DNA from: Phyllosticta citribraziliensis
Taxonomy: Eukaryota
Direction: 5' to 3'
NCBI RefSeq assembly: GCF_038025025.1
Contig: NW_027117340.1
Location: 1,426,001-1,490,000, forward strand
DNA length: 64,000 nt
The translations under genes and the position numbers were made by a program. Shown one piece after another: positions 1 through 64,000 of this stretch. The notes under the pieces are model-generated. The model saw only the letters and a list, made by a program, of their open reading frames with translations, did no database searches and was not told the DNA's origin. Every line of letters begins with the position of its first letter. The stretch's first letter is position 1.

Positions 1-1064
1 GTCCTTTCTGGAACGGCCGCTGATTGAAGCACCCAAGTTTTGCGCATACTTGGTCGCCTGGCCCACAGTCTTTGCAGATAGAGTGGCAGCGCTGGACGTA
101 AAATCGTGAATCTTCCTAACGCGCTGGTGTGTTGCTGGCTGGAAAGTGACCGGATTGTTGGCTGGCTTTGTCTTTTTCATGAATCCCTCTGCTCCCGTCG
201 TCATCATGTTGCTAATGTAGCTTGAACCAGTGACAATAAGCCTCGAGGCCGCAGCGGCGTTCTGCACAAGGGTCGAGTTCTGGTATGCCGGATGTCTGGC
301 CATGCGCAAGTATTCGTCGGAGATGGGGTGGACTGCGACATGCTGACCGTCTGAGGAAATTTCGATTTCGACCGGAGCTACACAATGTCAGCATCTGCAA
401 CCATGTTCAGGGGAGGCAACGTACTCTTTGAACCAGGCTTGAGTGCGGCATCCTCTTCGATTTGAGCACCTTCGGCCAGCTCGCCGACCACGCAACCGTC
501 GTCCTCGTCGACAAGGACGACCTGGCCATGTTGCGACTTGCCAGTGCCATGAACGTACGCTTCTCCAGGCTTGAAGTTTCCCGGATTGTAGGATTTCTCT
601 CCTCCAAAGCCCGCGCCCTCGTAATGGGGCGGAGGGCCCTGCGCGCGCTCCAGGAATGCGGTGCACTGGGCTAGAATGGTCTCGAAGGTATCGACATCTT
701 CTTGTGTAACACCCTGGCCGAGGGGTGGGAATTCGATGCGCGTGAATGCGCCGCTCTCGGGACCGAGATCCCAGCGTGGGATCAGATAGCTGTTGGGCGG
801 CTGGTGGTAGATTTGCGTCGTCGCAGGAAGGGGCAAATCCAGCTCGGGCGGCAGGTTGAGATGCAGGTAAAAATCCTCTTCGGGAGCTTCGTTTTGGGCG
901 CGCGCGGCAGAAACGTCGGCGAAGGGGCTGGAGGTGGGGACCATGAGCAGCGACAGCGTTTGCGGACCCGAGGGCGTCAGCGAGTCCTCCTGGCCATGTT
1001 GGATATGGTAGGCCTTGATTCCAGGGATGGAGAACAGCAAGCGAGGGTCGTTGTGGCCGGCCAT
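1..1064 (-). CDS. Senescence/spartin-associated domain protein, 5' part; gene runs off the left edge. Exons 1064-425 and 377-<1
   Basis: ORF starts MAGHNDPRLLFSIPGIKAYHI. An intron at 424-378 (GTACGT...GCTGAC...TAG) joins it to PVEIEISSDGQHVAVHPISDEYL...AASRLIVTGSSYISNMM...HQRVRKIH, which resembles fungal spartin-like proteins. Confidence 0.7.
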
Positions 1065-1812
1065 GTTTGCGAGAATGGGGAGAGGAGAGGGTTGCGCTGG
1101 CGTGGAGACGTGGAGGCGTCAACGTCTTTATGTAGGTGGTGATGTAGGTACGTCTGGGCGATGCGATGTCATAGGTTGTCGTCAGTGCACAGCCACGGTG
1201 GTGTGGCAGCCAGCGCGGGATGCACCCGACGCCACAGGCGCCTGGAGAAAAGAAATGTTTCACAGCGTCGGGCGATCAGCGTCAGGTCCAGTGCCATCCG
1301 TGTCGCGTCGCGTCTCTCTGAACTCGCTGCATCGATTACTTTCCCATGAACATGTATAGTCCTGAATCCGTCGTCCATAGCGCCCACGCCGTCCAGCCAT
1401 GATCGACGGCTCGAGCTTGGCGCGACCCCAGTGGGTCCCGTCTCCAACTCGTCCACAATCTTTTGCCGCTCTTTCACCGCTCCGCTTCTTTGAGTCGTCC
1501 ACGCCATTTTTTTTTTTTTTTTTGTCCCTCTACTCATACCCTCACCGGTCTCGACACTTTTCTCAGGGGCTCCTCATTCTCCTGCTGCCTTGTGCCAATT
1601 GACCGCACAAAGAAAAACAAACGGACTCCTAGCTCCTCCTCTCCAGCTCTGGCGACGCGCCAGGTCTTCAAAATTTCGTCGGCAGCTCGCCACTTCTTTT
1701 CTCCAATCTACGTCTGCGTGGCTGCCACCAAGCAGTCACCGCAGACCATCTTCTTCACCACGTCTCTCGTGCAAGACTCCGTCCTCGGACAGGCCCCGCG
1801 GCTTCACTCGGG

Positions 1813-4035
1813 ATGGTGGAGCCACACTTGCGAATCCGATCCGCCCTCGGCCTTGTCTCGAGGACATGGCGAATTGTTCGACGCAACCTGCCGCCCTTGA
1901 ACTTCATCACGCTGCACTATGCCTACTTCATCCTCACCTGTCTCATCTCGGCCGTCATTTTCTGGGGTGCCTCGACTCCAGCCAAGAGCGTCAACTTCAC
2001 CGATTCCGTCTTCCTCTGCGTGAGCGCCATGACGCTGACGGGCCTCAATACGGTCAACTTGTCCGAGCTCAACACCTTTCAGCAATTCATGCTCTTCTTC
2101 CTGATCATGATTGGTTCGGCCATATTCGTCTCGTCCTTTGTTCTCCTTGTGCGCAAGCGAGCCTTTGAGGCCAAGATCCACAAAGTCGTCCAGGAAGGAA
2201 AGGCGAACCAGGACAAGCCCGGCCGAATTTCCTTCAGGCGGCATTCGTTGTCGCGGGCGAGATTTGGGTCAACCCAAGACGTCAAGTCTGTCGGGGAGAC
2301 TAGTCCAGACCTTGCAACATCCGACGGCGAGGCGCATCTGCCTGCTCAAGAGCACTTGGCCATGACAACCGAAAAGACAGTCCAAATTCAAGAAATTGCG
2401 AAGCCAGAGCCGCAAGCTGGCGATCACATTCTGCCGTGCACTTCTACGGACGATCACATCAGTTTCAGTCCCGACGTGACTCCCAGCAGACGCCCTCGCC
2501 GCCATAGCCATCGTTTCCAAGGCGTCGGCGCTTACTCGAGTGCAAGCCTGCCCCAGCAGCTTGGGACCAACCGCAACTCAATTTACATGCACCACTCTCC
2601 GCAGGTAGACCAAGATGATCGATCGACCATCGTAGACGACAAGATTTCAGAGATTGGCGAAAAGTCTCTTGCAAAAGGATTTTCTGGCTTCGTCGGACGC
2701 AATTCGCAGTTTTACCACCTTTCCGAGGCCGAACGACTTGAAATTGGTGGAGTCGAGTACAAGGCGGTCAAGTTCTTGTCCATAGTCGTGCCTTTGTACT
2801 ATGTTCTCTGGCAGCTTCTTGCCTGCATTGGGATTGGTGCGTACGTTGCTCACAACCGACCATCCACAGCACACGAAAACGGGCTGAATCCTTGGTGAGT
2901 AAGATTGACTTGCCGGAGGCTCCACTCACTGATGGCTTCTAGGTGGGTCGGTGCCTTCAACGCCGTTTCGGCATTTAACAACTCGGGAATGAGCTTGCTT
3001 GATGCCAACATGACGGCGTTCCAGACGGCCTACTACATGCTCCTGACAATGGGATTGTGCATACTGGCAGGCAATACCTGCTATCCCATCTTCCTGCGCC
3101 TCATTATCTGGACGATTCGCAAGCTTCTGCCCAATACTGCGGGTTGGGATGACCTGCGTAACACGCTGAGGTTTCTGCTCGACCACCCGCGACGCTGCTA
3201 CACCAACCTGTTTCCCTCCGAGCACACATGGTGGCTGGCGCTGTCCGTCATCACGCTTAATGCCATTGACTGGGCAGCCTTTGAGGTGCTCAACATTGGC
3301 AACAAGGCCATCAACGACCTGCCAGGTGCGGCCGAGGTCATCGACGGCCTCTTCCAAGCCATGGCCGTGCGCTCCGGCGGCTTTTACGTCGTCTCAATGA
3401 CCCAGGTGCGCGTCAGCCTGCAAATTCTTTACGTGATCATGATGTACATTTCCGTCTACCCCGTCGTCATCACCATGCGCAACTCCAACGTGTACGAGGA
3501 GCGCAGCCTGGGCATCTACGCCGACGACCCCGTCTACAGCGACCACGACGACGCGCGCCACGAAAAGTCGCTCGTCGGCTTCGTCACGCGCCGGCTCCGC
3601 GGCCCCAAGAGCGACGGCGGGCCCCAGACCAAATCGTACTTTCTGCGGCAACAGCTGCGGGCGCAACTCGCACACGACCTGTGGTGGCTGGTGCTCGCCG
3701 TCTTCATCATCATGATCATCGAGGGCAGCCAGTTCGAGCGGGACCCGGCCAACTTCTCCGTCTTCAACGTCATCTTCGAGACGGTCAGCGGCTACGGCTG
3801 CGTCGGCATCTCCATCGGCGTGCCCGACGACGCGTACAGCTTCTCGGGCTGCTGGCACAAGCTGAGCAAGCTGGTGCTGTGCGCCGTCATGATTCGCGGC
3901 AGGCACAGGGGCTTGCCCGTTGCCATTGACAAGGCGGTCCTGTTGCCGAGCGAGGCCATGTTTAGAGCAGAGGAGGAGGACGCGCAAATTCGCATGGTGC
4001 GGACTGTCAGTCGCAGGGAGAAGGATATAGTGTGA
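1813..4035 (+). CDS. TRK: Trk/HKT-family potassium transporter. Exons 1813-2894 and 2943-4035
   Basis: Motifs LNFITLHYAYF, four pore-loop glycine segments (VSAMTLTGLNTV, VSAFNNSGMSL, AVRSGGFYVV, VSGYGCVGISIG), LDHPRRCYTNLFP, SNVYEERSLG and IRGRHRGLP. Intron 2895-2942 (GTGAGT...CTGAT...TAG) joins NPW|W. Confidence 0.93.
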
Positions 4036-4574
4036 GACAATGCCGCGATCGATCTTACCCAAGTGTTCGGTTCGAATGGAAAGATGGAAAGACTCATCTG
4101 TAAATATCTGGGGCTTGGTTGGTCTCGAGCATGTGCACAGCCAGAGCGACCACCAGCCAGCCTCCTCGACTTGTACATATGCGCGTACCCCAGATACAAC
4201 TCAAAGTGACCAAGGGAAAGCAAATGGACACTCGGTGGTCCACATGCTCCTTGTTCCTCTCTGCGAAACGTCATCGATCGCATCGTCTCGACTTTTCTGC
4301 CTTTGTTCTCTATCTCTATTCTACTCCGCAAGTGCCACGCCGTTCGCCCCTGGAGACAATGCGCCGTATAAATCGCCACTTTCGTATTCTGGAGGGCCAG
4401 CCACATGGGCACGACGCGCTTCTCGGTCGGCGATGTGATGCAAACGGGCTGCGTGTCGGGAGGGGATGAATTATGGACGGGATGGAAATATTGTGCTCGA
4501 GGAATCAGTCGACAATGAATGGACAATAGCGGCAGTGACTGGAGACACCCAGGGAACGGAAGAGAGGATGAATG

Positions 4575-4613
4575 GAGGAGGAGGAGGAAGAAGAAGAAGA
4601 AGGAGAAGAAAAA
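4575..4613 (+). repeat. (GGA)n/(GAA)n purine microsatellite
   Basis: ggaggaggaggaggaagaagaagaagaaggagaagaaaa read directly. Confidence 0.7.
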
Positions 4614-5542
4614 GGAGTGTAAGAAGGCGGCGTGATTGACGAGTTTTCTTTCCCACATTTTCTTTCCGTTGGGGCTGTGTCGATTACAAGAATCGATTGG
4701 ACGGGTAAGTGACTTCATCAATCGCATCCATCTGTCGAGCAGTGATGGGCGACGGAAACTTTCAGCCACGAGATGATGGCCGGCCTTGAGGCACGCGCGC
4801 CGCGCGATTTGTTTTGGCCAATGGCGTGCGGTTGGGGCGCGTGTCGGACCGTATGCGGCAGGTCTATCCAAACGCCCTCTCTCGCTTCACTTGCATCACG
4901 AACGTCCCTTTCGCCAGCGTCTAGCAAGTGAATGCAGATTCGGTACGACGGTGACCGAATGGCCGCATGATCGGGATGGCGACGTTGAGCCGTCAGTCAG
5001 TCAGCTTGCTACGAAATCGATTCGACTGTTTGACTCGTGGGTTGAGTGATTTTTCGAAACGGAGGCGCATGCGAGTGTTGAAGCAGGAGAAGAAAAAGAT
5101 AAAAGAAGAGGTGGAGCCCTGAAGTGCGTGTTGTGGCGGCAGTTGAATTCCAGCGGCGGGCAGTGCCGAAGACATGGCGGTAGTTGAGCACCGGCGCGTG
5201 GAACCAGGGTCTTCAGGGTTCCTTGGCAGGCGCCGATGCAGAGACGTTGGACCGGGCTTGAGAGAGCCTTACGTCTTCAATTGTCTCGGGGCGGTAGGCG
5301 GAGCAACAAGATTTGAGTCGGACAAATGAGGTGGTCTGGATTGGAGCCGACCTGGAAATCATGTTTTTGCGGTCACATTCCAGCCCTGCCACCGCTGACG
5401 GTGTTCATAGCGGCAGCTAAGCCGCGCTAAGAGATGGTTCCCGAGATGAGGTTTGCAGCGGCGGGAGCACTTCAAGGAGACGGCATCCTGACAGACCCGG
5501 CAGGTGAATGGTGGGAGACAAGGCCGATTGGAGTCGCGAGAC

Positions 5543-5582
5543 GAAGATGAAGATGAAGAAGAAGAAGAACAGGAAGAAGAAA
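5543..5582 (+). repeat. (GAAGAT)n/(GAA)n microsatellite between the Trk and ATPase genes
   Basis: gaagatgaagatgaagaagaagaagaacaggaagaagaaa read directly. Confidence 0.7.
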
Positions 5583-6241
5583 AGAGGCGACGTCGGTAAA
5601 GGGCCACATCGAGGCTGCTGATTGGCTTGTTCCGCCCCGTGGGGTTTGTCCGCAAACGGACTAGTCCGTTGGTCTCCCAAACCAACACCCAGTTTGCATC
5701 TCGAACCGTCTGGCGCGCCCCTACTGTATGCCCTCGCCTTTTCTAGAACACCAGCTAGAACACCTGCCGGCGAGATGGGCGTGACGCTGCTCTTCTCTTC
5801 TCTGCTCTGCCCTGCTGGGCTGAGGTGATGGTTGACGGTTCGGCGGCATCCATCCAGGGCTAACCTGCCAGACGAAAATGCCTCAGCCAACCTGCCCTGC
5901 GCTGCCCTGTCCTGGGACTGGACTGCACTGGACTGTCACACACCGCCGCCCCGATCAATACACATTCATCGCATGCAGACCAGGCGCCACATCCATTTGC
6001 TCGCACTTCTCCTCTACACAGCCACTGCCTCCCTTCACCCCCCAGATGCCCTGTCCGCTGCTCCCAAAAATGCCGCAACCACGGTACCCTCCGCCAGCTA
6101 GCTGCTGACAGTCATTTCTGCTCTTTATCAAGTCTTTTGCCGTGCTGGTCCATCAATCTCCTTTGTCTCGATCTTTTGCGCTGTCGTCTCTTCCCAATCC
6201 TCCATCTCGTCCTCAGGAGCTCGCTCCTACACCTCGCCGTC

Positions 6242-9200
6242 ATGACCGAAAAGCCCCAGGCCAACCTTTTCCCGCCTCAGGATGACCTGGAAATCGAAAG
6301 AGCTCCAAGTCGCACAATTCGCTATGCCGAGGATGTCGAGGCTGATCGCCGCCGAACAATCCACCGCCGCAGTTCCATGGACTCGACCAATTCCGGTCGC
6401 ACAATGCGCTCCCTGGGTCGCCGCGAAGTCGACCCCAGTGTTGCTTTGCCAATTCACTTCCGCACCCTGTGCGCAGACTCTTTCTTCATGTCATGACAGT
6501 TTGACTAATCTCCTTCAGTTCGTTCAATGTTGAGCATAGCCAGTCAAGAGAGGTACCTGAGGCTGTCAAGGTCAAAAGCAAGAAAAAGTCAAAGGAGGAC
6601 GATGCTTTCGGTAAGACGTCACGGGATCCTTTTCCACACCAGGCAGCACCAACTGACCGCTCAGACTACGCCACCGTCGACTGGCACAAGATTTCCCCCA
6701 ACGACCTCCTTCTGCGTCTCTCTACCTCCTTGACCCAAGGGTTGACCACAAGTGCTGCCGCGAGAAAACTCAAGGAGTTTGGTCCCAATCAGCCGTCTCC
6801 CCCTCCATCACGATGGTTCCGCAAGCTGCTCTCATACTTCTTTGGAGGTTTCGGTCTCATCCTGCTGGGCGCCTCTATACTCGTCTTCATCGCCTGGAAG
6901 CCGCTCGGCCAGCCACCGGCAGTTGCCAATCTTGCATTAGCCATTGTGCTCGCCATCGTCTTTTTTGTACAAGCTGGCTTCAACTTCTATCAAGGTCAGC
7001 CCTTTGCTAGTTGAAAAGTCCAATGCTCACGCGCCACAGACTGGTCCAGCTCCCGCGTCATGTCGTCAATCAAGAACATGTTGCCAGAGGACTGCATGCT
7101 TCTGCGCGAGGGTACGAAACAACATTTCGCCGGTCTCGACATTGTTCCCGGAGACGTCTTGTACCTCAAGATGGGTGATAAGCTCCCTGCAGATGTTCGC
7201 CTCGTCGAGTGCTCTCCTGACGTTCGATTCGATCGCTCGATTCTGACAGGCGAAACTGTTCCTCTTCGCGGCACGGTCGAAATGGTTAGTTGCATCGACG
7301 ATACTCCAGTGCGTTGCTAACTTCAAAGACCGATGAAAACTTCCTCGAATCTTGCAATGTTGGACTTGCCGGTACTCACTGTGTCTCTGGGTCCTGTGTC
7401 GGCATCGTGATAGGAACGGGCGATCGCTCCGTGTTCGGCCGTCTTGCAAAACTCACAAGCACCCCCAAGGCTGGTCTCACAACTCTCGAAAGGGAGATCT
7501 ACTACTTTGTCGCCGTCATTGTCGCCGTAATGGTGACCATGGTCATTATTGTCATTTCTGTGTGGGCTGGCTGGCTCCGCCACGAGCACCCCGACTGGAT
7601 CAGTGTCCCCGTCCTGATCGTCGACTGTGTCAGTGTCGCTGTCGCTTTCATTCCAGAGGTGTGTACAACGAACATCATTGATGCTCATTTGCTGATCCAA
7701 AAAGGGTCTTCCAATCGCCGTCACCGCCAGTTTGACCATTACCGCCAACATTATGAGGAAGAATGCCGTTCTATGCAAATCCCTCAAGACTGTCGAGACT
7801 CTTGGAGCTGTCAGCGTCATTTGCTCTGACAAGACTGGCACCTTGACGAAGAACCAGATGCGTGTCACAGACTGTCTCGTTGGCCGCGATGCTCTGTCCG
7901 CAACCGAAGCTGCTGGCAAGATCCAACTCTCTCGCGTTGCAGTCAACATTTTGGAGCCTTCGCTCGGCTGCAAGCACTTGGCCACTGTGGGCGCCGTTTG
8001 CAATGCCGGAGAATTCGATGCTTCCACCATGGACAAGCCTCTCATCGAACGCAAGATCAACGGTGACGCCACCGATACGGCCGTTCTCCGCTTTTCTGAA
8101 GGTCTTGTTCCTGTCCAGGAGAGCCGTCAGAAGTGGCGCAACGTCTACCGTGTTGCATTCAACAGTAAAAACAAGTTCATGATCCAAATGGCTCGGCGCG
8201 ATGTCTTTGAGCCCACTGGAGACGCCCAGTTTGACGAAGAAAGCGCAAAGCCTGAGGACCTGGTCATGATGATCAAGGGAGCCCCTGATATCCTGATGCC
8301 GCGTTGCTCTCAATACATTGACTACGACGGGCACAGCCAACCCTTGAGGCAGGAAGACGTCAAGTTCCTCGAAGATGCCAAGAACATTTGGTCGAGACAA
8401 GGCAAGCGCGTCATCCTAGTTGCCCAGAAGATCATGCCAAAGCACGTCACCGACATGGCAGTCGAATCCAAGGAGTTTGAAGACGCAGTCCTGGAACAGA
8501 GCAAGAGTGACCTCGTCCTTGTCGGCCTCGTCGCCATTGTTGATCCTCCCCGCGATGAGATCCCTGAGGTTGTTCGCACTCTCCGCGGTGCTGGTATTCG
8601 CCTTTTCATGGTCACTGGCGACTTTCAGCTGACTGCTGCCGCCATTGCGGCCGACTGTGGTATCATTACCAACCCACCCGAAGAGGTACACGACGTTTCG
8701 GCACTCCCAACGAACCCATCAAAAGAGCTCTCCATCTCCGAAGGCAAGATGCCCGCCTTGGTCCATCCCAGCGATAGCAGTGACAGCTACGGCGGAGTCC
8801 GCTCCATAGTCCTCTCTGGAGCCGACATGAACACTCTTACCGACACGCAATGGGATGTCCTCTGCAAGTACGACGAAATCGTCTTTGCTCGTACCACGCC
8901 CGAGCAGAAGCTCAAAATCGTGCTCGAGTTGCAAGCGCGTCACGAAACGGTTGGGATGACAGGCGACGGTGTCAACGACGCGCCGTCGCTCAAGCAAGCA
9001 GACATTGGCATTGCCATGGGCGGCGGTTCCGACATTGCTATTGAAGCCGCGGACATGGTCCTCCTCGAGTCGTTTTCCGCTGTCGTAGAGGCTGTCAAGT
9101 ACGGTCGTGTCGTCTTCGACAATCTCAAAAAGTCCATCTGCTACCTCCTACCCGCCGGCAGTTTTTCAGAATTCTGGCCTGTCATGACCAACGTCTGTTT

Positions 9201-9864
9201 TGGCTTGCCCCAGATCCTATCGAGCTTTCTCATGATCATTATTTGCTGCTTCACCGACTGCGCAGCTGCAACCGCCATCGCCTATGAGAAGCCCGAGGCC
9301 GATGTGCTTCTTCAGAAGCCACGGAACCCGCGCAAGGACCGTCTCGTCGACTGGAAGCTCGTCCTCCATGCCTACGGTTTCGTTGGCATGATCCAGTGCG
9401 TCACTTCATTCTCCATGGGCTATTGGTATGCCCAGCGCCAAGGACTACCCTTTTCGGACCTATGGTTTCGCTTCGGCAAAGTGCCCTCGCACATGACTGA
9501 AGAACGCTACACGGAAATCCTCAACACAGCATCATCGATTTATTTCGTCAACCTGGTTGTCATGCAATGGTTTAACTTGATGGCCGTGCGCACGCGCCGT
9601 CTATCTCTGATTCAGCATCCGCCCTTTGGCCGGAAGGAGACCAACAACTATCTGCTGTTCCCTGCCATTCTATTTTCCCTTGTCGTTGCCTTCATCTTCT
9701 TGTACCCGAAGAGCGTCCAGGACGTCATTGCTAGCACCACCGTGCCGGTAGAGTACTGGTTCCTGCCCATGGCGTTCGGCACAGGTCTGTTGTTGCTAGA
9801 CGAGACAAGGAAGTGGACTGCGAGAAAGTGGCCTCGTAGCACGGTGGCCAGACTGGCGTGGTAG
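6242..9864 (+). CDS. P-type ATPase, Na+/K+-ATPase alpha-like (fungal ACU-type K+/Na+ uptake ATPase). Introns 6469-6518, 6611-6664, 6995-7039, 7285-7328, 7659-7704
   Basis: Motifs DRSILTGE, IPE|GL (split by an intron), ICSDKTGTLT (phospho-Asp), FNSKNKF, KGAPD, DPPR, MVTGD, FARTTPEQK, TGDGVNDAPSLKQAD, FDNLKKSICYLLPAGSFSE and AYEKPEAD. All five GT-AG introns keep the frame. Confidence 0.92.
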
Positions 9865-10654
9865 ATTGTTTCCTTCCTTTTGAGCTAGATATCTCCTCAC
9901 GGCGCCCTGTTCAAAACTTAACGGCTGGCCTTTTCTTCCAAACTGTTCTTCCCGCAAGCGAGTCTTTTATCAAACTTGACCAAGCGTATTTCGGCTTAGC
10001 CCACAGATTCTATCGTACAGCACGGTTTGACTTGGTGTTCACACCTTGGACCAGCCAGATTGTTGAGCCAATGAGTGTACAAGACGTCCATGTTGCACGT
10101 AGAATAAATACCGTCTTCTTCCATTCTTTTGAAGTGTCTTTGGGGTTTTCAGCTGATGGTAGGACAAGGTGAATGAGCGATATTGAAGTCAAGTCTCCCT
10201 TTTTCCCTACGCCCCAGTCATTTCCAGAATGGAGTGGAGTGACTGTCCATGGGTTAGTGGACTTGTCGGAATACTCCCTCCGCGGGCGCCGGTATACTCA
10301 CCACCGGGCAAACAGCTACGCCATAGCAGTCACCGCGCCCGCTCTACCGCCTGCTCTGAAAAGCGTTAGCGCCTCAAGGTCTTGATTCTCGCTTGTTTAT
10401 AAGGACAAATTTTGGTGTTGGCGGTTCTTAATCCTCACCACCTTCAACTCGTCATCCCTCTCGCCGTTCGTCGACCGCACTCTCGTCGCCCTCAGCAACC
10501 TCGTCGCCCTCGACGCTCTCACGCCCAGCCACGACACGCTTCGTCGCCCTGCTGAGTCGTCAAGCCCACAACAAAAGTAAGTCCTCGCTACACAGCTCAT
10601 CCAACCCAACCTCAACCTCAACCTCCACACTCTCCGGTCTCAAAATCATTCACC

Positions 10655-13564
10655 ATGACGCCTCGCAACATCCCGACCAAAATTGCTTATGCTGATTGGC
10701 TTGCGAAGTCCACCGCGCAGAGCCCAACGTCCTCGGACCCTGCAAGCCCTACGCCTCCAACTCCTACGACTCCTAGACGTCGCGGAGCGAGAGCTGGTCG
10801 CAATCAGCGTTACCAACCGTTCGACTACACTGCAGTCGAGACCCCGCCTCCAGAAGTGCCATCTCAGAGCACTGAGCCTCAGCCTTCGCACGAGAGTTCC
10901 GCGAACGAAGGTGTCCCTCTTAACGACGAGCAGAAGATTGCTGCCGAAGGTGACGACCAGAACCAACGCCTTGCTTCGAACTCGCGCGAAGTCACGCCCG
11001 AAAGTCAAGGTTCCATTCAGCCTACCTTGACCTCCCCGTCTCAGACTACCGCTGTCGACCCCGACCTCACCTCTTCTCAAGAACAGCCACCTCAGACTCC
11101 TGCTGTCGACCACAACCCCTTCCCTTCTCAAGAACAGCCACTTCAGACTACCGCTGTCGACCCCGACCTCACCTCTTCTCAAGAACAGCCGCCTCAGACT
11201 CCTGCTGTCGACCCCGACCTCTTCTCTTCTAAAGGACAGCTGCCTCAGACTACCGCCGTCGACTACGACCGGACCGCTTCTCAGGAACAGCCTCAAGCCG
11301 ACTCTTTGCACCAGCAGAGTCCAGTCACTCCGGTGAAGAGCACTTACAGCCAAGCTGCTCAGAAGAATCTCCCTCTGCGCCAGAAAGACCCCGTCACCCA
11401 CACCCACAGTCAAGCTGCTCAGCAGACCCCTCGCCGTCGCCCATCCGCCATTCACACTCCCAGTCAAGCTGCTCAGCAGAGGCACCACCGTCGCACGTCC
11501 GCCGACTACACTCAAGGTCAACCTGCTCGAGCTGCTCATCAGGGCCACCACCGTCGCACGTCCGCCGACTTCATTCCAGGTCAAGCTGCTCATCAGAGCC
11601 ACCAACGTCGCACTTTCGCCGACTACACTCGAGGTCAACCTGCTCGAGCTGCTCATCAGGGCCACCACCGTCGCACGTCCGCCGACTACATTCAAGGTCA
11701 AGCTGCTTATCAGGATCACCACCGTCGCACTTCCGCCGACTACACTCGAGGTCACGCTGCTCTAGCTACTCATCGAACCCACCAGCGTCGCACGTCCGCC
11801 AACTACGACTACGAGCAGGGCTTCCAGCAGATCGCATATCAGCAAGCCAACCTCAACTCCACCCAAGCCTCCACCCAAGGCCAGCAACAGCACACCATCC
11901 CTCAAGCCAACCTCCACGAGCATCCGCACCCACAAGCCACGCGCTACCACCCCGCCTTTCTCCCAGACCTTCCGCAGCCTTTAGAGTTTCCGACTCCCGA
12001 AGCCCACACCTACAGCGAGCTTTACGGCGGCTACTTTTCTAAGCAAGACTTGCGCTACATTCACCACGTCTACGACAACTTGAGCCAGCAAGCCTTCTTC
12101 GCTTTGCACAACATGCCTTTCAACGAGCCCCCCTCTTCCTCTGTGCCCTCTTCCGCTATGCCCTCTTCCGCTGCGCCCTCTTCCTTCAATGACGCCGCCT
12201 CTTCGACCTCGAACGAGTCCATGGACAAGTACGCCTGGGCCCGCGGCATGGTGGCCCGTGAGCGCGCCCGTGAACGCGCTGAACAAGAAGAGGAGCGCAT
12301 GCAAGCCGAAGCTACGCAGTTCACGCCGTCGTTGTCCACTCCCCATGCCTACGGCAGTCAGCTTCACTCGCGCCAGACGAGCGGCACCAGCTACCACTCC
12401 GGCCCACAGCAGGCCAGGCCCGCCTTCGGCCCTCACCCAGGCTTCACCACCCAGCACGGCACTCCTCATGGCACTCCTACCACCGCCGCGGCCATGCCAT
12501 CGATGGCGTCTACCTCAGGCAACATCACGCCCACCGCCACGCCTACCAAGCCGAAGATGATTCACCTCGCGCCCGATGTCCCGGTTTCCAACGACTCGTG
12601 GCCCGTTTTCCGCTTGGCGCTCGCCGCACGTCTCCAGTTGCTGCAGAAAGAGGCACAGGAGTACGAAGACCGTGTCCGCCGCAACGCTGCCTTGGAGAAG
12701 CAGCAGCAGCAGCAGCAGCAGGCGGCTGGCGCTCGTGGCGGCCACGCCCGCAAGGGCAGTTGGCTCAAGGAGAAGGGCGGCGCGATGCACCGCGTCGAAG
12801 ACCAGACGTTCGGTGGCCTCCCATTTGGCACCACCGGCGAGCAGCAGGAGCAGCAGCAGCAGCGCAAGGGCAGCGCTGACGACAGCATCGCTGCGTCAAT
12901 GGCGCAGCTCACCCTTGCCGACATCGCGGCCGGCAAGGTCGACATCAGCAAGCGCCAGCTGATGGCGTTCTCGGACGAGGAGCTGTTCGGCTCCTTTGGC
13001 TTCAAGGAGCCGGGCCCGGAGCAGGTCCAGGACCTGTTCAACAGGTACCAGGCCCTGCTCCTGGCTCCCGCCGCGGCCGCCGCTCCCGCTGCCGCCCCCG
13101 TTCTCCCCGGCCCCGGCCTGGGTTTCGGCGTGGCCACCCCCGCCGCTGCTGTTGTTGTCCCGGCTGCTGGTGCCGCAGACCAGCACTTCCTCGCCGACAC
13201 GTACTCGGCGCACGGCGGCCCCAGGCTGCCGGCCGAGCACGTGTCGCGCGCTCTGCGGGCTGGTGGCCCGTTTGTTCCCGCGCCGGGCGCCCCTGGTCCC
13301 GCCCCGCGTCCCGTCGTCAAGTCCTCTGCGGAGGCAAAGCCTGCGGTGTCGGCCGTCGCCCCGGCCCGCAAGAAGGAGACGTTCGTTCCCGGCGTCAGCG
13401 GCGCGTGCTTCGGCACGTTTGACCGTTCCGTCTGGAACGGGAGCCAGCTGCCGCGGGAGCTGCGTCGGGGAGGGGAGGAGAAGAAGGGGGAGGAGGGGAA
13501 GGAGAAGGAGAAGAAGAAGGAGGAGATGGGCTTTTTGCCCGGCCTGGGTTTTGACCAGGTCTAG
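10655..13564 (+). CDS. 969-aa intronless, low-complexity (Q/P/S/T/H/A-rich) hypothetical protein with internal tandem repeats
   Basis: Uninterrupted 2.9-kb ORF, CACCATG start context, consistent codon bias, repeat units all multiples of 3. No domain recognised. Confidence 0.75.
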   Translation: MTPRNIPTKIAYADWLAKSTAQSPTSSDPASPTPPTPTTPRRRGARAGRNQRYQPFDYTAVETPPPEVPSQSTEPQPSHESSANEGVPLNDEQKIAAEGDDQNQRLASNSREVTPESQGSIQPTLTSPSQTTAVDPDLTSSQEQPPQTPAVDHNPFPSQEQPLQTTAVDPDLTSSQEQPPQTPAVDPDLFSSKGQLPQTTAVDYDRTASQEQPQADSLHQQSPVTPVKSTYSQAAQKNLPLRQKDPVTHTHSQAAQQTPRRRPSAIHTPSQAAQQRHHRRTSADYTQGQPARAAHQGHHRRTSADFIPGQAAHQSHQRRTFADYTRGQPARAAHQGHHRRTSADYIQGQAAYQDHHRRTSADYTRGHAALATHRTHQRRTSANYDYEQGFQQIAYQQANLNSTQASTQGQQQHTIPQANLHEHPHPQATRYHPAFLPDLPQPLEFPTPEAHTYSELYGGYFSKQDLRYIHHVYDNLSQQAFFALHNMPFNEPPSSSVPSSAMPSSAAPSSFNDAASSTSNESMDKYAWARGMVARERARERAEQEEERMQAEATQFTPSLSTPHAYGSQLHSRQTSGTSYHSGPQQARPAFGPHPGFTTQHGTPHGTPTTAAAMPSMASTSGNITPTATPTKPKMIHLAPDVPVSNDSWPVFRLALAARLQLLQKEAQEYEDRVRRNAALEKQQQQQQQAAGARGGHARKGSWLKEKGGAMHRVEDQTFGGLPFGTTGEQQEQQQQRKGSADDSIAASMAQLTLADIAAGKVDISKRQLMAFSDEELFGSFGFKEPGPEQVQDLFNRYQALLLAPAAAAAPAAAPVLPGPGLGFGVATPAAAVVVPAAGAADQHFLADTYSAHGGPRLPAEHVSRALRAGGPFVPAPGAPGPAPRPVVKSSAEAKPAVSAVAPARKKETFVPGVSGACFGTFDRSVWNGSQLPRELRRGGEEKKGEEGKEKEKKKEEMGFLPGLGFDQV
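11041..11295 (+). repeat. Coding minisatellite, 5 x 51 bp (QT[T/P]AVDPDLTSSQEQPP)
   Basis: Units start at 11041, 11092, 11143, 11194 and 11245 (tcagact[a/c]c[c/t]gc[t/c]gtcgac...). QTT and QTP units alternate. Confidence 0.9.
11461..11810 (+). repeat. Coding minisatellite, 6 units alternating 63 and 54 bp (H[H/Q]RRTSADY..GQ(PAR)AAHQ)
   Basis: The cacca[c/a/g]cgtcgcac cores sit at 11483, 11546, 11600, 11663, 11717 and 11780. Confidence 0.9.
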
Positions 13565-14551
13565 GGGGGAGGGGAGGAGTGGTGGGGATGAGGGGACGGG
13601 GGGAGATCGGGGGGTGGTGGTGGAGGTGGAGGAGGGGGGAGTTTTATACCCGGGCCGCAAGGCCACACAAGTCTGGTTTTAGGTAGCCTGGTGTACCAAC
13701 AGAATGCAGTGCTACCTTTTTGATTGTCAGTGCCCGTAGACTTGAGATGTGGAAGGCCTCGTGGGCATTTGGACAAAGGCTTAAGATGGCACCTTGAGCC
13801 TGGAAGAAGTATAAGAAGATCTGAGGCACATGAGGAACTTTCATGCGGGCACTTCCAACAGGGCAACAGGAAGCCTTTCAGTCTTCTCCGAGCGTAGAGT
13901 ACCGTCGTGGGACTCGCGGGGATGGGCATGAGAAGTACTTGTGAACTTCGGAAAGATCTGTGTAGGGGTAGCGTAATTCGCGTTCATACTCCAAGTGGCA
14001 AAGCATTCAAGAATCCTGATTTTTCTGCGATAGGAAAACAAGCAAACAAACGCAGGGGGACCCGACGAGGGACGATGGCGCGGGATTGTGGGATGAGAAG
14101 AGTACAGCTGCGAACTTTGATATCCACAGAAAGAAAGCGTGATGACGGTCAGAACTCTTTCTCATTGTCGGGCGAATGCGTGGGGAACTCACCGTCTTGG
14201 AGCTGCAAAAGAGTGGAAAAACTTAACACAGACCACCGAATAGGCTACCAATTTGCTGGTCGCGAGTAACAGAGTACGAGTTCGACAAGTCTTGCTCATA
14301 GTTTAAAAATGTAGCATTCTACGCGGCAGAAAAGACCGCAGACAGACGAGCAGTAGTTTCGAGCCACGGCTTCCAGCGTCTGATCCAAAATAACAACGCC
14401 AGCCCACACAAGATCCCACCGGCCGAGGTCCTGTTGCGCCAAAAACACCACGCATGCATGAAAGGGAGGAGGAACTAGAGAAAGAAAAGAGGGAGAGAGG
14501 GCGACCTTTCCAAACAGACATGCCAAAAAGGAAAAAAAGAACAGCAAGATC

Positions 14552-15955
14552 TCACAGAAGCACCTCCTTTGCGTCCCTCGGATGGCTCTCGCCGGGACAG
14601 TAAGGACACTTGAAGCGCGCACCCTTGCTGATGCGGTCCAGAGACTCCTTGGCAATGACGTGCCCGCACGGCATCATCATGGGCGGATTCTGATCCGTGC
14701 CTTGCTCCTTGGAGACGGGGCACACAAAGATCGAATGGAATTGGTACGAGGGTGGGAGCGGGATTTCGACCTGAAAAAGTCAGTTTGCTTCAAGGTGGCG
14801 CCGGGGCAACATGCTTACCGGGAGCTCGTTTTGCGTGGTCCATTCCGTCCGCTTCTCCTTCATAATGGTCTGCAGCTTGAGCAGGGTCGGCAGGGCTATG
14901 GCACCGGCAGTGGCGGCAATGTACAGAGGCGAGTCTGCAGAGAGGCCAAGCAGAGAGCAGAATTCCCTGGTGAATGAGCTGGCAACTTCCTCAAACGCAT
15001 TCTCATTGTAGAATGTGCGCTTGTAGGGCGAGTCGGCCATGTTTTGCCAGAACGCCATGGCGCCGAGGAGCTGCTGGATTTCTTTGGCGTATCGGTTCTG
15101 GAAAACCCCAAACTCGCTCCTAGCGTACGCCCATGCCCTCAGCGGCCCCTCTTCCGGCGATGTTATGGATCCATCGTGGTCGTGTCCCATGAAAAGACAC
15201 ACGTATTGCAGTCTGCAGAGCTCGAATTCGAGGTTACTGCCCCGAGCCTCGAGCTGGGCGCTGTGCTGCCTGCTCCACGCAATGGCGGGTATCAAGTTCT
15301 GCTGTTGTTTCAACTCGTGCAAAATGTGGTACATATCCGCAAACTGCTGCTGAAGCGCTCCGCTGTCGATTGATCCGCTGGTAAAGGCCCTTTCCCATTG
15401 TTCGCTGTCGTGGGGTTTCGGCGTTCCGGCCGTCGGTTCTGGATGGGGTGGGTGTGTCTTTGCCTCTTCGATAAAGGTGGACGCCACACCGAATTGGCCT
15501 TCGCGGAGGAGATGCATGGCAATGGCGCGGTTCACGAGAGATGGATGCGAGGACAAAGCGTCATTCTCAGCGGCGGGGAGAGGCTTATCCTTGAATTTCT
15601 GGGGATGTGTCAGCGTGCGCCAGAGCTGTCGAATCGCATGGCACGCACCTTGTCGAGAGCCTTGCCATACTTTCCAAGTGCCTGATGGACCTCCTTGAGT
15701 TGTTCGTTGATCTTATCAAAAGACTGCTTGGCCGGCGTCTGCAGCTTGGCCAGTTGGATTTGCGCCGACGTTGGATCTGGCTGCATGTTAACATGGCGAT
15801 GGCATGAGCGAGAATGAGGGCGCGAGTCATTTACCGGCAGCAATGGCAGCTCTTGTCTTGGTGAGCAAGTCGATGGTGTTTTGCACATGGTTGATGCTCT
15901 TGCTGAGGTTGCCCTTCTTCTCGAGCTTGTCGTGCTCGGCCTTGAGCGAGTCCAT
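14552..15955 (-). CDS. RMD5: GID/CTLH complex RING E3 subunit Rmd5/Gid2. Introns 15834-15777, 15648-15599, 14818-14771
   Basis: LisH-like [20 protein letters not shown] segment [15 protein letters not shown] segment [18 protein letters not shown], then [27 protein letters not shown] and degenerate [14 protein letters not shown]...FKCPYCP. Confidence 0.9.
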
Positions 15956-16407
15956 GGCGGCGAAGAGGTCGGGTAGGCAGGAGGATAAGGATCAAGATGG
16001 GAGAGATGGTTCGAAATGGACTGTGGCAGCAGCGACGCTAGCGGTTGCCATGCTCAGCGGCCAAGGGGGACATGTCAGTCAGTCGTGTGAGAGGCGAGCG
16101 CTTGTGACCGAGCAGCGTCCGTGGGTGACGTTGGATCAGGTTGGGTTGGGTTGGCCGCGGGGATGGCATGGCGCGGGCGGGCAGCGGGCAGCGGGCGGCG
16201 GGAAGCGCGGGAGACGGACTGGACCTTGGTTTCGCACGTCGACCAAGTCGATCGTCCCGCCCCGTCCCCCGTCGTCTTGCGCAAGGCTGACCTACGAACC
16301 TCGCGCGTGAACCACAAGTCCATGCTGCGACACCATGGACCCAGTCTCGCTCTTCTCCTCTGCATACCCACACACCCTCCCTCCACATCCACTCCCTCCG
16401 CGTGGCC

Positions 16408-19039
16408 ATGACCATGGCCAAAACTCCCGCTGCCGACCCGGACCTCGATCCTGTGCCATCGAGAGATAGTCGCGTCTCCCTGGAAAAGACGTCCGATGCA
16501 AGCACATCTGACCCCTCGACAAAGGGGCAACCTCGCCCAGCCCACCAGCGCTTCGTCGTCACCGACATGGTCGCCTTTCGGTAAGGACCCTGCAACCTCA
16601 GCCCAGAGCCGAACTCGTACCAACGCCGCCAGATACCTCGAAGAAGATCCGTCTACTGTTGTTCTCGACCGCCGGCGACAGCTCGAAGGCTATGAATGCT
16701 ACATTGTCGAACAGTGGGCCTGCGACAGGTCACACCCGACCTTCGTCATCACCACCTACACGGGCGATCCGTCCCACAAAGTCATCGCCGCCGTCCTGAG
16801 CGTCCCGACAGACGAGTCCAAATGGTCCCTCCGACTCCGAATATACTTCAAAGCGTTCAACCAGTACCATGCTCGCCCAAAGGACACGCCGTTTGGAACC
16901 TTGATGATCACAAACCTGAGCGCGTTTCCCTCGTCCTTGACCGTCATACCAGTCCCAGATGGAGATGTCCGCAGGAATCGAGAATCTTTCTTTGTGAATG
17001 AAAATCTGAAGAGGCTGGGCTGCTCGGGTCGCGTTGGCATCACTCTGGCTCCCCCTAGTGGAGCCACAGAGACCAAGTTCTACCAGCTTTATAGAATCAG
17101 CGAGAAAATACCCCTGGCTGGCGCTGTGATTGAGCTGGTCAAGCTTTGCCAAGTAGCCCTGGTTCTCTTTGGCAAGCTTGAGCCCGAGTATGCAGACGGG
17201 CTTTTGTGCGACGTCACCGAAAAGGCCATCAATGACTGGTGGGTAGGAATAGGCAACGAATACTTCAGCATCGAGCCGCACGATGGAATACTCGGGCCGA
17301 CGACTGTTGCTGCCTTGCTGGGAACGCTCATGGGCGCGCGCAATCGCCTCAATGCTTGGGGTGCGCCGGTTTCAAAAGATGTCTTTGACGTAGAAAATAC
17401 GAAGCGCGGCATCGCCTACTTCCAAAAGGCACAAAGAATTCCCAAGACGCGAAGACTAGATCGCAAAACGCTCAGCCACCTCCATCGCGCGACAGCAAAA
17501 AGTGCAAGCGGCGAAGGCTGGACAGTCCCACGCGCAGTCAAGTCGACAGTTGCTGAACTCAGCGGGAAAGGAGGCGAGATGGTCATGGACATTGTGACTG
17601 GGCGAGACAAGGCTGGAATTGCTGAAATCGAGACCGTCGACATTGAAAGATTTTCCCAGCTTGTCTATGGCGAGCGTGCCAAGTGGCTGTGGCTCGGAAA
17701 ACCTCGCAAGCACCATGGGAACATGTTTAGCAGGCTGCCAGATGAAGATCCAAAACAGTCCCTCGCAGCTGAAGATGACCAGGAGCAAAAGGAGCCAGAT
17801 TCCGACGCTGGCGCATTAAAAAGACGCGAGACTGCAACTTTGGCCGACAAACATGGGGCGGATGATAAAGAGTCACGCATCAGAAGAGCAACAGGAAAAT
17901 TGGGCGATGCTCGAAGCGGAATCGGTGGACGGATAAAGGATGTGGTGGGGCGGCGAGGTCACCAGCACAAGCATTCCAGGGTTGACAACGACAATTTCCC
18001 CTATCTTGCGCGAGAACACAGTGAGGATTTCCTGCGCCAGTCAAGTCAGGTAGACGGTCAGACTCCGTCCGAATCGACCCCTCGAGAATCTCTCGACCTG
18101 CCTAGCGCGTCAGAAGATGTCACTGCCGAAAAACCAAGAAAGCCCATGCCGCAGTTTGCGCGCGTCCTTTCTCAGACCCCTCTGGAGTCTCAGCCAAGTC
18201 TCTTTCACAGCAAAGAAGACCTACCGGCCGGCGACGAACAGCCAGAGCTAGATGCACCACTCGTCAACGAAAACTTGGTCCTCTCCCGTGCTGAGACGGT
18301 TGAAAACTCGATTGCTGGCTCGTTCTATCGCGGCATTGATTTGGACGACCTGTTTGAGGAAAATCGTCGATACGACCCTGGTCGACTGCTGCATCGAACC
18401 AACAGTCTTTCCAACTTTGTCACGCACCGCGAGTATGAACGCCATGGCGACCAGCGGTGGCCGCGTCATCTTTCCCTTAGTATTGCCGAAGAGAGCCTCT
18501 TCCGTTGGAGAAGTATTGTATACGATGACCAGGAAGACACACCCGCCATGCCTGATCCCAAAAAGCAACTTGTACATGAGCAGCTGTATTCCGAAGAGGC
18601 CCGTCACAATGGCGAGCAACTTGCGCAAATAGGCAACGTTGTGAAAACCTGGGTGGAAGAGCGCATCAACCATGTCCGAGAACTCAATGTCATGGCCGAG
18701 CGTGATCAACAGGAGCTCGAAGAAATATATTATCCGAGGCTAGAGGAGTACCAGAGGTTAAACAAGGATGCCAAAGCACTGATAACCCAAGAACGGGAAG
18801 GGCTACAAGAGCAGATAAAAGATATCGAGACATTGGGAGCCAAATTGGAGTATGAGATGAATGCATTGCGCGGCAAGGTGGAGGACGTTGGGGATGCAGT
18901 CACGGAATTCGAGAGGCAGGTCCTTGTTGTCGAGGACATGGTGCAAATGCTCGAGGACCAGTGCAAATCAAAAGAAGGGTGGTTGAAGTGGCTCTGCAGA
19001 ACGCTCGTCAGGCAAAGCACACCGACCACGGAAAAGTGA
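16408..19039 (+). CDS. STB6: Sin3-binding protein Stb2/Stb6-like. Intron 16581-16632
   Basis: FVVTDMVAF|RYLEED, LEGYECYIVEQWAC, LMITNLSAFPSSLT, FFVNENLKRLGCSGR, YADGLLCDVTE and EPHDGILGPTT motifs, plus a C-terminal coiled coil. Confidence 0.82.
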
Positions 19040-19987
19040 GGTGGCTGGTCCCTCTGTCGACTTGCTGAGACACTGCAGGCGGTCACCGACTTGTCCTCCA
19101 GGGTCCAGCAGAGGGTAAAGTTTATTCGTGCCGACCTCGACCACAAAAGTCGGTCTGTCGGCGAGAATTACTGTTGCATTGGTGTGTACAATAGCCTCCA
19201 GATTTGATCAATTGGCCAAGATTCAACTGATGCTACATAGGTCAAAAGTTGTCGATCTTGAAACTGCCAGGCGCAGTTGCGTCCTTCCAATTTACCGTTT
19301 AGAACAACGGCCAGACTTTTCACATGGCAGGCCGCATGCGTGGGGCACGTACACAAGCCACCCTGTGGCTTCACGCGCTGGATCTGGACTGACGTCTGCC
19401 AATGATGAAATACTCAACTTTACAATTCAACACCTGAGTACCGCCAAGGAGATGCCCGGCCAACCAGCGGGGGCGGAGGGTGTGCCATCAAACAAGGGCG
19501 TGACGGACCAGCGCGTGAGAGTTTCGCCAATCCAGGCTAGCCTCGCCTATCCCTCACCCACGGCCTCGAGCTGCATGCGACAACCGGGAGTGCCGCGCCT
19601 CTAGTTCGGCTTGCCCTTGGATTTGGTTCGAACGGCATGTCCCCGTTGGCGGCTCAGCGGCAAGCGGCATTATCCCTACGGCCCTGCCGATTTCTGCACG
19701 TCCCAGCCCCTTGCGGCGGACGCTCCATCAGTTTTAGGATGCGATCGTAACGAACCGCGCCTCATGAACATGATCGAGATGAAATTCCCTGCCGAAAAGG
19801 CGGCTGGACCGTCCAGCAGCACGGCTGACTAGGCAGGGAAGCGAAAGAAATGGCTACCAAGCACGTCCTGGTAACATCAATCCGGTTGTTACGTAGAGCC
19901 AAGCCTTGAACAAGTCAAATATGATTGCCTTCCTGCCTCTCCTACCTTACCGTGCAATAGAAACATGTGTGCTCCATACCGGCAATC

Positions 19988-21674
19988 ATGACGACGGACC
20001 AACCACCACAACTCCCAATCTACTACGGAGAACGAACAGCAGATGGTCGCATCATCAAGAGACCATCAGTAGATCCAGAGACGTCTGAGCCTCTAGGTTC
20101 ACCACCAGCACGGACAAGTACAGAGCAACAGTTCCCTACAGCAGGACCAACAATCCGAGATACCCAAGTTCCCGACGTGGAAACTGCATCCGACGTCTTC
20201 AACCAAGGACCACGGCAACCCCCGACGGCAGTTCAACGGTGGGGTACACTCGGCGAAGGACGCGGCGTTGACAGCAGAGCCTGGCGCAACACAGCCGGCA
20301 GTAGGCGGCGGCTCAACGACGAGTACTACTTGGGGGAGTTTAGCGGCCGGCCATACGTTGAGTACGACGACGAGGTACCGCTGCGACGCGCAGGATCACG
20401 GTCGTACGCCACGCTCAAAGAGTCGCGAAGCGGTCCATTGACATACCGCGGTGGGAGCCTCGCGGACAGGACGCGCATGGGCGAAGGACCTCCACCTTCT
20501 CGGCCCATCACTGCGCGAATCTATTCTGAAGACGACGACCCTTACCGAGCAGATGGGGGTGGAGGAGGAGGACCGCCACACGACATGATGCGCCTGCCCA
20601 TGATGTGGTGGATGAACTCGTCAGCCAAAAATCGTAAGTCTTCTCGTGGTTGAAACCCAGGCGAAGCATCTCACACGCATGCTGACCACCCTGCTGCAGA
20701 TTTCGTGGCCTGCCTAGGCGAGTTCTTCGGTACCTTTATGTTTCTCTTCTTTGCCTTTGCCGGCGCTACGACTGCTAGCCTCGGTAATCCGAAAGACCCA
20801 GTGACGGGCGAGCCGCTTTCTTTCAATCCAGCGGTGTATATTTACATTGCTTTTGTGTTTGGCTTTTCGTTGCTAGTCAACGCATGGATCTTTTACCGTA
20901 TTTCGGGCAGTCTGTTTAATCCAGCAGTAAGTCTCCCTCAACTCCTGAAAATTGTGGAAGCCGTAAGAGCATGCTTCTCACACTCGGTCCAAATAGGTCA
21001 CTCTCGGCATGGTGCTCGTTCGCGCGTTGACGGTGACGCGCGGGATTCTCGTCGTCATTGCTCAGCTGCTCGGTGGCATCTTCGCCGCCTTCATGGTTTC
21101 CGTTCTGTACCCAGGAGACTTTAATGTGCGGACAACTCTCGCATCAAACACGTCGACGGCACGGGGCGTTTTCATTGAAGCAGTCGGAACGTCCCTCCTT
21201 GTCTTCACCGTTTTCATGCTTGCCAAGGAGAAGCACAAGGCTACCTACGTCGCGCCCGTCGGCATCGGGCTGGCTCTTTTCACCATCCACCTGGCAACCG
21301 TGTACTACACGGGCAGCAGCGTGAACCCAGCACGCAGCTTCGGGCCCTGCGTCGTCAACGGGCAGTTCGACTCGGAGCATTGGATCTACTGGGTCGGGCC
21401 CGCCCTCGGCGCCCTGTTCGCATACCTTTTCTTCACCTTCCTCAAGGTGCTCGAGTACGAGACGGCGAACCCAGGCCAGGACGCCGCGTTCCCCGAGGAA
21501 GCCAAGGAGACGGCCGACATGCTCAAGGAGAAGCGCAGCATGGGCAGCATGCGCGTGCGCCAGCGCTTCGACTCGCTCAAGGGGGGCGGAAGCGGCCGCG
21601 ACGCCGGCACCACCGCCGGTACCGCCCCGACCGTCACCAGCGAGCAGCAGTTCACGACCAAATACCCCGAATGA
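19988..21674 (+). CDS. Aquaporin (MIP family, orthodox water-channel type) with a long N-terminal extension. Introns 20634-20699 and 20927-20996; possible readthrough to 22136
   Basis: GEFFGTFMFLFFAF, SGSLFNPA|VTL, GSSVNPARSFGP, HWIYWVGP and YETANPGQD. His in TM5 (FTIHL) and Arg after the second NPA. Confidence 0.95.
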
Positions 21675-22031
21675 CTCGCGGCGCGCGTGCTGGGGCGACG
21701 CGGAGGCGGCAACGAGGGTGACAGGGGCGCGGAAAACATGGACTTTGACAGCGAACTGGCGGTGCACGGCAGCGCCGAGGCCGTCGAGCTGCGACAGCAG
21801 CAGCGCCGCGGCCGCGACGGCGCGACGAACCCGTCGCCGGAGAAGGAGGTTGTGGAGGAGGGCTACGAGACGGCTGAGGAGGGCGGCGAGGGTGGCGGGC
21901 CTACGAGAAGGCGGGGAGCTTCAGCACGCGCCGGACTGCAGCAGCAGCAGCAGCAGCGGAATTCGAAGCGCGAGAGTCGGGGAAGTGCAAAGGTGCAGAC
22001 GGTGGAGGTGGTCGAAGTAGATGCAAAAGGC

Positions 22032-22036
<5 letters not shown>

Positions 22037-22063
<27 letters not shown>
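22037..22063 (+). repeat. (CAG)9 microsatellite, poly-Gln in the aquaporin extension frame
   Basis: cagcagcag... read directly. A shorter (CAG)6 lies at about 21939-21956. Confidence 0.8.
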
Positions 22064-22066
<3 letters not shown>

Positions 22067-24821
22067 CGTCAATCAGGGGCTGGGTCAGGGGCTGGGTCAG
22101 GGGCCGAGTCGCGGGTCGGTGGGCAAGGCGTTTTAGACGACTTTCTCTGTCTGCGCTGTTGTGATATCACCGTTCTCAATGGTTTTGTGTCGATTCATTG
22201 TGTATGCTTGTGGCTTATATCCTTCTCAAAGCATAGTTTTGCAGCAGTGATCTCAGCGCTCTTGCAATTTGTTTGTCTTTGGTTTCAATATTCTCCATTC
22301 CATTGCCATGGGTGCTCTGGACTAGCTCCGTCAAAAGATGAGGTACACAGATAAACAGTATTGCGTTTGTTTTCTTCTACCATGTACAGTACAACTCGCG
22401 AAAAAAGTCGGGTCTATCTCCCGACTTCGACCTGGTCCACGGGCCAGCAAGACAAACAAGCATTGATTGTAAAAAAATAAGCTTGCTTCAATGTACATGT
22501 ACCCAACGACAAAAACCAACCACCTTGACCGCAAATCTGCGACCACCAGTGTTGGTTGTCACAATTCCCACAGCCTATAGAAGACGCCCAGCTTATCTTC
22601 CAACCGCTCCCATTCGGCTGTCCGGACGTGATTGCGCGAGATAGCTCCCGTCTGCCTCTCACCGTCCACTGCGCCTTGCCATGCAGGTAATCTAGAACAA
22701 CAGCCCGTCCGCTGCGAGAGCGGAATGCATGTATGTACTGCTACATTGGCCCCCAACCAAGCCTTCGTATAGAAACGAAATGACTGCGGCACGCGTGCCG
22801 CGCCGCGCGCGAGCGTAGCGAGTTGCGAGAAGGAAGTGGCTGAACTTGTAGGAAACGATCACCAGAGGATCCCGCTCGTCGACATGCATCGAGGTGTTTC
22901 CAGAAACGACGAGGCGCTGCAAGAGGCTAAAGCGATTTCTTCGAGCACTTTGGCGCAACTGTTATTGTAACTGGAAAGATGTTCGACATGGGGCCGTCAC
23001 CACCACCCAGTCTCTATGGCGAGTCGGGTACAAAGCAGGGTAACCTTAAATTTCTGACAGGCATCCTGCGCCGGACGGGTCCATGGCGGCGGCGACGGGC
23101 GCAAGGCTGGCTGGGGGAGATCAGCAGCAGCCAAGAAAGGCAAACGGTCGGGGCTCGGAGGCTGAAAAGTCGGGGACAAAGAAAGGGCAAGGTTGGCTGG
23201 ACGGTGCGCCGGCGCAGCGGGCTCCGCCTCTTTGGCTGCCTCCGTTGCAGGTGGTCAGCGGCAGAGAGGCAGATTCCAGGAGGAATGTTCCCGCCCTTCT
23301 GGAAAGTGGGTCGAATGGCTAGAAAAGTGCCTGGGTGGGCTGCATGTTGCGAGCTGTTACCCAGAATTTAGCCAATGCCTTCTTCTGAAGCTCCCTCGCT
23401 CCGTGCCAGATGCGGCAGCGGCTTCGACGTCGACCCAGGTAGCAAACGCACAGGCGTTGGTACTGGGCTTGTCTTGCAACACAGACGTCATGCTTCGCGC
23501 GCTCCTCCGGTGATCGTAGATGCGGTTGAGGCAGAGACGGAGCCAAGGCCGTGCCAGTGCATCTATGAGCGCCTGGATTCCTTGCATTTGAGCTCTTTTC
23601 CAGCAGTGGCAGCGGCATGAACGCTGACGGGCAGAGCAGATTGGGGGGATTCGGGTCTATGGGTATGCTTCGTGGACGCGGTTTCAGAGGTAATGGTGCT
23701 GCGACGTGGCAGGGGTGATGGATGCTTCTTGGGCCCGCCCCTCCGGCTGTAAACGGTCGCTGGTGGCCGTAGGATGACGATGCTGTCAAAGATTCCATCG
23801 ACATGTGAATGTGGGATTGGTGGTGATTGTATGCGCTGGTTCTTGTTAGGGATGATCACTTGGCGAACTGAGTGGAGAGAGGAGAGCCATGTCGCGTTGA
23901 TGGTGTTGACAACAAGAGTTTTCGTCAGCCTAGAAACTGTATGCGCGTGTTGCTTGTTCAAACGCAGAAGTTTTTGTCTGCCTACGATCAGCAGACCAAA
24001 GCGATCGCCAACAACCAACGTGAGCTGGCAGGCCAACAGCCACGCTGCCATGGGGAATTTGGGCCATTCGCATGTGGCGATGTGGTCGGCGCTAGTTGGG
24101 CCATCAAGGGTCTGGTCTGGCGCCGCAAGAGGCACAGCTTGATGGCGCAGTGGATGTGGAAGAGAGAGAGAGCGGATTGAGGTTCAGTAGTCGAGCAAAG
24201 ACCCGGCGTCATGGCCGGCGAGGCTGAGAGTCAAGTGCAAGGGCCCGGCAGGGCTGAATGCTGTGAAGAAGATCGAAGTCTGGCGGTGAGGTTAAAGTTG
24301 AGGTGCCCACAGTATGGCCCCCACAGCGCCCACAACCCCAGACCCACTCCAAAAAGCGCCGACAGGATGCACCGGCAGACTCACAGCACGGGGAGTCACA
24401 CAAGCCTTCCAATCCATGACGCCCGTGGGCTCAGTTGGCTTATCTCATTTTTTTTTTTATTTTTTTTTGCAACTGCGCCTCAAGCCGATCCAATCCCATC
24501 CTCTGCTCTTTCTTTGTCGCATCACAGAAGGAACGCTGGTGCCACCATAAATACTTGGTCCCTCTCGTTCCCCGCCATAGGAAGCCTTTGACATCATCCA
24601 TCACCAACTCCAGCTTTTCCGGTTGCAGCGCGTCATAGACTGTTGCCAGCTGCATCTTAAAACCAGTCCTGTCTCACACCTCCGTAAACGGTTACAACCA
24701 CTGCCTCTCCCGCGCAGCCACCTCTCCTCGCACAACTCACCCGCACTGCAATATCCACTGCCATCGGCGCATAATCCGCACTCAACAACTCGCCTGCAGA
24801 CATCCCCGCCGCCACTCAAAC

Positions 24822-25789
24822 ATGAGGTTTCTGCACCATCTTTTCGTCTTGGCCGTTGCCAGCGCCACAACTGCTTCTGCCGCCTCGATACCGCAGTCTC
24901 CACACGCCCTCGCTTTGCGCAACGAAGAATCCGCCCTGACCAACGTCCTGGGTCCGCGCGCAGCAGACATCATACATGAAAATGCGCTTGAGAAGCGCAA
25001 GGGAGGTGGAGGCCGTGGTGGAGGCGGAAGTGGTAGTAGCGGTGGAGGTACGTCTTGAATGGGTTGCGCGCGAATCCGCAACCCTCTTCCCTCCCGACCC
25101 TCATCCCAAAGACCGGCATCCTACCTGTCGCAAACCTCACATGTTGACATTTTGCAGGTCGCTCCTCAGGCGGCTCGTCCTCTTCATCCGGCAGAACTTC
25201 AGGCAGCTCCAATGCCGGCGGTAGTACCCGGGGCGGGTCAGGAAGGGCACCAGCATATGGAGGAGGCACCTACTACGCCGGCGGAGCCGCAGTGCCTTTT
25301 GCCGCCGGCCAACGTAGCAAGCTGGGCCTGGTACCTTTCCTGCTGCCCCTGACGGCCCTCGCCTTCATCCCGCTGCTGGCGTGGGGATGGGCGTCCGGAG
25401 TAGGCGGATACCAGTACGCGTACAGGAACCCTTATGTATTTCAAAACCGCACCGCGAACGCCAACAACGCGACAAACACGTCGCTCCCCGTCGTCTGCTA
25501 CTGCCAGCAGTACACGACGTGCGGCTGCGACGACAACAACTCGACGGCCTACTTCGACAGCATTGTCGGCAATGGCAGCTACGACGCTCTCAACAAGAGC
25601 GTTGTCAACGTTGCCCGCGTCAACGGCACCGACACCCTCATCCTCAACGGCGTCTTGCCCAACGGCACCACGGCCGCTGGCAGCGACTCGGCCGCCGGCC
25701 GCGCAATTGGAGGCGCAGTCGTCAGCGGCTGGCTTGGCTGGGCCTTGTACGGTGCGCTGGTCGCTGGCGCCGTTGCCGTGGGGTTGTAG
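24822..25789 (+). CDS. Secreted glycine-rich, Cys-containing, probably GPI-anchored cell-surface protein. Intron 25048-25157
   Basis: Signal peptide MRFLHHLFVLAVASATTASA, Kex2-like LEKR, Gly/Ser-rich linker, YGGGTYYAGGAAVP, LPVVCYCQQYTTCGCDD, several NxT/S sites, INGxLPNGTTA-like motif and hydrophobic C-terminus. Confidence 0.82.
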
Positions 25790-26390
25790 GAGATCTTTCC
25801 TTTTTCCTTTTGGTTCTTCTCGTTATTCTTGGACTTCGAATACCACCTTTCTTTTGGGGCTGGGTTGGCACTAGCGTTTGGCATGCATACACGCATGGAC
25901 GGGTTGGATGGGCAGACAGAGAGGCAGGGTTTGGTTTGACATTAGCAGGTGGCGTTGTTGGCATTTTGGGATTCTCCTTTCGTTCTTGGAGGCAGCAGCT
26001 TGGAGGGTTTGTGCATTTTGCATCTCACATCCGCTTGGAAACGATAGGCTGCAACGATGGATAGTTGTGTGGCCGCGGCCGTAGTTGTCCTGTTCAATCA
26101 ATCGACTATGCTAAAACTACTGTACCCAGAACGCGCACCTGGCAGGCTCTTGAGCAGCAGCAGACAACCTTTCATCTTTCGAGCTGAATAAAGCCTAGAC
26201 TCAGGAGCACACAGGCTTTCGAGACTGAGGAGACTGCGGAGATGCGGAAATTCAAGCGCCGTGATTGTCCTGGCCATTCATATTCCTGGTATCATGCGAA
26301 GCCTGCCCCCTTGCCTACCCACCACCAGATCATGAACCCAACATCAAAAATCCCAAGCAACGCCAACAAAATGCAAAGCCCCGCGGCTCC

Positions 26391-27993
26391 TCAATCCGCC
26401 CGTCGCTTTTTATTCGCGCTAGAATCCCTCGTCTTGCTCGTCCCATTGGCAGCCGTCTTCTTCTCGTCTCCGCTTCCCCCCTGCTCGGCGCCATTCATCC
26501 ACTCCTTGCCCGCGCCGGGGCTGCGGCGGCGGTACTGGCCAGCGCCGACCTGCACCTCGTCGTCCTCCGAGTCGCTCTGCCCGATGTCAAGCACGATGGG
26601 CATCTGGAACTCGGCGGGCTCGAACTCGGCCCGCCCGGGCTCGATGGTGAGCACGTCGACGTCTTCGTCTTCGAGGTCCAGCCGCCTCTTGTGCAGCTCT
26701 TCCAGCGGCTGGATGTCGAATTCGTCTTCGCGCTCGACGTACTCGACGTTTTCTTCGACCTCTGCAAAGTCCGGGGCAAGGGCTGACCAGCGCTGGGGTA
26801 TTTGTATGGACCACAGGTAGATGCGGCCAGACTCGAGGCCGCCGGCGGCGAGGAACGGGCGGTGTGGGTGCCATTCGACGACTGCAATCTCTTCTCTTGC
26901 CTCCAGAATCTTGGTCAAACTGCCCTGGCCACGCTCCCAAATGTAAATGTCGTGGTTCATGTACGTCGACGCCGTCACGTATTCGCCCGTGGCACTGAAG
27001 CACACATGGTTCCAGGACAGCCTGTTTACGACATCCTGGAACTTGTGTTCGATATTCAGGGCCATGCTGTCAAAGTCCAGCTTCGGGTCCGTCAGGTCGG
27101 GAAGGTGGAGCGTCCGGATGATGCGGTCGGCGCAGTTGATGACCATGTCTCGCCCAGACGCCGTGAGCCGGATAAAGATGACAAGGCTGTTGGAGAGGCG
27201 TGTAGAGTACCGTACATCGCAGGTCTTGGTGTCTATTATGTTTAGCCATCCCTTGTTGGTCCCTGATAAAATATAGCTCCCGCTGCGCGTAAAGACGGTT
27301 ACAGTGGTCGTCTGTTTTGCATCTTGCGCGGTTTGCTTCTCGGTCGCATTCTCTCGCTCCACTTGTGATCGTCGTGGCGCAGAGGGGAGAATGTGTTTTC
27401 TTGGAATCGTGTCGTCCGTCATGTCGACGAGCACCGGTTGATCTTCGAAGATGGCGGCGACGAACATTAGGCTGAGGAGTTAGCGATGGCATCAAATGAT
27501 CAGGCAGCATTCCTCACTGATTTCGAGGGTGAAGCTCCGCAATGAATACCGGCGCGCCAAATCTCACGGTCCGTATGCGCCTGCCATCTTTCAGGTCCCA
27601 CAGCACGCATCTCCAATCCTGAGATGCGCTGAGCAGGTATTGATCATTGGCGGACCAGCTGAGAGACTGGACCTGGCGTGTATGGCCTGCAAGCTTTCGG
27701 GCGACACCGTTGGTCTCGAGATCGAAGATGACGACAATTCCGTCTCCCTGGCGAGATGTGAGTGGTGGGTTTGGCGGCGGTGTCCCAAAGCGCATACCCT
27801 TCCTGAGGCAAGATAGTCGCCGCGATGATTGAAGCGCATGCATGTCGAGTGACCGCTGTCTGAATCAGAGGGCCAAAGGTCAGCAAGGCAACACATGCAA
27901 CGAGGACTTGGCTGTGTGCGTACGGAGCCTTCCTGCTGGCGTCTCAGGCGTGTCCTGCGCCAGGACGGCGGGATCAATTAGAGGGAGGTTCAT
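26391..27993 (-). CDS. SWD1: COMPASS/Set1C WD40 subunit Swd1 (RBBP5). Introns 27923-27860, 27797-27748, 27517-27472
   Basis: MNLPLIDP start, FNHRGDYLASG, GHTRQVQSLSWS, HKFQDVVNRLSW and the diagnostic WSALAPDFAEVEENVEYVEREDEFD. Confidence 0.95.
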
Positions 27994-28654
27994 GTCGAGG
28001 GCGAGCGCTCGGTTAGTGTGGTGCGCGAGGCCAAAAGTCGCATGTTTGGGCCCGAGTCGCAAAGATCTCGACAAGGAGTAGTGGATGGGACGCGATAGAC
28101 AATGAATGAGCACGGCAACGTCCCGCGACACGCAGGCAGCAGGCGGCGGCGCCCGGCGGACGCAGCCCGGCCGGCGGCACGCGTTGTTGGTCCGTGCGCA
28201 CGTTCGCCCTTTGAACCTCAACTCTCTCCGTAGAGACGTTCGCCTCTGCATCCTACCTCCATCCACCCACCCACCACCTCTCCATCGCGAGCGTCTTGTC
28301 GGCAGTCCCGGTCCACCCTCCTGTCGACATCGCCACGCCCGACACGCTCCACCTGCTCTCAAATCGCGTCGGCAGCCCCGCCCACCGCTGCAGGCTCGCA
28401 CATCTCGCATCTTCGCCGCCGTGCGGCCAGCGCGCCCAGCGCCTCGAACCCCATCTGCGCCCGCCCGGCGCCATCTTCCGCACACGATACCACTCCGATT
28501 CTCTCGTTTCGATAGACCAGGCGACGATACACACGAAGAAGGATTGACCATCCCGTCGGAGACGCAGTGACGTTGGCGTCATACCACTGTCCGGACAGAC
28601 ACGCCGTCGCAAAAGTTTCACCCATCCAACTTTGCATTCAACACCACCGCCATC

Positions 28655-31600
28655 ATGTCGAACCTCCACTTTGCGGCGTCGAGCGCGCCGCTCAAGAGCA
28701 TCCAGGAAATCCAATTCGGACTCATGGCGCCAGATGAGATTCAAAACATGAGCGTAGCTCACATCATCTACCCTGAGACCATGGTACTTTCTCAGCGTGT
28801 CCTCAACCTGTGCGGTCTGGATGTTGCTGACGCACGCCTGTAGGATGAGCAAAAGCAACGGCCTCGCGAGGGTGGTTTGAACGACCCCAAGCTCGGCTCC
28901 ATCGACCGCGGCATGCACTGTGCCTCTTGCGGCGAGAACATGCAAGAGTGCCCTGGTCATTTTGGCCACATCGAGCTGGTCACCCCAGTGTTCCACGTCG
29001 GTATGTTGTCTCTTCTGCTGTCAAGTCCGCATCAAAAATGCTGACAAGACCAGGCTTCATCAACAAGATCAAAAAGCTGCTGGAGTGCGTTTGTCACAAC
29101 TGTGGCAAAATTCTTGCAGATGAGGTTAGTCACCCGCATGGGGTGGCTGTTCTGTGAGCATGGCAGTGCTGACAAACGCTCAGAGCGACCAACATTTCAA
29201 GGATGCATTGCGCTTGCGTGATCCCAAGAAGCGCTTCGAGGCCATCTGGAAAGTTTGCAAGCCGAAGCTAGCATGTGCAGTAGACTCTCCGAGCGAAGAC
29301 GGAGACCCGAAGAAGGCGCCCAAAGTCCAGCATGGCGGCTGCGGAAACCGTCAACCCGAGATTCGCAAGGACGGATTGAAGCTCATGGGCACATGGAAGC
29401 CCCAGAAGAACGAAGAGGAAGAAGAGGGCCGCCAGCCGGAGAAGAGGCCCATCAAGCCGCAGGATGCGATGAATATCTTCAAGCTCATCAGCGACGAAGC
29501 GCTATCTGTCCTGGGATTGAACGTCGAATTTGCCCGCCCAGAATGGATGATCCTCAGTGTCCTTCCGGTCCCCCCTCCGCCAGTCCGGCCTAGCATTTCG
29601 GTAGACGGAACGGGCCAAGGCATGCGTGGCGAGGATGACTTGACCTACAAGCTTGCGGACATCGTTCGTTCCAACGGCCAGATCAAGTCCTCTATAGAGA
29701 ACGGCGCCGCGCAACACGTGCTGAACGATTACGAGGACCTTTTGCAATGGCACGTTGCAACCTACCTGGACAATGACATTGCAGGCCAACCGAAAGCCCA
29801 GCAAAAATCCGGCAGGCCTCTTAAGACCCTGCGTGGCCGTCTGAAAGGAAAAGATGGCCGTCTGCGTGGTAACCTGATGGGCAAGCGTGTCGACTTTTCG
29901 GCACGTACCGTCATTACGGGTGACCCCAACCTTTCTTTGGACGAGGTCGGTGTTCCGCGCAGTATTGCGCGCACTCTTTCCTATCCGGAGACGGTGACGC
30001 CGTACAACATTGCCAAGCTTCACCAGCTCGTGAAGAACGGACCGGACGAGCACCCCGGTGCTAAGTACATCATCCGTGACGACGGATCTCGCATCGACTT
30101 GCGCCACCACAAGCGCGCCGGTGAGATCCAGCTGGCGTACGGTTGGAAGGTAGAGCGCCACATCGTGGATGGTGATTTCATCATCTTCAACCGTCAGCCC
30201 TCGCTGCACAAGGAGTCCATGATGGGTCACCGCGTTCGCGTGATGCCTTATTCCACCTTCCGCCTCAACCTGTCGGTCACCTCCCCCTACAATGCCGATT
30301 TTGACGGCGACGAAATGAACTTGCACGTTCCTCAATCAGAAGAAACTCGTGCTGAGATCATGAACCTTTGCATGGTCCCGCTCAACATTGTCTCCCCTCA
30401 GCGAAACGGCCCTCTTATGGGAATTGTTCAAGACACACTCTGCGGTATCTACAAGATATGCAACCGAGACATATTCCTTACCAAGGACCAGGTCATGAAC
30501 ATTCTCATGTGGGTGCCGGACTGGGATGGTGTCATTCCACAGCCGGCCATTGTCAAGCCCCGTCCCCGCTGGACCGGCAAGCAAATCATCAGCTTGGCGC
30601 TTCCAGAAATCAACTTGGTCAAGCCGGCTAAGAGCCACGCACCCATTGACGACAACGGCGTCGTTGTCATTGGTGGCGAGCTGATGTACGGACTTTTCAA
30701 CAAAAAGATCGTTGGCGCAAGTAGTGGTGGCATCATCCACACCATCTACAACGAAAAGGGGTGGGAGACGGCCGTCAACTTCTTCAATGCTGCCCAAAGA
30801 ATCGTCAACTACTGGTTGCTGCAGACCGGCTTCAGTATCGGCATCGGTGATACGATCCCTGATGCCGTCACCACCGACCACATCCAAGATGCGATTAACA
30901 AGCAAAAGGAAGAGGTCGAGGCAGTCACTGCATTGGCAACTCAAGACAAGCTGGACCCTCTGCCCGGTATGACCAAGCGTGAGACTTTCGAAAGCAAGGT
31001 CTCGGTGTTTTTGAACAAGGCTCGTGATGACGCTGGTGCCGTCACCGCGCAGAGTGTCAACACTTGCAACAACGCGATTGCAATGGCCAACTCTGGTTCC
31101 AAGGGTTCGACAATCAACATTTCTCAAATGACGGCTTTGGTCGGTCAGCAGTCGGTCGAGGGCAAGCGCATTCCGTTCGGCTTCAAGTACCGCACTCTCC
31201 CGCACTTTACCAAGGACGATTACTCCCCCGCTGCCCGTGGCTTCGTTCAAAACTCGTACCTGCGCGGTCTGACTCCTACGGAGTTCTTCTTCCACGCCAT
31301 GGCTGGTCGTGAGGGTCTGATTGATACCGCTGTCAAGACGGCCGAGACTGGCTACATTCAGCGCCGTCTGGTCAAGGCTCTTGAAGACGTCATGACCAAG
31401 TACGACGGCACGGTGCGCAACTCTCTCGGCGACATTGTACAGTTTGTCTACGGAGAGGATGGTCTGGACGGAATTGCCATTGAGAAGCAAGCTTGCGACT
31501 TTGTTGCCTGTTCTGATGGCCAGTTTGAGCGCCGATTCTTCATCAACGTCATGGACCCATCCACGTCGCTGTCAAGCGATGTCTTGGAGCAGGCTGACGC

Positions 31601-34156
31601 CATTGCTGGTGACGTCGAAGTTCAACGTATGCTTGACGAGGAATACGCTCAGCTCGAGGCCGACCGAAAGTTTGTGCGCACCGTTACCAACGAAGCAGAC
31701 GATCAGCGCCAGCTGCCGCTGAACATTTCTCGCATCATCGAGACGGCAAAGAGCAAGTTCAGGATCAAGGACGGCTCGCGCAGCGACTTGCACCCCTCGG
31801 AAGTCATTCCCAAGGTTCGCGAGGTCCTCGACCGTTTGATCATCGTTCGCGGCGAGGATGACCTTTCTCAGGAAGCCCAGGACAACGCCACCCTTCTCTT
31901 CAAGGCTCAACTTCGCTCCAAGCTGGCTTTCAAGCGGGTCGTGCGCGAGTATTCTCTGAACAAGCTGGCCTTTGAGAACGTCCTCGGTGACCTCGAGAAT
32001 CGCTTCAACAGAGCCATTGTGAGCCCTGGCGAAATGGTTGGTGTCTTGGCTGCGCAGTCTATTGGTGAACCCGCCACCCAAATGACGCTCAACACGTTCC
32101 ATTTTGCTGGTGTCTCTTCCAAGAACGTTACTCTCGGTGTTCCTCGTCTGAAGGAAATTCTCAACGTGGCCAAGAACATCAAGACGCCATCGATGAAAGT
32201 CTTCACCCAGTCTCCCCTCGACCTGGACGACGATTCCAAGCAGAAGGAGGCGAAGTTGCTCCGAAGCCGTATCGAGCACACGACGCTTCGATCGGTCACA
32301 GAGTGTGTCGAGATTTACTACGACCCCGACATTCAGTCGACTGTCATCGAGGCTGATCAGGACATGGTCGAGTCTTACTTCATCATTCCCGATGACTCGG
32401 CCGACGACATTGACAGCCAGTCCAAGTGGCTTATGCGTGTCGTCCTCAACCGTGGTCGGCTGCTGGACAAGGGCCTGACTGTCCCCGAGGTCGCGAGCAG
32501 GATCAAGGAGGAGTACCACCGGAACTTGGCTGTCATCTTCTCCGACAACAACGCTGAAGAGCTTGTTATCCGTGTCCGTCTTATCAAGCACGACAACAAG
32601 GATGACGAATCTGAGGAACAGGACGAAGCCCTGCTTAAAATGCTTGAGACGAGACTTCTCGACGACCTCTCCCTCCGTGGTGTCCCTGGAATCGAGCGTG
32701 CCTTCATCAACCACGGCCAAAGACAGACGGTCAAGGAGGATGGTGCTCTTGCGTGGGAGAAGAACAACGATTGTATGGAGTGGTTCCTTGAAACCACCGG
32801 CACTGCGCTGTCTCGTGTGCTCCCCGTCGACGGCGTCGATTCTTCTCGGACGTATTCCAACAACTTTTTCGAGATTATCCAGGTCTTTGGCATCGAAGCC
32901 ACCAGAGCTGCTCTGCTCAAGGAGCTGACCCAGGTCTTGGCGTTTGACGGTTCGTATGTCAATCATCGTCACTTGGCACTCCTTGTGGATGTCATGACCT
33001 CTAGGGGCATGATCATGGCCGTCACTCGCCACGGTATCAACCGAGCTGATACTGGTGCTCTCATGCGTTGTTCGTTCGAGGAGACTGTCGAAATTCTTCT
33101 CGAGGCTGCGGCTTGTGGTGAGCTCGACGACTGCCGCGGTGTCTCTGAAAACATCATGCTTGGCCAGCTTGCTCCTGCAGGCACTGGAGAGATGGACGTC
33201 TTTGTGGACAGGAACATGCTCAACACCTGCACGTCGGACAACTCTCGATTTGGCCTCATGCCTGGCATGGCCGCTGCTGCTAGCTATGTCGATGCAGGTG
33301 CTGCCACACCGTACGACTTGGGCTCGCCATCGCACGAGGCCAACTATGCTGGCCCAGACTACGGCGCCTCCTTCTCGCCCATGGTTCAGGCAGGCCAAGA
33401 CGACAGCGGTGGCTTTACGCAGTATGGGCCGTCTTTCGAGGGAGGCTTCAGTCCGTATGCCGGTGGCCGCAGTCCGGGCTACGTGCCTACCAGTCCCTTC
33501 AGTGGCACCAGCCCAACATCGCCTGGCTATTCCCCAACGTCGCCTGGCTACTCGCCTACTTCGCCTGGCATGGCTCTTACAAGCCCTCGCTTCGGTCCAA
33601 CCTCTCCTGGTTTCTCCCCGACGAGTCCGGCGTATTCTCCCACATCGCCTGGCTACTCGCCGACGTCGCCCGCGTATGGCGCGTCTCCTACTTCGCCGAG
33701 CTACTCTCCCACTTCGCCTTCGTACTCGCCGACCTCCCCCACCTCCCCTACTTCACCGGCGTACTCTCCTACGTCGCCGAGCTACAGCCCAACTTCGCCG
33801 GCGCATGCAACCTCGCCCAAGTACAGCCCGACGTCGCCGGCTTACTCGCCAACTTCGCCCATGTACTCACCCACGAGCCCGCAATTCGGTAGTGGCAGTG
33901 ACAGGCGCTCGCCAACGTCGCCCATGTCGTACAGCCCAACGAGCCCGGTCTACAGCCCTACCAGTCCGGCTCAGGACCAGTACTCGCCGACGAGCCCAAG
34001 GTTCTCGCCGACCAGTCCGGCGAATGCTCCTTACAGCGCCACATCCCCCAAGTACAGCCCAACGAGCCCCAAGTATAGCCCTACGTAAGTGCATTCCAAG
34101 GAACCAACACAATGCCACATTGCTCACAAGCTGCTAGGTCTCCTCGACAGGACTAA
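28655..34156 (+). CDS. RPB1: RNA polymerase II largest subunit. Introns 28784-28843, 29001-29053, 29125-29183, 34085-34137
   Basis: [47 protein letters not shown], bridge helix [15 protein letters not shown], trigger loop [12 protein letters not shown] and YSPTSP heptads. The last intron gives the end ...SPT|SPRQD*. Confidence 0.99.
33479..34084 (+). repeat. RPB1 CTD heptapeptide repeat region (degenerate)
   Basis: Tandem YSPTSP[G/A/S/K/M/V/R] units interrupted by spacers. Confidence 0.9.
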
Positions 34157-34977
34157 GCTTCATGGCTCTCAGCGAGTGTGCCCTTGATTGGATCGACCTC
34201 GCGTTTCCTTCCTCTTTGGCATGTTTTACTACGCGAACAATTGCATGAAAAGTGGCTTCCTCGAATTGGAAGCTTTTGATAGTCGTCAGGTTCCTGGTTC
34301 TTCAGAGACCGTCCATAATATTCCTTGCGACGGTGTTGAGGTGTTCTGGGACGGATCTCTGCTTTGGGTGCTCTTTCAAATTTTCCCTTTCTTCAAACCA
34401 AGTGGTTTTCCACGTTGCATGAGGCCTGGCGTCGCCCAGCTTAAATTGAAACGATTCCCACAAGGGCATGGCGGTGGATGAGCGGCTCTGAATTTGTTGT
34501 TCGGCAAGACGGGGTTTCAGCGTCAGGCAGAGGCAGGCGGAAGGAATGATGATCTGGGGGACGGATGGAATGGAATGCCAAATGGTCGAGAGGTAGAAAA
34601 GCCGCTAAAACTGATATTCTCAAGGACACCGTGTTTGAGCTTCGGCGCTCGAATGGTAGACTTGAAGAGCGAAAATCAGAAAAGACTTTGGTCACCAAGA
34701 ACTTCTCATGATTGTGATGTCCTGTTGAGATGTGAACGATCCCATAGTGGGTATCGAAATAAGTGAGACGATGTTCACTGCCATCGTTGCGCGTAGGGAG
34801 CAGTCCAGCTAGGCCCAAGGGGCTTATTTTCGACACGCCGCGGTGACCTGACTGTTGTGTGCTGCAGGAGTGCGTCGGCGGCTGGCGTCGCTCGGGCCTG
34901 AGTCAAAGCTTCAACGGCCACGACAAAACCTTGCAACTACATGGCTGACTTGCAACCGCAACAACCACACTTTCGCA

Positions 34978-36311
34978 ATGGCGAATTCAAAGTACAGAAT
35001 CTCCTCTTCATGACCGGAGTGTAAGCTCATCAAAATCCCAGGTACGAATACGTCAAGGCGTTTGAGCGGTGCCAGCCAGACATTCTTCTGCCAAACACAT
35101 GGGTCGTGATCCGCATCGATGGACGCGGCTTCCACAAGTGAGCTTATCCGAACCTCATCCCATCCGATCAACAGACCATGCGACCACGCTGCACTTTCTC
35201 TTTGGCACCTATCATCCCGCGCCTCCGAAGTAGACTCTCACAGTCGAAAAACTTCATCACCAAAATGGCGACACTAACCACAGGCTCCCCACCTCCAGGC
35301 TGACAGCCAAATACAACTTCTCCAAGCCCAATGACCGGCGCGCACTGGACCTGATGAATGAAGCGGGCGCGAGCGTCATGCGCGAGCTACCTGACCTGAT
35401 CTTGGCCTACGGCATCAGCGACGAGTACAGCTTTGTGTTCCACAAGGACTGCAACTTGTTTGAGCGGCGCGCCGCCAAGCTCGTGACGACGGTCGCGACG
35501 ACGTTCACATCGTACTTTGTCCATCTGTGGTCAAAGCACTTTCCCGACAAGGAGCTGACGCCGCCGATGCCAAGTTTTGATGGAAGAGCCGTCATGTATC
35601 CGAGTGTGGGCAATCTGAGGGATTATGTCAGTTGGAGACAGGTGGATTGTACGTCGGTCTTTCATACCGTTCTTGTCTTTTGCTGGATTTCTTGCATTCG
35701 ATCTCTGTTTTCTCTTTCATCCTTTCGAGCAGAGAGAATGTGGCAAGCAAAACTCCTGACTTCTTCTAGGCCACATCAACAACCTGTACAACACCACATT
35801 CTGGACGCTCATCAACCGTGGCGGCATGTCTGCCACAGCCGCCGAGCAGCGCCTTTCCGGCACCGTCAGCGCCGATAAAAACGAGATTCTATTTAAGGAG
35901 TTCGGTATCAACTACAACAACGAGCACGACTTGTACAAGAAGGGCACCGTGCTGTACCGCGATTATGAACTCGAAGAGTCAAGTCCCTCCTCCGTAACCG
36001 CAGAAGCATCATCGTCTTCAGGTCTGAATCCTACTGAGGATTACTCGGCAACTCCGAATGCCCAAATCGCACCGAGCATGGCCTCGGCAGACGCAGCAAT
36101 TGCAGTCGTCTCAAAGACGCAAGCGGAGAAAGAGAAGAAGAAGAGAGCCAAGGTTGGCGTCAAGATTGAGCACGTGGATGTCATCAAGGATGATTTTTGG
36201 CAGCGAAGACCGTGGATATTGTCTGGAAGAGCAGGAAAGTTGAAGGACGAGGTGGCAAAGGCGAAAAAGGTGGAGCAGCCTAAGGGGCCCTTTCCTGGCG
36301 GGTTCATTTAG
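34978..36311 (+). CDS. THG1: tRNA(His) guanylyltransferase. Introns 34992-35041, 35138-35298, 35649-35769
   Basis: [78 protein letters not shown] and [10 protein letters not shown]. Confidence 0.95.
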
Positions 36312-37327
36312 CATGTCTCATGGCGTTGGAAATGGGGTGAGTTGTTTTGTTGTGACTTCGCTCAGTTTCCCCAATTGACTTGAACCAGGCAGCATATTTC
36401 TTTCAAGTAGGATTCAGCACTACGAGACTATTTCCAAATTCGAACAGCGCCGGTCCTACTCTCACACACCCATGGCCTTTGTCTCAATTTACAAGAATTG
36501 CTCATTTCGCTGCTTGATGCCACTGACATGCGGCATCAAACGGGCCTGAGGACACATCTGGGACAGTATCCAACCTGGTAGTTGAGTTCTCCCGGAGTGG
36601 GTCGACGGCATTTCTTCTCGCAGTACCTCCTAATGTACGTCTTGCTGTGGCCACACGAGGTCCACACGATCGTATTGTACACACACATGTTGGCTGATTT
36701 GTCGTTATGTTGCTGATGTTAATGAGGTACAACTCCCACAGGCTTGAGGAACAGATTCCTCGGGTACAAAACTTGGATGCCGAGAGAATTCGAAGCTGTT
36801 ATGAAGGATTTGATGGAGGAAGGGTTTGCTCTTCGGCGGTGGTGAGGATTGGGGTTTTTTACCTCCAATCTGTCTAACAGAACAGGTTCGCACATGCACA
36901 ATGCAGATACCATGGCATTCTGTCAATCTGCCAGCACATGTGCCATGAACATCCTTCCTTTGTGCCTACCTCACCTATTTGTAGGAATTTTCCCGAGACT
37001 TAGCCTACCCCGGATTTTCCACGTATACAGCCACAATCATCACAACACCTGTACGCAGTGGCTTGCAAGGAAACTTCAACCATGACAAAATCGTCGACTT
37101 GGCTACGTAACTGTGTAAGTAGAGGACAAAGGCAGAAGTCAACGTGCTGACAGACTGATTCTCTCGTGGCAAACCCAGGACATTGCAACGAATGGACTTG
37201 ATTCAAAACACAAACGCTTCACCAACTTTATGAACGATCTCGCACCACCCTCTCTCCGACTCTCCTCTTCGCCACTCTTCCAAAAACTTCGCTTCCGCTC
37301 TCCTACGCGCCAGCAAAATCCACTTTT

Positions 37328-37829
37328 CTACCACCCATTCCTCCTCGCCTCCTCCGCGACAAACTTCCTTCCAGCCTTGGCCGTCCCACTGCCCCACTCC
37401 TCAACGCTAAACAACTCAAACATGCCCAACTTCCTCAGAAGCGGCAGGCTGAGGCGCATCTCGTCCTGAATCTTCTCCATCTTCTCCTGCGCGGTCGCAG
37501 GATCCAGCTGGCCAGCCGCCGCAGCGTCGGCCGTCTCATCGTACGCCTTGAGATTGTACAGGAAGGCTGCAACGGTACCCGTGGGTACGCGCTCGCCGGA
37601 AGCTAGCGTAATGACGTGGAAGCTTTGGCCGGGTGGGAGCAGCTTGTTGTTGACGGCCAGTACGCCGGGCTCGTCAATGGGCGCGGTCTGGGCCGCCTGT
37701 GAACGCCATGGCGTGAGCAAGCAACGAATGTCACCAGTTTGGAGCGTGCTCTGGTCTTTTGTATGGGGCTGGAATGGGGAGAGGGCTTACGTGAGCGGCG
37801 GCAACTTCGTGGTCGACTTGGGAGGCCAT
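37328..37829 (-). CDS. Small conserved hypothetical protein (about 135 aa). Intron 37790-37697
   Basis: AAAATGGCC start; GTAAGC...CAG intron in phase 0. Motifs LASGERVPTGTVAAFLYNLKAYD and LPLLRKLGMFELFSVEEW..G...GR resemble an uncharacterised fungal family. Confidence 0.75.
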
Positions 37830-39143
37830 TTTGCGGATGATGGTGTTATATGGTGTTCGAGGTTTGTTTTTCCCTTCTTTCTTTGAGTTTGAAGTATGCT
37901 GTTGACTCAACTGACTGGATGCTTCCGGTTTAATATACAGATGTCGCTCCCGCAGAGTCCAGTGTTGCGTTGGGGCCGAAATGGCCGAGCGCCGTGTCGG
38001 GTAATATCTCGGTCTCGACGGCGAGTTTGGACAACGACGCCCCTTCTCCGGCATTTATCAACATGGCGTGAGAGGGCCTTTTCCGAGACAGACTCGGAGT
38101 CATTTAATTGGAGGTGAAAGGCCTGGAATCTTGTAGGAGTCCTATAAACGTCGAAAAAGAAGTCCAAGGAACTGACTTTTTCCTGCGTCACCAACGAGCA
38201 GAACAATTCAACCCCCTTTTCAGTCAAAATATCTCTTGTCATTCTATCCACGATGAAGGACGGACTCACAGATGTCGTTCCCCTTGTTGCCGAGCTCTTT
38301 GATGGCGCGGTGTCGCAACCTCTCAACCTCGTCAAACTCGTTCTGCACTTCGCAATCGTCGTCGGCGTCCAGTACCAGCCTCCGCAGTACCGCACCGCTG
38401 TCTGAGCTAATGCGGAGCTTATTGACCAGAAAGAGAAGCCTGCAGTCAGGTGTGGAAGCGAGCTTGATGTACTGGAATCTACGACCAACCGTCTACGGAA
38501 GACTGTTTTGCTCTACTTTACGCTGGATTCGCCGCAACGAGACTTTTACGAGAGAGCTGTCGAATCGTCATCAATTAAATGTGGGCGGTGTGGTGGGTGT
38601 CGAAGACGCAATGCCTTCTTGCGCTGCGGCGACAGCTGGAAAACATCCATTCACCATCGCGGATGTCCCGGATGAAGCTAAAGACCTGCCATTCGCCGCT
38701 CCGGCCAGACGCGAGAGGTATCATGTTTTACGGCATCCATTCTGGCGGGTCCCAGACCAGCTCACTCTCATGGGCCACGAAAAGTCTACAACACAGCATT
38801 CGCTTGGCCAGAACGTTCGGATTACCAGTCTACGTCTTTGCCGCTGGCCCAATTGAGTCAGTACTCTGGACTTTGATACCCAAGCTGACCATAAAGTCTG
38901 GACTAACGGCTCTAGCAGACTCGGTTGCTCGGTCTCCTGGTGTTGCTATTCGCCTCTCTTGTTAGAAGCGGCGTATACCCACCATGTACATACTTCGAAT
39001 GTGACGTCGAACAAGAGGATGAAGGGAAAAGTCGTCTATCTATGACCTATCAGGTTGTGATAACAACAGAGAAGGTTTGGACTGAGTTCAAGCCCACAGG
39101 TATAAATTCGCGCACATGTGATAGCTGTCACTCACCGTCGACA

Positions 39144-39154
39144 TATAAATATAA
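39144..39154 (+). promoter_or_regulatory. Putative TATA box upstream of the Gag-like ORF
   Basis: TATAAATATAA followed by a pyrimidine-rich stretch. Positional inference only. Confidence 0.35.
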
Positions 39155-39475
39155 GCTTCTGCTCCCCCGCACCATGCCTTTTTCCAGCCTTTAGAAGTGA
39201 TAGCCAGACCATTGGCGTGGCCTTGCAATGTTCAAGCAACAACTCCCTGCAGTACTACTTTCAGTCTACAGACCCGAAAGGTTGGAGACCGTATCCCCCT
39301 GAGTTTTACCCCTGCAAATCTGATTGATTAAAGCGTGTCGGACAGGATGGCATTCGCGTATCCCCCAAATTACATGCCCCCGGCTCAGACTGCAGATGCT
39401 GCGATCCAACGATATTTTGGGGACCCCTGCGAGAGAAACGAAATGATGCGCCTGATAAACGAACTAGCTGCGTGA

Positions 39476-40147
39476 GAATTTGGAGACGATTTCGGGCCCA
39501 GGCCTCAAGATCAAAGGAGCCAGGTTTTCAAGTTCAACGGCGACCGCCGCCGATACAACGAGTGGAAGGCCGGCTTCATGGCAAAGATTGCGCACAGCCC
39601 AAACCAATTCAAGAGCGAGAAAAGCAAGCTCCGCCTGCTGATGTCGAGCGTCAGCGGCCTCGCGTTCGACGTGCTCAACAAGACCTACGGCGACGAAGCG
39701 CGCGACGATGCGGGACCCGGGACCCTCCGCCTCGAGGACGCTCTTGCTGAGCTCGAGTTCACCTTCCGCTGCTTGGAGCACGAGGACGCAACCCTACAGC
39801 TCCTCAAGCTGCGCATGGGGAAGGACCAGCTTTTTGCCGATTTCTTCCCGCACTTCATGGCGCTCGTCAACCGCGGAGCTCGCACCTGCCACGGAGCCTG
39901 CGAGGACGACCGAAGCAAGAAGCTCGCCTTGCAAGCTTGTCTCCCGGCGCGCTTCGGCAACATCGCGAAGAAATACGTCACCGAAGACCACGGTTCCTTC
40001 AAGGAGTTCGTCGACGAATGCTTTGCCTCGGAGGGCTGGAAAAAGTCCCCTGAACCGCCGAAAGCCGACACCACCATGTGTGAAGACGACGTTGTCTGTG
40101 TTTCGGAGGATGGTTATGGTACGCGTGCCTCCTCGGAGGAAATGTAA
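39476..40147 (+). CDS. Solitary retrotransposon Gag capsid-like protein (Ty3/gypsy type); 5' structure uncertain
   Basis: Open frame from 39476: VFKFNGDRRRYNEWKAGFMAKI...FKSEKSKL...SVSGLAFDVL...LAELEFTF...ATLQLLKLRMGKDQLFADFFPHFMALV...DDRSKKLALQACL...SFKEFVDEC. This follows the motif spacing of fungal gypsy Gag capsids. Strong G/C third-position bias. Confidence 0.65.
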   Translation, partial: EFGDDFGPRPQDQRSQVFKFNGDRRRYNEWKAGFMAKIAHSPNQFKSEKSKLRLLMSSVSGLAFDVLNKTYGDEARDDAGPGTLRLEDALAELEFTFRCLEHEDATLQLLKLRMGKDQLFADFFPHFMALVNRGARTCHGACEDDRSKKLALQACLPARFGNIAKKYVTEDHGSFKEFVDECFASEGWKKSPEPPKADTTMCEDDVVCVSEDGYGTRASSEEM

Positions 40148-40836
40148 GTGCGAGCGTGAGGAAATTCCGGGTGCTCTGGGTCCAATCGCACCGCGTCGGA
40201 ACATGAAGAAAGAATTCAGGTTGAACGGAGTTGAGTGAGGGTTCAAGAAAAGTTTCTTACACGACACTCATTTCACATCCCCATCTTTCATGTATCCACG
40301 GTCACTCTCTCAAAGGTTTGGTGTTGGGTGTCCGGTGTAGTCAGAAATTGACAAGATTTCAATGTGAGGGTCCAGGCTTGCATGCGATGCACCTCTCGTC
40401 GTGACATGATCGAATCCCAATCTCCTTGTACCAACTTGTGATCGAGTTGCAAGCATGGGGTAAGAGTCCATCATCTCTCTGAAGAACAGTTGCCTCTGAC
40501 ATGACTAACATGACCAGGACCGAGTGCGTACGGCAGACTCTGTGACGTAGACACTGTGACTTGCAGCTCCTCCAAACATCTATCCGATTTGACATGAAGT
40601 GCAAGCTCGAGATGTCCAAGAGAATTGAAGAGACAATGTATACTCGGTGTTCTGCTGCTTCAGGCTGATTTGCAGCGAGCACCGTTCCAGCGCCTGGTCC
40701 CCAAGACGGATTCAACGTGCGCCCACGCTCCAGCGCCTTCCTCGACCTGGCTGCGGGCGCAACGTCTTTCCCAATGCGTCAGCAGGCGCTGAGCAGGCGC
40801 TGAATCAGCCGAAGCGCACGAGCCACGGCAGGACAG

Positions 40837-40843
40837 TATAAAG
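40837..40843 (+). promoter_or_regulatory. Putative TATA box plus CT-rich element upstream of the 41.2-kb gene
   Basis: TATAAAG followed by tcgtcttcctcttcttcttcttcttctctc. Confidence 0.4.
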
Positions 40844-41252
40844 GCTTCGCGTCTCGCGCCTCGTCTTCCTCTTCTTCTTCTTCTTCTCTCCACACTTACC
40901 TTGCTGGGTCGGCCGCGCTCAAGCCTGCGGTCCGGCTGCTGGGACGCCCTGCATTGCACACCGCGGAGGCTGCCTGGCATGAAGCTCCTTCGGGGGCTCC
41001 ACCGGCGGAATTTTTGCTACTCGCCTGCTTCGTTGCGGGTCTTTGCTTTTTTCATTGACGCTTTTCGCCTTGCGCGGGACGTTGGGGATGATTGCTGAGC
41101 CGGGCGTGGATGGCGGCTTTGTCCTTGTCGTTTGTGCTGTTCTGCTGTCTTCCAGTCACCTCTGCTTCGCTGATTGCTGTGTACTAAAGGCGTTGCCAGG
41201 AATGATGAATGCTTCTTTCACAAACCACCCTCTTCTCTCGTTTTCTCTCGTC

Positions 41253-41792
41253 ATGCCTGTCTTCAGCACTCCAGCGTGGGCTTCGCTCGCCTCGTCCGTC
41301 GTCAAGGCCAAGAAGTTCATCAAGAGAGCGTGTCGCGAGATGGCAGCAAAGATTCGAGCTGTCGATTGGAACCAGATGCCTCACGACATTTGGAACTGGA
41401 TCAAGACTCACAAGTACGAGCTCGTCTTCGGCGTGCTGTGCCCCAAGCCCATCTACCTCGCGCTCCGCCCGCTGCTCACCATGGCGGGCATCGACACGGA
41501 CATGCTCTTCCACGACACCGAGGTCTGGATCAAGCAGCACCCGTGGCAAGCAACTCTTCTGTTCGCCTGCACTGCCGCCCTCTGCGTCGCGCTCTTCGCC
41601 AACTCTTCCGGAATCCTCGCCGGCATTCTCGCTGCGAGCGCGGCTGCTGCCGGTAGGTTCTCTTTTCTACCGCGCTCCAGACGTGTCGACCTACTGACGC
41701 GTGCTTTCGACAGGCTCCATGCTTGGTCTGGCGCTCTACATTCACTTCTCGTCTGCTGGCCAAAACGACCAGCCCCACTGCCATGCCCTCTG
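41253..41792 (+). CDS. Hypothetical membrane protein resembling the N-terminal half of fungal IFI27/ISG12-like proteins. Intron 41653-41712
   Basis: GC3-biased codons; two similar segments, DIWNWIKTHKYELVF and DTEVWIKQHPWQATLLF; hydrophobic helix; GTAGGT...ACTGAC...CAG intron. Confidence 0.5.
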
Positions 41793-41893
41793 ACAGTCGC
41801 AACGCCCCACGATACCCTTGTTGCGCTGCCTCTTCCCTCCACGACGAAACGAACACGAAACGACGCAACCGCTACCTCTCTCGCGCTTACAAC

Positions 41894-42150
41894 ATGGTCT
41901 TCTTTCTCGTTGGCCCTCTGCTTGGCCTTGCGGGCTTCGGCGCTGGCGGCATCGTAGCCGGTGAGCGGACAAAGGCTCTCCATGTCCACTCAACCTTCAC
42001 TGACAAACGCGTCGTTCTGGCTCACTGGCTGCCGCCATGCAGTTTTTCTTCGGATACGTCCCTGTCGGCGGTGTCTTTGCCATCTTCCAAAGTGCGGCCA
42101 TGGGCGGATACGGCGGCGCTGTACTGGGGCGTGTTTTCGGTTTCCTATGA
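41894..42150 (+). CDS. Small IFI6/IFI27 (ISG12)-like Gly/Ala-rich membrane protein, about 65 aa. Intron 41961-42019 has a non-canonical 3' end; possibly a pseudogene
   Basis: MVFFLVGPLLGLAGFGAGGIVA|GSLAAAMQFFFGYVPVGGVFAIFQSAAMGGYGG matches the GFxxxGIxAGSxAA...FAxxQSxxMGG pattern of the ISG12 motif. Confidence 0.6.
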
Positions 42151-42456
42151 GACTCTGTCTTTGTTTCCGCGACCTACTACGGTGTTGAGCTGGCTCTGCA
42201 AAGTCAACTTTGTACAGGAGGGACTAGGACAAACGCTTCCGACATCTGAATCAACTCTTCCGGGTCAAAGTTGTGCAATATCATGTCGCTCGCGCCGTCT
42301 GAGAATTCGCATACGTTCCACATGGCCAAATCTCTGCTCGCTTTCCGGTGATGGCATGCGAAGGGGGAAGGGAAAGGTAGTACAGGGAGGATTGAAAGAT
42401 CTTGAATCTTGTCAGAGCGCAACGAAGGTTGGTAATCTCTCTGCGGACAGAACCGC

Positions 42457-45159
42457 TCAAAGCCTTTTCTTCCGAGCCAACTCCTCGTGTGCATATCCAG
42501 GATTGCTGTGAGGCTCGCCAAGTCTCCCAGCGTAAAGCTCGTTCGGTATGACCGTGTCGACATGGCCAGCCGACAGACCAGCATGCCGCCAAGCGCCCTT
42601 CATTTCGGATGGAGGCGTCCTCGTCACTGTGAGTGCTCACGTTAGCAACAGAAGAGCATTCAATGCAGAGTACGCAAGCGCGTGACCGAGAAGCCATTGA
42701 GAATGGGCCAAGATGAGTAGATGAAAGACTCACAGTCACCCCACATGATGCCCTCGACGGGGAAATCGGCCAGTTCGCTGACTGCCGAGCAAACGGCACG
42801 CATCGAGCCAAACATCTGCGGAATGTATCCCTCACGACTGTAGGTAAAAGCCCACCAACAGGCAGTCGTCATGCCGAGCATGAGGACACAGGAGCCCCAG
42901 AGCGCAGACGGCACCGTGACGACCTGGGTACGAGGTCAAAACTAGACTCACGCTGGGCCTGGGAAGAGACGCACCTGGTATGTTGAATCTGCACGCAACG
43001 CACTCTCCAGGACTATCTCGTCAGCATAGATGGCCAAGCCAAGCAGCCAATGCATGGTCGTGCTATAGACGGCAATGGGCAGCATTATTTTTGCGGGCAT
43101 CTGGAGCAGATACGACTGCTCGAAGCCTTCGCTCTTGACAATGGTGCAGCGCAACCGCCTGCGCCCCTTTTCAAAATTCCCCCACTCGTACTCCATGCAA
43201 ATGAGCGAGATGTTGTACAGGAGCAGCAGGTACAGCATCGAGTATATGAGCTGCGCGCCGTTGGACGTCGCAAATGCCGAGATCTCAGCGCCCAGTCCTG
43301 GTCTCATCGTGCCGCCAAATTGTGCGAGCATTAGCGGTCGTGTCGACGCTTTGGCTGGCGTGATCAAGCCGGCGCAGAAGGCAAGCGAGTAGTTTGCTCC
43401 AAAGACCATCCCAACGAAGATGGAGCCCGCCACCATGCCGGTCGAGGTGAAGGACAGGGTAAGCATCTGTGTGACGGCCGTCTGGCCGAAGTTGGCAATC
43501 AGGCTCTTCTTGCTTTTCGTCGCCAAGGTCGGCCAGGGAAGATTCGGCATGTTGTTGACGCTGTTGAACTTTTTGCACTTTTGGCAGTGACCGATCTCGT
43601 CGCCCGTGGCTGAAATTGCAATGTCCTTGCGGCAGTGCTTGTGGCAAGTGTGGGAGACCGTCCGCCGGTGGAAGTCGCCGCCGTTGACGAGACACTTGCC
43701 TGGTATGCGAATGTCCTCCAGAACGGCCGCAACTACGACGTCCCCAAACGTCAGGCAGTGCGACTTGACCTTGGACTGAGACCGAAGGTTGGTGACGACC
43801 ATGTAGAGGGCTTTGGCCGAGATGCAGGCGGCCAAAATGACGGCTGCGAGCAGTCTGACGACTAACTTGTGCGTCCCGCAAGATTTCCCCCATTCCACAG
43901 CCCAGCCAAAATCGGACCCAGTGCATCGGTCTTTGATTGGAATCCCGCTACAATCGATAGCACCGGGTGTGTTCATGTGTTGGTAACAAGGCGACAAGAA
44001 GGATTCTGACTCTGCCTCTTGACGATCATTGAGCGTTCCAAATAGAGCCCCACAGGCGTTTTCGTCGTAGCGCACACGTTCTATCCAGGAATAAAAGCAA
44101 CTGTCTCCAGTTTCGCTGTAAGGATTGGGTTCAACATCCAAAGCGGTCTGATTTAGCGCCCCGCAGTAGCCGGCATAGGAAACATCGATGGAATAGGAGC
44201 CAAACGTCACCAGGGCGACGTGTTCCGGATTCATTTTTGCGCCCATTCGGAAAGCTCTCCACAAGTCATGGTCTCCAGTGTAAGTCTTGTATTGAGTACC
44301 GTTGAAGTCTCCGGTAGTTCCATTGCGTTGGTCAAGGCCAACACTTGTTGGCGTATAGTCCATATCTCCTGGATAATAGGCGACTCCTACGACGGAATTG
44401 GCGAGAAGATGGACTGGCTATAGGCGTGTTAGACTTGAGCCAGGAATAATCGAGACCATAGTGGATTTTGCTCTTCCGAATACCACCGCCGCACCCGGGG
44501 AGCTGTCACTTCTTCTAATCCCTACTTCGAGGCACGACATACCGTGGACGTAGCTATCAGAAAGATCCACGCGCACCAAGCCTTCGCACGGCCAGACTTC
44601 TTGTGTTTGATCGCAAACGGAGAGTTGGTACCAACGCGGGAATCCCCAAAATGCGTCAGGACATATCTAATATCCTCGATCTTCAACGACGTCAACAACT
44701 GCTGGTACGTGTTGGATGCGCTCAGAATGACGGTCGCAGCAATGTTGATGATGAATTTGATGCCCTACGTGTGCTTAGTCCTTTTTGTCAGCCACAAAGG
44801 ACAGACAAAGATAAACTTACTTCGCACAAGCTCTTCATCTTTGCCTCGTCGCCCGAGGCAATGGGAATAGACGTCGTCGAAGAATGCCACCCGATTCTCT
44901 TGTTGAATTTCGGCGTCAAGGCGATGCATATGATAACCAAGATGACCGCCAACCAGACTATCGTAGCGGTCATTATCATCAGAGACCTATCGACGAGCAT
45001 CTGGCCCTGCCACCATGAGTTCCCCGGACGGGTCGACTGGTGTGCGTTTTCCAGTAAGACAGTGTTGGGAAGACCGTACGGATTGGAGTCCGGTTTCTTG
45101 TGCTCTTCTGCTGGAACCTCGACGGCAGACTCTACGGCGGGGTACTTCGCTTGTGTCAT
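42457..45159 (-). CDS. DUF6536-like multi-pass fungal membrane protein. Introns 44820-44765, 44542-44418, 42974-42924, 42734-42628
   Basis: Spliced product contains FIINIAATVILSASNTYQQLL, VGTNSP, ST|PVHLLANS, CLTFGDVV, SNGAQLIYS, QSYLLQMP, MHWLL, IMWGD and RHAGLS. Four canonical introns keep the frame. Confidence 0.75.
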
Positions 45160-46402
45160 GGGATCAATACTCAGCGGTTCACGCGATCTTGATCGTTCTG
45201 AAAGCTCTATCTCCTGGGTGTGTCCTGGAACCGAGCCACTGGATTCTGTGAGCTGTTGCAGCAGAGGCTGGTGCCAATTGACTTACTCGTCAGGCGAGGC
45301 GCCCCAGTCTGGAGAGACATCGCTGTAGAGGTCGGATCTTACACGAGAGTAAGTCCCACGGTCGAAATGGTTTGTGCGACTCATGATCGCATATCAATCG
45401 TACGAATCCTGGAAAGGAGACAAATGTTGCGACAGGAGAAGGAATGAGGATAAATTAGCGAAAAGGAAACGCTCTGTCGACGTGTTTTCCAACAGCGACA
45501 GGCTCCAATGTCCTCGATCCGTTGTGCCTCCCGGAAGCATTCAACGCCTGTAAAAAATCGAGGAAGGAGAAAAGAAAGCAGAGAGGTCAAAGGAACGGCG
45601 GTGTATATGCTCTAAAAGGGCTCCCACCAGTCGAGGGAGAAAGGCATGACGATTGCCCGTACAATCTTCCACAACCGGTGCAGAAGATCAACAAGGCCGA
45701 AAAAGCCCGCCGCTGCTGGTCAGATGGGCACGTTTGCGTCCAACTGCAGGAACATGATAAGCTCTTTCAGAACCAGGGCGTGTGCTCTTTCCTTCTTCCG
45801 AGCTGGTACCACAGGACCGCGTGAGGTCGCTCCTCGAGCTAGATCTCGACCTGAAGAAATTATTGGTGCACTTCGCTCAGCTCACGATCAGCTTGTGCGC
45901 CACCTTGTTATGATGTGATGCGGGTGCCTGTTGTGGCGCCCCTTGACTCTTTCCGGTATTCTCAAGGTGCCCTCGGCTGCTAGCCTTTAGGTGCTTTCCG
46001 GGGCGAGGCGAGACCCTTAGCGCAGGCACACCACCCAAAAAGTCGAACTGTCCCCTTTCTTCAAGTGGTTCGCTCTGATTGTCGGGCAACACGCACCAAT
46101 TCGCCGTTTTACACACCTAGGCGTCAAGATATCATGCCGGCACGAACGACGTCTTCGCAACCCAAATACCTCTTTTGTGCCCCGACTGGTAATTCCACAT
46201 ACCTCACGTCCTCCATCTCGCAAGTAACAATGCGTCAACCAACTGCTCATTCAGATAAAGAATGGACCGAAAAAGAACCACGCTACTTACAGCGTCAAAG
46301 CCAAAACAAAACATGCATCCAAGGCCTTCATGCACCCCATGGATATCCGTACACCCACGAGACCGCTCAACAAGACACCGCCTGCAAACCGTTCCACCAC
46401 GC

Positions 46403-47504
46403 CTACGCCGCGCCTGAGTCCTTTCTATCACCATCGCGGTTCTTATCACTACTACCGGGCCAACTTGGCACAAGACCCGTCGGACGCAAGACGCGCTTGT
46501 ACTTTGCGCTCTTGCTGGGACTGACCAAGCCGCTGACCAAGCTGCCCTTGCTCTCTTTTCCGTCCTTGCCCCCATCTTTGGACGTGTCGATGCCGCGGGG
46601 TGTTTTTGGATTGGGCGAACCCTTGGTGGCGTCACCGCCAGTGAAATACTCGCTGGTTGCGCGTGATGAGTCGACGCTGGTCTTGCCGACGCCCAGCATG
46701 CCGCCGCCGGAACCGCCGCCCGTTCCCGAAGTCGATGGGCGGAATGTGTAGAACGTGTCGTCGGGGAATGGGGAGGGACCACCGGTGAGGAGCTGGGTGA
46801 ATTAGCATACAAGGGGGTCAAGGGGGGACCGATTGGCGGATGCTGCCAGGGGTAGGTTGCTCACGTGCTCCAAATGCTGCAGACGGCGCTCAACCGCGTC
46901 AAAAGACTTGAGTTTCTCCTGCACCTCGGGCGGAATGTCGGGCTCCTTCGACTTCTCCGTGACCGTCTGCTCGAGCCGGCGTAGGTTTTCCTTGAGCGTA
47001 GTGCCCTCCTCGGCCAAGCGGCGGTTCTTTTCCGTCAAGTCGGCGATCTCAGACTGCATCGACGAGTTGCGAGTCTTGACAACGTCAAACTCCTCGCGCA
47101 GTGGCGCTGTATTGTTAGTGCCATCTTTGCGCAGCGCCGACACCTCGTTCTTGAGCTCGTGCGTCAGGTTGATTTCCTTCCACAGCGACGTGACCTCTGC
47201 CTTGAGTGCGCTGTTTTCGGAACGCAGCTCCGACAGCTGTCGCTCGTAGTGCTCCGACTCTTGCTCCAGCTGGCGCACCACTTCGATGAGGAAGTTACCC
47301 TTCTTCCATTGAAGCCGCTCCGCTTCTCCTCCGGTCGACGTGGGTGCTGATAGCCGGGGGCTTGACGGGCTCTGCGGCCGCTGCGACTTGGACTGCAAGG
47401 ACAAGATCAGTTGGAAGGCTCATCCCACCCCTTGTACGGTGACGCAACGGGCTGCTGACCTCGTTCTCTGAACCCTGCTGGGTTGTCGAGTTCTTCTCCG
47501 CCAT
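46403..47504 (-). CDS. Hypothetical coiled-coil protein with disordered C-terminus. Introns 47459-47393 and 46864-46793
   Basis: MAEKNSTTQQGSENE|SKSQRP..., E/K/L heptad-rich middle, then LEH|LLTGGPSPF...SGAA*. Both GT-AG introns are phase 0 with CTGAT/CTAAT branch sites. Confidence 0.68.
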
Positions 47505-48643
47505 GTCTGAGTGCTGCTGCTGGCGGCTATTGGGACGTCTCCTGGACAGGCGAGAGCGCGGGCGCGACGGAGTAGGGAGGCAAGATGTTGGAATGCAGCT
47601 CGAGGTGTGGGTTGAGAAGGTGATTTCGTCCGCAGTCGGCGCGTGATACATCTGCGCCGACTCGGCCATCCGTTCCCCTCTTTGCGAAGGGTCCTCCATT
47701 TTCACTTTTAGTTCCGCGTCGCATGGATGTGCGAGGTAACTTTGGTCGTCGTCGACCCGTACCTGGCACTTTGACTTTTGGGCTTTTGGGGGCGATGCCT
47801 GTTTTAATCGAGCCATCCCCGCCATGACCCTTTAGCCCCGGAGCTTATTGGAAGTCCGCCTCGCAGGTGTTGGAACTGCGGCCGTGTGGAGCTAACTCCG
47901 CCAGCCGTTTCACATGCACTGCTCAATCAATCCCCGTCAGACGTCTCTTCAACGGCTACTGGCGCTCTGCTTCTCTGGCCGGTTGGAAGCATTCGGATCC
48001 CAAGCTGAGGGAATGTGCTCGGAGGTCGGAAGAGGTGGAAAGCAGCAGCCCGCGACTCGCCCTCACCCAATTGCATCGTATCCAGCTGGGAAGTTTGGAA
48101 CGAGCCCACCACTTTGCATATTCTGCGACCTTAGCCAGTTACGATTCTAGAATTCATGCGCGACTGGCAGAGTCTTGAGACGCGAAAAAGACCCTGCTAG
48201 CCGCTACTCAAGTCGGACCAGGCTCAAGTGCAGGCTTACGTGCCGTGGCACAGGGCGGTGGCTGGCGGCACCCAAGTAAGCTTAATACCGCGAGCATGGT
48301 TTTTTTCCATTTTCTTGTCCACGCCCATTGGTCCATGCGTTCCACCGTTGGATTCGGGCGATCGATCACTTTAGGCCTTCAACGTGGTATCCAGGATATT
48401 GAAGCGGGTGATAGATGGCTAGATCGATTCCTGGACGGGAGACGTCATAAGGAAGGCGATTGGCATCTCCAAAGAAAACTCCTTTAAATGGCACCCCTTG
48501 TGCCCAACCCCTCGGTGAGCTCAACCCCTGGCATTGTTAGCTTGTCAGAATAAGCGACGATGGAAAAGTGCCAAATCTTCTCTGAATGACTTGCGATGGA
48601 ATTTTCTACATCCGCTCTTGTTTTCTTTTTTATCCAACCTCTT

Positions 48644-51600
48644 CTAAATCTTAAACTTCTCAAGGTACTTCCTGGCTTCCTCAACGCCATCGTCGACCTT
48701 TTCCGGGTTTGTGCCTTGCCCGACGGCCGTCTTGCCCTTACCACCAGCCTTGCCACCGATAATGGTGGAAACGGCCTTGGCCCAGTCGGCAGCAGAGGCA
48801 CCTTGGGATTCAAAGTGCTGTAAACAGTCAGCAGGTGCACTGCACATGACCGGAAACGACGAAACAGAGGACAGCCTGTGCTCAGACGGCATAATGGGAC
48901 CAAGTCGCTTACCTCTCCAATGTAGCAACCGTGCGCAACCTTGCCCTCCTTCTCATCGCCGGCCACCAGGTAGACCGACTTGTCCTTCTCCTTTGAACTG
49001 ACGTACTTAATGGCCTCAGTGATGGCCTTGCTTGTGTGCTGGTTGTAGTCGAGACGCTGGACGAAAAACTTGCTCTCCTTGTTGGCAGCAAAGTAATTCT
49101 TCACTGCATCCAGCACCTTTTGGTTCTCGGCCTTGCTGGCCTTCTTCTGCTCGTCGAGGATGCCCTTGGCGACAGCGGCGACACGGCGACGGAACTTTTC
49201 CTTTTCAAGAAGCGGGATGGTGAGTTCGTTGAGACGGGTCTGGATGCTCTTGGCGGCGACCTCCTTGTCAGACGAGAATGACATCTTTTCGAGAGAGGCG
49301 ATTTCGGCGGAAAAGTCGTTCGCCACGCGCTGCACGTCGTAGGCACCTTGGCCAGTGACGGCAATAATGCGGCGGATACCCTTTGCAATACCACCCTCCT
49401 CCAAAACGACGAGTTCCTTGATCTCGCCCGTCGACGCAACGTGGGTACCGCCGCAAAACTCAATAGAGAGCTTCTCCCATTCGGCATTGTCGGGATCCTT
49501 CATTATGTCGGAAACGGGCACACCAATTGAAACGACGCGCACGGGGTCCGGGTACTTTTCGCCGAAAATGGCACGCACACCGCGAATCTTGTAAGCATCT
49601 GCGAGGGCAAGGGGCTCAATGTAGACGCTGCGATTCTCGCGAATGTAAGCGTTGGAGACGGTTTCGATCTTTTCGACTTGCTGCTCCGTTACGCCCGTCT
49701 TGTGCGAAAAGTCAAAACGCAGCTTTTCAGGGGCAACGAGAGAACCCTTTTGATCAATCTCCCATCCCAAGGTTTCACGCAACGCGTAGTTGAGGACGTG
49801 GGTACCAGTGTGGTTGTTGCGGATGGGGTGACGGCGGAGCTCGTCGTACTCGCAGAGGACCTCGTCATCAACCGAGATGGCTCCGTACGATAAGTAGCCG
49901 GTGTGGAAGACGTAGCCGTTGGAAACCTGAACATTCTGGACATCGAAAGCGGCCTCGTTCGCGCCCTCAATCATAATCTTGCCAGTGTCAAATTCTTGAC
50001 CACCCTGTTCAGCGTAAAAGTTGGTCTTGTCTAGAATAAGACCGAACTGCTCGCCCTCGGCCAACTCGGAGGTGCTCTTGATGAACTTCTTCTCGGGGTG
50101 GAAGATGGCCTTGACGTGGGCGGTAATATCATCCCGACCATACTTGTAGTCGTCTTCGGTTGGGGTGACCTTCATCTCTTGGAGAGCTCCAATTGCATGC
50201 ACGTCGAGCTTGACCAGGTTTGCACCAGCCTTCTTGGCGCCTTTGCTGGCTTCCTTTGCCTTGGCCTGCGCCGCCCTCACTTCAGCATCGTCAATGGTGA
50301 GACCGCGCTCCTCGGCCATGATAAGGGTCAGATCCTCGGGGAAACCATATGTGTCGTATAACCTCCAGACATCGGCACCAGAGAGCTTCTTGGTACCAGC
50401 CTGTTCGCACTGCTTGGCATACCTGTCAAACATAACCTCACCGCGGTCCAAGCTCTTTGCAAAGGCCTGCTCTTCTTCATCCAGAATCTCCTTGACATCA
50501 TTCTCCTTCTTCTTGATCTCAGGGAACATGTCGCCAACCTGCGCGACCAGCGTGGGGACAATCTTGGAAAAGAAGTTCCCAATGTCGGTATTGAGGTACT
50601 TGCGAGCGTAACGCGCACCTCTCCTGAGCACTCTGCGCACAACGTAGCCACGACCAACAGCGTCCGGAATGGCACCATCGGAAATGGCGAAGGTCAGGAG
50701 ACGGACGTGATCCGCAACGACGCGGTATGCGGTGTCAATGCCATCTGGATCCTCATCACCAAACTTGCCCTTGTACTCTCTAACACCCGTGATCTCCTGA
50801 ATCGTCTTGAAGAGCGGAGTAAAGACGTCCGTGTCGTAGTTGGACATTTTGTCTTGCAGGATGGAAACCAAACGCTCAAAACCCAAGCCAGTGTCCACGT
50901 GCTTTTGAGGCAGCGACCTCAAAGACCTGTCCGGTTCGCGGTTGTACTGGATGAAAACGTTGTTCCAGATCTCCAACACGTTGGGGTCGTCCATGTTGAC
51001 AAGATGGGCAGCATTTCTGCCGCCGATCCTGTCGTAGTGGATCTCTGAGCAAGGACCGCAAGGGCCCTGGTCTCCCATCTCCCAAAAGTTGTCTTTGGCA
51101 TTGCCCGTAAGAATGTGGTCATCGGGTACGCCAACCGCCTTCCAGTAGTCTCTGGCCTCGGTGTCCGGCTCCAGACCCAGCTTCGCGTCGCCCTCAAAGT
51201 ATGTCACGTACAGGCGGTCGGGCTCCAGGCCAAAGACCTTGGTCAGCAGCTCCCACGAGTACTGAATGGCCTCCTTCTTGAAGTAGTCGCCAAAGCTCCA
51301 GTTGCCCAACATCTCGAAAAACGTGTGGTGGTAGCTGTCCTTGCCAACGTCGTCGAGGTCATTGTGCTTTCCTCCGGCGCGAATGCACTTTTGCGAGTTG
51401 ACGGCGCGCTTCAGCGTGGCAAAATCCGAATTCGGGTCGACGGTGCCAAGGAAAATGGACTTGTACTGGTTCATGCCGGCATTGGTGAAGAGCAGAGTCG
51501 GGTCGGACAAAGGAACGACGCTCGAAGAGGGCACGAAGGTGTGGCCATTTTGCTTGAAGTAGTCGAGAAAGGTGGAGCGGACCTTGGAAGCAGGCCAGGT

Positions 51601-51864
51601 GGGATGCTGGTCGGCGACGGAGGCCATGGTGCGGTGCAACGCCGCGGAGAGCAGCAGAGGCGCTGGGCGAGGGCGAGGGCTGGGGCGAGGATAGCCGGTG
51701 GAGCGGCCTAGGAGGCTGGGCGCAGCGCGAGTAGAGACGGTGGAGTGTGTGGAGGCACAGGTGGTTGTGGTGGTGTTGCTAGGAATTTGTAGAAGCTTCG
51801 AGCGGGACTTCAGCGAGGTCAAATATCGACCGTGACTCACGGCGCCGACTCTGCAACGCAGCAT
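48644..51864 (-). CDS. ALA1: Alanyl-tRNA synthetase with a putative mitochondrial presequence; second ATG at 51627. Intron 48912-48818
   Basis: [60 protein letters not shown], editing motifs NHTGTH and EFCGGTH, and C-terminal GGKAGGK. Confidence 0.98.
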
Positions 51865-52011
51865 GCACTCGGTTGAAGTCGACGATTAAAGGATCCGGCG
51901 TTGCGCGAAATGCACTAGGGCCCGCGGCTTTCTTTGACGACGCGAATTCGATCTCGGCTCCAAGCTTTTTGTCGCCGCGAATGAAGTTGAATGGTTTGTG
52001 ATGGCCGCAGA

Positions 52012-52713
52012 ATGGCATCCACAGCCTCCGGCGTCAACAAGAAGCGCCCTGCTTCCGAAGCACTCGAGAGCGAGCAGCGCCTCGCAAAGCGCTTCAACTT
52101 GCTAAACATTGGTATGCTCGACGATTCTCCAGCCCCTCGAGTCCGTCTGAGCCCATCGCTAACTTCACGCGCAGACAGCAATGGCAAGCTCTACATTCCC
52201 GTCGCCGCCAACCCCGCCACGGCCAGTGCGCCTCATCACGAACCCCTCCCCAACCCCGAACCGAGTCAGCACAAACGTGCCCCCATCGACGACGACTGGA
52301 TGCCCATTGATGAAACAAAGGACAGAGTGTACATCTGCGACCTGGACCAGGAGCTTGCCGACATTGAATCGGACGAGGAGAACCCGATCTTTCTACCCGA
52401 CATTGAGAAGCACCTCAACCGCATACCGCCTCATTTGTTGAAGAGCAAGGTTCCGCAACCTACGCAGCACAACCAGCTAGTGTTGTACAGCATACCTCAG
52501 TCTCTGAGCGTACCAGAGGATAAAGACAGCGTCAGAAAGGCCATCATTGAAGCTAGAGCTAGGGCAGGCCAGAACTGGTCGCCGCCGGAGAATGCTCCAG
52601 CGACACAAGCCAACACCAGTGAACCAGCGGGGGTTCAGGACGTCGAAGAGATGGCCACTGACGGCGACGAGTTCCCGCAAGACATGGACGTCGAGCCTAT
52701 GGACATTGAATGA
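52012..52713 (+). CDS. Conserved fungal hypothetical protein. Intron 52112-52174
   Basis: KRPASEALESEQRLAKRFNLLNI|D, MPIDETKDRVYICDLDQELADIESDE, FLPDIEK, LVLYSIPQSLSVPEDKDSVRKAIIEARAR; GTATGC...GCTAAC...CAG intron. Confidence 0.8.
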   Translation: MASTASGVNKKRPASEALESEQRLAKRFNLLNIGMLDDSPAPRVRLSPSLTSRADSNGKLYIPVAANPATASAPHHEPLPNPEPSQHKRAPIDDDWMPIDETKDRVYICDLDQELADIESDEENPIFLPDIEKHLNRIPPHLLKSKVPQPTQHNQLVLYSIPQSLSVPEDKDSVRKAIIEARARAGQNWSPPENAPATQANTSEPAGVQDVEEMATDGDEFPQDMDVEPMDIE

Positions 52714-52924
52714 TGAAACGGCACAGCAAGCGAGCAGTCACGAACAGAAATGCGACCCGCGACGAATTAATTTTGATTATCTGCCCCGAAACCAAACTGC
52801 CTACTAGCAGCGAGGCCGTGTTTCATTATTAAGGAGCGCGCGCAGATGCTCCATATGCGCTGACGTTGCCATGACCCTGATTGGCGTGCAACGCGATAAT
52901 GCCTCATGCGTCAGGCCGCGGCTC

Positions 52925-53590
52925 TCAAAGTCGCCAAGGGGTGGAGCTTCCCGTTTGGTGCGCCTGCGCAGGTTGGGAAGGCTCATCGACTACGCCAGTC
53001 GTTTGACCACTTAATGGTGGCGGGCCAGGGGGTGGGCTGTACGAAGAGGGCGGAGGACCGTAATGTTGCTCCGGAGCAACCTTTGTCGAACCCACTGGCG
53101 GCTGGTATGTCGGAGGGACATCGTTGTTGTAGAGAGGCAGAGGCTCTGGGTAAGCCTGCATGTTGTGGCCGTGATACTGAGGATTAGGACGGTAGATTGT
53201 GTAGTCCTGGCGCAAATACGGTTCGAAACGAGCTCGTTGGTGGCTAGGAAGCAACCACTGTGATGGTCAGATGTAGAGCTCGAATGGATGGAGCCTGGTG
53301 GCTTACGCGGTGGTATGGCAGAGGAGCCAGTCCCTTCTTCATACGACGTTGGGCATGATAGTAACCTCCAACGAACCACAGCAGAAAGAGGAGCATCAAA
53401 ACTCCAAATATTGTGAATTTGACAATGAAGCCAGTCTTTTACATGTTAGTCGAGGTCGCCGAGCGTCCAGCCTAGGCTGTTTTCTTACGCGTGTAAACCA
53501 AAAGTTGTCAAACCGGTCACCATCGTCGAGAACAACAGGGTCATTGTTGTTGTTGGCGGGAGGATTGTCGTTTTGGCGAGGGAGCAGCAT
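52925..53590 (-). CDS. RCR-like single-pass membrane protein with a PY motif. Introns 53488-53436 and 53306-53258
   Basis: FWFTR|TGFIVKF, a TM helix, YYHAQRRMKKGLAPLPYHR|WL, and a Pro-rich tail with PLPLY, PPTY and YSPPPGPPP. Confidence 0.72.
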
Positions 53591-54339
53591 TTTGGAAAGA
53601 CGTCTGGAAGCAGAAAAGACTGGAGAAAGAAGACGAGAGGGAAAGAGAGAGCAGAAGAGTAGCAAATAATTGACGTGGCGGTGAAGTTGGGAAAAGAGCT
53701 GTGGCTGTGGCGGGCGGAACGCAACGAGTTTCACGCAATGTAAGAGGCAGTTAGATGGCTAGTCGTAGCTAGTGTGGCGCGAGCGTGCAGTGCAGCCTGG
53801 ACGGGAAGGTCGAAACAGGGCGAAGAGGACAAGAGACGCGATTGGAAGCAAACGAGCGGATTAGGAGATGATGTAGCATTTGGGCGAGGTGAGCGGAGGC
53901 TGGTGCCCGGAGGTGGTGGTAAAAAGGTTGACCCCAGTCATGGTACGGTACATGTAGGGTGCGCAGGCAGGGAACCGGAACTCTCCCAAGCAAGCACGTG
54001 GCGCGTCCCGACCGTGACGGGTTGGTCTTCCGTACCTTACCTAGCTACTGCACCTCACCAACGGCTTCGCATACCGCTGCGTTTCTTCATTTCTTCGTCG
54101 AGAAACACCCGGGACACCATCGCGACTCGGATACCCGCTCTTCGACCAGCTCCAATCCCACCCTTCTCCCCTCTTCCCGCGCCACCGCTCCGGTTCCGGT
54201 GCTCGTGCTTCCTCTCTGCCCACGGTCCCTCCCGCATATCGTCACCGCGAACCAAATCCGAATCGCCGGCCGCGACTTTTAATCTCAGCGATCCCCACGC
54301 CCTCTCCGGCGGAGCGATGAACATCGAGAGTCGAGCCCG

Positions 54340-57300
54340 ATGAGCTCCGTAGATGGAGAGAGCAATGTCAGCGGCGGCAGTGAACAAGTCAGCGCCAACA
54401 CGCTCTCTGGAGATGGTCTGGCAACAGACAGTGCGGAGCGTCCTAGCTCCGAGCTCAAGCATATTCTAGAGGATGAGCAAAAGGAACTGGGCGCCAAAGC
54501 GGCAGAAGACACCAATGGCACCAGTTTTCATGGCTATCGCAAGCTCAAGGAACAAGAAGATGCTGCGTCAGAAGGCTCGTCAGCGCCACTGCCTCGCCAG
54601 GGTCCTTCGACTGGGCCCATGAGCCCAGAAGCCTCAATTTCTACACCAGATGACACGCCATCAGTTCAGGTGCGTCTTTGTCTTGGGTTTATGTCGAGTC
54701 AATCTCATCATCGCAGGGTTCCGCGCCATCTTCTCCAAGCAGCAGCACTCCGCCTTCTTTCGCTGCTTTTCAACGAGCTCGCCCGGCTCCCCTCCAACCT
54801 TTTGAGCGGCGATTCTCCACTAGAATAACATCGTCTTCCAGCCTCGGCTCGCCAAGAGCAGACTCGCCCGCCTTCCTCAACGCACATTCTCGCCAGTCAT
54901 CACTATCTAGTCAGATTTTTCAAGCGCAGGATGAATCGGAGACGCCGCAGCCGCCGTGGGAAGTTGTACGGTGGACGAAATTGCGCAAGATATCCGGCCA
55001 AGCCTTTTCCGAGCTGGGAAAGCGGAATTTTGGTCGGCCAACGTGTTTGGCCGTGGCATCGTCTATTATTCTGGGAACCTCAAAAGGCCTGATCTTGGTT
55101 TTCGACTATCATCAGACGCTCAAGTCCATTATTGGTCCTGGTTCAAAGGCAATTGAAAGCGGTGCCATCACTGCCCTGGCCATTTCCGCCGACCACACCA
55201 CTGTTGCAGGAGGACACAGTTCTGGCAACATCTTTACCTGGGAGCTGGCACGGCCTGCACGACCATTTCTTCACATTCCACCTCTTGCAAAATCAGAGCT
55301 TGAAAACAGACAGTCCGACGGCCATGTCTCTGACGTTTCGGTTTACCACCTGGGGTTTCTAGGCACGCGCCACACAGCCTTGGTATCTGCAGACGAGGGT
55401 GGAATGGCTTTCTCTCACTTGGCCACCAGAGGACTTGGAGCCATGGGTCGGACAGTGAAGACTACTAGGATCCTTGGCCGCTATCCTCCCTCTCCGACAA
55501 CCCCTGAGCCGGCTCGCAAGGCGAGTTCAGTGCTAGCCTTCTCTCCACTTCCCCTTGGAAATGTTGAGCAGCCCACGGACACTCTTGGCTTGACTGCCCT
55601 GTTGACCCCTTATCTGCTGGTAATAGTATCGACTACCCCCATCGCCGAAACGCAGCACAAAGCCACGCGACCCAAGGAGTTGGCTCCACATGGCACTTTG
55701 AGCGGCTGTCTGGCCTGGTTTCCGGCTGTAAAGCTGAAGAATGCCTCAGGCGCTGACGAGCAAGGCGTCTCCAAGACGAAACTGGTATATTGTTGGTCCA
55801 ACATTCTGACCGTCTTGGACGTGGATGCTCAGGAGCACCCGGAGAAGAATAAGCCCCCAATCCTCCATTTCCAGTCTCGCAGCAGATGGAGAGCTGAAGA
55901 AGCTATCGTTGCTGTGCAATGGCTCAGCAGATCAGTGATTGGGTTGCTGACGATAAGCCAGCGGCTTGTCATCTTGGAAGATACCTCGTTAAGACAGACC
56001 GACTCCTACGATCTCATCCAGAAGCACATTTTCCACGAAGACCTTTTCTCGCGTCAGCTTCACTCGGTTGTTGAGCAACACGACGAGAGAGATGATTCTT
56101 TGCATGGAGTTGTTGCTGATGCTTTCTACATGAGCTTTCGCGCATTCAAGGGCAGGCTCTTCCTCCTTGGGTTCAACGATGTATCCATCGGAACGCTATC
56201 GAATTGGGCTGATCGCCTATTAGCGCTGATGGAAGAAGGAGACTACATAGGTGCCCTGGAGTTGGCTACCGCATACTACAACGGCGATGCTGACAAGTTG
56301 ACTGTCGGATTGCCCAGTGATAACGATGCCCGACAAGCTTTGGTGCAGGAGAAATTGCTCGATATGCTCTCCGCATCCCTGAGATATACATTCTCGCGAA
56401 ACTGGTCAGAATACGACGAAGCGTCCCGATCCCAACTCTCTGCCCTAGCCACCGCCAGTTTCAACGCCTGTCTGAGTATGGATGACATGGACTATTTGTT
56501 CGAGGACGTCTTTGAAGCTTTCCGAGGTGCAAGTCTGCAAGGAATCTTTTTCGACGTGCTTGAGCCGCGGATCGTCGACGAAGAAATTACTTCTGTTCCG
56601 CCAGACGTCCTGAAAGATCTCATCACCCACTTTGCCTCCCATGGTCAAGCCGGCCAATTGGAAGAGTTGATTTGCCGACTGGACACATCTACAATAGACA
56701 TTAATCAGGTCACGATTCTCTGCCGACAATTCAACCTGTACGATGCCCTTATCTACGTTTGGACACGGTCATTGCGCGAGTACATCACACCCTTAATAGA
56801 CCTTTTGAAGATCATTGGGACCTTGCTTTCGAATTCGCAGCACAGCGATGTCACCTACGATCAACACGTGGCATCTGCAATGAAGATATTCCCTTATCTC
56901 GCATACACTTTGACTGGAAGAATATACCCCGGCGGCGTCACTTTGGAAGACGAAGAGGCGGACGAGGCCAAAGCGGCCTTGTACTCATACATATTTTCGG
57001 GAAAAGCAGTGGACTGGCCGAGAGGAAGTAAAGAGGTGTTCAATCCTCCGGCAGAAGCCAGCGTCGATGATTCTTTCCCCTATCTCCGGATGATTTTGAG
57101 ATTTGACACCGGGAGTTTCATGAGCATGCTCAACGAGGCTTTCGAGGACTCGTACCTGAACGGAGACCAAACATCCTCGCCTAATGGCATCGTAAATGGC
57201 AGAGCCACTGAAAGGTCCTCGGCTCGCAGGCCCACGCGGCAGTACATTCTCAACATCCTGCTGGGGGTCATGAGCGACGGTCAATTCGACCCCGAGGACA

Positions 57301-59372
57301 CCATTTACTTTTACATGTTCATCGCCCGTAATCTGCCCAAGTTTCCTCAGTACATCATCCTCCCGGGAAGTACTCTCCACAAGTTGCTCGAGGGTCTTTG
57401 CAACTATCCATCCGAGGCAGTATCGGACGACTGCCAACTCAGTGTCGAGTACCTGCTGTCCGTTTACCATCCACCGGACATTGACTCGCTCGTGCCCCTT
57501 TTTGAGCGTGCGGGCTTTCACCGTGTACTCAAGGCAGTATTCCGCAACGCCAAACAATACGCTCGGCTCATCGAAGCATACTTAAATGACTCCGATGATC
57601 GGGATGCAGTGTTCGATTGTATCAGGGACATTCTCCGTCCTAGCAGAGGTCTAAACAAGAAACAGACCAGCGACATTCATACGGTGATCCTTCGGCATGC
57701 GCTCGAGCTTGCCAGTGTCGATGCTGCCAAGACTGCCCTAACCATTCGGAATCACAGTCCAGCGCTTCTGGCGGGCGTGCTCGACAAATTGGAACCGGAT
57801 CCGTACCTCCAGTTTCTGTTTCTTCGATCACTTCTGGAGCCTGAAAGACAGCCTGGTCCAGGGCATACATCGCTTCCTCCAGAAGCTCCCACTGCAGCCT
57901 TTATCGAAAGGTTCGTTCAACTCATGTGCAAATATGAACCTGGACATGTGGCCGAGTATGTTGGTCTGCTCCGCTCAGGCAATTTGCGGCTCGAAAAAGT
58001 CCTCCCTGCCATGGAGAGCAGCGGCGTCATTGACGCAGCCGTGGTTCTCATGGCGCAAGACGGTCTGGTTCGCGATGCAATGAGCAGACTTGTCAAGCAC
58101 CTTGGAACACTGGAGACGGCCTTGGTTGGCTTGCTCGAAGAATCTGGAAACAGCCCGGATACTGCGAATACCGAAGAAGCCGCAACTGATTTGCTGGAGG
58201 CTGTGCACAAGTACTCTAAAATCGGCGTGTGGTTGTGTCAAGGACAAACAAGGGCCAAAAAGCAGGTCAATGGCGAAAAGAGACCTCGTGTCAATGGCAT
58301 GAAAGAGTTTGAAAGGGAACTGGACATGGACGAGGTCCTTTGGCTCGAGCTCCTTGATGCCGTTGTCACAATGACCAAGGAGGTCTCCATCGCGACCAGC
58401 AAGCTCACCCCCAAGACCGACCCTTCCAGTGTTTTGGACACTACAAAGATTTCAAACAGCCTCCGCACCAATGTCCAGAACACCTTTTCTGCCCTTCTCG
58501 CCTGCATGGCGACTGCCGAAGCCCCCAAACCCTTGACGCACTCAGCTGCCATCGCTGCAGCGCGCAAGCAGCACACGCCTGCATCCGCAGGACAACCCTC
58601 CCCATCCTTCCTCCGCATCCTCCGCGCCTTCCTCACCCGCGCCTCGCGCTCTTCGCCCTCGCTCTCCGACCTTCGCACCGTCCTCACCTCCATCTTCTCG
58701 GCCTATGCTTTCGAATCGACAATCCTTGCCCTCGCAAACGCCTTTTTGGACAAAGACGTCTTTTCGCGCTTGCAGGACGTGACGCTGCGGCGCGGCCGTG
58801 GCTGGCGGCCCAAGGGCAACGTTTGCGAGGGCTGCCGGCGGCGCGTGTGGGGCCCTGGCGTCGAGGGCGGCGCGCGCATCTGGGACGAGTGGGAGCGCCG
58901 CGAGAAGGCAGAGTGGCGCAGACGCTGGGAGCGCGACGTCCAGCGGCGCGGTGGTGTGGAGGGCGCCAGAGCGCGCCGTGGCAAAGGCAAAGCGGAGCCC
59001 CCCGACGATGTCGTCGACGTCGCTGACGCCGCGGCCGACGAGGCCGATGGCAGCGCCGAGCAGTCTGCCGTTGGGTCTGGAGACGGTGGTTCAGGGGACT
59101 GGGGGGAGAACGCTGTGAGGTCGGCGAACGGCGAGCTTTCATCGTCCAATGGCCCGCTGCAGCCGCTCGTCGTCTTTGCCTGTCGCCATCTGTGGCATCG
59201 CCGCTGCTTGGAGCGCGAACTTTTGAATCGTATGGGACATGATGGCCACGGCCAAACACAACCTGTCGGCGTCGATGGGGTGGCAGAAGCAAATGCCAAA
59301 TGGGAGGCTGAGGATGGCAGGTTCAAGTGTGCTATCTGCGTTGAGCTGCCCACTGGTGCGGCGAATGGGTGA
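54340..59372 (+). CDS. VPS8: CORVET subunit Vps8. Intron 54670-54716
   Basis: PWEVVRWTKLRKI, FGRPTCLAV, GTSKGLILVFDY, WD-like propeller, NWADRLLALM, LYDALIYVW, alpha-solenoid, and split C-terminal RING CEGC...FACRHLWHRRC...CAIC. Confidence 0.93.
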
Positions 59373-60008
59373 GATGGATGGCAAAGGTAATGGAATCACA
59401 CCGACAGCAGGTTGTCACGGAAGAACTTTGAAGGGTTGGATGGAAGTGCACTGTGCATGTATGACAGACTATTGGACAGACAGACAGCCGGGGTACGTGA
59501 GGGATTCTCCATTGAGACGCGAAGAGGTACGATGTAAGTAGGCAAGACTTAATTGAATGAGGTGGTTTTCATCAAATACGCTCATCGCGTTTTCCCTCTT
59601 ATCTCACCTAATCGAGAAGAAGCGTGTGGCCTGGCTTTTACTATCCGGCTTCAAAATTGGAAAAATTTTCGTCACTGAAAGCAAAATCCTGTAGTAGAAG
59701 AGCTACGGCTAGCTTTTGGGAGCAAGCTATCACACAGTACGTCCGTGATTTGGTATTTGGGTAAAGATGAGAGCGAAAAATAAAAGCGTGAAGGCGATGG
59801 GCAGGGAGAATCTGTAAAGTGAGAGATCAACTTCTCTCATATTCTACGACCATTTTTACAGAGCTGACCACCCATCTATGTACTCATATTGAGCCTGGAA
59901 AGTACGTACACACTCGTAATCGTGGCCAAGCAAGCAGCCGAGCAACACAGACGAGCTGGCTGCACGCGCGCGTATGTGCAACCATCTGCTGCCGGTAAGA
60001 TTGAGTAC

Positions 60009-61164
60009 GACGTTTGAACTTGGCTGCTCCGTCTCACGGACGAGTGGGTCCTACATACTTTGCCCATCCCGTTTGTGTGTGTAGTACAAGTTCTGCCAAG
60101 CGGTGAGCGGTGAGAAAGGATCAGCGGGAGGAGGAAGAGTAAACGAAAGGAGAGTATCATGACTTTCTCAGGCAAACAGACAGACAAGCGTCCATACTTC
60201 TTGGCACAGTGAAGGAATACCAGAGAGCATTTGAGTAAAATCCAGATGGCTGCATAGAGGGAGAGCATTCAAGACCCAAGAACCATTCTCCGTGTAAAAG
60301 TTGGTCGACCACCGCAGTCTGCCTGCATTATCAAGCCGTTTGTTTACTTGATCGCCCCCCTCGCAGCTGTCCAATCTCTCCGCAGTTACCCGAACATCTA
60401 AAAAATGAGCGCAAGACGTTTGAAGTTGGGGAGCCGCGGCGCTAATGCCGGTTCCGCGGACACGACGGCTGCCGGTATAGATGGACGGCGTCGGAAGTTG
60501 TGTGCGAGCAGCGCTACGACAAAGCGTTGGATTGGCTAGCAACGGTACATTTCCAACTGCGGAGACGCCGCCGTGCTTCGTTTTGGGGTATAGCGAGGGA
60601 AAATTAAAGCCAGCGTTGCCGTGGCAGGTCGGCAAAAATGCTCTCCTCACGACGTTCAAAGTTGCAGGAGCGCTGTGTTGACTGGTGGGAGTGCACACAC
60701 GCTGTGCCACAGCAGCGCAGTCGGATTGGCCATTGCCGGGGGTGGCACTGGTGGTCCGCAAGCGGGGGTCAAAAGCACCACGTCCAAAGTTAGTTGGACG
60801 CTTGCGCTCGCTCACGCGGACGACGAGCGCGATCCTGCCGGGGCGAGCATCAGACGTTTGACGTTGCAGCCAAAAACCAGAAAAAGTCAAGGCGTCCGTG
60901 GTCCCAACGATCTCAAGAAGCTCGGTATGGAATATCAGAAGTTCAATGTTGCCAGGATGGTAGGCGTTGGCCATTTGTTGCGGACTAGCGCGCCATGCAG
61001 GTAAAGTTTGGTATGATTGTGTAGACGTTTGAACTTGGGATCTTGAGCTGTGATACGTCCTGCTTGTGTCCACTGCATGGAAATTGGGTGGGGCTGGCGC
61101 TTATGGAGAGCAGCATAATCTCGGCGCTTCGTCTGCTGCTCTAGTAAGACGTTTGAAGTTGGGA
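60009..61164. repeat. Six dispersed copies of a 15-19 bp motif, consensus GACGTTTGAA[G/C]TTG
   Basis: Copies at 60009, 60413, 60651, 60852, 61023 and 61146, all in the same orientation. Confidence 0.65.
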
Positions 61165-61628
61165 GAAGGATGGGGGCCGGATGAATACCGCAATGGGAGG
61201 TCTGCAGCTGGAGAATTTCGCTAATATGTCGGAACAGTGGAGAAGTGAGGACTCCTTGGATGCATCGGTGGTGGTGGTGCATGACTGCTCCTCAGTCACG
61301 TTCGTGAGCCTTAGGATTGAGTGAAAGCTCCTTAGGCCAGAATGCTAGAGTTACCGTTTCCCTCAACATGCACTGTGACAGAAAGGTTGAACATGATTGA
61401 TGCAGTAGCAAAACGGCCCTGATGTACTTTAGGAAAGATTTTGGTATGACAGGAAAATGTTGCGACAAGTTGCAATAATGCCTAGAAACCCAATCAAAAG
61501 CAAGTCCAGAGCTCAGAAGAAAAGACCAAACCAACGCCAGGCTCGAGAACACTGGCCCATGTTTCCCATGTGCTCATGCAAAGTCCCACCCAATACCTAG
61601 TCCCTACCCAATTAACTGAACTCAAAAC

Positions 61629-63380
61629 TCACCCGTGATGCTTACGGTTGCGATCACCCCTGTGCTTGCCTTTCTTCCCATGTTTGCGCTCGCCATCCCG
61701 CTCTCCTCCATCCCAAGGCTTCGAGTAGAGCGCAGAGGCCTTGATGAGTTCCGCCAGGGCGCTTTCCATGGTGGTGCGGCCCTCGAGCGTCTGCCACACC
61801 TCATGTGGCGCCTTGTTGACAACTTCCCATGCAACCAGGTTGTCGGTCAAAGTGGCCAGATCACGCTGCTTGCGCTCCCATTCGCTGCTCTTGCGCACCT
61901 CAACCCCAGAACTGACTAGAACCACAGGAGTGTTGCGGTCTTGGATGGCGCGCGCGCTGACAACTTCGCTTTTGCTAAGCGAATCGGCGACGAGATTTTC
62001 CTGCAGCTGCGCCTTGATATACTTGCCCGACTGATAGGCGTTTCGTCCGTAAACGCGATCCTCGCGATCGCGACCCTTGAACAAAGCCCCAGCTATTCTC
62101 TGGATGCCCAGTGGTGAGATGACGCCCCAACCCCACAAGATGAATCCGCGGCTTGCAGACCCGATGCGGTGCAGCAAATCTTCGTGCATCGGATCTACCA
62201 TCATGATGCCCGTGACTTCGCGCAAGTGTCGTGACGAAAAGATGCGGCTCGTGATGCTGCCGATGCCGGCCGAGACTAGGATCCAGGGGCCCTCTTCACC
62301 TGCACGAGCTAAAGCCTCGGACAGCGCGTCTGCAGACATGCCAGCCGAATGTGGAGATGGGGCATTGTCTGACCAAGCGTAGCCCGGACGATCCCAGTAA
62401 CAGAAGCGAGAGATGGTGTTGTTTTGCCGGGCGCTGTAGAGCCAGTGCTCAAAGTTGTATTCGCTGGGATGCTCCCCGGCTTCGAGCAAGATGGTTGGGT
62501 TCTTGCGCTCATTTGTATAAGTCACATTGCCGACGCATGACAAATGGACTGCGTACTTGTCGCCATCGACTAGATAGCGCTCACCAGGCATTTCGAGTGT
62601 AGCATCGCGGGCGCGAATGATGAGCGTCGCAGTCATCAAAATGGCAATGATGACGTAGATGGCCAGGATGATGGTCGAGACAAAGACAGCGAACCACTCG
62701 CGAAGCGAGCGCCGTGACTCTGGTCTCCCAGTGAGACGTTCTTCTTCTTCCGCCTTGCCCCACGCAACAACTCTGTCGGCGATGACGCACCAGATGGCGA
62801 CCACGACGGCCCAGACCACGGACGCAATGCCGACCCAGCCCTCCTCGAGACGGATGCGCTTCGCGGCCAGTATGAGAATCATGTCGGCAAGGAGTATCAG
62901 GGCTATCAGGGCGGCCGATGTGCGCATGGCGGCCGAAGGTGTAGCGAAGAATAGGAGTGCGACCAAAAGGTTTCCCAAGGTAAGGGTTGTGTAGGAAAAG
63001 TCAAAGAAGCCGGAACCGCGCGAGTGCAAGCCCGGGGGCGAGACGAAGATTGACACCAACAGAAGCACCCACCATAGGAAGGTAACGACGAGGATTAGGA
63101 CGGTCAGGTAGCGAGTGAAACGAACGCTCCATAGGTTGTAGGGCGAGACCTGGGCGTGTGTCAGAAACGATCTTGTTACATGAGAGCGGAAACTTGCAGC
63201 AGGATCGTTGGGGTCCAAGTAGCCATCAGCATGCCGCTGGCGCTGCGAGCCCAGAAGTCGTGTATTCTCATCTGGCTCGCGCGACTCGTAGGATGGTCGC
63301 GAAGATTGGCCATGGGTGGCATCGGACGGCTCATTGTTGTCGTCGTCGTCGTCGCGCTTGGTTCCCCAGAGCGAGACCAT
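61629..63380 (-). CDS. Integral membrane protein with a C-terminal alpha/beta-hydrolase-like domain. GC-AG intron 63197-63150
   Basis: DPA|VSPYNLW, about 5 TM segments, RGSGFFDFSY, EEEERLTGR, FCYWDRPGYAWSDNAPSPHSAGM, GPWILVSAGIGS and LQENL. Confidence 0.85.
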   Translation of the reverse strand: MVSLWGTKRDDDDDNNEPSDATHGQSSRPSYESREPDENTRLLGSQRQRHADGYLDPNDPAASFRSHVTRSFLTHAQVSPYNLWSVRFTRYLTVLILVVTFLWWVLLLVSIFVSPPGLHSRGSGFFDFSYTTLTLGNLLVALLFFATPSAAMRTSAALIALILLADMILILAAKRIRLEEGWVGIASVVWAVVVAIWCVIADRVVAWGKAEEEERLTGRPESRRSLREWFAVFVSTIILAIYVIIAILMTATLIIRARDATLEMPGERYLVDGDKYAVHLSCVGNVTYTNERKNPTILLEAGEHPSEYNFEHWLYSARQNNTISRFCYWDRPGYAWSDNAPSPHSAGMSADALSEALARAGEEGPWILVSAGIGSITSRIFSSRHLREVTGIMMVDPMHEDLLHRIGSASRGFILWGWGVISPLGIQRIAGALFKGRDREDRVYGRNAYQSGKYIKAQLQENLVADSLSKSEVVSARAIQDRNTPVVLVSSGVEVRKSSEWERKQRDLATLTDNLVAWEVVNKAPHEVWQTLEGRTTMESALAELIKASALYSKPWDGGERDGERKHGKKGKHRGDRNRKHHG

Positions 63381-64000
63381 GGCGGCTCAAGTTGAGAGAA
63401 GGCTTGAGCAGAGTTGGGTGGGGGAGACGAGGAGAATAGAAGTGGATGGATATTTCCAAGATCCGGATTGTGATGGAAAAGTGGTGGTGGACGGGATGGG
63501 ATTGCACAGCAGCAGGGAAGCTGACAAGGCCTGGACTCTGTCACAACGTCATGGCTGCAGAGGCCCCAAGCCACAAGCAGCCTGGCGGCGCCATTGATTG
63601 TTCGCGTGCGGTGCGTCGGGAATGAAAGACGATGATGGTGTCGAGCAGCTGAGCACGACCAACGCGTGGGTCGCCATCGCCATCCCTGCGCCCATCGTCT
63701 TCTCCGCATTCTGCCCGTCGAGTGCCACCCCCTGCTCAGCACCCCACTGCAAGGATGCCCTCCGCCCTCCAGTCTACAACTCACCAACGACAACAAACCG
63801 CCCAACCCCCAGGCCTGCTGACGGCATTGCCTCTCACCGCATCCCCAGTCGAAAAAGCCACCGGGACGCCTCGTAGATAGCCTCCCGCTCTGCGTCAGCC
63901 CGCCAGGCCAATCGTTGTCCTCGTCCAAGACCATGAGCCCGCGAGCGCATCATCTACGACATACACTCTGTAACCCCATTGCCAAGTCCACCCTCTCCAG

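Follow-up and report, generated by a model that had tools for sequence, protein, structure and literature searches.

Coding region of the locus

We have analyzed a 64-kb stretch of Phyllosticta citribraziliensis DNA (the window, here always the whole 64,000 nucleotides), in which a reading frame for a putative retrotransposon-type capsid lies among ordinary host genes, namely RPB1, THG1, DUF7709 and ALA1. The original prediction had placed this frame between THG1 and ALA1; both do flank the locus, but several further genes intervene. Four features define the coding region:

39347..39475, plus strand: short frame ahead of the capsid ORF and in phase with it, 42 codons, closed by TGA at 39473-39475
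39472..39516, plus strand: annotated intron of the public gene model, 45 nt, GT..AG; its removal would take out the TGA
39476..40147, plus strand: capsid ORF with 223 codons between stops, closed by TAA
39578..39580, plus strand: first ATG within the ORF, residue 35 (Met35), in a weak context with T at -3

The frame from 39476 to 40147 was open, as had been claimed, and its translation agreed with the one quoted at the time (FKFNGDRRRYNEWK...). The gene had also been given a start at 39347, and here the prediction has to be amended: this ATG, which has A at -3 and G at +4, is separated from the capsid domain by the in-frame TGA at 39473-39475. In the public gene model, the encoded protein (P0001) runs from ...ELAA directly into SQVFKFNG, and in alignments the end of the upstream frame, ...MMRLINELAA, resembles the closing part of the coiled coil found ahead of the domain in relatives. 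Initiation at Met35 would give a protein of 189 amino acids which, according to the structural model presented below, is missing the N-terminal strand and the greater part of helix 1; the gene model of P. citrichinaensis begins at the equivalent Met. We infer that translation proceeds either from ATG 39347, once the 45-nt intron is removed, or from ATG 39578.

Codon usage was examined through the G+C content of third positions (GC3), which was 0.76 across the ORF and 0.83 across its core. The neighbouring genes gave values of 0.68 (RPB1), 0.69 (ALA1) and 0.64-0.75 (THG1), all of them below that of the core, so that the G/C-ending codons ascribed to the frame are indeed host-like or stronger (0.83 for the core versus 0.64-0.75 for the neighbours). 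GC3 climbs from about position 39512, and the coding signal sets in precisely where the annotated 45-nt intron ends.

Transcripts across the locus

RNA contigs from 2 sequencing runs of 2 studies, designated X1 and X2, cover the ORF; both runs were taken as RNA on account of 12 GT..AG or CT..AC joints on the stretch. The following features were read from these contigs:

37942..38132, plus strand: 5' exon (X2 contig, 191 letters left of the joint 38132>38202)
38133..38201, plus strand: spliced intron, 69 nt, GT..AG; joint in X2
38202..38856, plus strand: leader exon, in X1 and X2 contigs
38857..38918, plus strand: spliced intron, 62 nt, GT..AG; joint in both X1 and X2
38919..39280, plus strand: leader exon, in an X1 contig
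39281..39333, plus strand: spliced intron, 53 nt, GT..AG; joint in X1
40148..40376, plus strand: 3' untranslated region, to the end of the X1 contig at 40376, with adapter letters beyond

Position 37942 is the leftmost extent observed and need not equal the transcription start. The 5' exon (37942..38132) stands head-to-head with the minus-strand DUF7709 gene. The joint of the 53-nt intron was reported as 39276>39330, and we placed the cut 4 positions further right. A search of RNA-seq data had been proposed as a check on the gene, and transcripts do exist: the 2 runs cover the ORF and contain spliced GT..AG introns in the 5' leader.

The annotated 45-nt intron (39472..39516) behaved otherwise in these contigs. 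X1 is gapless from 39330 to 40376, and a joint at this intron was absent in both runs; the in-frame TGA is therefore present in RNA contig X1. Parts of X2 with thin or no cover (for example 39176-39509, depth 0.84) were not taken as absence. Upstream ATGs abound in the leader, which spans at least 1,221 nt: 22 were counted from position 37913, and without the 2 that lie left of the 5' end at 37942 there are 20. Within the leader, the exon 38202..38856 showed no coding periodicity (GC of 0.50, 0.54 and 0.60 at codon positions 1, 2 and 3) and no match in Pfam, and the N-terminal regions of long relatives found no match in the leader by tblastn. We also considered a decayed upstream copy in the leader, at 38515-38616, and rejected it: the tblastn matches there with the relatives P0010 and P0011 were weak (E 3.6-6.8) and the family HMM did not confirm them.

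Some of these observations would be expected if the locus were a transcribed relic: what is left of a Gag gene's capsid portion, or of an older paralogue coding for capsid alone, now decaying and giving rise to no useful protein. Such a relic would have been left at the locus in the common ancestor of 2 sister species and would be transcribed by read-through or from a bidirectional promoter; we regard this as a possible explanation, short of a likely one. It is favoured by the TGA kept in the RNA contig, by a leader of at least 1.2 kb that lacks coding periodicity and contains some 20 upstream ATGs, and by the weak context (T at -3) of the ATG within the ORF. The contigs, moreover, cross neighbouring genes on both strands, so that contig cover is no proof of a dedicated mRNA. 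Yet a decaying relic accords poorly with 223 open codons, with a core GC3 (0.83) above that of the housekeeping neighbours, and with a coding signal that starts precisely where the annotated intron stops.

Predicted fold of the protein

An AlphaFold2 model of the 223-residue ORF had a mean pLDDT of 81.3, with values of at least 90 in 132 of the 223 residues. The modelled fold consists of two helical lobes, at about residues 18-99 and 100-190, and then a disordered tail at 190-223:

39527..39772, plus strand: capsid N-lobe, residues 18-99; short strand and helices 24-40, 48-57, 61-71, 73-79 and 86-98
39773..40045, plus strand: capsid C-lobe, residues 100-190; helices 102-111, 120-132, 145-155, 158-169 and 175-185
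40046..40144, plus strand: disordered acidic tail, 33 residues, no zinc knuckle; pLDDT below 50 at 190-214 and 216-220

We compared the model with 48,161 chains in a structure search independent of Foldseek. All of the 34 chains counted at Z of at least 5 were retroelement or retroviral capsids, including those of Copia, dArc1/2, PEG10, Drt2, Ty3, PNMA2, Arc and HIV, and the first unrelated chain in the ranking stood at Z 5.0; these scores are to be read in the knowledge that helical models often reach middling Z values. Over the full length, the model matched Copia (Z 10.9), dArc1 (Z 9.1) and PNMA2 (Z 7.8); the PNMA2 matches as a whole had Z 7.4-7.8. The lobes also matched capsids separately, with rmsd values of 2.7-3.5. 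For the N-lobe, matches were to the Ty3 CA-NTD 6r22 (Z 8.1, rmsd 3.5, 74 aligned) and to the Arc N-lobe (Z 6.7-6.9), and for the C-lobe to the dArc2 C-lobe 6sie (Z 9.7, rmsd 2.7, 80 aligned), the PEG10 CTD (Z 9.5), Drt2 9rxy (Z 9.4, rmsd 2.8, 83 aligned) and the MLV CTD (Z 9.3). Foldseek itself listed dArc1, Copia, PNMA2 and dArc2 capsids in its best 8 rows, with probabilities of 0.92-1.00 and none at E<=0.001. A fold search of BFVD likewise gave no rows at E<=0.001; its best rows, caulimovirid coat and retroviral Gag proteins at E 0.007-0.1, do not distinguish the superfamilies. The check that had been suggested for a two-lobe capsid, AlphaFold followed by Foldseek, thus found the fold in the model (pLDDT 81.3; 34 of 34 chains at Z>=5 being capsids), and the modelled structure supports the view that the protein is a retrotransposon-type capsid with both lobes.

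Sequence tests of the capsid assignment

A phmmer search of 1.84 billion representatives returned 15 proteins at E<=1e-3, of which 6 were at <=1e-10 and 2 at <=1e-30, and on the strength of these homologues the ORF is not due to chance. A direct Pfam scan of the window protein found no gag family, PF03732 giving no match at E<=10. Among 12 family members, PF03732 matched 6 (domain only), all under threshold, with a best E of 9e-5; its curated cut-off is 24.1 bits, and the best relative, P0011, reached 21.0 bits (E 4e-4). Other matches in the 12 members were to PNMA (4) and DUF4939 (2), both below threshold, and to Gag_p24_C (4), and of the 11 families among the members' listed Pfam matches none is a gag family of the Copia type. 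Proteins that neighbour the window protein in a language-model comparison bear PF03732, PF16297 and PF19259, and are noted here as leads only. The spacing of Ty3/gypsy capsid lobes that had been recognised in the sequence thus stands by way of the fold and the relatives but finds no counterpart in Pfam: because PF03732 misses the window protein, the Ty3/gypsy recognition rests on fold and relatives and not on Pfam. A CCHC zinc knuckle, said to be missing, was found neither by Pfam nor by tblastn of the window with knuckle-bearing relatives.

Searches of PDB sequences did not return a capsid. With phmmer there was one unrelated match (E 1.1); a profile built from the full-length alignment, A2, gave coiled-coil noise only, and a profile of the domain-only alignment, A4, gave one unrelated match (E 1).

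It is in these searches that one would look for support if the frame were not a capsid at all, being instead a fortuitous ORF or a helical protein of some other kind. We judge this most improbable. Pfam without a gag match for the window protein, profile and sequence searches of the PDB without a capsid, no Foldseek row at E<=0.001 and the middling Z scores that helical models often obtain do speak for it. Against it stand the 15 homologues, with E down to 3.5e-14 besides the protein's own record, the capsid identity of all 34 chains at Z>=5 with the first unrelated row at Z 5.0, the separate matches of the lobes at low rmsd, and the fact that relatives match four different Gag families.

The best-conserved part of the family lies at the start of the C-lobe:

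39815..39856, plus strand: family motif, residues 114-127, MGKDQLFADFFPHF

In the alignments, the consensus of this motif was MGxxExFAxFxPKF, with F120 and F127 invariant and F123 and K126 nearly so; it resembles the major homology region of retroviral capsids. The window protein has 7 of the 7 invariant family residues, and it retains R24, Y27 and W30, which lie upstream of Met35. It departs from the family in having H for K126 (K in at least 90%), E for D101 and Q for the common E118.

Relatives in Phyllosticta and other fungi

Close relatives were few: in 5.8 billion clusters we found only 2 proteins, both from Phyllosticta (the one from P. citribraziliensis itself and the other from P. citrichinaensis), and these two species are described as mutual closest relatives in the available text of PMC9073689. 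The P. citrichinaensis orthologue, which occurs on 2 contigs, is identical at 157 of 180 positions (87%) with no gaps. For species so close, 13% protein divergence could reflect relaxed constraint. The P. citrichinaensis gene model also has a second, tandem capsid domain that the window does not have.

Judged by sequence, the relatives make up a small fungal family that has no name, and in it the window gene falls in a separate clade without the knuckle. The long family members are of 470-640 amino acids and comprise an N-terminal region, a coiled coil, CA and a CX2CX4-5HX6C knuckle. In the tree, six rows without a knuckle lie on one side of a branch supported at 97/98, and the internal paths of this clade are 1.6-1.9 changes per site, with the frames still intact. 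Three of its members, P0003, P0004 and P0013, have a coiled-coil-like segment just ahead of the capsid. Two proteins with repeat-driven matches were excluded from all alignments: P0008, of 4,444 aa, which matched in four short stretches, and P0009, of 1,222 aa, which matched in twelve repeated ones. A2 and A4 also omit P0002, whose second, tandem domain threw the C-lobes out of register; both of its halves were restored for the tree. A search with A2 for near relatives recovered P0014, P0002 and P0001 only, the others being crowded out by word matches. In metagenome scans, 240 pattern matches (A3) and 67 (window domain) yielded none that was confirmed.

The family data bear on the possibility of a decaying relic from both sides. 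The presence of close relatives in two sister species only (kinship from the available text of PMC9073689), the substitutions at near-invariant positions and the loss of the tandem partner domain are in keeping with decay. The lack of any gap over 180 aligned residues of the orthologue, the intact conserved residues at 18-34, ahead of Met35, and the open frames kept by the knuckle-less clade despite its deep divergence are not.

The same clade raises another explanation, in which the gene encodes a capsid exapted for a separate cellular function, comparable to Arc, PNMA and PEG10 and not directed at retroelements. The protein might then assemble with itself into particles or scaffolds, or serve as an adaptor by means of a groove in the N-lobe. 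The model contains both lobes at good confidence, over its full length it matches capsids that self-assemble (Copia Z 10.9, dArc1 Z 9.1, PNMA2 Z 7.8), and P0003, P0004 and P0013 combine the coiled-coil-like segment before the capsid with absence of the knuckle, an architecture that resembles that of mammalian Arc. Nevertheless, we consider a role of this kind unlikely, in that the coiled-coil segment of the window has shrunk to a short stretch before the TGA, and a narrow distribution with fast divergence suits conflict genes better than housekeeping genes.

Solitary state of the gene within the window

The family HMM gave one match among 1,949 six-frame segments of the 64-kb window, and tblastn found one locus. 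None of 79 stop-to-stop ORFs of at least 75 aa between 36.4 and 48.4 kb matched pol or gag families. From 30 to 50 kb we found no inverted repeats and no LTR-like direct repeats, the sole direct repeats being the heptads of the RPB1 CTD. We thus concur with the original prediction in two respects: there is no protease, RT, RNase H or integrase nearby (0 of 79 ORFs match), nor are there LTR-like repeats, and the gene is solitary, being present in one copy within the 64-kb window and among host genes.

A gag gene may also belong to a mobile element, whether as a non-autonomous, gag-only form or as part of an element whose pol and LTRs are unrecognisable or outside the window. The long relatives do look like complete Gag proteins, with CA and knuckle, and one of them, P0014 (642 aa), is on a contig of 5,446 nt that could hold a whole element. 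We nonetheless think membership of a mobile element very unlikely here, given the absence of LTR-like repeats from 30-50 kb, of pol matches in the 79 ORFs and of a second copy in 64 kb, and given a transcript with three spliced introns. Nor were relatives longer than 1,125 aa found, 7,956 candidates having been screened for fused forms of 1,125-3,210 aa without success; this search was a weak one, as was that for a related element with pol, none of which appeared in the relative and metagenome searches. What the window contains is a real, expressed, capsid-only gag gene of P. citribraziliensis, a citrus endophyte, and the gene is solitary within the window.

Discussion

Probable retention of the gene by the host

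The gene is probably a remnant kept by the host, and exaptation of a capsid gene is plausible. As to its action, we tentatively favour capsid-to-capsid binding as the likeliest mode for such a lone gag remnant. A single-copy gene at an ordinary chromosomal locus would here encode only the two-lobe CA of a Ty3/gypsy-type Gag, of the Retrotrans_gag, Arc and PNMA kind. Its product would be a capsid subunit still able to dock on Gag lattices, yet unable to bind RNA; such a subunit would co-assemble with the Gag of related elements, and particle assembly would thereby be spoiled. The Ty1 p22/p18 proteins, Drt2, Fv1 and RTL8, as described, would be precedents for this mode. We infer both that selection maintains the gene and how the gene acts.

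The points in favour of a kept gene are its two-lobe fold, its solitary position in the window, its spliced transcripts and the retention of the frame in the sister species. On the opposite side we counted the TGA between the only well-placed ATG and the capsid domain, with the intron unspliced in X1; the deletion of the strand and most of helix 1 by a start at Met35; the leader of at least 1,221 nt with its 20 upstream ATGs; close relatives in only 2 closely related species, together with the altered near-invariant residues; the absence from the window of the tandem second capsid domain of P. citrichinaensis; and PF03732 scores under the cut-off in every member, along with the failure to find a related element bearing pol. 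The retained TGA, the long ATG-rich leader and the two-species distribution fit a decaying relic equally well.

A broader form of the proposal, which we put forward as rather unlikely, would embrace a Dothideomycete clade of capsid-only genes, Arc-like in having a coiled coil and two lobes without a knuckle, that was domesticated from a Ty3/gypsy-type Gag. The Phyllosticta gene would then be a fast-evolving capsid decoy against related elements, and its output would be set by the poorly spliced, stop-bearing 45-nt intron.

Comparison with known capsid-derived genes

The DRT2 gene of Saccharomyces cerevisiae is described as a case of capsid-derived restriction in fungi (available text of PMC10951436). 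Like Drt2 and Ty1 p22/p18, the window gene is a fungal, host-resident and transcribed gag fragment without pol or LTR function. Its modelled C-lobe shares the capsid CTD fold of Drt2 (9rxy, Z 9.4), and binding to the Gag of a related element is proposed for it by analogy; a capsid domain of the kind that contacts the target Gag in restriction factors is present in the window protein (C-lobe Z 9.3-9.7). In contrast to Drt2 and p22, which derive from Gag of the Ty1/Copia type and consist of the capsid CTD alone, the window protein is two-lobed and its relatives match families of the Ty3/gypsy type.

Three co-opted fungal gag genes, Crtg12, Crtg13 and Crtg14, have been described by Wang and Han (2021; PMC8321522). 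In the available text of that report, Crtg12 and Crtg13 are derived from Ty1/Copia and Crtg14 from Bel-Pao; the genes are common above the family level (about 242 Ma for Crtg13) and were tested for selection. The window gene resembles them in being a gag-derived, expressed gene at a fungal host locus; two of the Crtg genes are from Dothideomycetes, and the Crtg genes are described as single-copy. So far as the Crtg genes are described in that text, it would differ from them in its Ty3/gypsy-type looks and in having been found in two sister species only. The newness that the original prediction implied is accordingly lower, fungal co-option of Gag being already in print (PMC8321522 and PMC10951436, as available).

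Among animal proteins, the closest in plan are Arc, dArc1 and dArc2, which also have a two-lobe capsid without a nucleocapsid knuckle and which the clade relatives resemble further in the coiled-coil-like segment ahead of it. Unlike a member of that group, however, the window protein has no detectable sequence similarity to them in PDB searches and is of independent origin, in a fungus. It shares its predicted fold with PNMA2 and PEG10, and family members give matches below threshold to PNMA and DUF4939. RTL8 is described as antagonising PEG10 particles (available text of PMC11684626), and the logic of the proposed capsid decoy would be the same; these mammalian proteins (PNMA2, PEG10 and RTL8), which are domesticated Ty3-type capsids, nevertheless belong to another lineage and another co-option event. 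With Ty3/gypsy Gag (PF03732) the window protein has in common the modelled capsid fold (Ty3 CA-NTD, Z 8.1), and the long relatives retain a knuckle after the capsid, whereas the window protein has no PF03732 match, knuckle, pol or LTRs, and its transcript has introns.

Implications

Host-kept capsid genes are well studied in animals, as with Arc, PNMA, PEG10/RTL and Fv1. The fungal cases that we found in print are few, namely three deep co-options from Copia and Bel-Pao (PMC8321522) and the yeast DRT2 (PMC10951436), as far as the available texts of these reports go. An expressed Ty3/gypsy-type, two-lobe capsid gene without a knuckle in a filamentous ascomycete would lengthen that list. The family has neither a Pfam model nor a name, and is for this reason missed by routine annotation. 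Should the locus prove to be a relic, its value would be less; even so, it would illustrate for how long a gag fragment may appear gene-like and would correct the public gene model. The protein, of about 190-250 amino acids, is small and tractable for testing fungal capsid decoys against the fungus's own retroelements, and if the domesticated Dothideomycete clade is real, it would be the first fungal co-option from the Ty3/gypsy superfamily.

Reading frame and transcript

Translation of the + strand reproduced the reading quoted in the original prediction for 39476-40147, a 223-codon stop-to-stop frame closed by TAA (residues are numbered from its first codon). The start proposed at that time, ATG 39347, has a good context (A at -3 and G at +4) and was found to be cut off from the capsid frame: its own frame has only 42 codons and is closed by an in-frame TGA (39473-39475) immediately 5' of the long frame. 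The earliest ATG within the long frame is at 39578 (Met35), and the product from there would be 189 aa. The translation is 100% identical to the public model P0001 ('uncharacterized protein J3D65DRAFT_665655', 300 aa) of Phyllosticta citribraziliensis (Dothideomycetes, order Botryosphaeriales), in which a 45-nt GT..AG intron (39472-39516) takes out the TGA and which has an extra 45-residue first exon (38253-38387) joined to about 39335.

Features of the locus, in window coordinates
29130-34085, RPB1
35.0-36.3 kb, THG1
37328-37786, - strand, DUF7709 gene
38133-38201, + strand, spliced intron (X2 contig)
38857-38918, + strand, spliced intron (RNA contigs)
39281-39333, + strand, spliced intron (RNA contigs)
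39347-39475, + strand, upstream 42-codon frame, good-context ATG to TGA
39476-40147, + strand, capsid ORF, open stop to stop, TAA
48484-51885, - strand, ALA1

Contigs were placed on 34500-44500 from X1 and X2, public runs of this organism that come from separate studies. Neither run is labelled as RNA, yet both are RNA, because their contigs over this interval have 12 GT..AG or CT..AC joints, those of the THG1 introns included. In X1, a contig 2,020 letters long spans 38265-38856, 38919-39276 and 39330-40376; apart from the two introns it lacks, it is identical to the window. An X2 contig shows the third intron and reaches leftward to 37942. As contigs of both runs span the frame with introns removed, the capsid frame is carried on spliced + strand RNA. 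The X1 contig retains the 45-nt intron, and neither run has a joint there; because contigs drop minor forms, a rarer form with this intron spliced may occur. The long first intron of P0001 (about 38388-39334) is at odds with the RNA contigs, and its 5' structure as a whole appears to be in error, since the contigs show the introns 38857-38918 and 39281-39333 and retain 39472-39516.

The leader, transcribed 5' of the capsid ORF, is at least 1,221 nt long; of 22 ATGs from 37913 onwards, two lie left of 37942, leaving 20 within the seen transcript. An RNA contig of 11,365 letters (40800-44418) spans several genes that lie on either strand and combines GT..AG with CT..AC introns, so neighbouring transcripts are merged in contigs here. 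Because contigs in this region continue across adjacent genes, the long leader may come from a transcript that overlaps the capsid one, and the capsid may have a shorter mRNA. At 38025, in the leader, the window has G and one X2 contig T, which may reflect strain variation or an error. A weak tblastn match of 38515-38616 to the capsid-domain start of two long relatives (E 3.6 and 6.8) is probably due to chance, the family HMM giving no match there.

The codons were described as host-like and ending in G or C, and GC3 of the core (39515-40039) is indeed 0.83, against 0.68 in RPB1, 0.69 in ALA1 and 0.64-0.75 in THG1. Leader pieces have 0.42-0.60 and 39347-39472 has 0.55; the rise starts at about 39512, where the annotated 45-nt intron ends. 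In the alignment, the near-invariant family residues R24, Y27 and W30 are intact within residues 18-34, which argues that the segment upstream of Met35 was read as protein until recently. The 45 nt may be a true intron, since they have GT..AG ends, an in-frame stop and no coding signal, and residues 18-34 are conserved.

Capsid fold

The window protein is unrecognisable as a capsid from sequence alone. The proposed search for PF03732 (Retrotrans_gag) gave no gag family of Pfam at E<=10, and PDB sequence searches with the protein and with a domain-only profile gave nothing relevant. Among 1.84 billion representatives, 15 homologous proteins were found at E<=1e-3; of these, P0008 and P0009 were excluded as repeat-driven matches. 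The full-length alignment of the window protein with eleven homologues was the input for an AlphaFold2 model (mean pLDDT 81.3, pTM 0.62), in which residues 18-99 form a short strand and five helices, residues 100-190 form five helices, and a disordered tail follows.

In Foldseek searches of the PDB, the first eight rows were dArc1, Copia, PNMA2 and dArc2 capsids (probability 0.92-1.00), with zero rows at E<=0.001; the whole-chain rmsd of 10-15 Å is what a hinged pair of lobes should give. A search of 48,161 chains that was independent of Foldseek gave Gag or capsid proteins for 34 of the 34 chains with Z>=5, and the first unrelated chain stood at Z 5.0.

Structural matches of the model
Residues 23-106, Ty3 CA-NTD: Z 8.1, rmsd 3.5, aligned 74/74
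Residues 100-190, dArc2 C-lobe: Z 9.7, rmsd 2.7, aligned 80/84
C-lobe, PEG10 CTD: Z 9.5
C-lobe, Drt2: Z 9.4
C-lobe, MLV CTD: Z 9.3
Whole chain, Copia capsid: Z 10.9, rmsd 10.0, 145 aligned

Helical models often score middling Z in such searches; the capsid call carries weight because the match list is capsid-only and each lobe fits separately. What is shown is a real two-lobe retrotransposon capsid gene, without a knuckle. The best conserved family motif, at the start of the C-lobe, has the consensus MGxxExFAxFxPKF (MGKDQLFADFFPHF in the window), with F120 and F127 invariant across the family alignments, and resembles the retroviral capsid major homology region.

Relatives of the capsid

Six of the 12 domain-only family members matched PF03732 (best E 9e-5), four PNMA, four Gag_p24_C and two DUF4939, and none of the 11 Pfam families listed for them was a Copia-type gag family. 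No family member reached a curated cut-off (best 21.0 bits against 24.1) and over the whole chain Copia is the best structural match, so that the family is only probably of Ty3/gypsy type. Of the Ty3/gypsy Gag capsid originally claimed, then, the fold stands and the superfamily is probable, with sub-threshold matches in relatives and none for the window protein. Language-model neighbours with PF03732, PF16297 and PF19259 serve as leads only. The family is unnamed and has no Pfam model.

Six long relatives (P0005, P0007, P0010, P0011, P0012 and P0014; 472-642 aa) have, in order, a conserved N-terminal region, a coiled-coil-like stretch, the capsid domain and a CX2CX4-5HX6C knuckle. All of these except P0012 have a conserved C-terminal GKxxA, which forms the very last residues, a few dozen past the knuckle, and could mark a site of processing or recoding at the gag end. 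The short relatives P0003, P0004 and P0013 (231-294 aa) have the coiled-coil-like stretch and then the capsid, without the knuckle. A 14-row maximum-likelihood tree puts all six rows that lack the knuckle (window, both halves of the P. citrichinensis orthologue P0002, P0003, P0004 and P0013) on one side of a 97/98 branch. This allows a single knuckle loss and leaves it unproven, as the tree has no root and the branches of P0013 and P0003 are long. Paths within this group reach 1.6-1.9 changes per site, and the frames are open all the same. A weak search found no relatives beyond 1,125 aa.

The sole close relative is P0002 (363 aa, on 2 contigs), which starts at the same Met35 and aligns without gaps (157/180 identical, 168/180 positives); by this comparison the frame is kept in the sister species. 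According to PMC9073689, P. citribraziliensis and P. citrichinaensis are each other's closest relatives, and two strains of P. citrichinaensis are sequenced. The 87% identity is in itself no estimate of selection; it could reflect relaxed constraint, or the rapid divergence that conflict genes typically show. Residues 181-363 of P0002, directly after the first domain, hold another capsid copy, an old one with 39% identity to the first and 58% to P0004, which tblastn found to be absent from the window.

Neighbourhood

A tblastn search with all 15 proteins found a single locus in the window, and the family HMM, which contains the window's own row, matched 1 of 1,949 six-frame segments. Among 79 ORFs (>=75 aa, 36.4-48.4 kb), none matched protease, RT, RNase H, integrase or gag families, and only DUF7709 and DUF6536 reached the curated cut-off. 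Direct repeats in 30-50 kb were RPB1 CTD heptads only and inverted repeats there were none; the GC profile is level (0.49-0.65), with no AT-rich tract. These results bear out the earlier reading of a locus with neither pol nor an LTR pair nearby and free of AT-rich RIP decay: within the window, the capsid gene stands alone among host genes.

The capsid transcript (+, left to at least 37942) lies head-to-head with the DUF7709 gene (-), which continues rightward past an intron at 37696-37789 into another exon; the two genes may overlap or have a promoter region in common. The THG1 3' UTR has a spliced 52-nt intron (36336-36388) just past the stop codon (36309-36311). The DUF6536 match (44525-44764, -, E 2.6e-8) is just upstream of a 489-codon frame (42951-44417, -), and a single membrane-protein gene probably includes both as exons.

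Readings of the gene

We infer that the capsid gene is translated and kept by selection, and on balance we lean towards a kept (exapted) gene. Nearly as likely, though held more tentatively, is a transcribed relic, for which the TGA retained in the RNA contig, the long leader with its 20 upstream ATGs, the narrow distribution and substitutions at near-invariant sites all speak. If the gene is kept, its likeliest mechanism, itself a tentative suggestion, would be that of a capsid decoy against related elements, because a knuckle-less, lineage-restricted and quickly diverging capsid is the look of known restriction factors. Fv1 is a restriction factor of this look. The capsid-derived restriction factors Ty1 p22/p18 and Drt2 resemble the window capsid in the same three respects (PMC10951436). 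An Arc/PNMA-like role of its own appears unlikely.

Co-option of gag in fungi has already been published, and the window gene would be a further example of that kind. PMC8321522 gives three events, Copia- and Bel-Pao-derived and all above family level, and PMC10951436 gives yeast DRT2. These were the fungal cases found by a word search of the open literature, which returned no Ty3-type gag co-option in filamentous fungi and is no proof of absence. The interest of the present gene lies in its probable Ty3/gypsy-type origin, in its unnamed family without a Pfam model, and in its putative stop-bearing mini-intron.
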